Shown here piece after piece: positions 1 to 64,000 of a stretch of 64,000 nt of DNA. The notes beneath the pieces are model-generated. The model searched no databases, was not told the DNA's origin, and worked only from the letters and a program-made list of their open reading frames with translations. The stretch comes from Minisyncoccota bacterium (GTDB taxonomy: Bacteria; Patescibacteriota; JACMRA01). Where the stretch lies: NCBI GenBank assembly GCA_014376695.1, contig JACMRA010000003.1, positions 7,881-71,880 of the forward strand, in the 5' to 3' direction. A program made the position numbers and the translations under genes. Position 1 is the first letter of the stretch; each line of letters starts with the position of its first letter.

Positions 1-134
1 AGCAGATTATGGTCGAGTCCTTCAACGGTCAAGGTCCAGCTGTTGCCAAGCGAAATGCAGTCCACCAAACAGCCGCTGGTAACCGAGCCTTCACCCACCT
101 TGCCTACCGAGCCAAAAAGAAGGCTAGCGCGTAA
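1..134 (+). CDS. rpsG: 30S ribosomal protein S7, 3' end (gene starts before the window)
   Basis: Frame 3 reads QIMVESFNGQGPAVAKRNAVHQTAAGNRAFTHLAYRAKKKASA*, matching the S7 C-terminus (G.AVKK.E..H.MA.AN.AF.H). Confidence 0.85.
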   Translation, partial: QIMVESFNGQGPAVAKRNAVHQTAAGNRAFTHLAYRAKKKASA

Positions 135-159
135 GCCCTTAGTAAATCAAATCGTATTT

Positions 160-186
160 TACCTCCGTTCTGGAGGTATTTTTTTT
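160..186 (+). terminator. Intrinsic terminator after rpsG
   Basis: TACCTCC-gttct-GGAGGTA hairpin followed by a T run. Confidence 0.8.
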
Positions 187-234
187 AAGTGTTTCTTGGC
201 TAGAGTTTACTTTTAACCTATTAAAATCAAATAC

Positions 235-263
235 TTGACTAAGCAGTGTGTGTGTGTTAGCAT
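235..263 (+). promoter_or_regulatory. Sigma70-type promoter with (GT)6 in the spacer
   Basis: TTGACT (235-240), 17-bp spacer containing (GT)6, TAGCAT (258-263). Confidence 0.65.
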
Positions 264-339
264 TTGAGTAGATACAAGGCTATTAGTCGGTGCATCTTTT
301 TTACAGTTTTCAAAATACAATCAAATCCAGAGGTCTTTC

Positions 340-549
340 ATGAAACGTCGAGTACTTCTTCCTTTTGCCCTAATTACTAGTTTATTAATCAATTTACCTG
401 CCCAGGCAACAGTCGTTAAACTCGGTGGGCCATGCATTAAATTAGTAAAATTAAAAGGAGGCAAAGCCCGGCTAAGCCCCGGTACATTTCAAGAAATATT
501 TGTAAGAAATCCTGATGGCACAAGGTCGACAATGCTTTTTTGTAAATAA
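340..549 (+). CDS. Small secreted cationic peptide with two Cys (paralog 1)
   Basis: Sec-type signal peptide ending AQA; mature part KLGGPCIKLVK.KGGKARL...RN.DGT....L.C shared with 2020-2241; AGAGG upstream. Confidence 0.8.
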   Translation: MKRRVLLPFALITSLLINLPAQATVVKLGGPCIKLVKLKGGKARLSPGTFQEIFVRNPDGTRSTMLFCK

Positions 550-765
550 TAATAGCTTTTTGCCTTAATTGTTTTTGAAACCTGTATAATTTAGACCCAA
601 CTTAAATTACAAGTATCAAAATTCTACGGAACCTCTGTAGAAAAACAACCCCCCAAGCAATTGGGGTGGTTTTATGGGCAGTAATACTTTAAAGTTTGAC
701 AACTTACAGAAATAGTACTATTTTTAACAAGTTAACTTAACAAAAACTATATAAATATTGTAAGT

Positions 766-1914
766 ATGCAAAAACTCATCTCCCGCTATCTTAAGCCCCA
801 AATCCTCGAAGTCTTACATCAAGGAAAAGTAATAGTCCTATACGGTGCAAGGCGAACTGGTAAAACTACCCTAGTCAAAGACATTTTAGTTGATTATGCT
901 GAAACTGGTCGGTACCTAAACTGCGATTTATTGAGTGATAGAAATATGCTCCAAACTACTGATCACCGTGAGTTATTTAGTTATCTTGGAGGGTACAAAT
1001 TGGTAGTTATCGACGAAGCTCAAAGCATCCCTAATATTGGATTAGTACTAAAAATTCTCGTAGATACCTTCCCCGAAATACAAGTTATCGCCATCGGTAG
1101 CTCTAGTTTTGATTTGGCTAATAAGATTGGTGAACCTCTTACAGGTCGCTCACGACAATTTATGATGTTTCCGCTCTCTCTCGGTGAAATTGGTGAAAGT
1201 GGTTATGACCGGTTAAGTATAGAATCTGGGCTTGGTAATTTACTTAGATTCGGTAGTATGCCATCAGTTTTTGACAGACCCGAAAGTCAGGCCATCCCCG
1301 AAATCCAAGAAATCGCAACTAACTATCTTTATCGAGATGTTCTAATGCATGAAAAACTCAAAAAATCTGAATTGCTCGATAATTTGCTAGAAGTTCTAGC
1401 ATTGCAATTAGGCAGTGAAGTCTCATACAATGAATTAGCTCAAACACTCAATACCTCACCACAAACCATCCAAAAATATATTGAACTATTAGAAAAATCC
1501 TTTGTCGTTTTTCGCATAAAATCTCTGTGTCGCAACCCTCGAAAAGAACTCGAAATCAAAAATAGTCGCAAGGTATATTTCTACGATCTAGGTGTCCGTA
1601 ACAGCATTGTCAGAAATTTTAATCCAATTAATCTTAGAACAGATATAGGAGCTCTATGGGAAAACTTTTGCATACTCGAATTAATGAAAAAACTAAACAG
1701 AGATCAAATATTTTATAATCAATATTTTTGGAGGACAAAAGGCGCGATGAAAGAAATTGATCTAGTTATAGATTACGGGGGGCAGTTAAAAGCATACGAA
1801 TTCAAATGGAATCAAAAGAAAATTCCCAAATTCCCAACCCAATTTCAATCATTTTATACCGGTGCAACTTTTACGGTTGTTAATTCTCAGAACTTTTGGA
1901 ATGAACTGGTTTAA
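766..1914 (+). CDS. AAA+ ATPase, AAA_14/DUF4143 family
   Basis: Walker A GARRTGKT, Walker B VVIDEAQ, GSSS, KVYFYDLGVRN, GALWENF, FWRT..EIDLV..YEFKW. Confidence 0.9.
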   Translation: MQKLISRYLKPQILEVLHQGKVIVLYGARRTGKTTLVKDILVDYAETGRYLNCDLLSDRNMLQTTDHRELFSYLGGYKLVVIDEAQSIPNIGLVLKILVDTFPEIQVIAIGSSSFDLANKIGEPLTGRSRQFMMFPLSLGEIGESGYDRLSIESGLGNLLRFGSMPSVFDRPESQAIPEIQEIATNYLYRDVLMHEKLKKSELLDNLLEVLALQLGSEVSYNELAQTLNTSPQTIQKYIELLEKSFVVFRIKSLCRNPRKELEIKNSRKVYFYDLGVRNSIVRNFNPINLRTDIGALWENFCILELMKKLNRDQIFYNQYFWRTKGAMKEIDLVIDYGGQLKAYEFKWNQKKIPKFPTQFQSFYTGATFTVVNSQNFWNELV

Positions 1915-1919
1915 AATTG

Positions 1920-2346
1920 ACTTGACTAAGTAGTGTGTGTGTTAGCATTTGAGTAGATACGACGATCAGTTTTTTCTACTTTATATTCGGTTTCAAATAT
2001 TCAATCAGGAGTTTTTCTCATGAAACGTTCAATTCTTGCTCTAGGTGTCAGTTTCGCTTTCAGCCTTTCTATAGCTTTCCCACTGTCTGTTCAAGCAGCA
2101 GCTGCTCCTAAACTTGGGGCTCCATGTATTAAATTAGTAAAAAAGAAGGGTGGAAAAGCCCGGCTGGGGGCTGGTTTCTTTCAAGATAAAATAATCAGAA
2201 ACAAGGACGGGACTATGGCCACAAAACTGTGGTGTCGGTAATTTTTGAAACCTGTAATTTAGATCATCTCTAAACCAAGTATCAAAGTTCTATAGAACTT
2301 CTGTAGAATAACAATAAGCCCCGCTAGAAACAATTGGGGTGATTTT
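1920..2346 (+). repeat. Copy 2 of the diverged direct repeat
   Basis: Same blocks as 233-672; promoter tract is (GT)5. Confidence 0.85.
2020..2241 (+). CDS. Small secreted cationic peptide with two Cys (paralog 2)
   Basis: Signal peptide ending VQA; clear paralog of 340-549; AGGAG upstream. Confidence 0.8.
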   Translation: MKRSILALGVSFAFSLSIAFPLSVQAAAAPKLGAPCIKLVKKKGGKARLGAGFFQDKIIRNKDGTMATKLWCR

Positions 2347-2808
2347 ATCCCTGGGTGATAGTTGGTGAAATAAATTCAATGAAGTTCTCGCGATTAATTA
2401 GCTCAAGTGTACTCCCTGGATATTGAGTTGTAAATTGGTAGGAACCTTTGGTCATTTTTGACTTGTTGTATTTGAACTCATAGCCGTGCAAGACTCCGTC
2501 AACGTCCTCTACAAAGTCAATCTCATTCTGATTAGATGTTCGCCAAAAATAATACTTGCCGTATTTTTGATTGTTATAATTATATTTGAATCTCTCGCTC
2601 ACACAAAAATTTTCCCAAAGAGCCCCAATATCACCGCGTAGGTTCAATTGATTAAATCTCTCCAAAAAACTGTTACGAATACCCAAATCCCAAAAATAAA
2701 TCTTAAATGATCTCGTTAATTCATTATTGCCATCGCGAGTGTAGTTTTAGCAATCTTATGGTTGTCCAATGTCTCTATAACCTGACCTTCTATTGTTCGT
2801 TGATACAT
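2345..2808 (-). pseudogene. DUF4143 AAA ATPase pseudogene with a large internal deletion
   Basis: Start MYQRTIEGQVIETLDNHKI (ATG 2808) is joined out of frame to the C-terminal part NYTRDGNNELTRSFKIYFWDLGIRN...GALWENF...FWRT..EIDFV..YEFK; ATPase core missing. Confidence 0.75.
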
Positions 2809-2904
2809 ATATTTATAATTTTTTATGTAGTCTAATACCTAAATGTATAGTTTTTTCGGTAGTTTGCTAAGTCAGAATAAAAAAATATTAAGTTGGCCGG
2901 GCAT

Positions 2905-3282
2905 CTAAATCATAGATACAAAATCTAAGCTATTAGTCATATAATTAACCACTAAATTTGACTTATTGCTCCTGCAGATTTTTTCGAGAAAGGCCGTACC
3001 AAGAATACAGTCAATTTCCTGCGGTAGGATTACTGTTACCACGTTATAAGACGCAGCGATCTCCGGTAACTCGAATATAACATTAGCCAGCCGGGTCAAA
3101 ATAGCTTTGCCATCACCAAGAATGGTATTACTAGCTTTGCCTGGGATTGGAATAAGTTTTAGACTTTGGGCAACTTTGGCATTAATTAGTAAGTCCCCGT
3201 CAAAACCCGTATCGACCACACACCTGAGGTAGCGACTATTGGAATCGGATTGAAGAAGGCAATCTAAATACAGGTATTTCAT
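2905..3282 (-). CDS. Retropepsin-like (clan AA) aspartic protease
   Basis: VDTGFDG catalytic motif and downstream ILGTAFL; alternative start at 3315. Confidence 0.75.
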   Translation of the reverse strand: MKYLYLDCLLQSDSNSRYLRCVVDTGFDGDLLINAKVAQSLKLIPIPGKASNTILGDGKAILTRLANVIFELPEIAASYNVVTVILPQEIDCILGTAFLEKICRSNKSNLVVNYMTNSLDFVSMI

Positions 3283-3541
3283 CGTTTTTTGCGGTGAGGA
3301 TAGGGTTGTAGTCATACAGGTCGTTGGAGGTTTTTATATTAATAATTGGGAGGGAGGATTCGACGGTAATTTGTTTTTTGGGGATTTGTTTGGCTTGAGA
3401 TTCTAGTATTTGAGTTGCAAAGTCGCGAAATAGCTTGGCTAGGGTCGTTTGTTTGGTGTGAGCCAGTTGCTTAAGATTACTATAGAGGGACTTATCTAAC
3501 TGGATATTAAGCGTGGCTAAATCTTTGGTTGTAGTAGTCAT
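3236..3541 (-). CDS. Small ribbon-helix-helix/CopG-like DNA-binding protein
   Basis: N-terminal LNIQLDKSLYSNLKQLAHTKQTTLAKLFRD fits the RHH pattern; TTGACA-17-TACAAT promoter ends 8 nt before the ATG. Confidence 0.6.
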   Translation of the reverse strand: MTTTTKDLATLNIQLDKSLYSNLKQLAHTKQTTLAKLFRDFATQILESQAKQIPKKQITVESSLPIINIKTSNDLYDYNPILTAKNDEIPVFRLPSSIRFQ

Positions 3542-3648
3542 ATATAATTATTGTAGTAGTATCATATACTATTGTCAAGAGGAAGTGAATAGAAAAAACA
3601 ACAAACCCCATTTGTCAACCAGGTGGGTAGTTTTATGCACGACTTTAA

Positions 3649-4491
3649 CTACTCTAATTCGCTCAAGGCTCTCTCCAATTGCTCGCTATCCAAAACTTTA
3701 CCGTGCCAATCCTCTTTGTTCTCTAAGAAACTCACCCCTTTGCCTTTTATTGTGTTGGCAATTATCATAGTCGGCTTTGAACCGTTATTACTAAGACTAA
3801 TTGCCAGCTCAAAGGCTTGATCGACCTGTTCAGAGTTATGCCCGTCCTGAATCTGAATTATCTCCCAACTCATTGACTCAACTCGCTTGGATAGCGTCTC
3901 AATATCCCAGCCAACCATCGTCTCTCCCCTTTGACCAAGTCGGTTGAGATCGATAATCCCGATTAAATTTGAGACATTTCTGTGAGATGCAAGTTGCATA
4001 GCCTCCCAATTACTCCCTTCTGCCATCTCGCTGTCTCCAAGTAGCACCCAAGTTTTTGCATTTAATTTATCAATTTGATTGGCAATGGCAATCCCAAGTC
4101 CGATCCCAAGACCTTGCCCAAGAGATCCAGTAGTTGCCAAAGTATAAGCAAACTTTGGGGTTGGGTGGCCTTCGATAGCTGATTTAAAAGTCCTAAAACC
4201 CATTAATTCTTCTTGAGACAATAATCCCAATTCATAAAACAAACCAAAGAAAAGTGGTGAGGCGTGTCCCTTGCTAAATAATAATTTATCATTAGTAGCC
4301 GCCTCAAAATCTTGCCAATTGCAGTTAAAGTAAGCTTGACCAGCTCCATCTTGGCCAAATAATAAGCCAACCATCAGCTCAACCGCCGACAGCGAACTTG
4401 TTGGATGCCCCGAACCGGCTTGAGTGGTCATTTTGAGAATGCTCTGGCGGACGGATGTTGATATTTTGGCCAAATCGGCAAAGTGATTCAT
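3649..4491 (-). CDS. Transketolase, N-terminal TPP-binding subunit
   Basis: GSGHPTSSLS, SKGHA, EGHP, TGSLGQG, GDSEMAEGSNWEA, TIKGKG; 280 aa; C-terminal subunit not in the window. Confidence 0.9.
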   Translation of the reverse strand: MNHFADLAKISTSVRQSILKMTTQAGSGHPTSSLSAVELMVGLLFGQDGAGQAYFNCNWQDFEAATNDKLLFSKGHASPLFFGLFYELGLLSQEELMGFRTFKSAIEGHPTPKFAYTLATTGSLGQGLGIGLGIAIANQIDKLNAKTWVLLGDSEMAEGSNWEAMQLASHRNVSNLIGIIDLNRLGQRGETMVGWDIETLSKRVESMSWEIIQIQDGHNSEQVDQAFELAISLSNNGSKPTMIIANTIKGKGVSFLENKEDWHGKVLDSEQLERALSELE

Positions 4492-4499
4492 AAAAATAC

Positions 4500-5510
4500 T
4501 TATTTAAATACTTTAGTGTGGAGATCTTTAATTTGAGTATCGGTTATATGGGTGTAGATTTGGGTAGTGGCGATGTTACTATGTCCTAATAAGGTTTGGA
4601 CAGATCTAATATCCCCGCCCTCAAAAAGTATTTTTGTCGCAAAGCTGTGTCTTAATGTGTGTGGCGTAATGTGCTTATCGATCCCTGCGTATAGCGCGTA
4701 CTTTCGGATTAGATTCTGGACTGATTTTGGATTTAGTGGCCTTGTATAATCGGTCTTGCGGGACAATTGGCGAAACTTTGTAATAGTTGTCGGATCGAGA
4801 TCGCCTTTTTCTGGAGTTAGATTTTGAGCGTCGATTTTGCGAAGGATAGAAGTTACGAACAAAAATTTATTATCGTCCTTGCCTCGAGCTAGTAAATACT
4901 CGTCAATTGCCGTTATTGCCATCGGGGCCAAAAAAGTTGTCCGCACCTTGCCCCCTTTCCCCCTGATCATTAATTGTCCGTCAATTGAGCCTTGAATCTG
5001 GGATTTAGTAAGCTCGAGTAATTCTGATAATCGAAGCCCAGAACCAAAAAGAGTCAAAATTATGGCTTTATCACGAAGCTTTTGTACCCTACTAATGCGT
5101 TTGGACTTGATATTGATAGCCGTACTGATAAGGTTCAAAATTTCAGGCTCGGATAAATAATCAATTTTGCGCTGACGAGATTTTGGCAACTCGATAACTT
5201 CTGGGGTAATTACAGCCCGGCCTTGCTTAATAAGATACCTAAGCAAAGTCCTAAGCACAACCACAAAATACGATTGGGCCTTGGGCGTCATTGGGGTGTG
5301 GCGACTAGATAGCCGCTCGCTCAAAACTTGTCGAAATTTCATTATGATGACCTTATCCAGCTTTTCAGCCTGGCTGACTCCCTGCGTTGCAAAAAATTTG
5401 GCACAGGTTGTCAGTGTTTGGCGGTAGTTGCGAACTGTATTGGGTGAATACTGCTTGACGACCTGGCAGTACAGTAAAAATTCGTCAATATCTTCTTGTA
5501 GTAGCGGCAT
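4500..5510 (-). CDS. XerC/XerD-family tyrosine recombinase
   Basis: YSPNTVRNY N-domain; SGLRLSEL, GKGGKVR, TPHTLRHSFAT, LLGHSNIATTQIYTH; likely start ATG 5510. Confidence 0.9.
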   Translation of the reverse strand: MPLLQEDIDEFLLYCQVVKQYSPNTVRNYRQTLTTCAKFFATQGVSQAEKLDKVIIMKFRQVLSERLSSRHTPMTPKAQSYFVVVLRTLLRYLIKQGRAVITPEVIELPKSRQRKIDYLSEPEILNLISTAINIKSKRISRVQKLRDKAIILTLFGSGLRLSELLELTKSQIQGSIDGQLMIRGKGGKVRTTFLAPMAITAIDEYLLARGKDDNKFLFVTSILRKIDAQNLTPEKGDLDPTTITKFRQLSRKTDYTRPLNPKSVQNLIRKYALYAGIDKHITPHTLRHSFATKILFEGGDIRSVQTLLGHSNIATTQIYTHITDTQIKDLHTKVFK

Positions 5511-5623
5511 ATAAACGATAGGGATTTTTTGGCTGATAAACTCTAATTCTATGCTAATGACCAAAATAGATTTTTTTGGCAAATCCAATGGTAACCTATC
5601 TCAAAGCCACTTGCTCACCAAGG

Positions 5624-6550
5624 CTACAAAGACGATTTAGAGTACTTCTCAACAGTGGCCAGCGTAGTTGCAAATAAATCAGTCTCATAGACAGTCTTGT
5701 AACCATTAATTACCGTCAAAAATCGCTCGAAGCCAAGTCCAGTGTCAATATTCTTACTTGGCATATCGCTCAGGTTAACCGGCTCTTTATCGCCGTCTTT
5801 TTCTCCGATGTACTGCATAAATACATTATTCCCAATTTCGATAATATTATCGTCAATCCATTGGACCCTCTCCTGAACAGATAGCTTTGGCAGAATCGAT
5901 GTTTCAAAATCTATTGGCTGATCAGGTAACAAATAATACATCTCTGAACAAGGTCCACACGGACCTTTGTAGGGCAGTCCCCACCAATTGTCTTTGCCAG
6001 ACATGGTTCTGATTCGACTAACTCTATTTTGGTTAGTTTTTAGGGTATCTTCGAGGCTTTGACTATAGTCTGGACCGACCAAGGCCTCCATTCCAAGTTT
6101 TGTGTATTCGGATTGCCAGTACGCAGCGGCCTCACTATCGACATCTACATCTCGCCCGTTACCCTGATAAACAGTTACAAAAAGACGATTTGAATCCAGT
6201 CCTAACCAATCTTTGGAAGTCAAAAATTCCATAGACCATTCAATAATCTCTTTTTTAAAATATGCCCCGATTGACCAATTGCCCAGCATTTCAAAAAACG
6301 TTAGATGCCTATTGTCCCCAACTTCCAATATATCATCCGTTCTAATGCATTTTTGACTGTTGGCTAGCATATTTCCAGCTGGGTGGGTTGCTAAGCCGGT
6401 TAAATAAGGTATAATTGGTTGCATTCCAGCCGTATTAAAAAGTACAGTAGGGTCCTCTTTTGGTACCAATGGGCTAGACGGTATAATGCTGTGGCCTTTG
6501 GACTTATGAAAATCAAGATAGAGCTTGCGAAGTTGATTAGCTGTAACCAT
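5624..6550 (-). CDS. alaS: Alanyl-tRNA synthetase, catalytic N-terminal domain only (about 308 aa)
   Basis: LFNTAGMQP, SQKCIRT, HLTFFEMLGNWS, GPCGPCSE, IDTGLGFER; stops (TAG) just after YETDLF; no tRNA-recognition or editing domain. Confidence 0.9.
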   Translation of the reverse strand: MVTANQLRKLYLDFHKSKGHSIIPSSPLVPKEDPTVLFNTAGMQPIIPYLTGLATHPAGNMLANSQKCIRTDDILEVGDNRHLTFFEMLGNWSIGAYFKKEIIEWSMEFLTSKDWLGLDSNRLFVTVYQGNGRDVDVDSEAAAYWQSEYTKLGMEALVGPDYSQSLEDTLKTNQNRVSRIRTMSGKDNWWGLPYKGPCGPCSEMYYLLPDQPIDFETSILPKLSVQERVQWIDDNIIEIGNNVFMQYIGEKDGDKEPVNLSDMPSKNIDTGLGFERFLTVINGYKTVYETDLFATTLATVEKYSKSSL

Positions 6551-6616
6551 ATAAACGATAAAGAATTTACTTTGAAACAAAAATATCTCCCGAGGGAAAT
6601 ATTGAAAGATTATATT

Positions 6617-6691
6617 TGGTGGGTGATGAGGGATTTGAACCCCCGACCTTCTCCGTGTAAAGGAGCTGCGCTACCACTGCGCCAATCACCC
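6617..6691 (-). tRNA. tRNA-Val(UAC)
   Basis: Cloverleaf GGGTGAT...ATCACCC-ACCA; anticodon loop TTTACAC. Confidence 0.95.
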
Positions 6692-6764
6692 AAGCTTTGA
6701 CGAGAAGACTAAATGGACTTGCTTATTTGATAAACAGATATTTAGCCTTTGTCAAGTATTTGCC

Positions 6765-6992
6765 CTACGCTTCAACCATTGGCGAAACCCGAAAATGAAT
6801 AGTCTTTGAGACTGGATTACATTCCTGAATCTCTACAACCTGTCCCAAAGTGTAAAGACTAGAATCATCGCAGGCAACTGCATATTTTTTCTTAACTTTG
6901 AACCTTTTTCCATATTTGGAATGTAATTTAGTTTTTTCTACTGTGACGATAATCGCCTTAGTCATTTTGTTTGATGTAACTTTACCTGTCAT
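6765..6992 (-). CDS. rpsQ: 30S ribosomal protein S17
   Basis: GKVTSNKMTKAIIVTVE..HSKYGK..KKY..V.IQECNPVSKT. Confidence 0.9.
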   Translation of the reverse strand: MTGKVTSNKMTKAIIVTVEKTKLHSKYGKRFKVKKKYAVACDDSSLYTLGQVVEIQECNPVSKTIHFRVSPMVEA

Positions 6993-7025
6993 ATTATTTT
7001 TATTATTCCTTAATCCTTATACAAC

Positions 7026-7709
7026 CTACGCGTTAAAAGCGTTGAATTTGTCTCCCTTGAAGAGCCATACCTTAATTCCCAGAATCCCAGCTTTTGTTTT
7101 GCAAGGTACTGCGGCGTAATCAATGTTGGCGTCGATTGTGTGTCGTGGGACGGAGCCGTACCCAAAATGTTCAGATCGAGCAATTTCTGCGCCGTTAAGT
7201 CGACCAGCGACCGTAATTTTACATCCCTGAATTCCTGAATATTTAACCTTTTCCAAGAAGCCTTTGGCCAGCTTTCGGTATGCAGCTCCTCGTTTGACTG
7301 CATCAGATAATTCTTCGGCAATAACGTTTGCAGATCGATATGGATCTCGGTATTCTGCAATGTCTAGCTTAAGATCTTCAGGAAGTTTAAACATTTTTAT
7401 TAATTTGGCTTTAAGGGCATTGATTGTCGCACCTGCTTTACCAATGACCAATCCTGGTCGGGTGACGAAGATCGAGATTTCTACTTTTCGGAAGTATCGT
7501 CGAACTACTACATTAACCAATCCACTCGATTGTAGCTCTTTTCGAAGGAAGATTTTGATCTCACGATCAGCCAATAAGTAGGTTGAGTAAGTTTTTCCCT
7601 TGGCGAACCACACAGAAGTCTGCAAAGCGGTAGCATCGGCTGATGTGTTAGTTACATTGCTGAGTTTTTTCTTGGCTCGAAATAGATTTACGTTTATTTT
7701 TTGACCCAT
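7026..7709 (-). CDS. rpsC: 30S ribosomal protein S3
   Basis: MGQKIN, RPGLVIGKAG KH motif, AGRLNGAEIARSE, GILGIKVW. Confidence 0.95.
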   Translation of the reverse strand: MGQKINVNLFRAKKKLSNVTNTSADATALQTSVWFAKGKTYSTYLLADREIKIFLRKELQSSGLVNVVVRRYFRKVEISIFVTRPGLVIGKAGATINALKAKLIKMFKLPEDLKLDIAEYRDPYRSANVIAEELSDAVKRGAAYRKLAKGFLEKVKYSGIQGCKITVAGRLNGAEIARSEHFGYGSVPRHTIDANIDYAAVPCKTKAGILGIKVWLFKGDKFNAFNA

Positions 7710-7797
7710 ATCTTTTTAATCTTAATTTATCTAAATAATTGATGCTCTTATATATCTTAAAGTAGATGAGTTTTGAAAATATGTCAAATTAGGGTTC

Positions 7798-9318
7798 TTA
7801 AGCTGATTTTCTATCTCGATCAAGATAGGTACCAAGTTTGATATTTTGGAGCTCTGAGGCACCGATTTTATTTCCTTTGATCGAGGCTTTGAGATTGTCG
7901 AAGTATTGAATAGCTCCTTTTGTGACTTGGCTCGATAATTGAGTTGTCGCATTACAGAAGTCTTGAAAGTTAAGCACCCCGCAAGTAATTGTATTTACAG
8001 CATTAAAAATAATGTCTAGAAATTCGAGGGCCAGACTGGTTAGCTCCTCAATAACCTTATCGATGATTTGGTCAATACCGTCCGCGTTATCACCTCCACC
8101 TGCACTATTAGTTGCATTGATTGCGGCTACCGCGCTTGTGAATCCAAGATCCCCCTTTGGCTTGTCCACAATAGTTGTGACGTATACATCCTTGACAAAA
8201 TTGGTATTACTCAAAGCGCTCCCAGTATCGGGTAAAGTTGTAGTTAGAGTGACTTGGTCTAAATTTATACCTCGATTAGCTAGAGCCGCTGGTATAAAAG
8301 CTGGTAGACTTTTTCCAGATTCTGGTTCGAGTTTTACTATTTGATCTTGCGTAGCGAATCCCTCTGCTTTCTCTCCTGCGTCAAATCCTATCTTTTTTAA
8401 TTTGTCCGTACTAAACGCACTATCTACATTTTGACCAATCTCAATTGCGCCAAGTGAATATTGACAAGTACCATCTTTTTTGATCCTTATCGAAGCTACT
8501 AGTCCTAATAGGCTACAGCTATCTGCATCAAAAATTTTTGCACTGGCTGCCCTGAGTGTGTTGAGAGAGTTTTGCAATTTCCCAAAACCTTCGTCGCATT
8601 TGGCGCCGTTACCTTTGGCACATTCATCGCCAGCTGCAAAGGCCGCAGCCCTAGCTGTATTGGCCGCCTGGCAACCAACTGCAGTGATACATTTGATAGC
8701 CCCTTGAGCAGTAGTTCCGTTAGTTGGGAACAATCTGAATTCGCAGTTTTGATCTTGAGCGTACGCTGGTTGAGGCTGTGTCCAGCCAAGGGTCTTATTA
8801 AACCAGTCGCCGGCTGAGTTCCAAGCGTATTGTGCGGTGCTCTCGATAGAACCAGTCTTCAGAAACGATATTGAACTCATCTGCTGATTAACCCATTTGT
8901 CTATTTCCTCGCAAACATTTATACGAAAATTTAAGACCTTCATTATGTCTCGAGCAATTTTTGAATTACTAATTGCAGATACCGCTTGATTTATTGAGTC
9001 TTTGAGTTTGTATAAGATTTTGCGAATGGCACTAAAAAATGATTGGATCAGCTTTTTGAGAAGCTTGATTGCGGCTTTGGTGAGCATATCGAATAACCAC
9101 TGTTCCCAGCCAGCCCGGACTTGTAAAGAGTCAATTAACCCCATACGAATTTGTTGGGTTACCCAGATACTTGACTTGGTAGCTTTTGTTACCAGAATTC
9201 CAGCTTGTTGTTGCAGCATACGCACTCCGCCAAAATCCCCAAGAGCTAGCATAGAACCAAATGCCAGCATTAAAACAATCCAAGTCCCAGCGATTAATTT
9301 GTCGAACCAAGTAAACAT
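7798..9318 (-). CDS. Hypothetical membrane-anchored or secreted helical protein, Cys-containing
   Basis: 506-aa ORF with an N-terminal hydrophobic helix, amphipathic helices and about 10 Cys; no family recognised. Confidence 0.7.
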   Translation of the reverse strand: MFTWFDKLIAGTWIVLMLAFGSMLALGDFGGVRMLQQQAGILVTKATKSSIWVTQQIRMGLIDSLQVRAGWEQWLFDMLTKAAIKLLKKLIQSFFSAIRKILYKLKDSINQAVSAISNSKIARDIMKVLNFRINVCEEIDKWVNQQMSSISFLKTGSIESTAQYAWNSAGDWFNKTLGWTQPQPAYAQDQNCEFRLFPTNGTTAQGAIKCITAVGCQAANTARAAAFAAGDECAKGNGAKCDEGFGKLQNSLNTLRAASAKIFDADSCSLLGLVASIRIKKDGTCQYSLGAIEIGQNVDSAFSTDKLKKIGFDAGEKAEGFATQDQIVKLEPESGKSLPAFIPAALANRGINLDQVTLTTTLPDTGSALSNTNFVKDVYVTTIVDKPKGDLGFTSAVAAINATNSAGGGDNADGIDQIIDKVIEELTSLALEFLDIIFNAVNTITCGVLNFQDFCNATTQLSSQVTKGAIQYFDNLKASIKGNKIGASELQNIKLGTYLDRDRKSA

Positions 9319-9461
9319 AATAATAAAAATTTAATACTTTGATTATAATCCAAATACTCGACTCTGTCAACAAAAATCAGTCACTGAATACAAAAAAACT
9401 CCCCGATTAATCAGGGAGAAATATACTTGGATTTTGTTTCGATTAAAAAACTTGTCTTGAA

Positions 9462-11096
9462 CTATTTTTTGACAACTTTTCGAAGAACGATCATTACAAC
9501 CACTCCTAACGCTGCTACTATAGATCCAGCAATTAAGAATATTGAGTTAGCTCCAGTTCGTGACAGTGTTTTTACCACTGGCTTGGCTACTACTGGTGTT
9601 GTGGTTGTGCCTGTATTGACTAGTGCTATTGTTGTATTGTCAACCATTGCTGTTTTGGTAGTATCTACTTTGGCTCCCATTCCCAATTGTGAGAAGATAG
9701 ATTGTCTGCCAGTTAGAGATCCTGTTGGTACGTTTGTACATGTAACAGTGATACCGCTTAGAGTGCAGGTACCTGCTGGGGTTGCATCTCCAATAGCCAA
9801 TTTTAGATCCATTGGTAGAGTCTTGCTATTTGGCAATGTAAATGTACAAGTAGTAGTTGTATTTTTGACTACATTTTTGTTATCATTACATTTTAGGTCC
9901 GTTGTTTTTAAATCATCCAAAGTTAAAGGTGTTTTAACAATTACTATCGGAGTAAAACTTGAAGCAACTCCTGTCAAAGTCATAACCCCGCTGGCAATAA
10001 GCGAGCCGCTAGTTAATGCCCCAGTAGGACAGCTTGCTGGAATAACTTGATTAGCTGTTGGTGTAAAGACGTTCATCAACATATTACCGTCGATAACACA
10101 AGTTCCATTTGTGTATTGAGCCTGCCCAATATAACTGCTTCCTGTAGTTGTGATTGCACCAGTTACATTTTGACCAATTGTTCCAGTCAAAACTCCAGTT
10201 GGATTAGTTCCAAGTGTTTTTGCAGCCAGTGCTGGAGTAAAATTACTTGCGACCCCTGTTGCTGGCACTACACCAGTTACTGTTGTTGCCTCTAAACTAC
10301 CAGTAGTCATAACACCAGTTGGACATCCAGCAGGGATAACCTGACCCATAGTAGGCGTGAAAGTTCCATTCAGAATATCACCGACTATTGTACAACCCAT
10401 ACCAATGACCACTTTGGCTGGGCCATTGTAAGTTGAGTTGTTTGTGACAATGCTCCCGCCGACAACATCTCCAACAGTCCCAATTAATTGACCGGAAGGA
10501 TTAGTTCCCATGGTTTTGACAGCCATTCCAGCAGCTCTACAATCACCAACTACATTAGATACTGTAAAAGTGATCTGAGGCCCTGGTACTGTGAACCATT
10601 CTGCCCCTGGATTAACGTGTAAAGTAGCTGTTGGATTGGTACCAGATTTGGTTAGGGTATTTTTCATCATCAATTCAGGAGTTGTAGAAATAGCTAGACC
10701 TCCAGTTGTGTTGTTTCCAGTATATGTTAATCGTTGAGACCAGATAGCAGGAGTCGCTCCTATAACAGGACTTACCTGTTGAAATACAGGATCATAAAAT
10801 CCGCTCGCAGCCGTAAATTTACCCTCTTCGGTGATAGTTGGTGTAGTCGTAAAGTTTGCTAAATCAAACCAAGTACTGACATCTGCCAGATTCATTGTGT
10901 TTGAACCAGTAGATTGTACACATGTTGATAATTCAACAGTAGTCCCTTTGTCTTCTAATCCGATGATTAAATTAGCTGTGTTGACAGCTGCGAAGGCTCC
11001 TATGTTACCGAGGCTTGCAAGTGCAAACAGCTGGATAAAAGTAAAGCCAAGTGTGAATAGATAATTCAAAGAATTAATTTTTGTTTTTTTGGGCAT
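9462..11096 (-). CDS. Thr/Gly-rich surface protein with two internal repeats and a C-terminal LSRTG-TM-basic sorting-like signal
   Basis: Signal peptide; repeats at 10233-10517 and 9948-10220; ends LSRTGANSIFLIAGSIVAALGVVVMIVLRKVVKK; alternative TTG start at 11108. Confidence 0.8.
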   Translation of the reverse strand: MPKKTKINSLNYLFTLGFTFIQLFALASLGNIGAFAAVNTANLIIGLEDKGTTVELSTCVQSTGSNTMNLADVSTWFDLANFTTTPTITEEGKFTAASGFYDPVFQQVSPVIGATPAIWSQRLTYTGNNTTGGLAISTTPELMMKNTLTKSGTNPTATLHVNPGAEWFTVPGPQITFTVSNVVGDCRAAGMAVKTMGTNPSGQLIGTVGDVVGGSIVTNNSTYNGPAKVVIGMGCTIVGDILNGTFTPTMGQVIPAGCPTGVMTTGSLEATTVTGVVPATGVASNFTPALAAKTLGTNPTGVLTGTIGQNVTGAITTTGSSYIGQAQYTNGTCVIDGNMLMNVFTPTANQVIPASCPTGALTSGSLIASGVMTLTGVASSFTPIVIVKTPLTLDDLKTTDLKCNDNKNVVKNTTTTCTFTLPNSKTLPMDLKLAIGDATPAGTCTLSGITVTCTNVPTGSLTGRQSIFSQLGMGAKVDTTKTAMVDNTTIALVNTGTTTTPVVAKPVVKTLSRTGANSIFLIAGSIVAALGVVVMIVLRKVVKK

Positions 11097-11205
11097 AATT
11101 TTTGTCAAAATTTTTGTTTGAGGTTTTTTGTATTTGTATTTTAGATGACGGACGAATCTAAATCTCTTCTATATTCTAACATAGTTTTACTTTCTATGCA
11201 AATTC

Positions 11206-12135
11206 CTATTCGTTGATTTTTTCTTCTGTTAAATAAGGTTGCAGATTTCCAAAATTTTCCTCAATCAAAGGGAATAATTGTATAGCATTATGTTTAGAAA
11301 AATCCAAAATGTCTTGACTTTGCAAATTTTTTATTTCGGCAATTTTTGACACGGTCGATTCTATGTATACAGGCAGGCAAACTTTATTTTCTCGATTAGC
11401 CAGCGGAACAAGAAATGGCGCATCAGTCTCTATCATGATATTACTCATTGGACAGTATTTTACAGCCTCAATCAGTTCTGTTGTATTACTATAAGTGATA
11501 ATACCACCAAGGGCAATGAAACCGTTTAGTGCTAAAATAGCTTGTAAGTTTTGCTTATTTCCAGTAAAGCAATGAATAAGAAATTTCCCCCATATCGCAG
11601 GATAATTTTTTAGTATCTCAATCAAATCGTCGAATGCATCTCGGCAATGTATGACTAGGGGCAGATCCAACTTAATGGCTACTTCGATTTGAGAAATAAA
11701 AAGCACTTTTTGAAGTTTAATAAGCTCATCACTTTTGGCAATATGGTAATCTAGGCCAACCTCTCCTATCCCGCATAGATTTTTAATATCTATTAATTCA
11801 AGTAATTTGGACTGTTCCAGAATATACGCGTCCATATCAAATCCATGTTTGACAATTTCTGGGTGCGATCCTAAAAGAAAAAATACCTTTGGATTAGATT
11901 TAAATAATTGCCAAACAAGGTAAAAATTGCTCGTGCTTACAGTCGATTGGATTACAAATTGATGATTAACAAGAAGTTCACTGATTTTGGCAGAGCCTTC
12001 ACTGATAATAGTCAAATTATTACCCTCAGGATTGCCTTCCCCGAAAATGTATTTTCTAAAATTTTGACCGTAACCGAGTTTTTCTAATAGCAATTCCAAG
12101 TGAATATGGGTATCATGAAGGATTGTCCTGGTCAT
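11206..12135 (-). CDS. tatD: TatD-family nuclease
   Basis: DTHIH, GEVGLDY, IHCRDA, IHCFTG, ETDAPFL. Confidence 0.9.
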   Translation of the reverse strand: MTRTILHDTHIHLELLLEKLGYGQNFRKYIFGEGNPEGNNLTIISEGSAKISELLVNHQFVIQSTVSTSNFYLVWQLFKSNPKVFFLLGSHPEIVKHGFDMDAYILEQSKLLELIDIKNLCGIGEVGLDYHIAKSDELIKLQKVLFISQIEVAIKLDLPLVIHCRDAFDDLIEILKNYPAIWGKFLIHCFTGNKQNLQAILALNGFIALGGIITYSNTTELIEAVKYCPMSNIMIETDAPFLVPLANRENKVCLPVYIESTVSKIAEIKNLQSQDILDFSKHNAIQLFPLIEENFGNLQPYLTEEKINE

Positions 12136-13484
12136 TAAATTCCTTTAATTGAATTGATTTTTACTTTTTGAGTTGGGGACTCAGAATTCTTTGGCTTAAA
12201 ATACGAATCATAATCACTGTTAACATCATCTTTTTTTTCAGATGGGGAAGATTCATTGTGGGTCAATTTATTATGTTTCGCGGCTTCTAATTTTGATTCT
12301 ACATAGCTCGGCCTTTTCATTGTTTTATCTCCGCTTAGGTTATGATTAGAGATGTCATTTAATTTGTTCTTGGGGCTTCTATCTTGATCTAAAATTTTTC
12401 GCTCTAATTCTTCGATTTTCATCTCTAGTTTTGCGGAGATTTTGGCAACTTGTTCTTGAATTCCATCAGACTTGTAATTGTCAGCTAGGGCCGCAGCTAA
12501 CTGAGAATTAATGTCGTCGATTCGACTACCTACGTCTTCTCGAAAATCTACAAGATCTTTGTCAATTCTTTCGATAGAATAATCTAGATTATTTTCAAAT
12601 TTTTTGAGCCTTTCTGTTAAGTTATTAATTTGATATTGCAAGCTGGTGCCGCCTTTGATTTGCGTAGCATTTTTTAGCTCCTGAATTGAGCGCGCATTCT
12701 GGACATTTTCATAATTCAATTTCAAAACTTTATCGCTAAGGATAGCGGCTTCTTGCACCATTTCCATTATTTTACTAAATAGCTTGGCTTGTTTTTCTTG
12801 AAAATCATTATTTAAATTATAGACTTTGGTCTGTGAAGTTATAAAACCATTATACAAATCACTCACTTCTCGAGCTGACATTATTAAAGTTTCGGCTTTT
12901 TTGACATGCTCCTCCATTGATTTTGGTTCAGTGTTAAAATTATTTCTTGGTAGTAGCGTTGGTAGGTTATCGTCGGCTGATGACACCCTTCTGTAAGGGT
13001 TTTTGCTCTCGTCAAAAGGATCTACAAAGCTATCTTCGAATCTAGGGTCGATTTTATTTGCCTCGAGCTTTATGACAGCCTGTTTAGGGGCAGGTTTTTG
13101 AGTCTCGGCTTTTTTTGGTTGAACAATTAGTTCTGGAACTGCGGCCTCCTGTATCGGAGTGAAAGGATTTAATTGTGGATTTATATTGGGCTCGATTTGC
13201 ATTTCTTGATTTTGAACAACCGGGTCCAAAAAATGTTCTTCCTGTGGACTTGGATTGACGTTGGTTGTGTCAACAATTACTGGAGGCTGCTGGGATTTCC
13301 CTATTTCGCTCTGTTCAATGTAAATGGAGTGTAATGTGTCAACTAGTTCTTTTTGCTGGGTTTCATCTGAACCTTGCAACCAACCTAGCCACTCGTCTTT
13401 TTCTTGAGGTGTAAGAAAATCACAAAATTGAATTGCTTCTAATGGGTTATATGGGAATCCATCTGGAAAGTGAGTAGTAGCCAT
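12135..13484 (-). CDS. Hypothetical protein with a Pro/Gln-rich linker and a long coiled coil
   Basis: 449-aa ORF with a heptad-like C-terminal half; stop codon overlaps the tatD start. Confidence 0.7.
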   Translation of the reverse strand: MATTHFPDGFPYNPLEAIQFCDFLTPQEKDEWLGWLQGSDETQQKELVDTLHSIYIEQSEIGKSQQPPVIVDTTNVNPSPQEEHFLDPVVQNQEMQIEPNINPQLNPFTPIQEAAVPELIVQPKKAETQKPAPKQAVIKLEANKIDPRFEDSFVDPFDESKNPYRRVSSADDNLPTLLPRNNFNTEPKSMEEHVKKAETLIMSAREVSDLYNGFITSQTKVYNLNNDFQEKQAKLFSKIMEMVQEAAILSDKVLKLNYENVQNARSIQELKNATQIKGGTSLQYQINNLTERLKKFENNLDYSIERIDKDLVDFREDVGSRIDDINSQLAAALADNYKSDGIQEQVAKISAKLEMKIEELERKILDQDRSPKNKLNDISNHNLSGDKTMKRPSYVESKLEAAKHNKLTHNESSPSEKKDDVNSDYDSYFKPKNSESPTQKVKINSIKGI

Positions 13485-13669
13485 TGTAATATATTATTTA
13501 TTTAGTTTTTAATTAATTTTTATCCAAACTGAGTCTATAGGTAGAAATATAATTTATAATTTAATTTTTGACAAGTAACTTAAGGCTCAAAAACCTATTA
13601 ATATTCAAGTGTATTGGTAATAAAAAACTCCCCAAATGGGAAGTAAATATTGGTACGATTCGGGTTATG

Positions 13670-14548
13670 TTAGATATTGAATTTGGGAATAAATCGTCGA
13701 GCAACGAAATAAAGGATAGTAACCGACATAATCGAAATTAGTGTGTAGCTGACAAGCTCTGCACTACCAGTTCTTGCGGTTGAGATTATTGTGGCTGGCT
13801 TAGTTGCGACTACTTGGGCAACTGGTACGGGCGTAGGTTTGACTTGGACAACTTCTGGGGTTGCAGTAGTAGGGGTTGGTGTGACTTGAACGGCTGGTGT
13901 TGGAGTAGCTTGAGCAACAATATCAGCGGCTTCAATTTCTAATATGACTTGTTGAATAGCAGGCTTTGAAGAATAGTCGGGAGATGAAAGTGCATCTTGA
14001 TTAAACATTATTGAAGTCTTATCACCAACTTTTGCGCTAGGAGATACTTTGATCACCAAGTTAATACATCCAGTTCTATTAGCTGAAAGAGCTGAAATTT
14101 GAGCTCCACCGTCAACTAGCTTGGCACTTTGCGGTCCGTAATTACTTAGCTTAGTAGGTGAAACTAATGTTGGAGAGATACCGTAACTTGTTCCTTCAGG
14201 AAAATTGTAGCAGCTAGAAGGTGCCGCTGGTTTGTCATTTTCGGCGGATGGGTCCCCTGCAAAAATATCGCTAGCTGAAGTTAGCTCAAAGGCTTGTGCG
14301 GTAGCAGTATTTTGTAAATTAGATAATACTGCAGTAACCGCAACCTTAGAGATTTTTACACTGTTTTGCTGATCGCCATATTTGAAAGCAACGTTAATGG
14401 GCACTGTTCGGTCTTGTTTGATTTTTATTGTTGACACTGATTGGCTAAAAGTGTTAATATTCAAGCTAGATACAAGAAGAACTGAGGCTAAACTCACGGT
14501 AATTCCAAGGTTTAAAATTTTAGTTATAAGGTTGGCTTTTAAAGACAT
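13670..14548 (-). CDS. Surface protein with a Pro/Thr linker and a C-terminal TARTG-TM-basic sorting-like signal
   Basis: Signal peptide, Cys pair, PT-rich stalk, ends TARTGSAELVSYTLISIMSVTILYFVARRFIPKFNI. Confidence 0.8.
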   Translation of the reverse strand: MSLKANLITKILNLGITVSLASVLLVSSLNINTFSQSVSTIKIKQDRTVPINVAFKYGDQQNSVKISKVAVTAVLSNLQNTATAQAFELTSASDIFAGDPSAENDKPAAPSSCYNFPEGTSYGISPTLVSPTKLSNYGPQSAKLVDGGAQISALSANRTGCINLVIKVSPSAKVGDKTSIMFNQDALSSPDYSSKPAIQQVILEIEAADIVAQATPTPAVQVTPTPTTATPEVVQVKPTPVPVAQVVATKPATIISTARTGSAELVSYTLISIMSVTILYFVARRFIPKFNI

Positions 14549-14797
14549 ATTATTTATGTTTATTTGCTCATATTATACAGGATAATTTTCTTTTTGTAAA
14601 ATCTTTTTTTTTGGATATTTAACCGAGTGATAAAAGTTATTATTTTTTACTGAATTAAATCAGCTTTTGCCAGCCTGCTATGTTTTACTTATTTCAAATG
14701 CAGATAACTTAATCTCAAAGGTTACTTTGACAAAATTTGATAATAAACTTTTATTTAGTTTATCGAACATTAGCCCTAAAAATGAATAATATTGATT

Positions 14798-15001
14798 ATG
14801 CCCGCTACCTGCGCCCTAACCGGAAAAACATATAAAATGACTGTAAAAAGATCTCACTCTATGCGAGGCACGCTTACCAAAGTCAAAGCAAATCTTCAAA
14901 GAATCAGAATTGGAAATAAACTTGTTAAATTATCTACTCGAGCAATTAGGACAATGAAAAAATATTCTAACAAAAGCTTTCCTTTAGTTGTTTCTCAGTA
15001 G
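14798..15001 (+). CDS. rpmB: 50S ribosomal protein L28
   Basis: CALTGK..RSHS..T...KANLQ..LSTRAIRT. Confidence 0.85.
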   Translation: MPATCALTGKTYKMTVKRSHSMRGTLTKVKANLQRIRIGNKLVKLSTRAIRTMKKYSNKSFPLVVSQ

Positions 15002-15018
15002 TGTTTCTTTTGACACTT

Positions 15019-15046
15019 AAAACCTATTACTCAATAGGTTTTTTTT
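15019..15046 (+). terminator. Intrinsic terminator after rpmB
   Basis: AAAACCTATT-actc-AATAGGTTTT plus a T run. Confidence 0.75.
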
Positions 15047-15086
15047 ATTTCTAATTGCACTACAAATTTTGTATACCCCTTACTTT

Positions 15087-15470
15087 ATGAATAATATTTT
15101 AACCCGAATTATTAATATTGCCAGCATAATTACAGCCCTTGGACTTGTATTTAGTTTAGGTGGCTATTTTGGTTTTAGATACAGTCAAAGCTCCAGCCCA
15201 TCTCTAAATAAAAATACGCTGTCTGATTTGGAAGTTAAGCAGACTGAAACAGCTAAAATTGTTGCCAAAGAAGTGATAGGTATTCAGTTTATCAAAGCCA
15301 ATCAAGAACGAAAATGCGATGACAACCATATCATTAAAGGTACATATAACTCGGACAACGGTAACTACTACGTAAAATCGAATAAAAACTACGACCGAAT
15401 TAAACCTGATATTTGCTTCGCGACCGAAGAATTCGCTCGTGATACCGCTGGATTTTTGAAAAAGTTTTGA
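15087..15470 (+). CDS. Membrane-anchored protein with a C-terminal IKG..CF.TE..A..AGF domain
   Basis: N-terminal TM; the C-terminal motif resembles the small domain appended to thermonuclease/Ada-like proteins. Confidence 0.6.
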   Translation: MNNILTRIINIASIITALGLVFSLGGYFGFRYSQSSSPSLNKNTLSDLEVKQTETAKIVAKEVIGIQFIKANQERKCDDNHIIKGTYNSDNGNYYVKSNKNYDRIKPDICFATEEFARDTAGFLKKF

Positions 15471-15506
15471 ATTGACATTAATGCGATACTGACACACAAT
15501 ATTGCT

Positions 15507-16301
15507 ATGACACAAACAAATATCCAAGACACAAATTTAGAAAATTACGATAATTTCCCTGACGTAATAATATTTTTTGGACCACCAGCAAGTGGAAAAG
15601 GCACGCAAGCAAGATTATTATCCGAAAAATTACCTAATTACGTACACCTAGATTTCGGCGGTCAACTAAGGGAGTTTGTTAAATTGACTCTAGGATCTTA
15701 TCCAGAATTATCAGAGATTCGAAAAAAGTCGTTTCGCCAAAGCCAGGACGAAAATATCGAGATAGCCTTAAGTTTGCGAGAGTCAATGATAAAAGGTCAG
15801 CCTGTCAAATCAGAGTACCTATGGAAAATTGTTAGCAAAACAATCGATAAGGCCATAATAGATGGTAAAAAATTAATACTAGAAGGTATCGGCCGTACCT
15901 ATGAAGATGGTCGAAAATTTGGTAAACTGGCTTTTGATAACAAGCTGACAGTTTGTATTTTTCATATTTATATCTCGCCTGAGCAGTCTGTCAGCAGAGC
16001 TAATCAAAGATACTACGCTCCTGGTTCGAGCCATCCACACGGCAATTATAATCAAGCTCTGCTAGAGTGTAAAAACAAAGATTTGCCATACCAGCGGCCT
16101 GAAGATACTGATTCTGAAGTAGTTATGGATAGGTATAACAAGGTCTACGCCAATATTTTTGCTAAGGTAATTTCAACTATGCAAATAGAGTCAAAAGGCA
16201 GATTATTTATCATTGACGGGCAAGACTCCGTTAGCGATGTTTATAAGCATATTTGGAAGTACTTGCAAATTTATTATAATTCAATTTCAATTTTTAAATA
16301 A
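15507..16301 (+). CDS. adk: Adenylate kinase-family nucleoside monophosphate kinase (divergent)
   Basis: GPPASGKGTQA P-loop, ILEGIGRT (GFPR-like), QRPEDT. Confidence 0.75.
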   Translation: MTQTNIQDTNLENYDNFPDVIIFFGPPASGKGTQARLLSEKLPNYVHLDFGGQLREFVKLTLGSYPELSEIRKKSFRQSQDENIEIALSLRESMIKGQPVKSEYLWKIVSKTIDKAIIDGKKLILEGIGRTYEDGRKFGKLAFDNKLTVCIFHIYISPEQSVSRANQRYYAPGSSHPHGNYNQALLECKNKDLPYQRPEDTDSEVVMDRYNKVYANIFAKVISTMQIESKGRLFIIDGQDSVSDVYKHIWKYLQIYYNSISIFK

Positions 16302-16307
16302 ATTACT

Positions 16308-17216
16308 ATGACTACAAAAAAAATCATTATATCAATATCAATCGTCGCGTTAATAGTTGTGAGCATGCTTGGGATAGTGTTCATTATTTTTCGCGAAGAA
16401 GTTTTAGCAAGATTCCAACAAAAGCAAATTGAGCAATCTACAATTTCTGCTCGAAGCAGCTCTCAATCCCAGCGTTCGGCATTTTATTTTCCAAGGTTTT
16501 TTAACCCCAGCGACAAAATATATGATAACGTTAGCTCTAGCAATACTGCGACTAATCTAAGCTCGGCGGCGAGTAGATCTCTACCAGCTCTTTTTAATAT
16601 CGACACGCTACCAATTCAAAAGGACAAAATGCAAAAAACTGTATATAAATCAGTCGCGTGTCCTGATAACACCAATTCAACCCATGGTATCACAGAAGTA
16701 AAGCTAAGCGACAACTCGGAATCAAGTCTATTAATCGCTCATAAATCAATGATTTTGGACAAAAGTGATAGTTCAAACTACGAGCGAGCAATTAACTTTT
16801 TAGGCCGAAATACAGACTTCATGGCTGATACAAATACCACCTTTGGACCTGACTATTTGCAATTTTTGAGACGGGACTGCGCTGTATCTAATATTCAAAA
16901 AATCAAAGAGTTTCGGTCAGACCAATTCCAGAACATACCAAACACCCAAAATAACCGAGCCTTGACTGATATAAGAGGTCTAGATAATAATCTGTTTATC
17001 AATTTTAGTATTTACGGTAAAAAGGACGAAAATGTCTTTGTCATAACCAAAAGCTTTCCATATGCAGACCTACTTACGCGCGATGAGAAAGACGGATGCA
17101 TGGCAAATAATGCACCAGTAAGAAGTTGTATAAAAAAGATAATAGGCAATAAGGCCGACTTAGATCAAAAATTCATCAATGAAGCCAAAAAGCTGGCAAC
17201 CGATTACAGTTTCTAA
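16308..17216 (+). CDS. Hypothetical membrane-anchored exported protein
   Basis: N-terminal TM, Ser-rich linker, 4 Cys. Confidence 0.7.
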   Translation: MTTKKIIISISIVALIVVSMLGIVFIIFREEVLARFQQKQIEQSTISARSSSQSQRSAFYFPRFFNPSDKIYDNVSSSNTATNLSSAASRSLPALFNIDTLPIQKDKMQKTVYKSVACPDNTNSTHGITEVKLSDNSESSLLIAHKSMILDKSDSSNYERAINFLGRNTDFMADTNTTFGPDYLQFLRRDCAVSNIQKIKEFRSDQFQNIPNTQNNRALTDIRGLDNNLFINFSIYGKKDENVFVITKSFPYADLLTRDEKDGCMANNAPVRSCIKKIIGNKADLDQKFINEAKKLATDYSF

Positions 17217-17238
17217 AAATTACAATTACAAAAAATCT

Positions 17239-17553
17239 ATGTCTAAAATCACACCAACATCCATTGCTAAAGTGGCAAAACTATCCAAGCTGTCCCTCAG
17301 ACAAGGTGACGACGAGGTAGTAATTAACAAAATCAATACCGTCTTAGACCTATCGGATGAATTACAGGCTTTGCCTACCCAGGGCGTTAATCTATTTGAC
17401 GGCTGGCGTAAAAACACAATCAGAGATCTACGCAAAGATACACCTTCGCTTAATCAATCTCAATACGAGAAAACTCGAACCAATATAATTAATCTATTTC
17501 CAAATTCTAAAGATAACCTATTAGTCGTGGAAGGTATTTTTGAGAATAGTTAA
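17239..17553 (+). CDS. gatC: Asp/Glu-tRNA amidotransferase subunit C-like
   Basis: IT...IAKVAKLSKL, L..L.TQGV, LRKD, P..KD...V pattern; about 104 aa. Confidence 0.65.
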   Translation: MSKITPTSIAKVAKLSKLSLRQGDDEVVINKINTVLDLSDELQALPTQGVNLFDGWRKNTIRDLRKDTPSLNQSQYEKTRTNIINLFPNSKDNLLVVEGIFENS

Positions 17554-17651
17554 AAGGTTTTTAAGCGCCGAAATAGGTGCCTGACATCTGCTTTTATAGC
17601 AAATATTATATCTTCTAGTCAAAAAATGCCTATACTTAGGTTCTGTTTTGA

Positions 17652-18620
17652 TTAATATACACAATTGGCTAGATCCGCTAAAATCTTAGACTCGTCCAGC
17701 TCTTGTCCGATTAAAACTAACTTAGATTGAGTCATTGGTGTTTTGGACTCAAAAGGAGTTAGCATTTTGCTGGCGCCAACCATTTGAAATAGATATGTCC
17801 CGGTTTTAGTCTCGCCATCGGCCTGAGAAATTGCCAAATTTAGAATACCTTTTGCCCGCACGCAGTTCTCTGGAAAATTAAACTGTAGCCAGTTATCCAG
17901 TTTTTTGGGATCGAGAGCCGCTTGATTGTCCGAAATAAAGAACACTTCTTGATAATTGTTATGATTATGTTCGTGGTGGTGCCCTGATTCTTTTGTATTA
18001 ATAGCTTCTTTTTGGTCAAGAATGCGATCGATCGACCAGCTATTATTATCGATTAGAAGAGTTGTCTTGAGTTCTTGATTAATATTAATCAGGATTGAGG
18101 CTTCCGGGTTCATTTTTGATACCTCTTTTTTGATTTTTAGTATGTCTTCTTGACTCTGACTTTGGACTTTGTTAATAACAATGATGTCGGCAAATTTTAG
18201 TTGATTGAGAGCTATCTTTGCATCAGTATTTTTTTTGTGGAAATTCTCAATGTCGATCACACAAACGATTGAATCGAGAGCAACTTGATTGTTAAGATTG
18301 TTCATCACAAAAGTATCAGCAATAGGCTTTGATTCGGCTAAACCAGAGGCCTCTATTAAAATGTAGTCAACATCTGTATCTTGGATAAGTTTTTGGGTTG
18401 CTGTATAGAGATCCGTTCGTACTATGCAACACATACATCCATTTGACAGCTCGACAATTTCTTCGCCTGAATCTTCGACTAGTTGACCATCGATACCAAC
18501 TTGGCCGTACTCATTGATAATTAATCCAAATTTTTTATTAGGATTTTGCTCGATTATTTGCTTGAGGAGAGTGGTTTTTCCACTTCCCAAAAAACCAGTA
18601 AGTATTGTAATCGGTATCAT
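17652..18620 (-). CDS. CobW/COG0523-family metallochaperone GTPase
   Basis: TGFLGSGKTT, NEYG, ELSNGCMCC, IEASGLA, His-rich stretch, RAKG. Confidence 0.9.
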   Translation of the reverse strand: MIPITILTGFLGSGKTTLLKQIIEQNPNKKFGLIINEYGQVGIDGQLVEDSGEEIVELSNGCMCCIVRTDLYTATQKLIQDTDVDYILIEASGLAESKPIADTFVMNNLNNQVALDSIVCVIDIENFHKKNTDAKIALNQLKFADIIVINKVQSQSQEDILKIKKEVSKMNPEASILININQELKTTLLIDNNSWSIDRILDQKEAINTKESGHHHEHNHNNYQEVFFISDNQAALDPKKLDNWLQFNFPENCVRAKGILNLAISQADGETKTGTYLFQMVGASKMLTPFESKTPMTQSKLVLIGQELDESKILADLANCVY

Positions 18621-18623
18621 AAA

Positions 18624-18857
18624 TTAAAAGAATAAACTTATACCTCTCAAAACTACAAATGCTACAATTGAAATAACGGTTAAATTGACGACATATTTTT
18701 CGATTCCTCGCCTAGTCAAGTAAACCTGTCCAGCTCCTCCAAAAGCAGATCCGATACTAGCGCCGCGTTGCTGAATTAAAATTAGACCTGTAACTAAGGC
18801 GAGGACGGACGCTTGGAGGATTAATAGCCAGTTGTAAGTGGAAATATTGAGAAACAT
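18624..18857 (-). CDS. secG: Preprotein translocase subunit SecG
   Basis: Two TMs flanking ILIQQRGASIGSAFGG...TRRGIEK. Confidence 0.9.
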   Translation of the reverse strand: MFLNISTYNWLLILQASVLALVTGLILIQQRGASIGSAFGGAGQVYLTRRGIEKYVVNLTVISIVAFVVLRGISLFF

Positions 18858-18919
18858 ATTCTAAAAAGTTATTTTTGTTTATTTTATTTGGAACTGAAAA
18901 AAATTGCGTTTTGAAACGA

Positions 18920-18995
18920 TGGTGGATTCACTGGGACTCGAACCCAGGACCAAAGGCTTAAAAGGCCTCTGCTCTACCAACTGAGCTATAAATCC
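18920..18995 (-). tRNA. tRNA-Lys(UUU)
   Basis: Cloverleaf, anticodon loop CTTTTAA, encoded CCA. Confidence 0.95.
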
Positions 18996-19076
18996 TTCTT
19001 TATAATCATATTAAAACAGAAAATCAATAATTTGTCAATACAATTTTTTTGCCCGTATTTGGAGTAAATAAAGATG

Positions 19077-20141
19077 CTATTTAGACTGTAAAATTGAGCT
19101 TATTGTCTCAAATTCGTTAACAATTCTAATTTCTTCGTCTAGCTGAATTTTGTAGGTTTTAGCGACATAGCTTTTTATGGCGGATAAGTATTTTTCTACG
19201 TCCTGTGAGGTACCGGCGGCATTACTTTTGCCTCCGTGTAAGTTATTGGTCAATATATTGCAATGACCGTATTTCATTTGGATGCCGTTGATTGAAGTTT
19301 TTATGCTTGGGCAATCATTTAACAATTTGGCTACAGGCAGCCGGTTATTGTATATCCATTCTGGGTTAATTAGCGAGCGTGAGGCTTGAGACAGATTCGA
19401 TACTTCGATGTTTTTGAAAGTGGAGCCAGGGCTTTTGAGATTTTTTGGATAATTAAAATCGCGAAGTTTGGCGATGTGTAAATATGAATTTTGGAGTTCA
19501 ATTATTTTATTTTTATTGACCGCTTTATGTGATTTTAATGATATTTTGACTATCAAAAACTTGTGTTTTGAAGTTTTAAAAAGCGATGTGCGATAGCCAA
19601 ATTCACACTCATTTTGGTTGTAGGTTTCGAGACTATTATAAATAATTGCTTGTAAATTAAAAAGGGGAGATTTTTTTTGAAGCTCGCACAGTCGAAAGAA
19701 TTTATCTAAGTTGATAACCGTTACTTGATTTATTAATTCCGATATTTCAACGCCGTAAGCACCTGCGTTGCCATAAACTGCCCCGCCTATAGATCCAGGA
19801 ATTCGATTCAATTTGTCAAATTTGGTCAGTTTACGGATTAAACAGATATCTACAATATCCTGTAAAATGGCTCCAGTATCAGCTTCTATACTCTCAAAAC
19901 ACGTGTTTTTAATTGTATTAAATTGACTAAGGTTGATCAGGCACGATCGCTCATCAAATGTTTCTCCAAAAATGGTATTAGAGCCGCCTCCGATAATATA
20001 AAACTTATAATCCAACTTAAATATAGTTAAGAGATTAATGGCTAATTGATCAAGATTCTGTGGAAAAAACACGTGTTTTATGAGTCCTCCGATTCTGGTA
20101 GTTGTCATTGAACTTAGCTTGTATAGTTTCTGCTGAGGCAT
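19077..20141 (-). CDS. murB: UDP-N-acetylenolpyruvoylglucosamine reductase
   Basis: TTTRIGG, GGGSN, IPGSIGGAVYGNAGAYG, FGYRTS, SPGSTFKN, EEIR. Confidence 0.9.
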   Translation of the reverse strand: MPQQKLYKLSSMTTTRIGGLIKHVFFPQNLDQLAINLLTIFKLDYKFYIIGGGSNTIFGETFDERSCLINLSQFNTIKNTCFESIEADTGAILQDIVDICLIRKLTKFDKLNRIPGSIGGAVYGNAGAYGVEISELINQVTVINLDKFFRLCELQKKSPLFNLQAIIYNSLETYNQNECEFGYRTSLFKTSKHKFLIVKISLKSHKAVNKNKIIELQNSYLHIAKLRDFNYPKNLKSPGSTFKNIEVSNLSQASRSLINPEWIYNNRLPVAKLLNDCPSIKTSINGIQMKYGHCNILTNNLHGGKSNAAGTSQDVEKYLSAIKSYVAKTYKIQLDEEIRIVNEFETISSILQSK

Positions 20142-20165
20142 TATAATTGGATTGTATCGGGCTAT

Positions 20166-20552
20166 TTATAAAGAATGAACGGGGAAAATTGAAACTTTAC
20201 CAGAATCCAAGCAAAAAATTTCTATCTTGATAAAAAAATGTTTAAATAATTGGTTTTTGATCAAAAAGTATGCCAAACCGCTTTTTATATTGGTCAATTT
20301 TGTGGCGTTAATACTATCGATAGCAGTTCCAAATTTGTTTGATTGCCTGACCTTTACTTCAACGATTAGTAGGATATTATCTTTTTTGAGGATTAAATCA
20401 ATTTCAGCGCGACGGCCAGCGCGACCTTTTTGGTAGTATTGAAAATTTTTGGTAACTAGAACCCAGCCATCTTCTTGGTAATAACTAAGTGCGATATTTT
20501 CGCCTTGAGATCCGATAGAACTCTTAGATAAAATTTCAAATTGTTCGGGCAT
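20166..20552 (-). CDS. YraN-family putative endonuclease
   Basis: GSQGE..A, EIDLI, IVEVKVR. Confidence 0.85.
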   Translation of the reverse strand: MPEQFEILSKSSIGSQGENIALSYYQEDGWVLVTKNFQYYQKGRAGRRAEIDLILKKDNILLIVEVKVRQSNKFGTAIDSINATKLTNIKSGLAYFLIKNQLFKHFFIKIEIFCLDSGKVSIFPVHSL

Positions 20553-20624
20553 TAATTATGATTTTGATTCGAAAAAGACAACAAAAAAACCATACTAGTC
20601 TTGTATGGCAAAATTCGTATTTTA

Positions 20625-20701
20625 TGGCGGGACTGGCGGGACTCGAACCCGTGACCTCTGCCGTGACAGGGCAGCGCTCTAACCAACTGAGCTACAGACC
20701 C
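20625..20701 (-). tRNA. tRNA-Asp(GUC)
   Basis: Cloverleaf, anticodon loop CTGTCAC, encoded CCA. Confidence 0.95.
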
Positions 20702-20720
20702 AAAATTAAAGTATTAATTC

Positions 20721-20794
20721 TGGTGGCGGGGCCACGATTCGAACGTGAATCTCTTGGTTATGAGCCAAGTAAGCTGCCATTGCTCCACCCCGCG
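20721..20794 (-). tRNA. tRNA-Met(CAU), initiator type
   Basis: 5' CGCGGGG with unpaired position 1 (C1/C72), A11:U24, loop CTCATAA; anticodon stem CTTGG/CCAAG. Confidence 0.85.
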
Positions 20795-20880
20795 GTGATT
20801 ACATAAAGTAATATTATCTTTTTTTAAATTTGTCAAACATGTTTTTTTAGTTTATGGATATAAATATCAAATAGCGACCT

Positions 20881-21492
20881 ATGAAAAAACCAAAAATTCT
20901 TGTAGTTGATAATCATTCAAAATATCTTGCCAATTTACGGATTTTGCTGGAGGAATCTTTGGGCTGTTGGACTTCGTTTATAAGCTACGATATTTTACTT
21001 GGATTAAGCGTTGATACAATCCTTGATTTCGACCTTATTATTCTTTCTGGGGGCAAAGTACCACCTGTCCACGAAACAACCCTAGAAACGAGTTTTAATA
21101 GGCAGTTAGACATTATCAATAACTCCAATATACCAATTGTTGGGATATGCTATGGAGCCGAGATTATTGCTCAGAATTTTGGAGCACTGTTAGTGGAGTC
21201 AACTAATTTAATCAAAGGGATTAATCAAATCAGGATCTTGGACACCGATGACGCTATTTTTGGAAAATTTAGTCGTAATAATTTTTTTGGGGTATGGGAA
21301 GAACATCGCTACATAATTACAGAACTCCCGCCAGATTTGATTGGAATAGGGGTTTCTGAGTTTGGTTGGGAAATATTCCGGCATCGTGTCAAGCCTATTT
21401 ACGGGCTCCAATATCATCCCGAAAAAAATTCTACCATCCAATCAGGTGATGAAATTTTTATTCACCTTGTCAGAAATATACTTTCAATATGA
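20881..21492 (+). CDS. Class I glutamine amidotransferase (stand-alone)
   Basis: ILSGG, GICYG (Cys nucleophile), QYHPE. Confidence 0.85.
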   Translation: MKKPKILVVDNHSKYLANLRILLEESLGCWTSFISYDILLGLSVDTILDFDLIILSGGKVPPVHETTLETSFNRQLDIINNSNIPIVGICYGAEIIAQNFGALLVESTNLIKGINQIRILDTDDAIFGKFSRNNFFGVWEEHRYIITELPPDLIGIGVSEFGWEIFRHRVKPIYGLQYHPEKNSTIQSGDEIFIHLVRNILSI

Positions 21493-21842
21493 TTTTAAAT
21501 TTTGTTCAATTCGAATATTTGATTGTGAATTTAGTTGTAATTTTGCCAACTTTAGTTATAACTTTTTTTCACCCAAAAAATAATGTTGGGACTAAACTGT
21601 CAAATATTTTTGTTGCAATTTTGGTATCGGCTTTAATATTTTTGGCGTGGGATATTTATGCTACATTCTCCAATCATTGGCAATTTAATAAGCAATTTTT
21701 GATAGGTTTTGAATTTTTGGGGTTGCCCTTTGAGGAGTTTATGTTCTTTTTTACCGTGCCGTTTTCCTGTTTATTTGTGTGGAATGAATTTCGTAGTTTC
21801 AAAAATTGGAGTGATTTTATATTAAGACTCAAAGGGGATTAG
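21489..21842 (+). CDS. Lycopene-cyclase-domain membrane protein
   Basis: FLAWD......W.F....G....LPFEE.MFF.TVP.S motif; three hydrophobic segments. Confidence 0.7.
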   Translation: MILNFVQFEYLIVNLVVILPTLVITFFHPKNNVGTKLSNIFVAILVSALIFLAWDIYATFSNHWQFNKQFLIGFEFLGLPFEEFMFFFTVPFSCLFVWNEFRSFKNWSDFILRLKGD

Positions 21843-21881
21843 TTTACAAAAATCAATTTGCTAGCTAGTAATAGTGGTATT

Positions 21882-22556
21882 ATGTCAAAAATTACAAAAC
21901 AGTATATTTTACTCGATTCAGCCGGAATACGAAGAAAAGGTCAAAGAGAATTCGGAGCGGAGAATTTTGCGGTGTTCAAGACAATTCAAACAGCTTATCA
22001 ATCAGATATTATCTGCTTAGTAGTGGATGGATCTCAACCGCTAAGTCATCAAGATCAAGTAGTTGCCGGTATTGCAAAAGAGGCCAATCGAAGCATTATC
22101 GTGGTTGCCAACAAGAGCGATCTTGTAGATCTGCAGTCAAAGAAAGAGTTTGAGCGCCAATTTTATCGTCGATTCTTCTTCTTAAAAGTCAAGGACTTTA
22201 TCTGGGTTTCAGCCCTTGAGGAGCAAGGAATGAATCTTATTTGGGATACTATTGACGAAGCTATTGAAGAAAAACATCAATCTATTCCCGAGAATCAAAT
22301 GCGTACAATTTTTAATTACTTAATGAAGAACAAGCCGCCAAAAAAACTTAGAACCGAGAAAAAGCCAGTAATCTACGACCTGCTCTACAAGGGTAATAAT
22401 CCCCATACATTTGAAATGCTACTCAAATCGCGTACAAGTATCGATAAAAACTATCTAAAATTCTTAGAAAACTTCTTAAGGCGACAATTTCAACTTTACA
22501 GATCTGGGATAAAAATTGTCTTGACCGAAGTGGAGAAAAAACAAGTTCTTAGCTAA
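21882..22556 (+). CDS. der: Ribosome biogenesis GTPase Der/EngA, C-terminal part only (GD2 from G3 onward plus KH-like domain)
   Basis: Begins YILLDSAGIRRK (G3 of GD2), then QD..AG, NKSD (G4), VSAL (G5), Y.KFLEN.LR; no P-loop. Confidence 0.85.
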   Translation: MSKITKQYILLDSAGIRRKGQREFGAENFAVFKTIQTAYQSDIICLVVDGSQPLSHQDQVVAGIAKEANRSIIVVANKSDLVDLQSKKEFERQFYRRFFFLKVKDFIWVSALEEQGMNLIWDTIDEAIEEKHQSIPENQMRTIFNYLMKNKPPKKLRTEKKPVIYDLLYKGNNPHTFEMLLKSRTSIDKNYLKFLENFLRRQFQLYRSGIKIVLTEVEKKQVLS

Positions 22557-22564
22557 TTTTTGAA

Positions 22565-23752
22565 ATGTTCTCTTATCTGAAATTACTTCAAGGACACGTC
22601 GATTCAAGCATAATCAAAAGAGGTCAAAAGATTTTTTTGGAAGGAGGTGTACAAAAGTTGGTTAATCTTGAGATAGACGGCTGGCAAGAAGCAAGGGTTA
22701 CGGATGTCTCATATTCGTACAATGTGATTGTTCCACTCACTCATCAATTACTTAGTCGAGATAACTGGAACAAAACCTTTGATATATGGCAAAAATTATC
22801 TCGCTGCCAATGTCCATATTATCAAGAAGCTGGGATTTGTAGACATATTTTTAGCGTAGCCAGCAAAATTGACTGGGAATTACAACAGCAAATAACCAAA
22901 TTCGAATTTAACGATATTGGTACTTCGTTTATTGATCTATACGATCTAGTTAATTCAACTCAAAGTGTAAATAATTTACTCAATCAATTTGATCAACTTC
23001 TTATCAGTTCTTTTAACCCAAGGCAACTTACGTTGCTGGCTAGGCTATCTTCCGCCCTAAAAGATATCGATAATCTGAGTCAGCAAAAATTTTTTGACGG
23101 TCTATCTCCTCTTATTCATACAAGTTTAAAGCAGTATGAAAGTGAAAAAAAAGTTATCAGAATAATACTGGACACTCTAAAAATTAATCCAGAGTTTTGG
23201 TGGCAACTATGGGGCAAATTTATTGGCCAAATTTCAGAATATAATTGGACCAAATTTCTTTATGAGCTTTTTGAACTACGGCTCGAGGCTGGATACCATC
23301 AATTCCATCCGTATTACCAAAAAATCCTCAAAGAAATTACTAACCAATCGACTCAAGCAACCAAAGATGCAATTATAGAAAAATATAATGTTAAAAGCAG
23401 TAAATTAGATATTTTTGAAAAGTTATATCTGTTGGCCGTTGCGATCAATAATTATAAATGGCTTGAAGCAAATGTAGAAAAATTAGACCCAGAAAAACTG
23501 ATTAAACTTATTCCGGTATTGCCGATTGAGAGTCGAGATATGATTGATAGAAATATCAAAAGCCAGTTAATTCAGTGGGCGGCCTTTCTCCCGAGTAATC
23601 AAAAAGATGAGGTTCTAAATATCCTGCTAAAGTGGCGAGATGTCGGCGAAGTTAGCGAATATTGGTACGAAACTATAATTTATATTAAATCGACAGTTAA
23701 TCCCAAAACTAAACTATACAAAGAATTAAATGCTTTATCTAGCGCCTCGTAG
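22565..23752 (+). CDS. SWIM zinc-finger protein
   Basis: RG......G.V N-terminus and CQCPY.....CRH motif. Confidence 0.7.
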   Translation: MFSYLKLLQGHVDSSIIKRGQKIFLEGGVQKLVNLEIDGWQEARVTDVSYSYNVIVPLTHQLLSRDNWNKTFDIWQKLSRCQCPYYQEAGICRHIFSVASKIDWELQQQITKFEFNDIGTSFIDLYDLVNSTQSVNNLLNQFDQLLISSFNPRQLTLLARLSSALKDIDNLSQQKFFDGLSPLIHTSLKQYESEKKVIRIILDTLKINPEFWWQLWGKFIGQISEYNWTKFLYELFELRLEAGYHQFHPYYQKILKEITNQSTQATKDAIIEKYNVKSSKLDIFEKLYLLAVAINNYKWLEANVEKLDPEKLIKLIPVLPIESRDMIDRNIKSQLIQWAAFLPSNQKDEVLNILLKWRDVGEVSEYWYETIIYIKSTVNPKTKLYKELNALSSAS

Positions 23753-23772
23753 CCTCACAAATAATAATAATA

Positions 23773-25455
23773 TTAACCTAAGCGAAGTAATTCTTTTTCG
23801 ATTTCTGATTTTTTCTCTTGCAGGATTTTAGTTCGATCTTCTTTGCTTATCTCTTTTCTAACATGGGGGAAAGTGACGCACTCCTTGATGTGCTTGCCTA
23901 GTAGGAAGCTTACAAATCGCTCACTAGTCCCGAATCCAGACATTGGCGGCATTCCGTATTCCATAGCCTTGACATAGTCGAGATCCATTGATTGAGCTTC
24001 CTCGTTACCTGCGTCTTTGGCCTCTTGTTGTTTCTCAAAACGGCCGAATTGATCTATTGGATCGTTAAGCTCGCTAAAGGCTTTGCCAAGTTCTGCCCGA
24101 CCTGCCACGATTTGCCATCTTTGGGTAAGCTTTGGGTTATTGGGGTCTCTTTTAGCGAGTGGCTCGAGTTCGACAGGTGGGTTAATTAAAAAGAATGGAT
24201 TAACTGTGTTGACTCGGGCTTTTTTCCATAGCTTATCTAGCATTGTTGCCGTTCCATCACTGATTTTTACATCGTTAATGCCGATTAATTGACACATTTC
24301 CAACAATTCTTGATCGCTTTTATTCTCAGTATCAATCTGACCATTACTAAAGTATCTCACAGCATCAAAATAATTTATTTTTGGCCAGCCCGATTCAAGA
24401 CCCCATCCATTTTTATCGGCGAATTCTTGAGTACACCAATTGCCCCAATTAATTTGGTTCCCATAGTAATCTTTTTGCTCCATTGAGCCTAATACTTCTT
24501 TTACCACTCTTTGATAGACTCGCTTAGTAAAAGCGGCGGCGTAATTGTAATCAGTATAGGCTTTATACCATTCGATTGCCAAATATTCTTGTAAGTGCTG
24601 GGGGCTAGAACCTTCATTTCTAAATACAGGACCTACCACAAAAATTGATTCGAAGCCGCCTGCAATTAGTTTTTTTTGGGGAAGTTCAAGCGATAATCTT
24701 AAATAAACATCTTGATTTAGCTCGTTATAAAAAGTCGTAAAGGGTTTAGCTTCGGCTCCTCCAGGGATTAATTCAAATACCGGAATATCAACTTCGAGCA
24801 TACCTTCTTTGTAACACTCTTCTCGCCAAATTTGCCAATATTTGGACTTTGCTCGGACAACATCTCTCACGCTCAAGCCAAATTCATCCTTTGTATTCAT
24901 CTTGTAATCTGCTACTCGATCTAGATAACGACTCTCAACATTCGTGTAATCCATCGTATCAGGCAACGGCCTCAAAGCTTTGGTTAGAAGCTTAAAACTA
25001 GTTACAAACAAGCTATTTTCACCCGCGACCGTAGTATCCAGATAGCCAGTTGCCTGGATATAATCACCTTCCTCTATTAAGGCGCGAAATGCCTTGTAGG
25101 TCAATTGATTGTCCATATCTAACAGCTCTTGTTCTAGATTTGCTGGTTGCGGTAGTTCATCGACTTTTAGGACTAATTGAAACCCCTCTGGCAAAGACTC
25201 ATCCTCAAGAGTCACAAAACCAATTTTGCCCGAGCCTCGCTTAGATTTGATACGACCTGCTAATGTAATTTCGGATTGGCTATTTCTGATATTTTCAAAA
25301 TTTAACTTAAGCTTGGATAAAATATAATCACGCTTTGAGTCAACCGGATAGGCTTCAACACCAAGTCGTTTGAGTGTTTCTAGCTTTTCAATGCGAAGCT
25401 CCCTTTGAGCTCCTATGTTAGACGTATTCGAAGAATTCGGGGATTTGCTAGTCAT
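23773..25455 (-). CDS. lysS: Lysyl-tRNA synthetase, class II
   Basis: AGRI..KR..GK OB-fold, GGAEAKPF, FRNEG, ELNDPIDQ, YGMPP. Confidence 0.95.
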   Translation of the reverse strand: MTSKSPNSSNTSNIGAQRELRIEKLETLKRLGVEAYPVDSKRDYILSKLKLNFENIRNSQSEITLAGRIKSKRGSGKIGFVTLEDESLPEGFQLVLKVDELPQPANLEQELLDMDNQLTYKAFRALIEEGDYIQATGYLDTTVAGENSLFVTSFKLLTKALRPLPDTMDYTNVESRYLDRVADYKMNTKDEFGLSVRDVVRAKSKYWQIWREECYKEGMLEVDIPVFELIPGGAEAKPFTTFYNELNQDVYLRLSLELPQKKLIAGGFESIFVVGPVFRNEGSSPQHLQEYLAIEWYKAYTDYNYAAAFTKRVYQRVVKEVLGSMEQKDYYGNQINWGNWCTQEFADKNGWGLESGWPKINYFDAVRYFSNGQIDTENKSDQELLEMCQLIGINDVKISDGTATMLDKLWKKARVNTVNPFFLINPPVELEPLAKRDPNNPKLTQRWQIVAGRAELGKAFSELNDPIDQFGRFEKQQEAKDAGNEEAQSMDLDYVKAMEYGMPPMSGFGTSERFVSFLLGKHIKECVTFPHVRKEISKEDRTKILQEKKSEIEKELLRLG

Positions 25456-25534
25456 ATTATCTATATATACTCACAAATCAACAATTTGGCAAGTGTTGTC
25501 AGATGTCAAAAACTAAGGTATCCTACTCTATATC

Positions 25535-26200
25535 ATGACCAAAAAATCAAATCCAATAACTGTGAGTACAGATAATATGGAAACCATCACGGAAGATCAA
25601 TTTGTTTTCTTAAATAAAATAATGGCTGAGTACGAAGAAGGGATGCTGGCTCTTAATTCACTCGGGGATCATACCGTTACCTTTTATGGTGGTTCTCGTG
25701 TGCCGATCGGTTCTGATAATTACAAGGCCATCGCATTGATAGCCGAAAAATTTGGTCGAATGGGCTGGGGGTGCGTGACTGGAGGCGGGCCGGGAGTTAT
25801 GAGCGCCGCCTTGGAAGGGGTCAAAAAGGGCGGGGGCAAAGCCATAAGTTTTATGATTAGTATAAAGGGGGAACCGCCTTTTAATCAGCCTGATGTGGCA
25901 ATCCGCTTCGATAATTTTAGCGCTCGAAAATATGCACTTAGACAAAGCGATGTATTCATATACGCACCGGGCGGCATTGGTACTCTGGACGAATTAATGG
26001 AAAATATAACTTTGATGAATACTCGCAAAATGCCGATTAAATCGATATTCCTGTTTAACAAAGCCTTTTGGGCTCCTTATACAGCTTGGTTCGAAACTTT
26101 AGTCTACAAAGAAAAGCTAGCCGATAAAAGTTTTTTGGACCTAATTAAGGTTGTCGATACTCCCGAAGAAATTTTTGCAGCCTTGAGATTGACAAAATAA
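25535..26200 (+). CDS. LOG-family protein
   Basis: TGGGPGVM, ARK, PGGIGTLDE. Confidence 0.9.
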   Translation: MTKKSNPITVSTDNMETITEDQFVFLNKIMAEYEEGMLALNSLGDHTVTFYGGSRVPIGSDNYKAIALIAEKFGRMGWGCVTGGGPGVMSAALEGVKKGGGKAISFMISIKGEPPFNQPDVAIRFDNFSARKYALRQSDVFIYAPGGIGTLDELMENITLMNTRKMPIKSIFLFNKAFWAPYTAWFETLVYKEKLADKSFLDLIKVVDTPEEIFAALRLTK

Positions 26201-26254
26201 CTCAAACGATTAAGGATATTTTCAATATTAATCTTATATCATAGATATATCGCT

Positions 26255-26977
26255 ATGGATAATGCCGGCACCCAACTCAATTCCGATCAGCTTCACCGTA
26301 TTCTGCAAAGAGACGCTTTGGCTATAATGGGTGCCAAAGAACCTGACCTACCTCCCTCTAATCCGTTTTCTCTTGCCAGTGTAAACACTCGAATCATGGC
26401 TAGAGGTTTAGATTATTTGATAGTTAGCCTTTTTTGTGTTTTTTTAACCTGCCTAATTGTTGCCCTCGGCATTGCCAACATCCCCGACTCAAAGATAGAT
26501 CCCAGTATTCTGGAGTGTTTTGGTAGTGGTACTTTTTATGAAATACGTCAGACGCCTAACTGCAAAGATATTTTTGAATTGCTCAAATTTAATTATGTAA
26601 TTGCTCTTTTTTTGACACTTCTATGCAATATATTTTACTTCGTCTGCATACCTGTCCAAAATAACGGAGCCACTTTCGGTATGCAATTGTTTGGGATAAA
26701 GATAATTAGCGATACCAAAAAAAGTCCGAAACTCAAATTATTCCAAAATTTCTGGCGTGAATTGTTCTTTTCGGTGCTTCAGGTGTCAATATTAATCAGA
26801 GGCTTAGATATGATTTACTTCTCCAAAAATCCGCAGTCAATGAATCAATTAGCTATCGTATCTGGGCAAATCTTGATTCTACTAGTAATTATTTACAGCT
26901 TTGTGAACATATTTTTTTCTGTTAGGGGTCAAAGTCTCTCCGACAAAATTGCTAACACTTTAGTGGTCTATAGCTAG
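26255..26977 (+). CDS. RDD-family membrane protein
   Basis: R..A..LD, G.T.G....GIKI, Q.L.DKIA.T.V. Confidence 0.85.
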   Translation: MDNAGTQLNSDQLHRILQRDALAIMGAKEPDLPPSNPFSLASVNTRIMARGLDYLIVSLFCVFLTCLIVALGIANIPDSKIDPSILECFGSGTFYEIRQTPNCKDIFELLKFNYVIALFLTLLCNIFYFVCIPVQNNGATFGMQLFGIKIISDTKKSPKLKLFQNFWRELFFSVLQVSILIRGLDMIYFSKNPQSMNQLAIVSGQILILLVIIYSFVNIFFSVRGQSLSDKIANTLVVYS

Positions 26978-28366
26978 TTTTTTGAGAAGCTTACCAACAC
27001 TAGCCAGGCTGCCAAATTCAATTACTGGATTAAATTCGAAACCGAGATGTTTGGCGATATTTTTGCGTTGATCCAAATTAGTTGGCACTCGCAAATTACC
27101 GCTGAATGTCAATCTCCCAGCAAAAACTTGCTTGGGTTTCATTTGTTGGCTTCTGATAATTTCTTCAACCGAGAGATTAAGATAAGACGAAATAACTGCC
27201 AGCATAATTGGCAAATCTAGGTTGTCATCGGTAATTGACTTAGGCATACCCGTAACCTGAAGATAGACGTCCCGATTCTTTATATCTAAATTGAGATATT
27301 TTTCCATAATTGCCAAAATCGCGTTAAGCTTAGACGACTTAAATCCAATTGATTCCCTACGGCCAAAAGCCTGATTAATCGGGTTAGAAACTAGGACTTG
27401 TAACTCGACAATGAATGTCAAATTTTTGTCCATGCCGACTCCGTAGCAAATGCCGACCCCTTTTTCGATATTCTCAAGCAAAGCAAGGCTTGGATCTTGA
27501 ACGATAGCCAGCCCATCTTCTTGCATCTTGAGCAGGAGTAAATTGTCGGTGCTTCCAAATCGATGTTTAGTAAAGGTTAGCGTCCTGTATATTAAATTAT
27601 CAGATTTCTCTATAAGCAAAACCGAGTCCACCATATGCTCCAGAGTTTTTGGGCCGGCTATGGACCCATCTTTAGTAACATGCCCAATTATCAAAATACT
27701 AATTTCAAGCGATTTAGCGAGGATTAAAAGCCGGCTTGTAACCGAGGTGACTTGACTAACAGAACCTGGATTGGAGCTGACTCCACTGCTATAAATGGTT
27801 TGAATGGAGTCGATAATTGTCACGGCCGGCCTGAGTTCTAGAATTACCTTTTCGATTTGTTCGAGTTGATTCATCTGGGCAAAGTGAATTTCATCGCTGA
27901 CATTAAGTCTCCTTGAGCGTCGAGCTAGCTCGTTGATACTTTCTTCAGCCGAGATATAAAGTAGTCTAAAATTAGCAATTTGAGCCGAATTAGCTAGGTA
28001 TAACGAGCGGAGTAATTGCAATGCAAGAGTGGATTTGCCGAGACCGGGTTCGCCAGACAGGAGGGTTACCGCATCGCTTGGAATACCCCGATTCCAAAAA
28101 GTATTAAGATCCTGACTTGAGAATTTATAGATTGATTGATTGTTTTGGTCATTTTGACCGGTGTTCAAATCTTTGAGCTGAGTATACTGCTTATTATTAG
28201 ATACTGTTTCTAAAGGTGGCAGCCAAGCCAGATTTTTGTTTTTGGTATTATCTATGACATGCTCAACAAAACTATTCCAGGTGTTGCAGTTAGGGCATTT
28301 ACCCAGCCATTTACTAGAAATGTGGTTGCAATGACTACATTGGTATTGAGTTTTTTGAACTGGCAT
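26960..28366 (-). CDS. radA: DNA repair protein RadA/Sms
   Basis: C4 zinc finger, GEPGLGKST, IDSIQT, GHVTK.G.IAGPKTLEH.VD, KHRFG (KNRFG variant). Confidence 0.9.
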   Translation of the reverse strand: MPVQKTQYQCSHCNHISSKWLGKCPNCNTWNSFVEHVIDNTKNKNLAWLPPLETVSNNKQYTQLKDLNTGQNDQNNQSIYKFSSQDLNTFWNRGIPSDAVTLLSGEPGLGKSTLALQLLRSLYLANSAQIANFRLLYISAEESINELARRSRRLNVSDEIHFAQMNQLEQIEKVILELRPAVTIIDSIQTIYSSGVSSNPGSVSQVTSVTSRLLILAKSLEISILIIGHVTKDGSIAGPKTLEHMVDSVLLIEKSDNLIYRTLTFTKHRFGSTDNLLLLKMQEDGLAIVQDPSLALLENIEKGVGICYGVGMDKNLTFIVELQVLVSNPINQAFGRRESIGFKSSKLNAILAIMEKYLNLDIKNRDVYLQVTGMPKSITDDNLDLPIMLAVISSYLNLSVEEIIRSQQMKPKQVFAGRLTFSGNLRVPTNLDQRKNIAKHLGFEFNPVIEFGSLASVGKLLKKLAIDH

Positions 28367-28390
28367 CTAAAAGTTAATTTTTTTGCGCTG

Positions 28391-29050
28391 CTATTTGCAG
28401 CCCCATTGACTAGCTTGACCTATTCCAAACATATAGGAGGCTACTTGTACTTGCTGGCGAGCATCTAGAACATCAGCATTTTCAATACCAACTCGTTTGG
28501 CATTGGCGTAAAAAGTTGAGGCCAAAAATTGAAAAGGGCCTTTGTAGTAAGTATTTCTGTGGTTAGTTCCGCCGCTTTCGCAGAGCATCACCCGTATTAA
28601 TTGATCCGGATTACAGCTATATTTGGTACAGTTAGAGGTAATCAGGCTCTTGAGTTCTTGTACTGAGGGATCTCCGGCACTAGGCGTCTTAGTCTCTGGT
28701 TCGGACTCTTTTTTTGGATCTACTTTTGGTTCAATCTTTGGTTTGACTACTTCAATAGCTTTTACTACTTTTGGCAGTGGGATTTTTAGTTCGCTAAATT
28801 TGATTTTTTGAGATTCCAATAGATCTTTAGTTCGCTGATCATCTTCTGAGGTTTTCGGGTCAGGAATGTTAATTGTCTCAACTGATACTGAGTTTATTTG
28901 GCTAGTTTGTACTGGTTGAGATACAACTAAACGATTACTTTGACTAAAGATATGGATCTGCAGTGGCACACTAAATATCAGCATAAGAAGTCCAGTCAAG
29001 CTTACCCTTTGCAAAGTTTTGAATATTTTGTGTTGTTTTGTATTAATCAT
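28391..29050 (-). CDS. Exported lytic transglycosylase/lysozyme-like protein
   Basis: N-terminal TM; C-terminal CESGG...G.FQF..STF...W.C domain. Confidence 0.7.
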   Translation of the reverse strand: MINTKQHKIFKTLQRVSLTGLLMLIFSVPLQIHIFSQSNRLVVSQPVQTSQINSVSVETINIPDPKTSEDDQRTKDLLESQKIKFSELKIPLPKVVKAIEVVKPKIEPKVDPKKESEPETKTPSAGDPSVQELKSLITSNCTKYSCNPDQLIRVMLCESGGTNHRNTYYKGPFQFLASTFYANAKRVGIENADVLDARQQVQVASYMFGIGQASQWGCK

Positions 29051-29057
29051 ACAAGCA

Positions 29058-29603
29058 CTATTTACCTTTTGGTTTGAGTAAAGCTACGCAGCTGTCCCCC
29101 ATCAATTTAGGTTCGGCTTCGGTGCTATACTCCACTGTTAAGAGACCGAGGAATTTGGCCATCGTCTCAACTGCTACTTCTGGATGAGATTTTTCGCGTC
29201 GCTCCATTTTTACTTGAAGTCTAGTTTTCAGACCTTTACTCAAGAATTCGTCAGCTTTTTTGGCTTGGACTTTCAAGTCGTGAATGGCAATTCTAACCGA
29301 GACAAGTAGCGTTTTAATTTCGTCACCACCTTTGGCCCGGCTTTTTTCGGCTTTGTCCATTAGGTATTTGAATTTAGAGTATTCGATAAGCTTGGCTATC
29401 GGCGGTTCGGACTTTGGATTAATCAAAATTACGTCTTTTTCTTGCTCTTTGGCCATAACCAAAGCCTCTGACTTGGATACTATGCCGATCATTCCGTTTG
29501 CATCGTCGATCAAACGTATCGTATCAAACGGTATCCGTTCGTTGATAAAATAGGATTTTGATATAACCTTTGGTTTACCTTTTTTTCGGCGATAATTTGT
29601 CAT
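29058..29603 (-). CDS. infC: Translation initiation factor IF-3
   Basis: INERI...IRLID..G, PPIAKLIEYSKFKY, I..HD, FL..G.K. Confidence 0.9.
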   Translation of the reverse strand: MTNYRRKKGKPKVISKSYFINERIPFDTIRLIDDANGMIGIVSKSEALVMAKEQEKDVILINPKSEPPIAKLIEYSKFKYLMDKAEKSRAKGGDEIKTLLVSVRIAIHDLKVQAKKADEFLSKGLKTRLQVKMERREKSHPEVAVETMAKFLGLLTVEYSTEAEPKLMGDSCVALLKPKGK

Positions 29604-29604
29604 T

Positions 29605-29820
29605 TTAGATTCGCTTAGCTAATTTAGTCCCCGAGATTTGAGCTTCTAAGTATTTAGCCTTTCGCACAGCTTTTCGGTGCTGTTGGAGTTTTGAAATTGG
29701 TTTTATATAGTTGGCCGTCTTTCTTTTTCTGGCTACTAGATTGGATTTCTTAACTCTTTTAATAAAAAGTGAAACTAATTTTTGAGTTGTTATCTCACTG
29801 TTTTTTTTAATAAAAATCAT
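29605..29820 (-). CDS. rpsU: 30S ribosomal protein S21-like
   Basis: 71 aa, basic; KK..E....L...F.KRV......RK...Y.KP. Confidence 0.7.
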   Translation of the reverse strand: MIFIKKNSEITTQKLVSLFIKRVKKSNLVARKRKTANYIKPISKLQQHRKAVRKAKYLEAQISGTKLAKRI

Positions 29821-30007
29821 AAATTTCGTGGTATGAGCAAATAATTATATTTGGACTTAGTTAATAGTAGCAATTATAATCAAAAATTTTGTAGCTTGTC
29901 AACCTACTTTGGACTGTAACTCAAAAATATTAACTTGAATATTTTCATAAAATTTGTTATATTAAGTTATTAATCGACTTGATGCTAATTGAGAAAAGAT
30001 TTTCTAT

Positions 30008-30988
30008 ATGAAATTATACCGCCAGTTAAACAATTTTCTTCATACTATTCCAAATAAAATCAAAATTTTGGTCATTCCTTTTATGATTTTTGGCTTGTTT
30101 TTTACTAGTTCAAATTGGTATGAATTGTTTGTAAATGGGGCTAAATTAGATAATCCTAGCCAAACTGTAACACCCACGCCCCCAAAGCCCAAGCCTCAAC
30201 CGGTTATCAAAGACCTAAGCCAAAATCTAATCCCCAGAGATATCAACGGGGAATCGATTACGAAGCTTGTATCTAAACTAAATAATAACTTTAATATGGG
30301 TTTTATATCAAGTAAAAATTTAACAGAATTAAATATTAAATACCCGATTAGTCTAAATAATGAAAAGCAAATTCTAGTTCCAAAAGACGAAACTAAAGCA
30401 TATAAATCGCTCGACTCAATCTATCCAGCACCGACAAAATGCGAGCAAAAAAACAATATTATATTCGAATCGCAAAAGATTTTTGACGCACCAATTCAAT
30501 ATCTAAATTATGGCGATATGTTTTTTACAAATCCAGATGGTACCTACGACTTTAATCGCTTACCTGAATATAAAAACCATCCATATTACGGCGATATTGA
30601 CAGTCCTACTCAAAAAAAATTAGAACTCGGGGTTATTCATATGACTCCTATAAGCCCACTGGCTGGCGAACAGGGGAATAGTTATTTTGCTGGGCATTCT
30701 AGTAATTGGCCACATATAAAAAGTGCTTACAACGAGGTATTTAAACCTTTGCTGGGTGACGTGCCAAATGACCAAATATTTACCATTTGGGATCATAAGT
30801 GTCGGAAATTAAATTTTAGGGTTTTTGAGTCAAAAATTATCGAATCTGAAGATGTTGCTGAGGCCTATAAAAGCTTCGGGGCAGAGAGGAGGATTGCCAC
30901 CTTGCAAACTTCGGTTGTGAGTTACAGGCCCGTTGGTGGATGGCAAGTTTATCAGCGCAAATTAATTAGAGGTGAATTGGTACTCTAA
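30008..30988 (+). CDS. Sortase-family protein with Ser at the catalytic Cys position
   Basis: N-terminal TM; LELGVIH, G.QGNSYFAGHSS (His), TLQTS (canonical TLxTC), downstream Arg in QRKLIRGEL. Confidence 0.8.
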   Translation: MKLYRQLNNFLHTIPNKIKILVIPFMIFGLFFTSSNWYELFVNGAKLDNPSQTVTPTPPKPKPQPVIKDLSQNLIPRDINGESITKLVSKLNNNFNMGFISSKNLTELNIKYPISLNNEKQILVPKDETKAYKSLDSIYPAPTKCEQKNNIIFESQKIFDAPIQYLNYGDMFFTNPDGTYDFNRLPEYKNHPYYGDIDSPTQKKLELGVIHMTPISPLAGEQGNSYFAGHSSNWPHIKSAYNEVFKPLLGDVPNDQIFTIWDHKCRKLNFRVFESKIIESEDVAEAYKSFGAERRIATLQTSVVSYRPVGGWQVYQRKLIRGELVL

Positions 30989-32089
30989 AAAGTTTATCAG
31001 GGCCTCCTCATCGGATTTTATATTTGCTTGCTTAATTTTGCTTTTGTATTCTTCCAAGATATTTGGATTAGTAATAATTCTTGTCAGTAAGCCCAGAAGC
31101 TTATCAAAATCCGGTTCAAAAATCCCAAAACCGTTGTTAAGAACGAAGTCGACATTGCCTTTTTCTTGGGGCTTGATGTAATCATAAATTATGACAGGCT
31201 TAATTTGGCTCAAACTTTCAAATATAACCGCTGGGCCGCCTTTGGTTACAATTACATCACAATTTGAAATTAGGTCTGGAATTGCGTCTGTAAAGGCCCA
31301 AATATTAAGTATATGATTGCTGGTTGAATGTGTATTTTTTATTTCGAGGCATTGTTTGTATAGATTTTGATTTCTACCGCAGACCAGATTGATTATTGTT
31401 TTTTCTTTTAGTTCCAAGATTTTGCTTAGTAATTGAGCTCCCTTGGGAAGCGACGAACCTCCACCAAGGATTAATATTGAAAAGGGCTGATTATTGTTAT
31501 TGACTTTTGGTTGGATAATTGTATTGAAAAGGCTGTTGAAAAAATACCCGAATTTGATTATGGTTGATTTGATTTTGTAATTCTGAGTTACAGCTTTGGC
31601 GATGGCAAAGGCTTGATCGGAAAATATAATATACTGGCCCGGAAAAGTGAACCAGATTTTTGGAACTTGAAATATCTCGCTTACAATAGTGTAATTCGGG
31701 ATTTTTAGCTGATTACTGATCAAGATATTCTGTGAAAGCTTTTGCCCAAAGAAATATGTTGATAAAATCATATCAGGATTATTTTCTAGGATCATTTTTT
31801 TGATATGATTTTGGCATAGCAATTTGAAAATCCAATATGTACATAAGTTGAACCAGTGAAAATTCCACATTTTGTTAATTGAAATCCACAGCCACGGTAA
31901 GTTTTCTGTAAGTATTACGTAACCTGTATCAAATTGCTTTTGCGCCCATTTCGGCGAGCTGGCCAGCATATCAACCAAAATAACTTTGTGACCGAATTTT
32001 TCTAACTTTACTTTTATTGATTTTGCGGCCGATTCGTGGCCTCCACCGGCTTTTACGAAAAGAATGAGGATGGTTTTTTGCTTTGACAT
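30962..32089 (-). CDS. MGDG synthase/UgtP-like glycosyltransferase (GT28)
   Basis: AGGGHESAA, GGGS, VCGRN, TKGG...ES, QEKGN. Confidence 0.85.
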   Translation of the reverse strand: MSKQKTILILFVKAGGGHESAAKSIKVKLEKFGHKVILVDMLASSPKWAQKQFDTGYVILTENLPWLWISINKMWNFHWFNLCTYWIFKLLCQNHIKKMILENNPDMILSTYFFGQKLSQNILISNQLKIPNYTIVSEIFQVPKIWFTFPGQYIIFSDQAFAIAKAVTQNYKIKSTIIKFGYFFNSLFNTIIQPKVNNNNQPFSILILGGGSSLPKGAQLLSKILELKEKTIINLVCGRNQNLYKQCLEIKNTHSTSNHILNIWAFTDAIPDLISNCDVIVTKGGPAVIFESLSQIKPVIIYDYIKPQEKGNVDFVLNNGFGIFEPDFDKLLGLLTRIITNPNILEEYKSKIKQANIKSDEEALINFLEYQFTSN

Positions 32090-32120
32090 ATCCAGTTTAT
32101 TGAATTATTTTTGGGTGTAT

Positions 32121-32594
32121 ATGTCTAAATTATTAATTCAAGATCTCTACAAAGTCAATGAGCCCGGTGTTCAAGAGCAAAGATTTGGGGCCAATACGTT
32201 CGAATTGTTTAATTGGAGTTCTTTGGACTTAACAAGTCTTATTGTTAATATCTCAATTTTTGTTTTTTTATGGAACATTTTTGTGAGTTTTTTTTATATT
32301 TCTGATTTTTTTTATTGCTATAGAATTGCTGGGGACGACGATTTTGAAGTGGAGAAAACGGGGGTAGATCGACTGTATGGTGCGATAAAGATTTGGTTAT
32401 CCACTTTACCCTCTATTCTTTCGATTATTGGCGGATTGTTTTTGAGTCAGAGCCGATTGGCTTTGTTTGGGCTGGCTTTGTTTTTTTATATTTTAAAAAT
32501 TGTATATGATTTAAGGTCATTTGCTAAGATTAGTGTTTATTTTAGTTGGTATACTGATATTTTTGTTAATTTGAGGAAATTACGGTTGAAGTAG
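32121..32594 (+). CDS. Hypothetical membrane protein
   Basis: About 157 aa with three hydrophobic segments. Confidence 0.6.
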   Translation: MSKLLIQDLYKVNEPGVQEQRFGANTFELFNWSSLDLTSLIVNISIFVFLWNIFVSFFYISDFFYCYRIAGDDDFEVEKTGVDRLYGAIKIWLSTLPSILSIIGGLFLSQSRLALFGLALFFYILKIVYDLRSFAKISVYFSWYTDIFVNLRKLRLK

Positions 32595-32609
32595 TTTAGT
32601 AATTATTTT

Positions 32610-32930
32610 TACCCCCTATATATCTTCTTTCTATATATAACTTTATAATAATAATAAGGGATCAATAATTGTACATAACTTGTAGATAACCCTTAATTAA
32701 GCCGGCTAGTTTAATGTATTTAGGCTTGATAAAGTTATGAACACCCTGTAAATAACTTATTTACAGATTTTTGGAATGTAGATAAGTGGGGATCTTATGT
32801 ACAAGTTGTGTACAAGTTATGAACACCCTGTAAATAACTATTGAAATGGATATTAATACTGACCGATATTGACTTAAATTTGAGTTATGTACAATTTATG
32901 TACAATTTCAAAATTGTAGACTATTTACAA
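32610..32930. other. Probable replication origin oriC
   Basis: About 13 DnaA-box-like 9-mers (consensus TTATNTACA), several at 11-bp spacing; (TAA)4 trio-like run at 32646-32657; AT-rich flank; non-coding. Confidence 0.75.
32732..32839 (+). repeat. Perfect 26-bp direct repeat AAGTTATGAACACCCTGTAAATAACT (32732-32757 and 32814-32839)
   Basis: Read directly; each copy holds two oppositely oriented DnaA-box-like 9-mers. Confidence 0.9.
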
Positions 32931-32961
32931 ATTCAAAAAAATATTAATATAATTGCATCAT

Positions 32962-33507
32962 ATGTCTCAATATAAACTACTTAACAAAGAAGATTACATT
33001 ACAATTCTTGTAAATAAGTTATCTGCACTCCGAACCAATAGAGTTACCCCGTCTATTTTGGATAATATCGCTGTGTACATACCGAGTTGGGGTGCTACTT
33101 TCAAAATTGTCGAGCTGGCCACGATTAATATCCCTATGCCAAACACCCTGTTAATAACTCCTTATGACAGCAAAGTCTCATCAAGCGCTATAGAAAAAGC
33201 TATAAGGGAGAGTAATTTGGGAGTAAATCCTGTTAATGACGGTATTGGGATTAAGCTAAACTTTCCTAGTTTAACAACTGAAGACCGGGAAAAGCGGTGC
33301 AAAGTGGCCAAAGAATTAGGCGAAGAAATCAAAGTAAAGCTTCGCAACAATCGCCGCGATATGATTCAAATTACAAAAAGTAACAAAGACATGATAAAAG
33401 ACGATGTTGAGCGCTACGAAAAGAGCTTGCAAATCGAGGTGGATAATATGAATAAAGAAATTGATGAGACGGTCAAACTAAAACAAGTTGAATTAATGGC
33501 CATGTAA
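32962..33507 (+). CDS. frr: Ribosome recycling factor
   Basis: LRTNR.TPSILD, ELATI, AIEKAI..SNLG.NP.NDG, P.LT.E.R, RNNRRD. Confidence 0.9.
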   Translation: MSQYKLLNKEDYITILVNKLSALRTNRVTPSILDNIAVYIPSWGATFKIVELATINIPMPNTLLITPYDSKVSSSAIEKAIRESNLGVNPVNDGIGIKLNFPSLTTEDREKRCKVAKELGEEIKVKLRNNRRDMIQITKSNKDMIKDDVERYEKSLQIEVDNMNKEIDETVKLKQVELMAM

Positions 33508-33534
33508 GTCAATTATTTTTACTTAATTAAGCAT

Positions 33535-35055
33535 ATGACTCCAAATTCAGTCTTAAAAGTTATTAACAATTTATTTACTAATAAGCGCCTTGGATATTTT
33601 TTGCTAGGGGTGGGTTTGTATATAATTATCAGATTTCCGGTTTGGTTTTATCCTGTAGACTCAGATCATTGGATATTTCAGGCCATTGGCCAGCATTGGA
33701 TAAACGGAAAAGGTCTTTTATATATAGATTTTTGGGATCATAAGCCACCTATGATTTTTTTGATTAATGGGATTATATCCCTGTTTACAGGGTCTGACTT
33801 ATTTTTATTTAGGGTCGTCCTGACTGTTTTGAACATTGTTGAAATATACCTTTTTTATATTTTACTCAGGAAACTCAAACGGTTCGGAGAGTACCCGCTG
33901 TTTTTGACCGCGATTTACGCATTGGTCAGAAACTTTAGTCAGATTGCATCCTCTGGCAATAATACCGAAAATTTTGGAGTAATTTTGATTTTGATAAGTT
34001 ATATACAATTTGTTAGTTTTTTGGAGCAGTCAAAAGCGCGGTTTTTGTTGTTAATTGGAATTTGTTTTGGTTTAATATTCTGGCTCAAAGCAAATATGAT
34101 TTTGTTATTTTTACCAATGTTAGGTCTGATTATCTGGCGGTTATTTGTAATATATAAGGCATCAAAAAGCCCAGGGAAAAGTTTAAAGTTATTTATAATT
34201 TTATTCGCTCCTTTGATTTTAATTTCTTTGGTAATTATAGGGTATTTTGGTAGTTTTGGATATTTGCAGGCGCTCTGGATTGGATCATTTGGTTACAGCG
34301 CCAAATATGTACAAGTTAGTTTTCGCGGGGCTTTATCCGATACTAAGGTATTTCTGGCTATACTATCCCCATTGTTAGCAATTTTGATTATGCCAATTTT
34401 TGGTTGGTATCAAAAAATCAAAGCTAAGCAATTAACGTCTCTTGAGATATTTATTGTGGGTAGTAGTTTGATAAGTATGGTATATTTGGGTATATCGGGG
34501 ACTTATTATCCATATTACCTACTTATTTGCTTACCTATTTTGCTGATATGGGTTGCAATTGGACACTTAAACCTTTCGGGTGTGCTCAAAAAATTATCCA
34601 CGGCTGTAATTTGTTTGGGGTTGTTAATAAGCTTTGGAATTAGTTACAAACAGCCACTCAATTACTTTACAGGTAGTGTCTCGAGGCAGCAAGCAGAATA
34701 CTATAAAATCGCCGATTATATCAAATCAAAGACCAATAAAGACGATCTGATATTTACCTATATTTACGGAGCCAGTCTATATGGCTTATCTGAGAGACTG
34801 CCGGCAACTAAATATATGTCAGCTAGTTTTATGTTGCTTGATTACCGGGAAAAATTAGGTTTCGGGATTAATACTACCGTTTTGAGCGATCTCAAGCGTA
34901 CTCAACCAAAATTGATTGTAATGTACAAAGATAAAAACCCAAAAACCAGCCTATATGCCACTAACTATCCTATTCAAGAGTTTTTATTAAGCGACTATAA
35001 TACCATTGCAAAAGAATTTGAAACACTGGAAATCAGGACACGGACAGTCAGATAA
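33535..35055 (+). CDS. GT-C fold (ArnT/PMT-like) membrane glycosyltransferase
   Basis: Many TMs; LY.DFWDHKPP and NTENF motifs. Confidence 0.8.
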   Translation: MTPNSVLKVINNLFTNKRLGYFLLGVGLYIIIRFPVWFYPVDSDHWIFQAIGQHWINGKGLLYIDFWDHKPPMIFLINGIISLFTGSDLFLFRVVLTVLNIVEIYLFYILLRKLKRFGEYPLFLTAIYALVRNFSQIASSGNNTENFGVILILISYIQFVSFLEQSKARFLLLIGICFGLIFWLKANMILLFLPMLGLIIWRLFVIYKASKSPGKSLKLFIILFAPLILISLVIIGYFGSFGYLQALWIGSFGYSAKYVQVSFRGALSDTKVFLAILSPLLAILIMPIFGWYQKIKAKQLTSLEIFIVGSSLISMVYLGISGTYYPYYLLICLPILLIWVAIGHLNLSGVLKKLSTAVICLGLLISFGISYKQPLNYFTGSVSRQQAEYYKIADYIKSKTNKDDLIFTYIYGASLYGLSERLPATKYMSASFMLLDYREKLGFGINTTVLSDLKRTQPKLIVMYKDKNPKTSLYATNYPIQEFLLSDYNTIAKEFETLEIRTRTVR

Positions 35056-35134
35056 AACAAATCTTGACTTTGTCTATTTCTTTGTGCATATTTCTACTAT
35101 ATCCAGCTTTGGAACCTTTTAATATCCTATCATT

Positions 35135-35953
35135 ATGACTAATATAGAACCTACAACAGACAATGTCGAAATAGATTACACTCAATCGACCGGCCCAAAA
35201 TCAGATCCGTCAACTTATGACGCGTCTCATATTACCGTATTAGAGGGTCTAGAAGCGGTTCGAAAGAGACCGGGAATGTATATAGGCAATACGGGTAAAG
35301 ACGGTCTGCACAGATGTCTGGGCGAAATTTTGGACAATTCGGTTGATGAGTCAATGGAGGGTCATGCGGACAAAATCAAAGTATTTATTAGCAACAAAGA
35401 TAACTGTGTTGTAGTCTCAGATAATGGTCGAGGTATCCCGACCGGAATACATCCTAAGACCGGTAAATCATCGCTCGAAACCATTATGACTGTACTTCAC
35501 GCCGGCGGTAAATTTGATCAAGAGAATTATCAATTTGCTGGAGGTTTGCATGGGGTCGGAGCGTCGGTGGTCAACGCTTTGTCTGCCAAAATGCATGTCT
35601 GGGTGCTTAAGAACGGGCAGATTAGTCATTTAAGCTTTGCAAAGGGCAAGACAATAGGGGACTTAGAAACCGATACTCGAGAAAATATGCTCAAAAAGTT
35701 TCCTATCCTTGAAAACAAAACTGTTTGGACAAAAACTGGTACTGTAACTGCTTATTACCCTGACAAAGAAATCTTTGAGACTGTGGAATATGACATCAAA
35801 GAGGTTTCACAAAGCCTTAAGCAGACAGCATATCTCAATCCGGGGCTTAATATCCAATTCGAATACACAGGGACAACCCGTGTCAAAAAAAATATTCTCG
35901 AAGAGGCGGTGACTGAAATTTCTAATACGGATATATTGGGAATATTGAATTAA
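35135..35953 (+). CDS. gyrB: Type IIA topoisomerase B subunit (GyrB/ParE), GHKL ATPase domain only
   Basis: VLEGLEAVRKRPGMYIG, EILDNSVDE, DNGRGIP, HAGGKF, GGLHGVGASVVNALS; homology ends at AYLNPGLNIQF, then a short tail and TAA; gyrB versus parE not resolved. Confidence 0.85.
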   Translation: MTNIEPTTDNVEIDYTQSTGPKSDPSTYDASHITVLEGLEAVRKRPGMYIGNTGKDGLHRCLGEILDNSVDESMEGHADKIKVFISNKDNCVVVSDNGRGIPTGIHPKTGKSSLETIMTVLHAGGKFDQENYQFAGGLHGVGASVVNALSAKMHVWVLKNGQISHLSFAKGKTIGDLETDTRENMLKKFPILENKTVWTKTGTVTAYYPDKEIFETVEYDIKEVSQSLKQTAYLNPGLNIQFEYTGTTRVKKNILEEAVTEISNTDILGILN

Positions 35954-35963
35954 CGTTTGGCGT

Positions 35964-37070
35964 ATGGTAGAAAAAGATATAAAAAAAGAGATTTCGGACT
36001 TCAAAAAATTATTCGAGCCGTATTTTGAGGAGCTTTTGACGGAATTTACTGAGGTTGTTAAATCTGACAAAAAACCAGAGTCCTTTGCAATTGTAGTAGA
36101 TCAAATTAAACGGCTATGTATGTTGCCTGGGGCCAAGCGACTAAGACCATTTTTGATATATCTTGGATATGCTTTATATTCTGATGTTTCGACTGCCACC
36201 TTAGAACAACGTGAATCCATAATGCAGACAGGGGCTGGCTTAGAGATTTTTCATACATCTGCGCTTGTGTACGACGATATAATCGATAAATCGGATATGA
36301 GGCGTGGAGAACCGACAATCGAAGCTTTTTATAAGGCAAAATTTCTTTCCGAGGGTCAGGGCAACTATCTTCACAGCGCAATCAGTGCAACCATACTTGC
36401 TGGGATAATGTCTCATTCTTTGGCAGATAGACAGATTAATATGGTAGAAAATAAGAATGTTCGAGATTTTTATTATGAGATGCAGTACGAACTTATAGGG
36501 GGCCAGGTTGACGATACTTTCGGAGTTGGGGCTAGCGATCTTGATACTCTTGAATCAGATTCCATCATTGATATGATGACGGCCAAAAGCGGTAATTATT
36601 CTATTCAAAAGCCGCTTTTATTAGGTCTGTTACTTGCTGGTTGCCCGCCCGAGTCAGGTATCTATAAATCAGTCGAGGTATTAGGCTATAAAGCTGGGAT
36701 TTTATTCCAATTAGTGGATGATATTATTGGGCTGTATGAATCCGCAGATGCCATTGGCAAGTCTAATACGACAGATATCCTAGAGGGTAAAAGGACGCTT
36801 TTAATTGCCCGTCTATATCAAGTTTCTGACTCAAAAAATCGAAATAGAATAAAATCTATATTAGGCAATACCGAGGCAACCTTAGAAGAAATTAGCTGGA
36901 TAAAAGATCAGATAAAAAGCAGTGGAACTCTAGATTATTACAAGCAGTATGCTCGCGAACTTGCTGAGCAATGCGTTGCAATTGTCAAAGAATTTGGCTC
37001 CAGCGATAATATAGATGAATGTGAAGTATTAATCTCGTTGATAAATTATTTATTAATACGAACTAAATAG
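35964..37070 (+). CDS. Polyprenyl/geranylgeranyl diphosphate synthase
   Basis: AKRLRP, DDIID..D.RRG, GQ, KSGNYS, FQLVDD, D..EGK.T. Confidence 0.9.
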   Translation: MVEKDIKKEISDFKKLFEPYFEELLTEFTEVVKSDKKPESFAIVVDQIKRLCMLPGAKRLRPFLIYLGYALYSDVSTATLEQRESIMQTGAGLEIFHTSALVYDDIIDKSDMRRGEPTIEAFYKAKFLSEGQGNYLHSAISATILAGIMSHSLADRQINMVENKNVRDFYYEMQYELIGGQVDDTFGVGASDLDTLESDSIIDMMTAKSGNYSIQKPLLLGLLLAGCPPESGIYKSVEVLGYKAGILFQLVDDIIGLYESADAIGKSNTTDILEGKRTLLIARLYQVSDSKNRNRIKSILGNTEATLEEISWIKDQIKSSGTLDYYKQYARELAEQCVAIVKEFGSSDNIDECEVLISLINYLLIRTK

Positions 37071-37127
37071 ACGATATAACTTGGACTAAAAAATGTCCAA
37101 AAAAATATTGCACAAGAGCCGTGCAAC

Positions 37128-37490
37128 AAAAAAAGGTATCGTCTTGACCTAAATTATATAAATTGTCAGCGATACCTTGTTATAAAGAATTGGAAATGGG
37201 ACCTTCTCTACCCTTTTTATGGATATTTTTTATTTTTGTGAGTATTTTTGTTTGGATTGTTAACAGTTTTTTATTTTTGTTTAGCAGTATTTGTGCTTTT
37301 TTATTTTTATTTTTGTTTGATTGTAGTACCCAGTTGCTTACGTACAATCGAGAAAAAAGGTAGATAGAGAAATAAATAATACTGTATATTTTAGTTTGTA
37401 TTTACTTTTCTATTTGAGGAATTAGAAGTCTTTATTTTCTAATTTTTATTTCTATTTTTGTGATTTTTTTGATTTGATTTTCAAATCCCA
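37128..37490 (-). ncRNA. Candidate structured A-rich non-coding RNA
   Basis: Consensus promoter upstream, nested stems, five ACAAAAAUA motifs, terminator hairpin with U7; no ATG-initiated ORF. Confidence 0.5.
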
Positions 37491-37493
37491 CTG

Positions 37494-37522
37494 ATTATAC
37501 AGAATTTTAAAACTCTTGTCAA
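37494..37522 (-). promoter_or_regulatory. Perfect consensus sigma70 promoter
   Basis: TTGACA (37522-37517), 17 bp, TATAAT (37499-37494). Confidence 0.8.
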
Positions 37523-37638
37523 GGATATATTTATTAACAGCGATTTCTAACTAATTTAATCAACAAAAATAAAAATTTAAACTAAATAAAAATTGCTAAA
37601 AAGTTGTCATAAACAAAAAAAACTTAACTAATATAAGT

Positions 37639-38994
37639 ATGAGTTTAATTCTGGCGTATATTAAAAAGGCATCGACTTGGTTTTTATTTGGTCTTTTATT
37701 TTTGCTGTGTTTGAATTCTTTTTTTACTATACAAAAGGCCTCTAGCGAGACACTGGCCTCAACTCAGTACACCCAAAAAATCCAAGTTATTCGCAGGAAC
37801 ATTCAAGGGGGTTTTGGCAATTCTTATTTGGCACTAAGCAATATAGGGTTGGTTAATTTAGACTCGAGCCAGTCATTGAGCGTTGGTTATAGTTATCAAA
37901 TTCGAGCCGATATTCTTGAATACAAACTCAATGATCCCTTAAAACCCTTTGATAAATATTACCGAAGCTTAGGTATAATGGCTAAGTTTAAGATAAAATC
38001 CGCCAAACCAATCTCTGGTTGTGCCGCAGATTGCTGGATAATCAGTCAAGTGAATAATTTTCAAAATTGGAATCTGCGAACTTTTGGGCAGACTTTTTGC
38101 CTTGATAATTACAGTATTTTGAAGCTTGTGGGGCAGTCGGGCTGCCAAGATGGATATGCCCTATCACTTGGGTTAATGTTCGGGGAAGATGGGTATTTTA
38201 GCAAAGAGCTCAAAAATAGTTTCAGGACGCTAGGATTGACACATTTAACAGCTTTTAGCGGGATGCAAACTGTATTAATTTTGACTTTATTAGAAAATTT
38301 GTTACTTAAAATTAAATTTGGCTTTAATTACAGATATTTTTTGGCATTATTAGTTATGCTTTTAATCATATTTGTAGTTGGGTTTAGCCCGCCAGTTCTG
38401 CGCTCAATTCTTAGTGTATTAATTAGTATTAGTATTCTAAAATTTTTTGGGAGAAAACTATCGCCCTATCGGTGCCTTATCTATTCCGGAGCAATTATGC
38501 TGATATTTAACCCGCTTTATATTGTTAATATTTCATTTCAGCTGTCTTTTGTGGCAACCCTTGGAGTGATTATGAGCGGTATATTTGAGACTAAAACTCT
38601 TGAATTAAATACAATAGCAAAAACTGTATGGCAGGGTTTTGTACAATCCGGGTTTTGCATCGTTATGACTTTGCCTATAATTTTGCAGCTTGGCAGTGGG
38701 AATTGGCTACTTGCTTTGGTTATGAACATTATTTTTGTACCAATTTTGAATTTTTTAACCTTATTTAACTATCTTCTCATACTGCCTTTGATTGGATATT
38801 TGCTAGCTCCTATCCTCGTGGCTATTCAGGCTATTGTGACTCAAGTAATAATTATAATCGCATCAATGTCTCCCAAATCGAGTCTAATTTTTAACTTTGA
38901 GTTTTGGGATTATATTTTTTATTATGGAATTATTAGTCTTATCTGCCTCAGTTATTTTTCTATATCACGGGCGAGAGTCAATCGGGGAAATTAA
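37639..38994 (+). CDS. comEC: ComEC/Rec2 competence channel
   Basis: GLTHLTAFSGMQ (H..A.SG.H variant), G.SPPVLRS, FNP....ISFQLSFVATLG. Confidence 0.85.
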   Translation: MSLILAYIKKASTWFLFGLLFLLCLNSFFTIQKASSETLASTQYTQKIQVIRRNIQGGFGNSYLALSNIGLVNLDSSQSLSVGYSYQIRADILEYKLNDPLKPFDKYYRSLGIMAKFKIKSAKPISGCAADCWIISQVNNFQNWNLRTFGQTFCLDNYSILKLVGQSGCQDGYALSLGLMFGEDGYFSKELKNSFRTLGLTHLTAFSGMQTVLILTLLENLLLKIKFGFNYRYFLALLVMLLIIFVVGFSPPVLRSILSVLISISILKFFGRKLSPYRCLIYSGAIMLIFNPLYIVNISFQLSFVATLGVIMSGIFETKTLELNTIAKTVWQGFVQSGFCIVMTLPIILQLGSGNWLLALVMNIIFVPILNFLTLFNYLLILPLIGYLLAPILVAIQAIVTQVIIIIASMSPKSSLIFNFEFWDYIFYYGIISLICLSYFSISRARVNRGN

Positions 38995-39954
38995 TTTTGT
39001 AACTAAGCCTGTTATTATCAAAAATATGCTGATAGCAAAGGCAGGGCTCACAATCGTGACTATTATCCAAATTATTTGCCAATTAATGATGCTGGCAACG
39101 TTGCCGATTAAAAATGTACTTGGAATAAAATTTTTGATAACAGCTCCAACCAAAAAGACTCCGGATAGGCTCAAAACAAAGAAAAGACTACTTTGCAGCA
39201 GATTAAATCCGAGCCTTTGGGCGATTATTGCCAGTTCAATTAGAGGCTTTTTGCCAAAAAGGAAACTGGTTAAAATTAGTCCAATCAGTACAAGACTATA
39301 CAAAATAATAGCCGTCCATGCTAGATTTTGCAGTTGCCAGTAGTAGTTTCTAAGTCCATTCCAAATATTTAGCCAAGTCTGGTTGATTTGATTAACGGGA
39401 TTTAGGTTTTCAACATTCTTGAGATTATCTCGTAAATTGTCTTGGAGTTTGGGATTTTTTATATCGGGAGGGATATTAATACTTGGTAGGTTAAGTTTTT
39501 TGACTTGATCTTGGAGTAGATTCAAGGCTTTGGTTGAGCCATCGGTAACATTAGTCCACCACTCTGGAGTGTTTTGGGGGTTTGCTTTGTTCTCGTTGAG
39601 TGGTAAATACGGTTCGAAGATTTGACTTTTTCCAGTGACCCAAAGATTAGCTCGGTCGAGATTGGTTTCGGTGACTTTTTTTAACCAGTCGGGTGAATTT
39701 AGCTTGGAGTCGATGTTATTCCAAATTAATTGGCTATAAAAATCATTTTGGGGATTATTTTTTTGATTCTGGTCCGCAGGCTTTAGGTTACCAAATTCCG
39801 CAGCCACTTGGCTATAAAAATTATTTTGATTCAGCGATAACTTGTAAAGATCTGCATTAGCTACTGACAAAATCAGCGAGGCCGAAATTATAATTATTGG
39901 CCCAAAATAGAGTATAAAGTTTCGAAGGAGACTATGGATGAAGGCTATTGACAT
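38965..39954 (-). CDS. Hypothetical membrane protein
   Basis: One N-terminal and three C-terminal TMs around a large loop. Confidence 0.7.
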   Translation of the reverse strand: MSIAFIHSLLRNFILYFGPIIIISASLILSVANADLYKLSLNQNNFYSQVAAEFGNLKPADQNQKNNPQNDFYSQLIWNNIDSKLNSPDWLKKVTETNLDRANLWVTGKSQIFEPYLPLNENKANPQNTPEWWTNVTDGSTKALNLLQDQVKKLNLPSINIPPDIKNPKLQDNLRDNLKNVENLNPVNQINQTWLNIWNGLRNYYWQLQNLAWTAIILYSLVLIGLILTSFLFGKKPLIELAIIAQRLGFNLLQSSLFFVLSLSGVFLVGAVIKNFIPSTFLIGNVASIINWQIIWIIVTIVSPAFAISIFLIITGLVTKLISPIDSRP

Positions 39955-40036
39955 ATTTTTAAATAAGATTAACCGTATGATTATTCATCTTAGTAGTATC
40001 GTCAATACCTTGCTAACTAACTTTATTAGTAATTTT

Positions 40037-40112
40037 GGGTATGTAGCTCAGTCGGTAGAGCACAGATCTTATAAGTCTGCGGTCGTGGGTTCAAGTCCCG
40101 CCATACCCACCA
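40037..40112 (+). tRNA. tRNA-Ile with UAU anticodon
   Basis: Cloverleaf GGGTATG...CATACCC-ACCA; anticodon arm CAGAT-CTTATAA-GTCTG. Confidence 0.9.
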
Positions 40113-40153
40113 AAATTTATTTTTCAGAGAATTAAGAAATCAACGCCACAAAT

Positions 40154-40432
40154 ATGGCTAATATAGAAAAAAGGCCCAAAGATAGCCTTGGAGACCACAT
40201 TAAAAATCTATCATTGGAAAAAGCATTGTTTATTGGACCTAGTATATTAGCTGCCTCTATTTTTGTTGCAATCGGAGTTGCATATATATCGGATTTTTAT
40301 AACAACCCAATATCGGGCGATGCTTTTACAGATGCTGATACAATTGTAATGGTGTTCATAGCATTGGCCTTGTTCTATGCGTGGTGCGCTGCTACCTTTT
40401 ATACGTTTGAAACTCCGCCTAAGAAAGACTGA
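40154..40432 (+). CDS. Small two-TM membrane protein
   Basis: 92 aa, two hydrophobic helices. Confidence 0.6.
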   Translation: MANIEKRPKDSLGDHIKNLSLEKALFIGPSILAASIFVAIGVAYISDFYNNPISGDAFTDADTIVMVFIALALFYAWCAATFYTFETPPKKD

Positions 40433-40467
40433 CGGAGTTTTTGGTTTGGCCACTTGAGTCGGGCAGG

Positions 40468-40656
40468 TTATTTCATAGATTTCAGTACCTTGATAACGTT
40501 TCGTCGTCGTATTAGACTCCTATGATTAAATCTATCGATAAATGGATCTGCGTTGTCTCTGTTAAACAAGAATATTGAAAATACCGTCGGCAATGCTAGA
40601 AGATTGATAGAAAGAATTATGATTTGATTTAGTTCCACAGTGATATTAGGGAGCAA
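40468..40656 (-). CDS. Possible small membrane protein
   Basis: TTG start, one hydrophobic segment, basic tail; perfect TTGACA-17-TATAAT promoter at 40717-40689. Confidence 0.4.
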   Translation of the reverse strand: MLPNITVELNQIIILSINLLALPTVFSIFLFNRDNADPFIDRFNHRSLIRRRNVIKVLKSMK

Positions 40657-40800
40657 CCCTAAATGTTTTATTGGCTGTTTGTTGCCCCATTATAGATTAG
40701 GATTCGTGTCTTGTCAAGGTTAATTCGGTTTAGTTTTACAGTGTTTAGCCTTGACTGTTTATTAATTATTACTTAGACTAGGTCAGAAATTCAAATAAAG

Positions 40801-42597
40801 ATGATCTCCAAAATTATAAAATTAATTCAGTCTCAATACCTAAATATCATACTTGGATTAGCTAGCTTTGGCTTATCTGCATGGTTTTTTAGATTTAAGA
40901 GCTACTTTTCTTTGAGAGAGATCTTTTTGTTGCCAGACAATAAAAATTTTAAATACCAAGATAGTTTATTGGAGTTTTTGAATTACCAAACACTTCAGTT
41001 TGGTATCAGTTCCGAAAGTTTTTACTCTATCTTTTTCACTCTGCTGTTTTTTTGCGGTGTAATGGTAACGTATTTTGCTTTTTACAAATTAATTAGGCTT
41101 GTTATCCAGATTAGGGAGATTAATTACGAAGATGGAGTTAATTTTTTTGCAGTACAAATAACTACCAAAATTGCAGTATTTTTGTTTTCTATCTTTACGA
41201 TTTATAATCCGATTACACTCAAGTTTTTCTTATTAGGATCGGTGGCTGAAATTGTAGCTTATTTTAGTTTACCAGTTTTGCTGTGCATTCTAATTAGTTG
41301 GATTTTTGAACTGAGTCAGATATCAATTTTTCGGGATATAAAAAGCTCGCAAAGTTTCAATGTTCCGACTTTGATGATTAGCCTGCGGTCGACCTTTTTT
41401 GTGTCGGTATTTCTACTTGCATCGCTTATTCTGAATTTATCTTTTACATATATTGCATCGATTAGTGCGATAATTTTTTTGGCTTTGGCTTTGGTTTTGG
41501 TATTTGATTTTCGCAAAGCTTACTTTTATCGGCCGTCAATTTATATTGAAGAAAGCAAAAAATATACGATTATTTTATCGAACATGGCAATCAAATATTT
41601 AGCCTACCCTTTGGTGGTTTTTTTGCCCGCGATAATTGTTTATTTTATCTACAAGATAAATCCTGATATCCGGAATCGCTCAGATTTTTTTGCTAATATA
41701 TACCCATACCAAAGTACCGTCTCGAGCGAAGTAAGACTTGGGGATTGGTATAGTATTAATTGGTCAATTTTTAACGAAATTATGAGCCTTGAGAAACTGT
41801 TTGGCTCAGTTGCAAAATTCAGCGTTTTCTTCAATCAATATATACATTGGATAATTATCGGCGGGTTTATATTGTTGATGGCTAATTGGCTGATTTCTAC
41901 TTTCAAAAGCTTTGGAATTTTGCTATATATTAATACTTTTATTGCCCTGTGTGTTGGGTTAATTGGAGCTGGGTATTTATCAACTTATTTACTAAATTTT
42001 AGAACTTTTTATTTTAGAGAGGCCCTCAATCATAACCATTTATATATTATTATCGCGGTATTAATTTTTGTAATTAGTGTATTAAGCGTACTCGATATAC
42101 TCAAAAATTTTGTCAAATGGCATTTGCAGCTTAATTTGGTTTTGATAATTGCCCTACTTTTGCTCGTAACTTGTAATATCCTACCATTTACTCTGATCAA
42201 TCAGATAGTCAATTATACTTCGCTTAATACAGCTTACGGACAATTAAATCAAAAATGTACTAACAAAACCAAAGTTCTCGAGCTACCAAAGCAAGTTTTT
42301 ATCAAGGACTTTAAGACTAGTAAAATTACCAAAAACCCTCTTTATTACCTCAATAAGTGTGAAATTGTCGATATCGATTCTGTGCAGTTAGAGCTAGATG
42401 TGATTATTGGACTCGGTGGCAAGCTTACAAAAGAAAAAACCTCCGACTGGTTAGAGAAATTAAAGACCGAAAACATATCGTTCTTGGTGCTTAATACCAC
42501 TGATAACACTGTCACCTCTCTTTATAACCAGATAAGTTCCATTAAAGCCCCTTTGATAGTCCAAGGAGAGATAATTATCTATAATTTAGATTCTTAA
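40801..42597 (+). CDS. Large polytopic membrane protein
   Basis: 598 aa, about 12-13 TMs plus a soluble C-terminus; YNP motif reminiscent of GT-C proteins. Confidence 0.7.
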   Translation: MISKIIKLIQSQYLNIILGLASFGLSAWFFRFKSYFSLREIFLLPDNKNFKYQDSLLEFLNYQTLQFGISSESFYSIFFTLLFFCGVMVTYFAFYKLIRLVIQIREINYEDGVNFFAVQITTKIAVFLFSIFTIYNPITLKFFLLGSVAEIVAYFSLPVLLCILISWIFELSQISIFRDIKSSQSFNVPTLMISLRSTFFVSVFLLASLILNLSFTYIASISAIIFLALALVLVFDFRKAYFYRPSIYIEESKKYTIILSNMAIKYLAYPLVVFLPAIIVYFIYKINPDIRNRSDFFANIYPYQSTVSSEVRLGDWYSINWSIFNEIMSLEKLFGSVAKFSVFFNQYIHWIIIGGFILLMANWLISTFKSFGILLYINTFIALCVGLIGAGYLSTYLLNFRTFYFREALNHNHLYIIIAVLIFVISVLSVLDILKNFVKWHLQLNLVLIIALLLLVTCNILPFTLINQIVNYTSLNTAYGQLNQKCTNKTKVLELPKQVFIKDFKTSKITKNPLYYLNKCEIVDIDSVQLELDVIIGLGGKLTKEKTSDWLEKLKTENISFLVLNTTDNTVTSLYNQISSIKAPLIVQGEIIIYNLDS

Positions 42598-42695
42598 TTC
42601 AAACATCGTTAGAATAACTTTGACAAAAATTAGTTATTCAATCAATCATATATGATATATTTCACATTATAGGTAATAATTAGAGTAAAACTTGT

Positions 42696-44636
42696 ATGAA
42701 TCCAAACCCCAACCAGCAAACACCAGTTGAAAATCGTAATACTCAGACAGATGCAGAGAACGCAATGTTTAGTATCGGAAATCCTGAAGAATTATTACCC
42801 CCAGCCCCCAAAGTCAGCTTGGCCCAAAAATACCAATTGGCCAAAAAATTCGAGGCCGTGCAGAGTTGGCTTCTAAAAAATTGGTGGATAGCGTTATCGG
42901 TTACTTTGGCTTTGGCAATACTAATAGTAGTAATAGTCGCTCAGGTAATCCTCGGGAATAAGTCAATAGTAGCCGGCCCGTACAATAATGTACTAATTCG
43001 ACTAGAAGGTCCAGATACCCTGCCCAAAGGCAATCCAGGAACTTGGAAAGTATTTATAGAAAATAAAGAAAGCACACCACTGGAAAATATTGAGATAAAT
43101 TTAGATTTTGATAAAAGTTTCGAGTTTGCCAAAGCCGTAAGCCCTTCCCCCGACAGACCTCAAGGAGATAAATATAAGATTAGCCGCCTCGATTCTTACC
43201 AAAATGGTATCTATCAGGCAGTAGTTGAATTTCAGGGAGTGACTAAAGGGAATATAGATGAGGAAATAGAAATGAAGGGTCAGGTTTCTTATTCGCCCCA
43301 AGCGCTGTCTAGGCTTAAGAACTCGGGCAAATTAGCCGCAGGCGAGACAGACAGGCGAGCCCTCCCGCTGACAACACTCAAAACTCGAACAACTTCGGCT
43401 AGGATCAATATTAATATGTCTCCAACGGAGGAACTTGTACCTAATAATAATGAAGCCGAGATGACTATTAAATTCGAGAATACCAGCGAAAAAGAAATAA
43501 AAGATCTGCGGATTCAGATGATTTATCCACAAGGATTTACATATTCGACTTCCGAATTAAGGGCTGATAGTTTCAGTTCTAGTAAGAATACGCCTGATGA
43601 TAGTAATAATATATGGCTACTAAATACTTTTAACCGGCTCAGCAGTCAGACGCTAAGATTCAAAGGACCTGTTACTGGGGCAAACGGCGTAAAATTGCCA
43701 TTTACTATCAATATGCAGCTGCGCAACGGTGAGAATTGGCAAACCATTTCGACTAGAACTCGAGATATAACAATTACCGGCAAACCACTAGCTCTCAATA
43801 CCAAGATTATTTCCAAAGACAATGGCGGGGTTATAAAACCTGGAGAGTCACTTGATTTGGTTATTGATTATGAGAATCAGGGCAGTATCCCGTTGTCCAA
43901 TGTTGAAATTACAGGGACTATTCAAGATCCTGCCAGCATTCTGGATTGGACTTCAGTGAAATTTAGTGGCGGCGACTCTGGAAATCTCGAAAATCGCAAC
44001 TTGATATGGAGTGGTAAAAATGTCCCGCAGCTCGCGACTCTTGGAGTTAATGTAAAAGGACAGCTTCGATATTCCATTGGGGTCAAAAGCGATCAAGACT
44101 TTCTCAAGCAAAATCTCAAGCAAAACGACTATATTTTGATTCCAAACGCCCAGGCCAAAGCCCAGTCTCTCCAGACAGTTAATGTCAGCGGTTCAACATA
44201 CAAATCCAAAGGTGATATATTTTTTTCACAGGCTATTAGTGATATTACATCGCAGGCAACCAAAGCAATATCGGCAAATAAAAAAATATACAAAGTTACT
44301 TGGAGCATTTCAACAACTCAAAACCAGATTAATCAAGTAGAAATTAAAGCACGCTCAGGCCTGTTAAAAACCTCATTTGATGATTTATTTTCGTCGATTC
44401 GGCCAGAATCAAAGCAGCCAGAACTCAGCTATATAAGCAACACAGGCGAGATTACTTGGAAAGCTAATTCTGTTCCAGCTTATTCCGGTCTCAGCAACCC
44501 ACTGATGACCATTAGTTTCAATATAGTCACAGAAAATAATGACACCGAACTATTTGCCAGCCCCGAAGTTGTTGGGGTTGATGACTTTACGGGGGCAAGG
44601 TACACCAAGAGCGGCGATGTGGGCAGAGTGAGATAA
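42696..44636 (+). CDS. Membrane-anchored protein with tandem Ig-like (DUF11-like) domains
   Basis: Single TM; repeated I..EN.....L.N.EI beta-rich modules. Confidence 0.7.
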   Translation: MNPNPNQQTPVENRNTQTDAENAMFSIGNPEELLPPAPKVSLAQKYQLAKKFEAVQSWLLKNWWIALSVTLALAILIVVIVAQVILGNKSIVAGPYNNVLIRLEGPDTLPKGNPGTWKVFIENKESTPLENIEINLDFDKSFEFAKAVSPSPDRPQGDKYKISRLDSYQNGIYQAVVEFQGVTKGNIDEEIEMKGQVSYSPQALSRLKNSGKLAAGETDRRALPLTTLKTRTTSARININMSPTEELVPNNNEAEMTIKFENTSEKEIKDLRIQMIYPQGFTYSTSELRADSFSSSKNTPDDSNNIWLLNTFNRLSSQTLRFKGPVTGANGVKLPFTINMQLRNGENWQTISTRTRDITITGKPLALNTKIISKDNGGVIKPGESLDLVIDYENQGSIPLSNVEITGTIQDPASILDWTSVKFSGGDSGNLENRNLIWSGKNVPQLATLGVNVKGQLRYSIGVKSDQDFLKQNLKQNDYILIPNAQAKAQSLQTVNVSGSTYKSKGDIFFSQAISDITSQATKAISANKKIYKVTWSISTTQNQINQVEIKARSGLLKTSFDDLFSSIRPESKQPELSYISNTGEITWKANSVPAYSGLSNPLMTISFNIVTENNDTELFASPEVVGVDDFTGARYTKSGDVGRVR

Positions 44637-44717
44637 AAATAGCTTTTATGAAATCAACTAAATTTGAAAATCTGCTATAAAGGCATTTATATAGTATAAA
44701 TATTATCTTTTATTCCT

Positions 44718-45416
44718 GTGTCCAAACCTAACATTCAACGAAATTACAATCTAAATAAAATTAACAAAATTATCTTACCAAAGCTTATGAATGAGCTGAA
44801 AGTCTACTCGGTTTATTTTTTGGTTACTGCAGTATTAATGACGAGTTTATTCGCTTTTGGGCGAAATTTTGCCTTGGCGCAGGTTGAAATTCAGGGCGAT
44901 TCTATGTTGCCAGCATTTCAGACCAGTGACCAGATATATATTGATAAATTGTCCCCTCACTTTTCGAGCTATCGCCGCGGGGAAATTGTGGTGCTTTTGC
45001 CAGATAAGAATTGCGATCCCAAAGAAGATTTGTTTATTAAGCGGATAATTGGGCTTCCTGGCGAACAGGTAATTTTTGACAAAGGGTCGGTGTATATTCT
45101 TAACCCTCAGGTTTCGGACAAGCCAATCAAGCTGGACGAGGAGAGTTATCTACCTAACGATACCAAGACTTACAAGCAATCACCGCTTAATCTGGCCAAT
45201 CAAGGAGAGATAAACAAATTAGAACAGGTGGCTGAGCCAATATTATTAGCGGATACTTATTATTTTTTGGGCGACAATCGCAACAATAGTCTAGACGCTC
45301 GCAAGTGCGGGGCCGTTGGCAAAAATCAGATACTCGGTCGCGAATATTACAAAATCAAGCCAGATAATAAACGAGGATACGCTAATTTGCCAATGTACAA
45401 AAATTTGCCTGAGTAA
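44718..45416 (+). CDS. lepB: Signal peptidase I
   Basis: GDSMLP (Ser), FIKRIIGLPGE (Lys), LGDNRNNSLDAR. Confidence 0.9.
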   Translation: MSKPNIQRNYNLNKINKIILPKLMNELKVYSVYFLVTAVLMTSLFAFGRNFALAQVEIQGDSMLPAFQTSDQIYIDKLSPHFSSYRRGEIVVLLPDKNCDPKEDLFIKRIIGLPGEQVIFDKGSVYILNPQVSDKPIKLDEESYLPNDTKTYKQSPLNLANQGEINKLEQVAEPILLADTYYFLGDNRNNSLDARKCGAVGKNQILGREYYKIKPDNKRGYANLPMYKNLPE

Positions 45417-45474
45417 ATTGCCCCGGTTTTTGACTATTTGACAATTGACGCAAGGTTTGATTTATATAAAGTAT

Positions 45475-45550
45475 GGCGGTCGTAGCTCAGTGGTAGAGCG
45501 CTGGTTTGTGGTACCAGATGCCGCGGGTCCGATTCCCGTCGTTCGCCCCA
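45475..45550 (+). tRNA. tRNA-His(GUG)
   Basis: G-1:C73, loop TTGTGGT, encoded CCA; T-loop reads TCCGATT. Confidence 0.9.
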
Positions 45551-45616
45551 TTGTAACAATATTAACCACCTATGTGGTTTTTTTACTTTCTGATTAACAT
45601 TTTTAACCAATAATTT

Positions 45617-46162
45617 ATGTCTTACACTCAAAACCTTTATTTTTTACCTTCTGGAACGGTAGATAAATTTAATGTAATCATCGAAATACCTCACGGATCT
45701 CAAAACAAATACGAACTCGACGCAAAGACTGGTGCTTTATTTTTGGATAGAGTGCTTTACGGAGCTGCCTTTTACCCTGGTAATTATGGCTTTATCCCAA
45801 GCACAAAAGCAGAGGATGGAGATGCCGCAGATGTAATAGTTTATATGACCAACTCAGTTCCTCCATGTACAGTTGTACCATGCAGAGCGCTTGGAATTAT
45901 GAAAATGGAGGATTCGGGCGATCTAGATTCAAAAATCATCGCAGTTCCAGTGGATGATCCCTATTTTAACGATATTCAAGACATTCAAGATTTACCAAGT
46001 CACAAAATTAAAGAACTAAGTGACTTCTTTGAAAACATGCAAAAATTCAAAAAAGGTGTTTGGGTAAAAAATGTCAACAAAATTCTAGGAGTCGGCGATA
46101 AGGCTGAGGCCCAAACTGAGATTGCAAGATATCTAAACAATTATACAGAATACAAGGAATAG
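45617..46162 (+). CDS. ppa: Inorganic pyrophosphatase, family I
   Basis: IEIP.GS..KYE, LDRVL, YP.NYGFIP.T..EDGDAAD, D.KIIAVP. Confidence 0.95.
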   Translation: MSYTQNLYFLPSGTVDKFNVIIEIPHGSQNKYELDAKTGALFLDRVLYGAAFYPGNYGFIPSTKAEDGDAADVIVYMTNSVPPCTVVPCRALGIMKMEDSGDLDSKIIAVPVDDPYFNDIQDIQDLPSHKIKELSDFFENMQKFKKGVWVKNVNKILGVGDKAEAQTEIARYLNNYTEYKE

Positions 46163-46165
46163 CCT

Positions 46166-55785: not shown

Positions 55786-56937
55786 TTAGATAATATTGAT
55801 TGTAGACAATCTAGAGATAAACTCCTTAAATTTATCTACCGTTACAATCTCTTCTTCTGTATTCTCATATGTGTCTTTGAAGGTTTTTGTAATCTTACCT
55901 TTTCTAGTTTTAATCTCAATTGCTTTGTGCTGACCATCTTTGGTAAGTACCAGATCAACTTCACTCCCCCATTTTGTCCTCCAAAAATTAAGATTGTATC
56001 TCAACTTGTTATAATAATTTGCTTTCATAACTTCGGCAATTACAAAATTCTCAAATAGATTGCCATAATCTTTACGGTATTCAACAGGGCTAAAATCATT
56101 AATCAAGGCATTTCTCACTCCGAGATCATAGAAATACACTTTTTCAGTTTTACCAATTTCATCTCGCCTTTTATTAGTGTATGGAGCCAAGGTAAAGATA
56201 ATATAAGATTTTTTTAGGATCTCTATATAATCTACAACGGTGATTCTGGATATACCAATTCTATCGGCAATTTCAGAATAGTTGACTAGCTGGCCAACTT
56301 GATAGGCCAATAGCTTAAGTACAGCAATTAGATTTTTGGTATTTTTGACTATATTGAGATAGTAAATATCTTTCAGGATGATACTGTCAACTAATTCAAT
56401 TAGATACTCTTCTTTTTGAGATGGGGATGAAATATTAATCTGTCCTGGATACAGGCCGTAAAGCATTATTTGATTAATCGAGGGTTCTAACTGGTTGGTT
56501 TGGATTTGCAACTCTCGATAGCTTAAAGGATACATTAAGATTGTTTTTTTTCGACCCGCTAGAGATTCGCTTGCTGTATTGGCTATTTCTAGCGCCGAAG
56601 AGCCTGATATGATCAGTTTATACTCTTTAAGTTCATCGTAGATGACCTTGGCAACTAATCCTGGATCTTTGAGCCGCTGAACTTCGTCCAAAATAATACT
56701 TTTAGTTTGGCTTTTGTCCAGAGAGTCAAATAATTCTTTGATTTTGTTAGTATCGCGAGAATTGAGGACATCGATGTAATCTGACTTTTCTATATTAATA
56801 TAAGTCGAATCAGGGAAACTGTTTTTTAACAGGGTGGTTTTACCAATTTGTCTTGGGCCAAGTAAGACCAGGACTTTGTCCGTTGGCTTTAGTAATTCAT
56901 CTTGGATAATCCTATCTTGGTTGATAATTTTTTGCAT
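55786..56937 (-). CDS. AAA+ ATPase, AAA_14/DUF4143 family
   Basis: GPRQIGKTT, ILDEVQ, SGSS, ESLAGR, KVYFYDLGVRN, FWRT..SEVDLV..IEIK. Confidence 0.9.
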   Translation of the reverse strand: MQKIINQDRIIQDELLKPTDKVLVLLGPRQIGKTTLLKNSFPDSTYINIEKSDYIDVLNSRDTNKIKELFDSLDKSQTKSIILDEVQRLKDPGLVAKVIYDELKEYKLIISGSSALEIANTASESLAGRKKTILMYPLSYRELQIQTNQLEPSINQIMLYGLYPGQINISSPSQKEEYLIELVDSIILKDIYYLNIVKNTKNLIAVLKLLAYQVGQLVNYSEIADRIGISRITVVDYIEILKKSYIIFTLAPYTNKRRDEIGKTEKVYFYDLGVRNALINDFSPVEYRKDYGNLFENFVIAEVMKANYYNKLRYNLNFWRTKWGSEVDLVLTKDGQHKAIEIKTRKGKITKTFKDTYENTEEEIVTVDKFKEFISRLSTINII

Positions 56938-57188
56938 AATATACAAATTATAGGTCGAATATGTAACTACACTATACTAAAACTACCTACTTTTTGTCAA
57001 GTATGGCAATTTTGAATATTCTAGACTCTTGGTCAACTGGATAACCGCTCTAAAGAAATTCGAAATTGTGAATGAGAATTAATAACAAAAAAACCAACTT
57101 TTAGAGTTGGCATTGATGAGCAATACCCCCTCATAACAATTAGTTACGATTTATTATCAAAATTTGATAAATAGGAGCTTGCAGTTTC

Positions 57189-57425
57189 TTATTTGTTGAA
57201 ATGTTGCTCCAGCGCAACCAGGGCGCGTAAGTTGAAATTCAATCCGGAAACTTTTTTCTGATTAGCCTCAAATTTAACTTGGTCTCCATTGGATAATCGT
57301 AATTCAACCGTTTGGGTTTTCGCTTCCGGAAAATCATAGGTTGGTATAAAGACTGCTACTGCATCGAGGTTGAGGTAGAAGTATGGCGTTAACACGCCGT
57401 TAATTTCCCCGTTATTAATTCTCAT
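57189..57425 (-). CDS. Small hypothetical protein (78 aa from ATG 57425)
   Basis: ORF downstream of the (GT)6 promoter; beta-rich composition. Confidence 0.5.
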   Translation of the reverse strand: MRINNGEINGVLTPYFYLNLDAVAVFIPTYDFPEAKTQTVELRLSNGDQVKFEANQKKVSGLNFNLRALVALEQHFNK

Positions 57426-57457
57426 ATGAACACCGTTAAAGGCGAAACTGCAACCAT

Positions 57458-57486
57458 ACCCTAACACACACACACGATATTGTCAA
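57458..57486 (-). promoter_or_regulatory. Sigma70-type promoter with (GT)6 in the spacer
   Basis: TTGACA (57486-57481), 17-bp spacer atatc(GT)6, TAGGGT. Confidence 0.55.
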
Positions 57487-57600
57487 TTACACCAAAAATC
57501 ATAACATTTAGGTGGTTACAGAGTTGGTTGACAAAAGGACTTCAATCATCTTATATAGATATATATAGTCAATAACAGATTATTTAATCCAAAAAAACAT

Positions 57601-58188
57601 ATGTCCTTAGATTTAGTAAAAAGCATTAGAACCCGAACCGGTCTATCTTACAAAGATATTTTAAAAGCTGTTAATGAGCTTGGAATCCAAGATGAAGACA
57701 AAATCATAGATCATCTCAGGCAACAAGGCGTCCTAAAAGCCCAGGCCAAAGAAGGTCGCGAAACTGCTGAAGGCGGAATCTTTAGTTATGTTCACGAGGG
57801 TAAGCTTGGGGTAATTGTAATGCTAAAGTGCGAAACCGATTTTAATTCTCGTTCCGACGGGTTTAAGAAGATGGGTAATAATATCGCGCTACACATTGCG
57901 GCCAACCAACCTAAGTTTGTCAGCGTTGACCAAATGGATCAAGAATTCGTTGAAAAAGAAATGGCTCTTGCGCGAGAATTATTAATTAGCGAAGGCAAGC
58001 CCGAAGCACTCCTAGACAAAATTCTAGTCGGGAAAAAAGACGCACTTGCCAAAGAAGTCTGTTTAAATTCACAACCGTATTTGATTGATACTTCTATGAC
58101 TGTCGATGAGTATATCGCTACTATTTCTCACGCTACCGGCGAAAAGATTTTTGTCGAGAAGTTCGAAATTTATACTCTTGGAAATTAG
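57601..58188 (+). CDS. tsf: Elongation factor Ts (short form)
   Basis: VK.IR.RTG, R..AEG, CETDF, IALHIAA, L..Q. Confidence 0.9.
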   Translation: MSLDLVKSIRTRTGLSYKDILKAVNELGIQDEDKIIDHLRQQGVLKAQAKEGRETAEGGIFSYVHEGKLGVIVMLKCETDFNSRSDGFKKMGNNIALHIAANQPKFVSVDQMDQEFVEKEMALARELLISEGKPEALLDKILVGKKDALAKEVCLNSQPYLIDTSMTVDEYIATISHATGEKIFVEKFEIYTLGN

Positions 58189-58270
58189 CGGATTGCTTTA
58201 AACTAACCCACACAAAAATATAGCCCCTTTCAATTGAGTGGGGTTGTTTGTTAATACGAATTTCGTCGTT

Positions 58271-58738
58271 CTATATTTCTCCCAAACCTTCTTTTAGACG
58301 CTCAGCATTTATCATTGGTAATAATTCTTCGTCACTCAAATTAAGTAACCTGAATGTCTCGGATCTTTTCATTTCGCGAGTTTCCGAAAATGATAGGTTT
58401 GTAATACCGTTTCGCCAAATATAATCTACAATATCGATAATTTCATTTTCCGAAGGATTGGATTTCCTATCAAATACTTCTAATAAGCCCTTAAGATCTT
58501 GACTTTTAAGTTGCACGTCACCCGCAAAGTATAATTGAATGTCTCTTAATTGATTCGCGACTTTTGGATTATCAAATTTATTTACAAATTTTTTCATATA
58601 TGAGGACGGGGAGTCCCATATTTGTTTTTTGACGGTAATATTTGGATATTTTTTTTGCAATTGGCAGACAATCATCCATTGCTTTTCCTCTTTTAAAATA
58701 GGGGCTACTGGTTTATTATTAAGTTCCTTGATTTCCAT
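58271..58738 (-). CDS. Hypothetical protein
   Basis: 155 aa from ATG 58738; TTGACA-17-TACTAT upstream. Confidence 0.6.
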   Translation of the reverse strand: MEIKELNNKPVAPILKEEKQWMIVCQLQKKYPNITVKKQIWDSPSSYMKKFVNKFDNPKVANQLRDIQLYFAGDVQLKSQDLKGLLEVFDRKSNPSENEIIDIVDYIWRNGITNLSFSETREMKRSETFRLLNLSDEELLPMINAERLKEGLGEI

Positions 58739-58794
58739 ACTGTAATATATATTGTTATATAATATATAGTAACTCAAATGCTATAAATTGTCAA

Positions 58795-59448
58795 CTACTC
58801 CTCGAATGGTCTTGGGCAGGCTTCCCAGGCCCCTTTTTTGGCCTCGCGGGCAGTTACCATCCAGCTTTCGAAGTCTTTTTTGTAGGTGGTGTTGGGGCTG
58901 TAGCTTATAGCCCTGGAGTAGCCTTTTTTGACCATATCGGCGTTGAGACTCTGTGTGACATTGTTGCTATTGGCGTTTTCCTCGTCTAGGTAAATAAAGG
59001 CCAGTGTTCGGCCATATCGGTCGGTTGGATCTTTGTCAAAGTTGAGCCAGATGGTTTTTTGATCTACAAATTTTTTGTTATAGGCTTTTGCGTCCATTCC
59101 GTAGCACATTACGGGGGTATTAGGCTTGACCGTTTCGGGTGTATCCATATTAAGATAGCGGATTTTTCGCCCGTCGGTTAGTTCGATTGTATCACCGTCT
59201 ACTATTCGATTAACCGTAACTTTTTCGACTTGACCGGTCTTTGATTTGGCTGTTAATTTGGAGGGTGCTTTGCTTGGGGCTGAGCTAAAGCCCAGATCGC
59301 TAGCTACTTGAGTTGCCAAAGACTGTAGAATATTTGTTGTCGCAAGGTTGGTAGTCGGGAGCCACAAAAGCAAGCCAACTAGAGCCAGCAAAGCGCCACC
59401 GATAATTAGTAGTTGGGTAAATTTGAGTTTGGCTATTTGTTTTGGCAT
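58795..59448 (-). CDS. Membrane-anchored thermonuclease (SNase family)
   Basis: VDGDTI, IRY..MDTPE, DRYGRTLA. Confidence 0.9.
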   Translation of the reverse strand: MPKQIAKLKFTQLLIIGGALLALVGLLLWLPTTNLATTNILQSLATQVASDLGFSSAPSKAPSKLTAKSKTGQVEKVTVNRIVDGDTIELTDGRKIRYLNMDTPETVKPNTPVMCYGMDAKAYNKKFVDQKTIWLNFDKDPTDRYGRTLAFIYLDEENANSNNVTQSLNADMVKKGYSRAISYSPNTTYKKDFESWMVTAREAKKGAWEACPRPFEE

Positions 59449-59664
59449 AAATCACTTACTTGATTCTCTAGTATCTATAATTAAGTAGTAAATGCGATTA
59501 TGGGAGTTGTCAAAAAATTTTTGGCTGGAGTCTCGGAGGAGTCGTTCGCTTGGTCATAACTTGGCTATTCTATAAATTTAGCTAAAAAATCCTTTGACAC
59601 AAATTTTATTTAGAGATAGGGGTTAACTAGTTATTAATTTCTATTTAAATATTTAACTAAATTT

Positions 59665-60072
59665 ATGCTTTCTAAAGAATTAGCTTATCCAGCACTGGCA
59701 ACAATTATGGCCATAATAGTATTTCTTTTTCAGTCAAAAAATGTTGCAAAAGGGAGGATTAAATACAATGTATTATCCCCAAAAACCATGGGTCACAATG
59801 ACAATTTTGATAGGATTTTTAGGGTTCATTTGAATACACTTGAACAGATGCCGATATTCTTACCTCTACTTTGGATTTTTGCACTGACAATTAGCCCTAT
59901 TTATTCATTTGGACTAGGTGTTGCGTGGTCAATTGGGCGTATTGCTTATTCGATAGGATATTACAAATCAGCCGAAGGTCGTCATAATTTAATCGGTTAT
60001 TTGTCCGATTTAGCTAGTTTAATTCTTATGGTAGGTTCAGTTATAGGGTCAATTATGCTACTTGTTAAATAG
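59665..60072 (+). CDS. MAPEG-family membrane protein
   Basis: R....V..P...G...F.R.FR.H.NTLE....FLP, GR..Y..GY. Confidence 0.85.
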   Translation: MLSKELAYPALATIMAIIVFLFQSKNVAKGRIKYNVLSPKTMGHNDNFDRIFRVHLNTLEQMPIFLPLLWIFALTISPIYSFGLGVAWSIGRIAYSIGYYKSAEGRHNLIGYLSDLASLILMVGSVIGSIMLLVK

Positions 60073-60416
60073 AGGTCTGAACTGACTTTTGCAGGGTTAC
60101 TTGCTTGTGAATGGACTTATTTCTGATTGGCATTTTGGACTTCTTGAGTGTCAATTCGTACTGGCCTCATTTTTGGATATGTTTTGCAAATTGTTCCTAC
60201 ATTACCGAGGATTGATTTGGTTCAGAAATTAAAATTGAAATAATCAATCCGGACAGATACAAGATAGAATAAAGTTTTGTCTATACAAATCAAGTAAGAG
60301 GATTGACAAGGGTAAATAAACGATAATCTAAAGAGCTGTGAAACATTTGTCAACTTCGGCATTTACAAAATATGACTAATCAGAACCGATTTAGGTTAGT
60401 TTTTGCGGGCTTAAAA

Positions 60417-60806
<390 letters not shown>

Positions 60807-60972
60807 TTATAAAACACTAAGAAATCTGGGAAAAATGGCATAGTGTATTATAATCTAGTCATTTTGATATAGTACTATATATCATATTTAGCTTATTTTG
60901 ATATATATATGTCAAATTTAATTCAGTAAGCCTTCATGAAGTGCCTAACCCAAACTAATTTTTGCGGACAAC

Positions 60973-61968
60973 CTAAAAGACCAAATTATCCCAGTCCATA
61001 ACTTTGGTCTCGGTTTGTCTGGCGTAATTGGTACGGCTTTTTTCGAAGAAGTTGTCTTTGCGTTTTTGACCAATTTCGGCCATAAATAAAAATGGTTGAG
61101 CTACGTTATAATGCTTTGGGCAACCTAGTTCGGCAAGCCAAGTGTCAGCTACAAATTGCACATATTGGACCATTAAATCTTGATTCATACCGAATAATTT
61201 GTTTGGCAGGGCGTGTCTGACGAACTCGACTTCTAAATCAACGGCACTTGTAATAATTTCCATAATTCTATCTTTGGAAGGCTTGGAAATTCCCGAAAAT
61301 TGATTGATTAATAAGCAGGCAAATTCGGCGTGCATTGTTTCGTCTCGAGAAATATATTCGTTGGCAACTCCAAGCGAATTGGCCAAAATACCACGATCTC
61401 GAAGCCAAAAAATTGAAGCAAAACTGCCTGCAAAAAAGATCCCCTCAACGGCCAAAAAGGCTACCATTCTTTCGAAGAAATCATTGTCAGCTTCCATCCA
61501 TTTTTGACACCACTGGGCTTTTTTCTTGATGACGGGATGATTATTAATCGAGTCAAAAAGGTGGTCGCGTTCTTCGGTCGAGGTTATAAAAGTGGTGATT
61601 AGCTGTGAGTAAGTCTTGGCGTGGACAGCTTCCATCATAGCTTGAAAATAATAAAAATATCTGACTTCGGGAATCTGAACATTCTGGATAAAATTCATTA
61701 CAATATTCTCATTGACAATCGAATCGGAAGCCGCAAAAAAACCAAGGATTTGCTTAATAAAACTTTGCTCGTCCCAAGTCAACAGCTCCCATTGAGCGGC
61801 GTCGTGGGTTAGATTAATATCGGAGGACAGCCAAATATTTGCCTCTTGTTTGTTGCACATATCGACAATAATGTTGTTAGCATTAGGGGTAAAAATTACA
61901 TACGGATTGGTAGTGCTGTTAGGGGCCAGTAGGGGTGAATTGACTAGGATGGTGGAGTTGGAGGACAT
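60973..61968 (-). CDS. nrdB: Class Ia ribonucleotide reductase beta subunit
   Basis: FFAASD.IVNEN, E.VH..TY (radical Tyr), VEGIFF.GSF, SRDE..H, NFFE....Y. Confidence 0.9.
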   Translation of the reverse strand: MSSNSTILVNSPLLAPNSTTNPYVIFTPNANNIIVDMCNKQEANIWLSSDINLTHDAAQWELLTWDEQSFIKQILGFFAASDSIVNENIVMNFIQNVQIPEVRYFYYFQAMMEAVHAKTYSQLITTFITSTEERDHLFDSINNHPVIKKKAQWCQKWMEADNDFFERMVAFLAVEGIFFAGSFASIFWLRDRGILANSLGVANEYISRDETMHAEFACLLINQFSGISKPSKDRIMEIITSAVDLEVEFVRHALPNKLFGMNQDLMVQYVQFVADTWLAELGCPKHYNVAQPFLFMAEIGQKRKDNFFEKSRTNYARQTETKVMDWDNLVF

Positions 61969-62212
61969 AGTTTGGAGGAGTTTACGGCAAGTTAAAATAG
62001 CTATCAATACTATATATAGTGGTCAATCTTAATTCTGACTACTACATATGGATATTTTGTTATAATAATATTTGTAGAGAATATTAAAATTCTTGTCAAT
62101 TTATTTAGCATTTTGGGCGTTTGGAGTATTGTTTGACAGGCTTGACGATTATATAATATTCTTTTAGCTTTGTTAATGTCCCTCAAAATCATAAAAATTA
62201 TAAAACACAAAT

Positions 62213-63919
62213 ATGCTAAGACGACTCTTACTTGTCCTGATTGACAAAGAACTTCGAAACAAATTATTGATGGTACTAGGCTTATTGGTCTGCGCTCGGA
62301 TTCTAACGCACGTACCAATTCCAGTACTTACAAACACAGATATATCAGACTTAATCAACAATGATGCCATTTACAACTTACTTAACGTAGTTTCTGGGGG
62401 TGGTTACGGTAACTTAAGCTTCGTGATGCTTGGACTTGGACCCTATATTACAGCGACTATCGTCTTTCAGTTGCTCGGGGTAATTGTTCCAAAAATTAAC
62501 GAAATCCAAAAAGAAGAGGGCGAAATCGGGCGAAATAAAATCAATCGATGGACACGGTTTGCAGTTATTCCACTTGCGGCAATTAACGGTTGGGGCGTAC
62601 TTCAATTTTTATCATCCCAAAACAGCGGTGGGCAAGGAGCTAAGGTACAATTACCTGCCGTGCTTACCACTTCGGATCTTTCGGTTAGTTTCCCACACTG
62701 GTCACTAGTTATCATGTCACTTGTGGCTGGAAGTATTATTATGATGTGGATTGGGGAAATTATTACCGAACTCAAAATGGGAAACGGAATTTCATTAATG
62801 ATCCTTGCCGGTATCGTTATTAAGCTTCCATCTCAAATGGTCAAATTCGTCAAAGATGTTCTACCTAACGTTGGAAATATCTGGAATAAGATTGCTGGAG
62901 ATCCCTCTGTCCTAACTCGATTAGATAATTACAGGGATTTATTCTGGGACGGCCCAGCTTGGAACCCAACCCGAGTCTTAATACTATATTTTGTAATATT
63001 TTTCTTCACGCTTGCTTTTGTTATTTATGTTAATGATGCGGTACGCAAACTTGCAGTTGTCTATTCTCGGCGTGGAGCTAGTGAGGGTCGCTCAAGATTA
63101 CTAGATAATATCAAGGCAACACTTCCAATTAAGGTTAATATGGCTGGAGTTCTCCCAATTATCTTTGCGGTTTACTTTATTCTCTTTCCAAGTATTATGT
63201 CGAGATTCTTCTTCACGGCTAATATTCCTCAGATTAAAGACACGGCCCAAGTGGTTGAACAGTATTTGAGTACCCAAAGAAAACCAAACTTCTTCAATGA
63301 AAAAGCTGCCGAAATTCCTAAGAACAATTTTTTGGGCTTATACGCTACAAGTACACCAAGTCAGATTGAGGCAGCTAAGCTCCAAGATACGACTCAAGGT
63401 CAAGAATTATTTGGCTTTACTATTAGTACCCAAAAAGACGTTGACAATTCATATTTTGAGGGGACGCCAATTAACTTCAAATTCAAGGGGAATAATCTCG
63501 GATTCTTGCCTGAATTTAGCTTGAGACATAATGGAGTGCTGGCTTATAGTTTTTATTACTTTATATTAATTATATTCTTTACTTATTTCTACACCTCAAC
63601 TATCGCCTTCAAGACCGAAGAGGTTGCCCAAAATCTGCAAGAATCGGGTGCTTATATTCCAGGCTTTCGCCCCGGCAAAGAAACTGCGGATTATCTTGGA
63701 TATGTCTCTAATCGACTGAATGTAGCTGGAAGTTTATTCTTGGCACTCATCGCTTCGGTACCTCTCCTGTTCTCCGAATCCTTGCAATTAGGAGATGGAA
63801 CGCTGACTGCCATTGTAGGAGGAACGACTCTGCTTATTTTGGTATCTGTAACTACCGAAACTCTCAAACAGATTGAAGCGCAGGCAAGTATCGTCGATTA
63901 CGATCGTTTCGCTAAATAA
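62213..63919 (+). CDS. secY: Preprotein translocase subunit SecY (568 aa, with insertions)
   Basis: LGLGPYITA.I, WIGE.IT..GNGISL, N.AGV.PIIFA, YIPGFRPG.ETA.YL, GGTTLLI.V.V. Confidence 0.95.
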   Translation: MLRRLLLVLIDKELRNKLLMVLGLLVCARILTHVPIPVLTNTDISDLINNDAIYNLLNVVSGGGYGNLSFVMLGLGPYITATIVFQLLGVIVPKINEIQKEEGEIGRNKINRWTRFAVIPLAAINGWGVLQFLSSQNSGGQGAKVQLPAVLTTSDLSVSFPHWSLVIMSLVAGSIIMMWIGEIITELKMGNGISLMILAGIVIKLPSQMVKFVKDVLPNVGNIWNKIAGDPSVLTRLDNYRDLFWDGPAWNPTRVLILYFVIFFFTLAFVIYVNDAVRKLAVVYSRRGASEGRSRLLDNIKATLPIKVNMAGVLPIIFAVYFILFPSIMSRFFFTANIPQIKDTAQVVEQYLSTQRKPNFFNEKAAEIPKNNFLGLYATSTPSQIEAAKLQDTTQGQELFGFTISTQKDVDNSYFEGTPINFKFKGNNLGFLPEFSLRHNGVLAYSFYYFILIIFFTYFYTSTIAFKTEEVAQNLQESGAYIPGFRPGKETADYLGYVSNRLNVAGSLFLALIASVPLLFSESLQLGDGTLTAIVGGTTLLILVSVTTETLKQIEAQASIVDYDRFAK

Positions 63920-63952
63920 AAAAAGCATGGTTAAGGCTATCAAACATTTTAG

Positions 63953-63975
63953 GACTCCTTCGGGAGTCTTTTTTT
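63953..63975 (+). terminator. Intrinsic terminator after secY
   Basis: GACTCC-TTCG-GGAGTC plus T7. Confidence 0.85.
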
Positions 63976-64000
63976 GGGTTAAAATTGGGTTAAAATTGAC

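Follow-up and report, generated by a model that had tools for sequence, protein, structure and literature searches.

A sortase-fold protein family of the Patescibacteria with serine at the position of the catalytic cysteine

By textbook and classification sortases are cysteine transpeptidases, assigned to Pfam PF04203 and MEROPS C60, and those of classes A-F have in common an eight-stranded beta-barrel, a His in a G-H motif, an Arg in the last strand, the nucleophile motif T-L-x-T-[nucleophile] and an N-terminal hydrophobic helix that is a putative membrane anchor. Acyl-enzyme transpeptidation as such works with Ser, as is evident from the Ser DD-transpeptidases (PBPs) when set beside the Cys LD-transpeptidases, and Ser/Cys swaps are furthermore known from the chymotrypsin-like and Ntn-hydrolase folds, where Ser, Thr and Cys can each serve in one and the same fold, but all of these folds are unrelated to that of sortase. 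To our knowledge a Ser/Cys swap in the sortase fold has never been described. Likewise, no description of a natural Ser sortase was found in the full-text literature searched, subscription-only papers and supplements aside, and passages on sortases in CPR genomes in three publications (PMC4736985, PMC6744442 and PMC13278184) do not mention a natural Ser form. When the catalytic Cys of Staphylococcus aureus SrtA was exchanged for Ser by engineering (C184S), activity is reported to have been dramatically reduced (PMC4827206), and Trypanosoma brucei metacaspase 4, a natural Cys-to-Ser variant, is described as a pseudopeptidase (PMC3220528). Metacaspase 4 and Streptococcus pyogenes SipA, the latter being a pseudo-signal-peptidase of pilus assembly that works within a sortase pathway, are reportedly both peptidase folds with altered catalytic residues that have kept a non-catalytic role.

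The protein described here is encoded in a window of 64,000 nucleotides, by which we mean the whole stretch of DNA analysed, from the genome of a Minisyncoccota bacterium. It shares with the sortases of classes A-F the barrel (Z 12.0-12.7 against structures of classes A, C, D, E and F), the G-H motif His, the last-strand Arg, the T-L-x-T motif and the hydrophobic N-terminal helix, and proteins ending in a C-terminal motif, TM segment and basic tail are encoded in its genome too. It differs from them in having Ser for the defining Cys and Gln for the hydrophobic residue at -2, as well as in a conserved extension of about 75 residues, an insertion at residues 169-195 and, in the AlphaFold2 (AF2) model, a loop behind the nucleophile strand that is very short. 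The clade of Ser-bearing relatives to which it belongs accordingly departs from the definition of sortases as cysteine enzymes.

The gene and the predicted fold

The features of the gene are as follows.

30008..30988, + strand: whole ORF with ATG start, 326 aa and TAA stop, a member of the 'long' Ser-sortase family
30053..30124, + strand: N-terminal hydrophobic helix, about residues 16-39, KIKILVIPFMIFGLFFTSSNWY..., modelled by AF2 as a helix at 16-39
30125..30226, + strand: Pro/Lys-rich linker, residues 40-73, of low confidence (pLDDT <50 at 41-54) and poorly conserved
30227..30448, + strand: conserved N-terminal extension, residues 74-147, small alpha/beta unit in the AF2 model
30449..30985, + strand: predicted sortase beta-barrel domain, residues 148-326, from structural alignment and Foldseek
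30695..30697, + strand: His230 (CAT) in G-H-S-S-N, the catalytic His position, read in the sequence
30905..30907, + strand: Gln300 (CAA), two residues before the nucleophile position, read in the sequence
30911..30913, + strand: Ser302 (TCG), the catalytic Cys position of TLxTC, from sequence and profile alignment
30956..30958, + strand: Arg317 (CGC), the catalytic Arg position, matching the Arg of a solved class C sortase in the profile alignment

The ORF contains the motifs NSYFAGH230SSNW, RRIATLQTS302VVSY and QR317KLIRGELVL, so that the first-pass annotation was right in describing an intact sortase pattern with the His of AGHSS, a downstream Arg and TLQTS for TLxTC, and also in noting that the Ser302 codon, TCG, is two substitutions away from the Cys codons TGT and TGC. 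The helix at residues 16-39 is presumed to be a type II membrane anchor as in other sortases, which would place the barrel outside the cytoplasm. Four residues of the N-terminal extension (D78, G81, G98 and I100) are invariant in close relatives, and comparison of alignments places a family-specific insertion in the barrel at about residues 169-195. A scan for promoters and terminators returned 8 hits against 7.2 in shuffled sequence, i.e. not above the shuffles, and 0 terminators. An alternative genetic code was considered and rejected, the 369 ORFs of at least 300 aa ending in TAA (225), TAG (126) and TGA (18) under table 11.

In Pfam the protein matches PF04203 (Sortase) over residues 201-303 with a marginal 28.3 bits against a cut-off of 26.6, whereas neither it nor its paralogue in the same genome scores above any sortase class model of NCBIfam. 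Searching the PDB with the single protein sequence gave nothing relevant, and a profile search gave one sortase alone (E 0.0033); when the family profile is aligned with a solved class C sortase, VTLQtS is paired with VTLLTC, and the Arg coincides with the catalytic one. The AF2 model, built from an alignment of 80 sequences (pLDDT 88.5, pTM 0.76), begins with the N-terminal helix, which is followed by a linker of Pro and Lys that is disordered, by the small alpha/beta extension at 74-147 and by a beta-barrel. In Foldseek it is matched best by structures of sortases C and A (E 5e-9, probability 1.0), and VIA-align ranks 7cfj_A first (Z 12.7, rmsd 2.2 Å over 127 residues, model range 148..326), with a class E sortase at Z 12.5 and rmsd 1.9 Å; altogether 18 sortase chains reach a Z of at least 8, the next scores being 5.3 and 3.6. 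For two class C structures, 2w1k_B and 7cg9_A, the alignment begins at residues 75 and 79 of the model and hence takes in part of the N-terminal extension, which itself belongs to no Pfam family and for which all scores in an Atlas feature search were below 0.8.

Taken together, the Pfam match, the predicted fold and the profile alignment make the window protein, on the strength of the model, a sortase-fold homologue with the His and Arg in place and Ser at the Cys position. Since it lacks the defining Cys and matches no class model, it is best regarded as a sortase-fold variant with Ser that stands outside every named class.

Serine and cysteine across the family

The Ser is not a peculiarity of this sequence. 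All seven homologues from a database clustered at 90% carry it (identities of 93, 72, 67, 40, 34, 36 and 33%), and contigs 92-93% identical to the window in sequencing runs of two other studies span the gene, for which reasons a sequencing or assembly error, already deemed unlikely in the first-pass annotation, is ruled out. The differences listed for these contigs, 95 further ones being outside the listing, do not extend to a reading of the Ser codon itself. Third codon positions account for 24 of the 35 strain differences listed within the ORF, while the remaining ones cluster in the linker, those that are non-synonymous being found at 30165-30193; judged by this distribution, purifying selection is acting between strains. 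The possibility had been raised that close homologues would all have Cys and that this allele would be under relaxed selection. What was found is the opposite, with Ser in 7/7 homologues, the Ser, His and Arg among the most conserved columns, and strain differences biased towards third positions.

An exhaustive search of representative sequences returned 179 proteins at E<=1e-3, 96 of these at E<=1e-10, and 150 matches listed among the 179 were aligned together with 6 further close homologues. At the nucleophile position these 156 homologues have S (120), C (26), T (4), N (2), G (1), D (1) or a gap (2), and the best 60 of the matches have Ser in 59 cases and Thr in one. With the query included (157 rows) Ser is present in 121, His230 in 152 and Arg317 in 151, and His230, Gln300 and Arg317 are three of just five columns that are invariant in the 80-sequence alignment. 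In the rows that lack His230 (P0086, P0093, P0102 and P0107) the nucleophile position is occupied by N, N, T and D, respectively, which suggests that His and nucleophile decay together.

A second group has the same residues in a simpler setting. This short family of about 190-230 aa consists of a TM segment and the barrel alone and is recognised by the motifs GHSSD and LLTLQTSYP[VI]G; its Ser, His, Arg and Gln are as in the window protein, from which it differs by GHSSD in place of GHSSN and by having no extension. A profile search for it gave 1904 clusters at E<=1e-5 among 6343 candidates, mostly from Doudnabacteria or Patescibacteria MAGs, and the Ser, His, Arg and Gln are found in 112/112 of the newly listed top members. 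In the trees the short family is a sister or ancestral grade to the long family of the window. The expectation that TLQTS is kept across a clade was thus borne out among the representative homologues (120/156), in the genes of the same GTDB family (43/65) and in the short family (112/112).

Relationships were analysed by FastTree using 155 barrel sequences. The 17 canonical Cys sortases and one further Cys row, P0137, fall outside a clade of 137 (support 90), in which the nucleophile position reads S 119, C 10, T 4, N 2, G 1 and D 1, so that 133/137 have a residue capable of acting as nucleophile. The long family forms a subclade with support 100, inside which two Cys groups are nested, and a quick IQ-TREE tree of 72 rows gives the same picture. 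A single clade of all 22 Cys rows is rejected by the AU test (delta lnL 88.4, p-AU 0.0015, an optimistic p-value since the Cys group was named after the first tree). With Cys nested in the Ser clade and their union rejected, Ser and Cys must have interchanged more than once, and as judged from these trees the interchange has taken place at least twice. The codons provide a route for such changes, as Cys TGY lies a single substitution away from either of the two Ser codon families: 52 distinct long-family genes use TCT (17), TCA (15), TCG (9), TCC (2), AGT (3), TGT (5) and TGC (1) at this position, i.e. TCN in 43, AGT in 3 and TGY in 6.

The Cys members of this CPR clade are of three kinds, namely TLQTC[KR] long forms (e.g. 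row P0068), TLQTC[YD]PPG and T[IL]QTC[QKV]KG. They are of the same family and architecture as the Ser forms, including the Gln at -2, the His and the Arg, but differ in the Cys itself and in the residue after it, which is usually Lys, Arg or Gln and not Ile or Val. In figures, the residue after the nucleophile is K in 50% and R in 20% of the Cys revertants, compared to Ile/Val in 96% of the Ser forms, and a Lys or Arg following the Cys fits with the tuning of a thiolate. Gln300 is present in 100% of the long-Ser (90 rows), short-Ser (30) and long-Cys (10) groups, in contrast to the canonical Cys rows (16), which have Met (68%) or Ile (18%) there; it is the sole column that sets all Ser groups apart from the canonical Cys sortases, and Gln at -2 is also seen in some Cys sortases. 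The column comparison of Ser and Cys forms revealed no Ser-specific third catalytic residue such as an acid that could orient the His.

Sortase repertoire and candidate substrates

The genome of the window (955,781 bp in 16 contigs, 78% complete) holds four sortase-domain genes. In addition to the window gene these are as follows.

Canonical Cys sortase, motif LVLMTCWP, 80 bits
Second Cys sortase, motif LTIQTCQKG
Ser paralogue of the window gene, motif LTLQTSVVS

The first-pass annotation had proposed that the genome be checked for a Cys sortase, and two are present. Relatives of the window protein occur in 24/24 other genomes of the same GTDB family, in 1-4 copies each. The nucleophile was read in 67 PF04203 regions from 25 genomes of this family, 65 of which were read by the HMM, and the 65 comprise 43 Ser regions, all with His and Arg, 18 Cys regions and 4 that are unreadable or degenerate. 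At the level of genomes, Ser-type sortases are found alone in 11 of 26 and at least one Cys sortase in 14, the sole copy in the remaining genome being cut by a contig end. Absence of Cys sortases from the 11 is not established by these counts, because the MAGs of the family have completeness values of 68-93% and because, within one genus, some members have a Cys sortase and others lack it, and for the same reasons the Ser-only genomes were rejected as proof of anchoring by Ser sortases.

A broader view is afforded by a phylum-wide sample of 60 genomes with a completeness of at least 95%, in 54 of which there is a PF04203 match. Leaving out some 53 matches in 20 further genomes, 60 regions were read from 34 near-complete genomes and gave 52 Cys, 2 Ser and 6 unreadable. 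Near-complete genomes with a single sortase have Cys in 15/15 cases, and in both of the genomes with the short Ser form (2/34 read) a Cys sortase is also present. Since the Ser type always stands beside a Cys sortase in near-complete genomes, the Ser form may have an accessory function, and anchoring need not be its task. On this distribution the Ser forms look like lineage-restricted paralogues that usually occur beside a Cys sortase.

Candidate substrates are at hand. Eight sorting-signal tails were read by eye among 39 regex candidates in the genome of the window, with the motifs LSRTG (two), LSKTG (two), LIRTG, TARTG, LIRSG and LVGTG, and the following two candidates lie in the window itself.

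9462..11108, - strand: candidate substrate of 548 aa ending ...KTLSRTG-ANSIFLIAGSIVAALGVVVMIVL-RKVVKK, i.e. motif, hydrophobic stretch and basic tail
13670..14548, - strand: candidate substrate of 292 aa ending ...STARTG-SAELVSYTLISIMSVTILYFVA-RRFIPKFNI, likewise motif, hydrophobic stretch and basic tail

Pfam finds no domain in either of them. When homologues of one substrate candidate were sought in five related genomes where Ser-type sortases alone had been found, tails of the xR[TS]GG type were found in 4/5 (LPRTGG, SVRTGG, TVRTGG, VVRSGG and LIRSGG). It had been suggested that a canonical sortase might account for the substrates, and this may be so: the two Cys sortases of the same genome could process the xRTG proteins, and in the genomes compared nothing connects the tail proteins with the Ser form in preference to Cys sortases. 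A complex prediction for the barrel (148-326) with a 34-residue LSRTG tail scored 0.02 and allows no call either way.

Gene neighbourhoods add little to this. No conserved partner or substrate operon was found in 20 related loci, and a regex scan of their flanks for sorting signals matched 4/486 ORFs, a number so low that the regex was probably too strict. GtrA is encoded immediately downstream in 3/20 loci, and glycosyltransferases are found beside the window gene. Tandem duplicates of Ser sortases occur occasionally among the related loci.

Catalytic and non-catalytic readings

The earlier suggestion was that the protein is either a serine transpeptidase or protease, or else a non-catalytic binder with the sortase fold. 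The substitution pattern favours the catalytic alternative and is no proof of it. We estimate a probability of about 0.55 that the window protein is an active variant of sortase working by way of a Ser-His-Arg acyl-enzyme, and we favour this because the His, Ser and Arg are kept, because the replacements of Ser are nearly all Cys or Thr, because interchange is repeated and because His and nucleophile are lost jointly. In our view such a pattern marks a catalytic nucleophile under constraint and not a dead site.

Such an enzyme would be anchored in the membrane with its sortase-fold domain on the extracytoplasmic side, Ser302 would be the nucleophile where sortases have Cys, His230 would serve as general base/acid, Arg317 would stabilise the transition state and Gln300 would line the site. 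The intermediate would accordingly be an O-acyl (ester) in place of a thioester. Secreted proteins would be cleaved and subsequently transferred or released, transpeptidation probably being the reaction rather than hydrolysis, and the likeliest substrates would be the C-terminal x-[RK]-[TS]-G sorting-signal proteins of the lineage. A more far-reaching version, namely that the Ser forms are true serine sortases constituting a large and ancient CPR clade, that they carry out Ser-His-Arg transpeptidation with repeated switches between Ser, Cys and Thr, and that they are the sole anchoring enzymes of xRTG proteins in some lineages, e.g. in the 11/26 family genomes where Ser types alone were found, is less probable in our view.

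The alternative that deserves most attention is that of a pseudo-sortase, in which the fold and its peptide- or wall-binding groove would be kept without catalysis. Such a protein would serve sorting-signal proteins, or else the Cys sortases of the same genome, as receptor, chaperone or regulator. Exchanging Cys for Ser usually cripples cysteine peptidases, as with SrtA C184S, whose activity 'decreased dramatically' (PMC4827206), and with metacaspase 4, which has Ser for Cys and is reported to be a pseudopeptidase (PMC3220528). The pseudo-sortase notion is also consistent with the co-occurrence of Cys sortases in this genome and in both near-complete genomes with the short Ser type, with the presence of 1-4 paralogues per genome and of no substrate operon in 20 loci, and with the fact that no new acid residue accompanies the Ser. 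However, the catalytic residues of pseudoenzymes normally drift, whereas the His, Ser and Arg are here among the most conserved columns in more than 230 sequences of two sister families, replacements in the clade of 137 are nearly all Cys or Thr, Ser and Cys have been interchanged repeatedly, and the few degenerate members lose His and nucleophile together. The comparison with metacaspase 4 and SipA is furthermore limited in that these are single proteins or small groups, while the His, Ser and Arg are kept here in hundreds of sequences that interchange with Cys. We therefore regard a pseudo-sortase as a tentative alternative to the active Ser-His-Arg enzyme.

An active Ser-His enzyme might also use another substrate or another chemistry, such as hydrolytic shedding or acyl transfer to a glycan, a lipid or a component of the host envelope. 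By general chemistry, thioesters undergo aminolysis more readily than esters, and the long family has a conserved N-terminal extension and a 169-195 insertion of its own in addition to the Gln that replaces a hydrophobic residue at -2; envelope glycosylation genes are moreover found near some loci, including those beside the window gene. The neighbourhood signal is however weak (GtrA in 3/20), the short sister family is a minimal TM segment and barrel with no extra parts, and sorting-signal proteins are present both in the genome of the window and in 4/5 related genomes with Ser types alone found, all of which makes a different chemistry rather improbable. An artefact or a decaying allele, be it through an error in sequencing or assembly or through recent inactivation of a sortase, can for all practical purposes be dismissed in view of a Ser codon two changes away from Cys, the Ser of all close homologues, the 92-93% identical copies in independent runs, and an intact ORF whose listed strain differences fall preferentially at third codon positions.

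If active, these proteins would be the first natural sortases with a serine nucleophile, insensitive to oxidation and working through an ester intermediate, and would be of interest to enzymology and to sortase-based protein ligation. If inactive, they would be pseudo-sortases, forming a very large family at the surface of CPR bacteria; it is on their surface biology that the episymbiotic lifestyle of these bacteria is founded. As Ser, Cys and Thr variants occur naturally on one scaffold, a direct test is possible, for which the TLQTC[KR], TLQTC[YD]PPG and T[IL]QTC[QKV]KG relatives offer natural comparison enzymes. There is also a problem of annotation. The short family passes the generic NCBIfam model TIGR01076, with no class model, and is for that reason named 'sortase', 'sortase A' or 'LPXTG-site transpeptidase (sortase) family protein' in public records with no remark on the Ser or the absent Cys, and the long family is left as hypothetical protein.

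Copies and neighbourhood of the Ser-sortase gene

The long Ser-sortase gene is present in one to four copies per genome and is duplicated in tandem in several related genomes. In the paralogue of the window gene found in the same genome (L003, 36% identity) the Ser is kept within LTLQTSVVS, and the C-terminal tail of this protein contains Cys (ELVCPGGEVCKE).

Further copies of the long Ser-sortase gene
Own genome, contig C2:24841-25935, + strand: paralogue L003
Related locus L008:6795-7889: tandem duplicate
Related genome G003, C8 21123-23011: tandem duplicates
Related genome G016, C32 17162-18523: tandem duplicates

The window gene is adjoined by a convergent glycosyltransferase gene, the 3' ends of the two open reading frames overlapping by 27 bases (window 30962-30988), and a scan for a terminator-like site between them found none. 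A GtrA/DPMS-type membrane protein gene lies immediately 3' of the Ser-sortase in three of 20 loci (L013, L030 and L034).

Glycosyltransferase genes at the window gene
30962..32089, - strand: MGDG-synthase-like glycosyltransferase
33535-35055, + strand: PMT_2 glycosyltransferase, farther off but in the vicinity

As deposited, the source MAGs of L018, L020, L025 and L040 carry the record labels Limisphaerales or Bdellovibrionales, and every other related locus is labelled CPR.

Degenerate members and a second Cys sortase type

In a few family members (the representative proteins P0086, P0091, P0093, P0102 and P0107) the nucleophile is replaced by N, G or D, and in most of these the His is absent too. 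These members look like truly degenerate copies, usable as natural negative controls.

The genome furthermore encodes a divergent second Cys sortase of about 290 aa (L002), whose type is characterized by the motif T[IL]QTC[QKV]KG and is also represented by L072, L074, L075, L079, L083, L088, L103 and L108 in relatives. This type scores approximately 40 bits against PF04203 and matches none of the NCBIfam classes, and the Gln at position -2 is common to it and the Ser forms.

Second Cys sortase
Own genome, contig C10:87001-87879, - strand: L002

Sorting signals and genome composition

Sorting-signal motifs in the window and on contigs C2, C7, C10, C11 and C12 of the same genome read LSRTG, LSKTG, LIRTG, TARTG and LIRSG, and those of relatives LPRTGG, SVRTGG, TVRTGG and VVRSGG. 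The predicted sorting-signal consensus of the lineage is x-[RK]-[TS]-G(-G) and not LPxTG.

The two predicted sorting-signal proteins of the window, neither with a Pfam domain
9462-11108, - strand
13670-14548, - strand

The genome has a GC content of 39.4%, and translation table 11 gives normal ORF lengths. TGA is rare as a stop codon, terminating 18 of the 369 ORFs of at least 300 aa (TAA 225, TAG 126).
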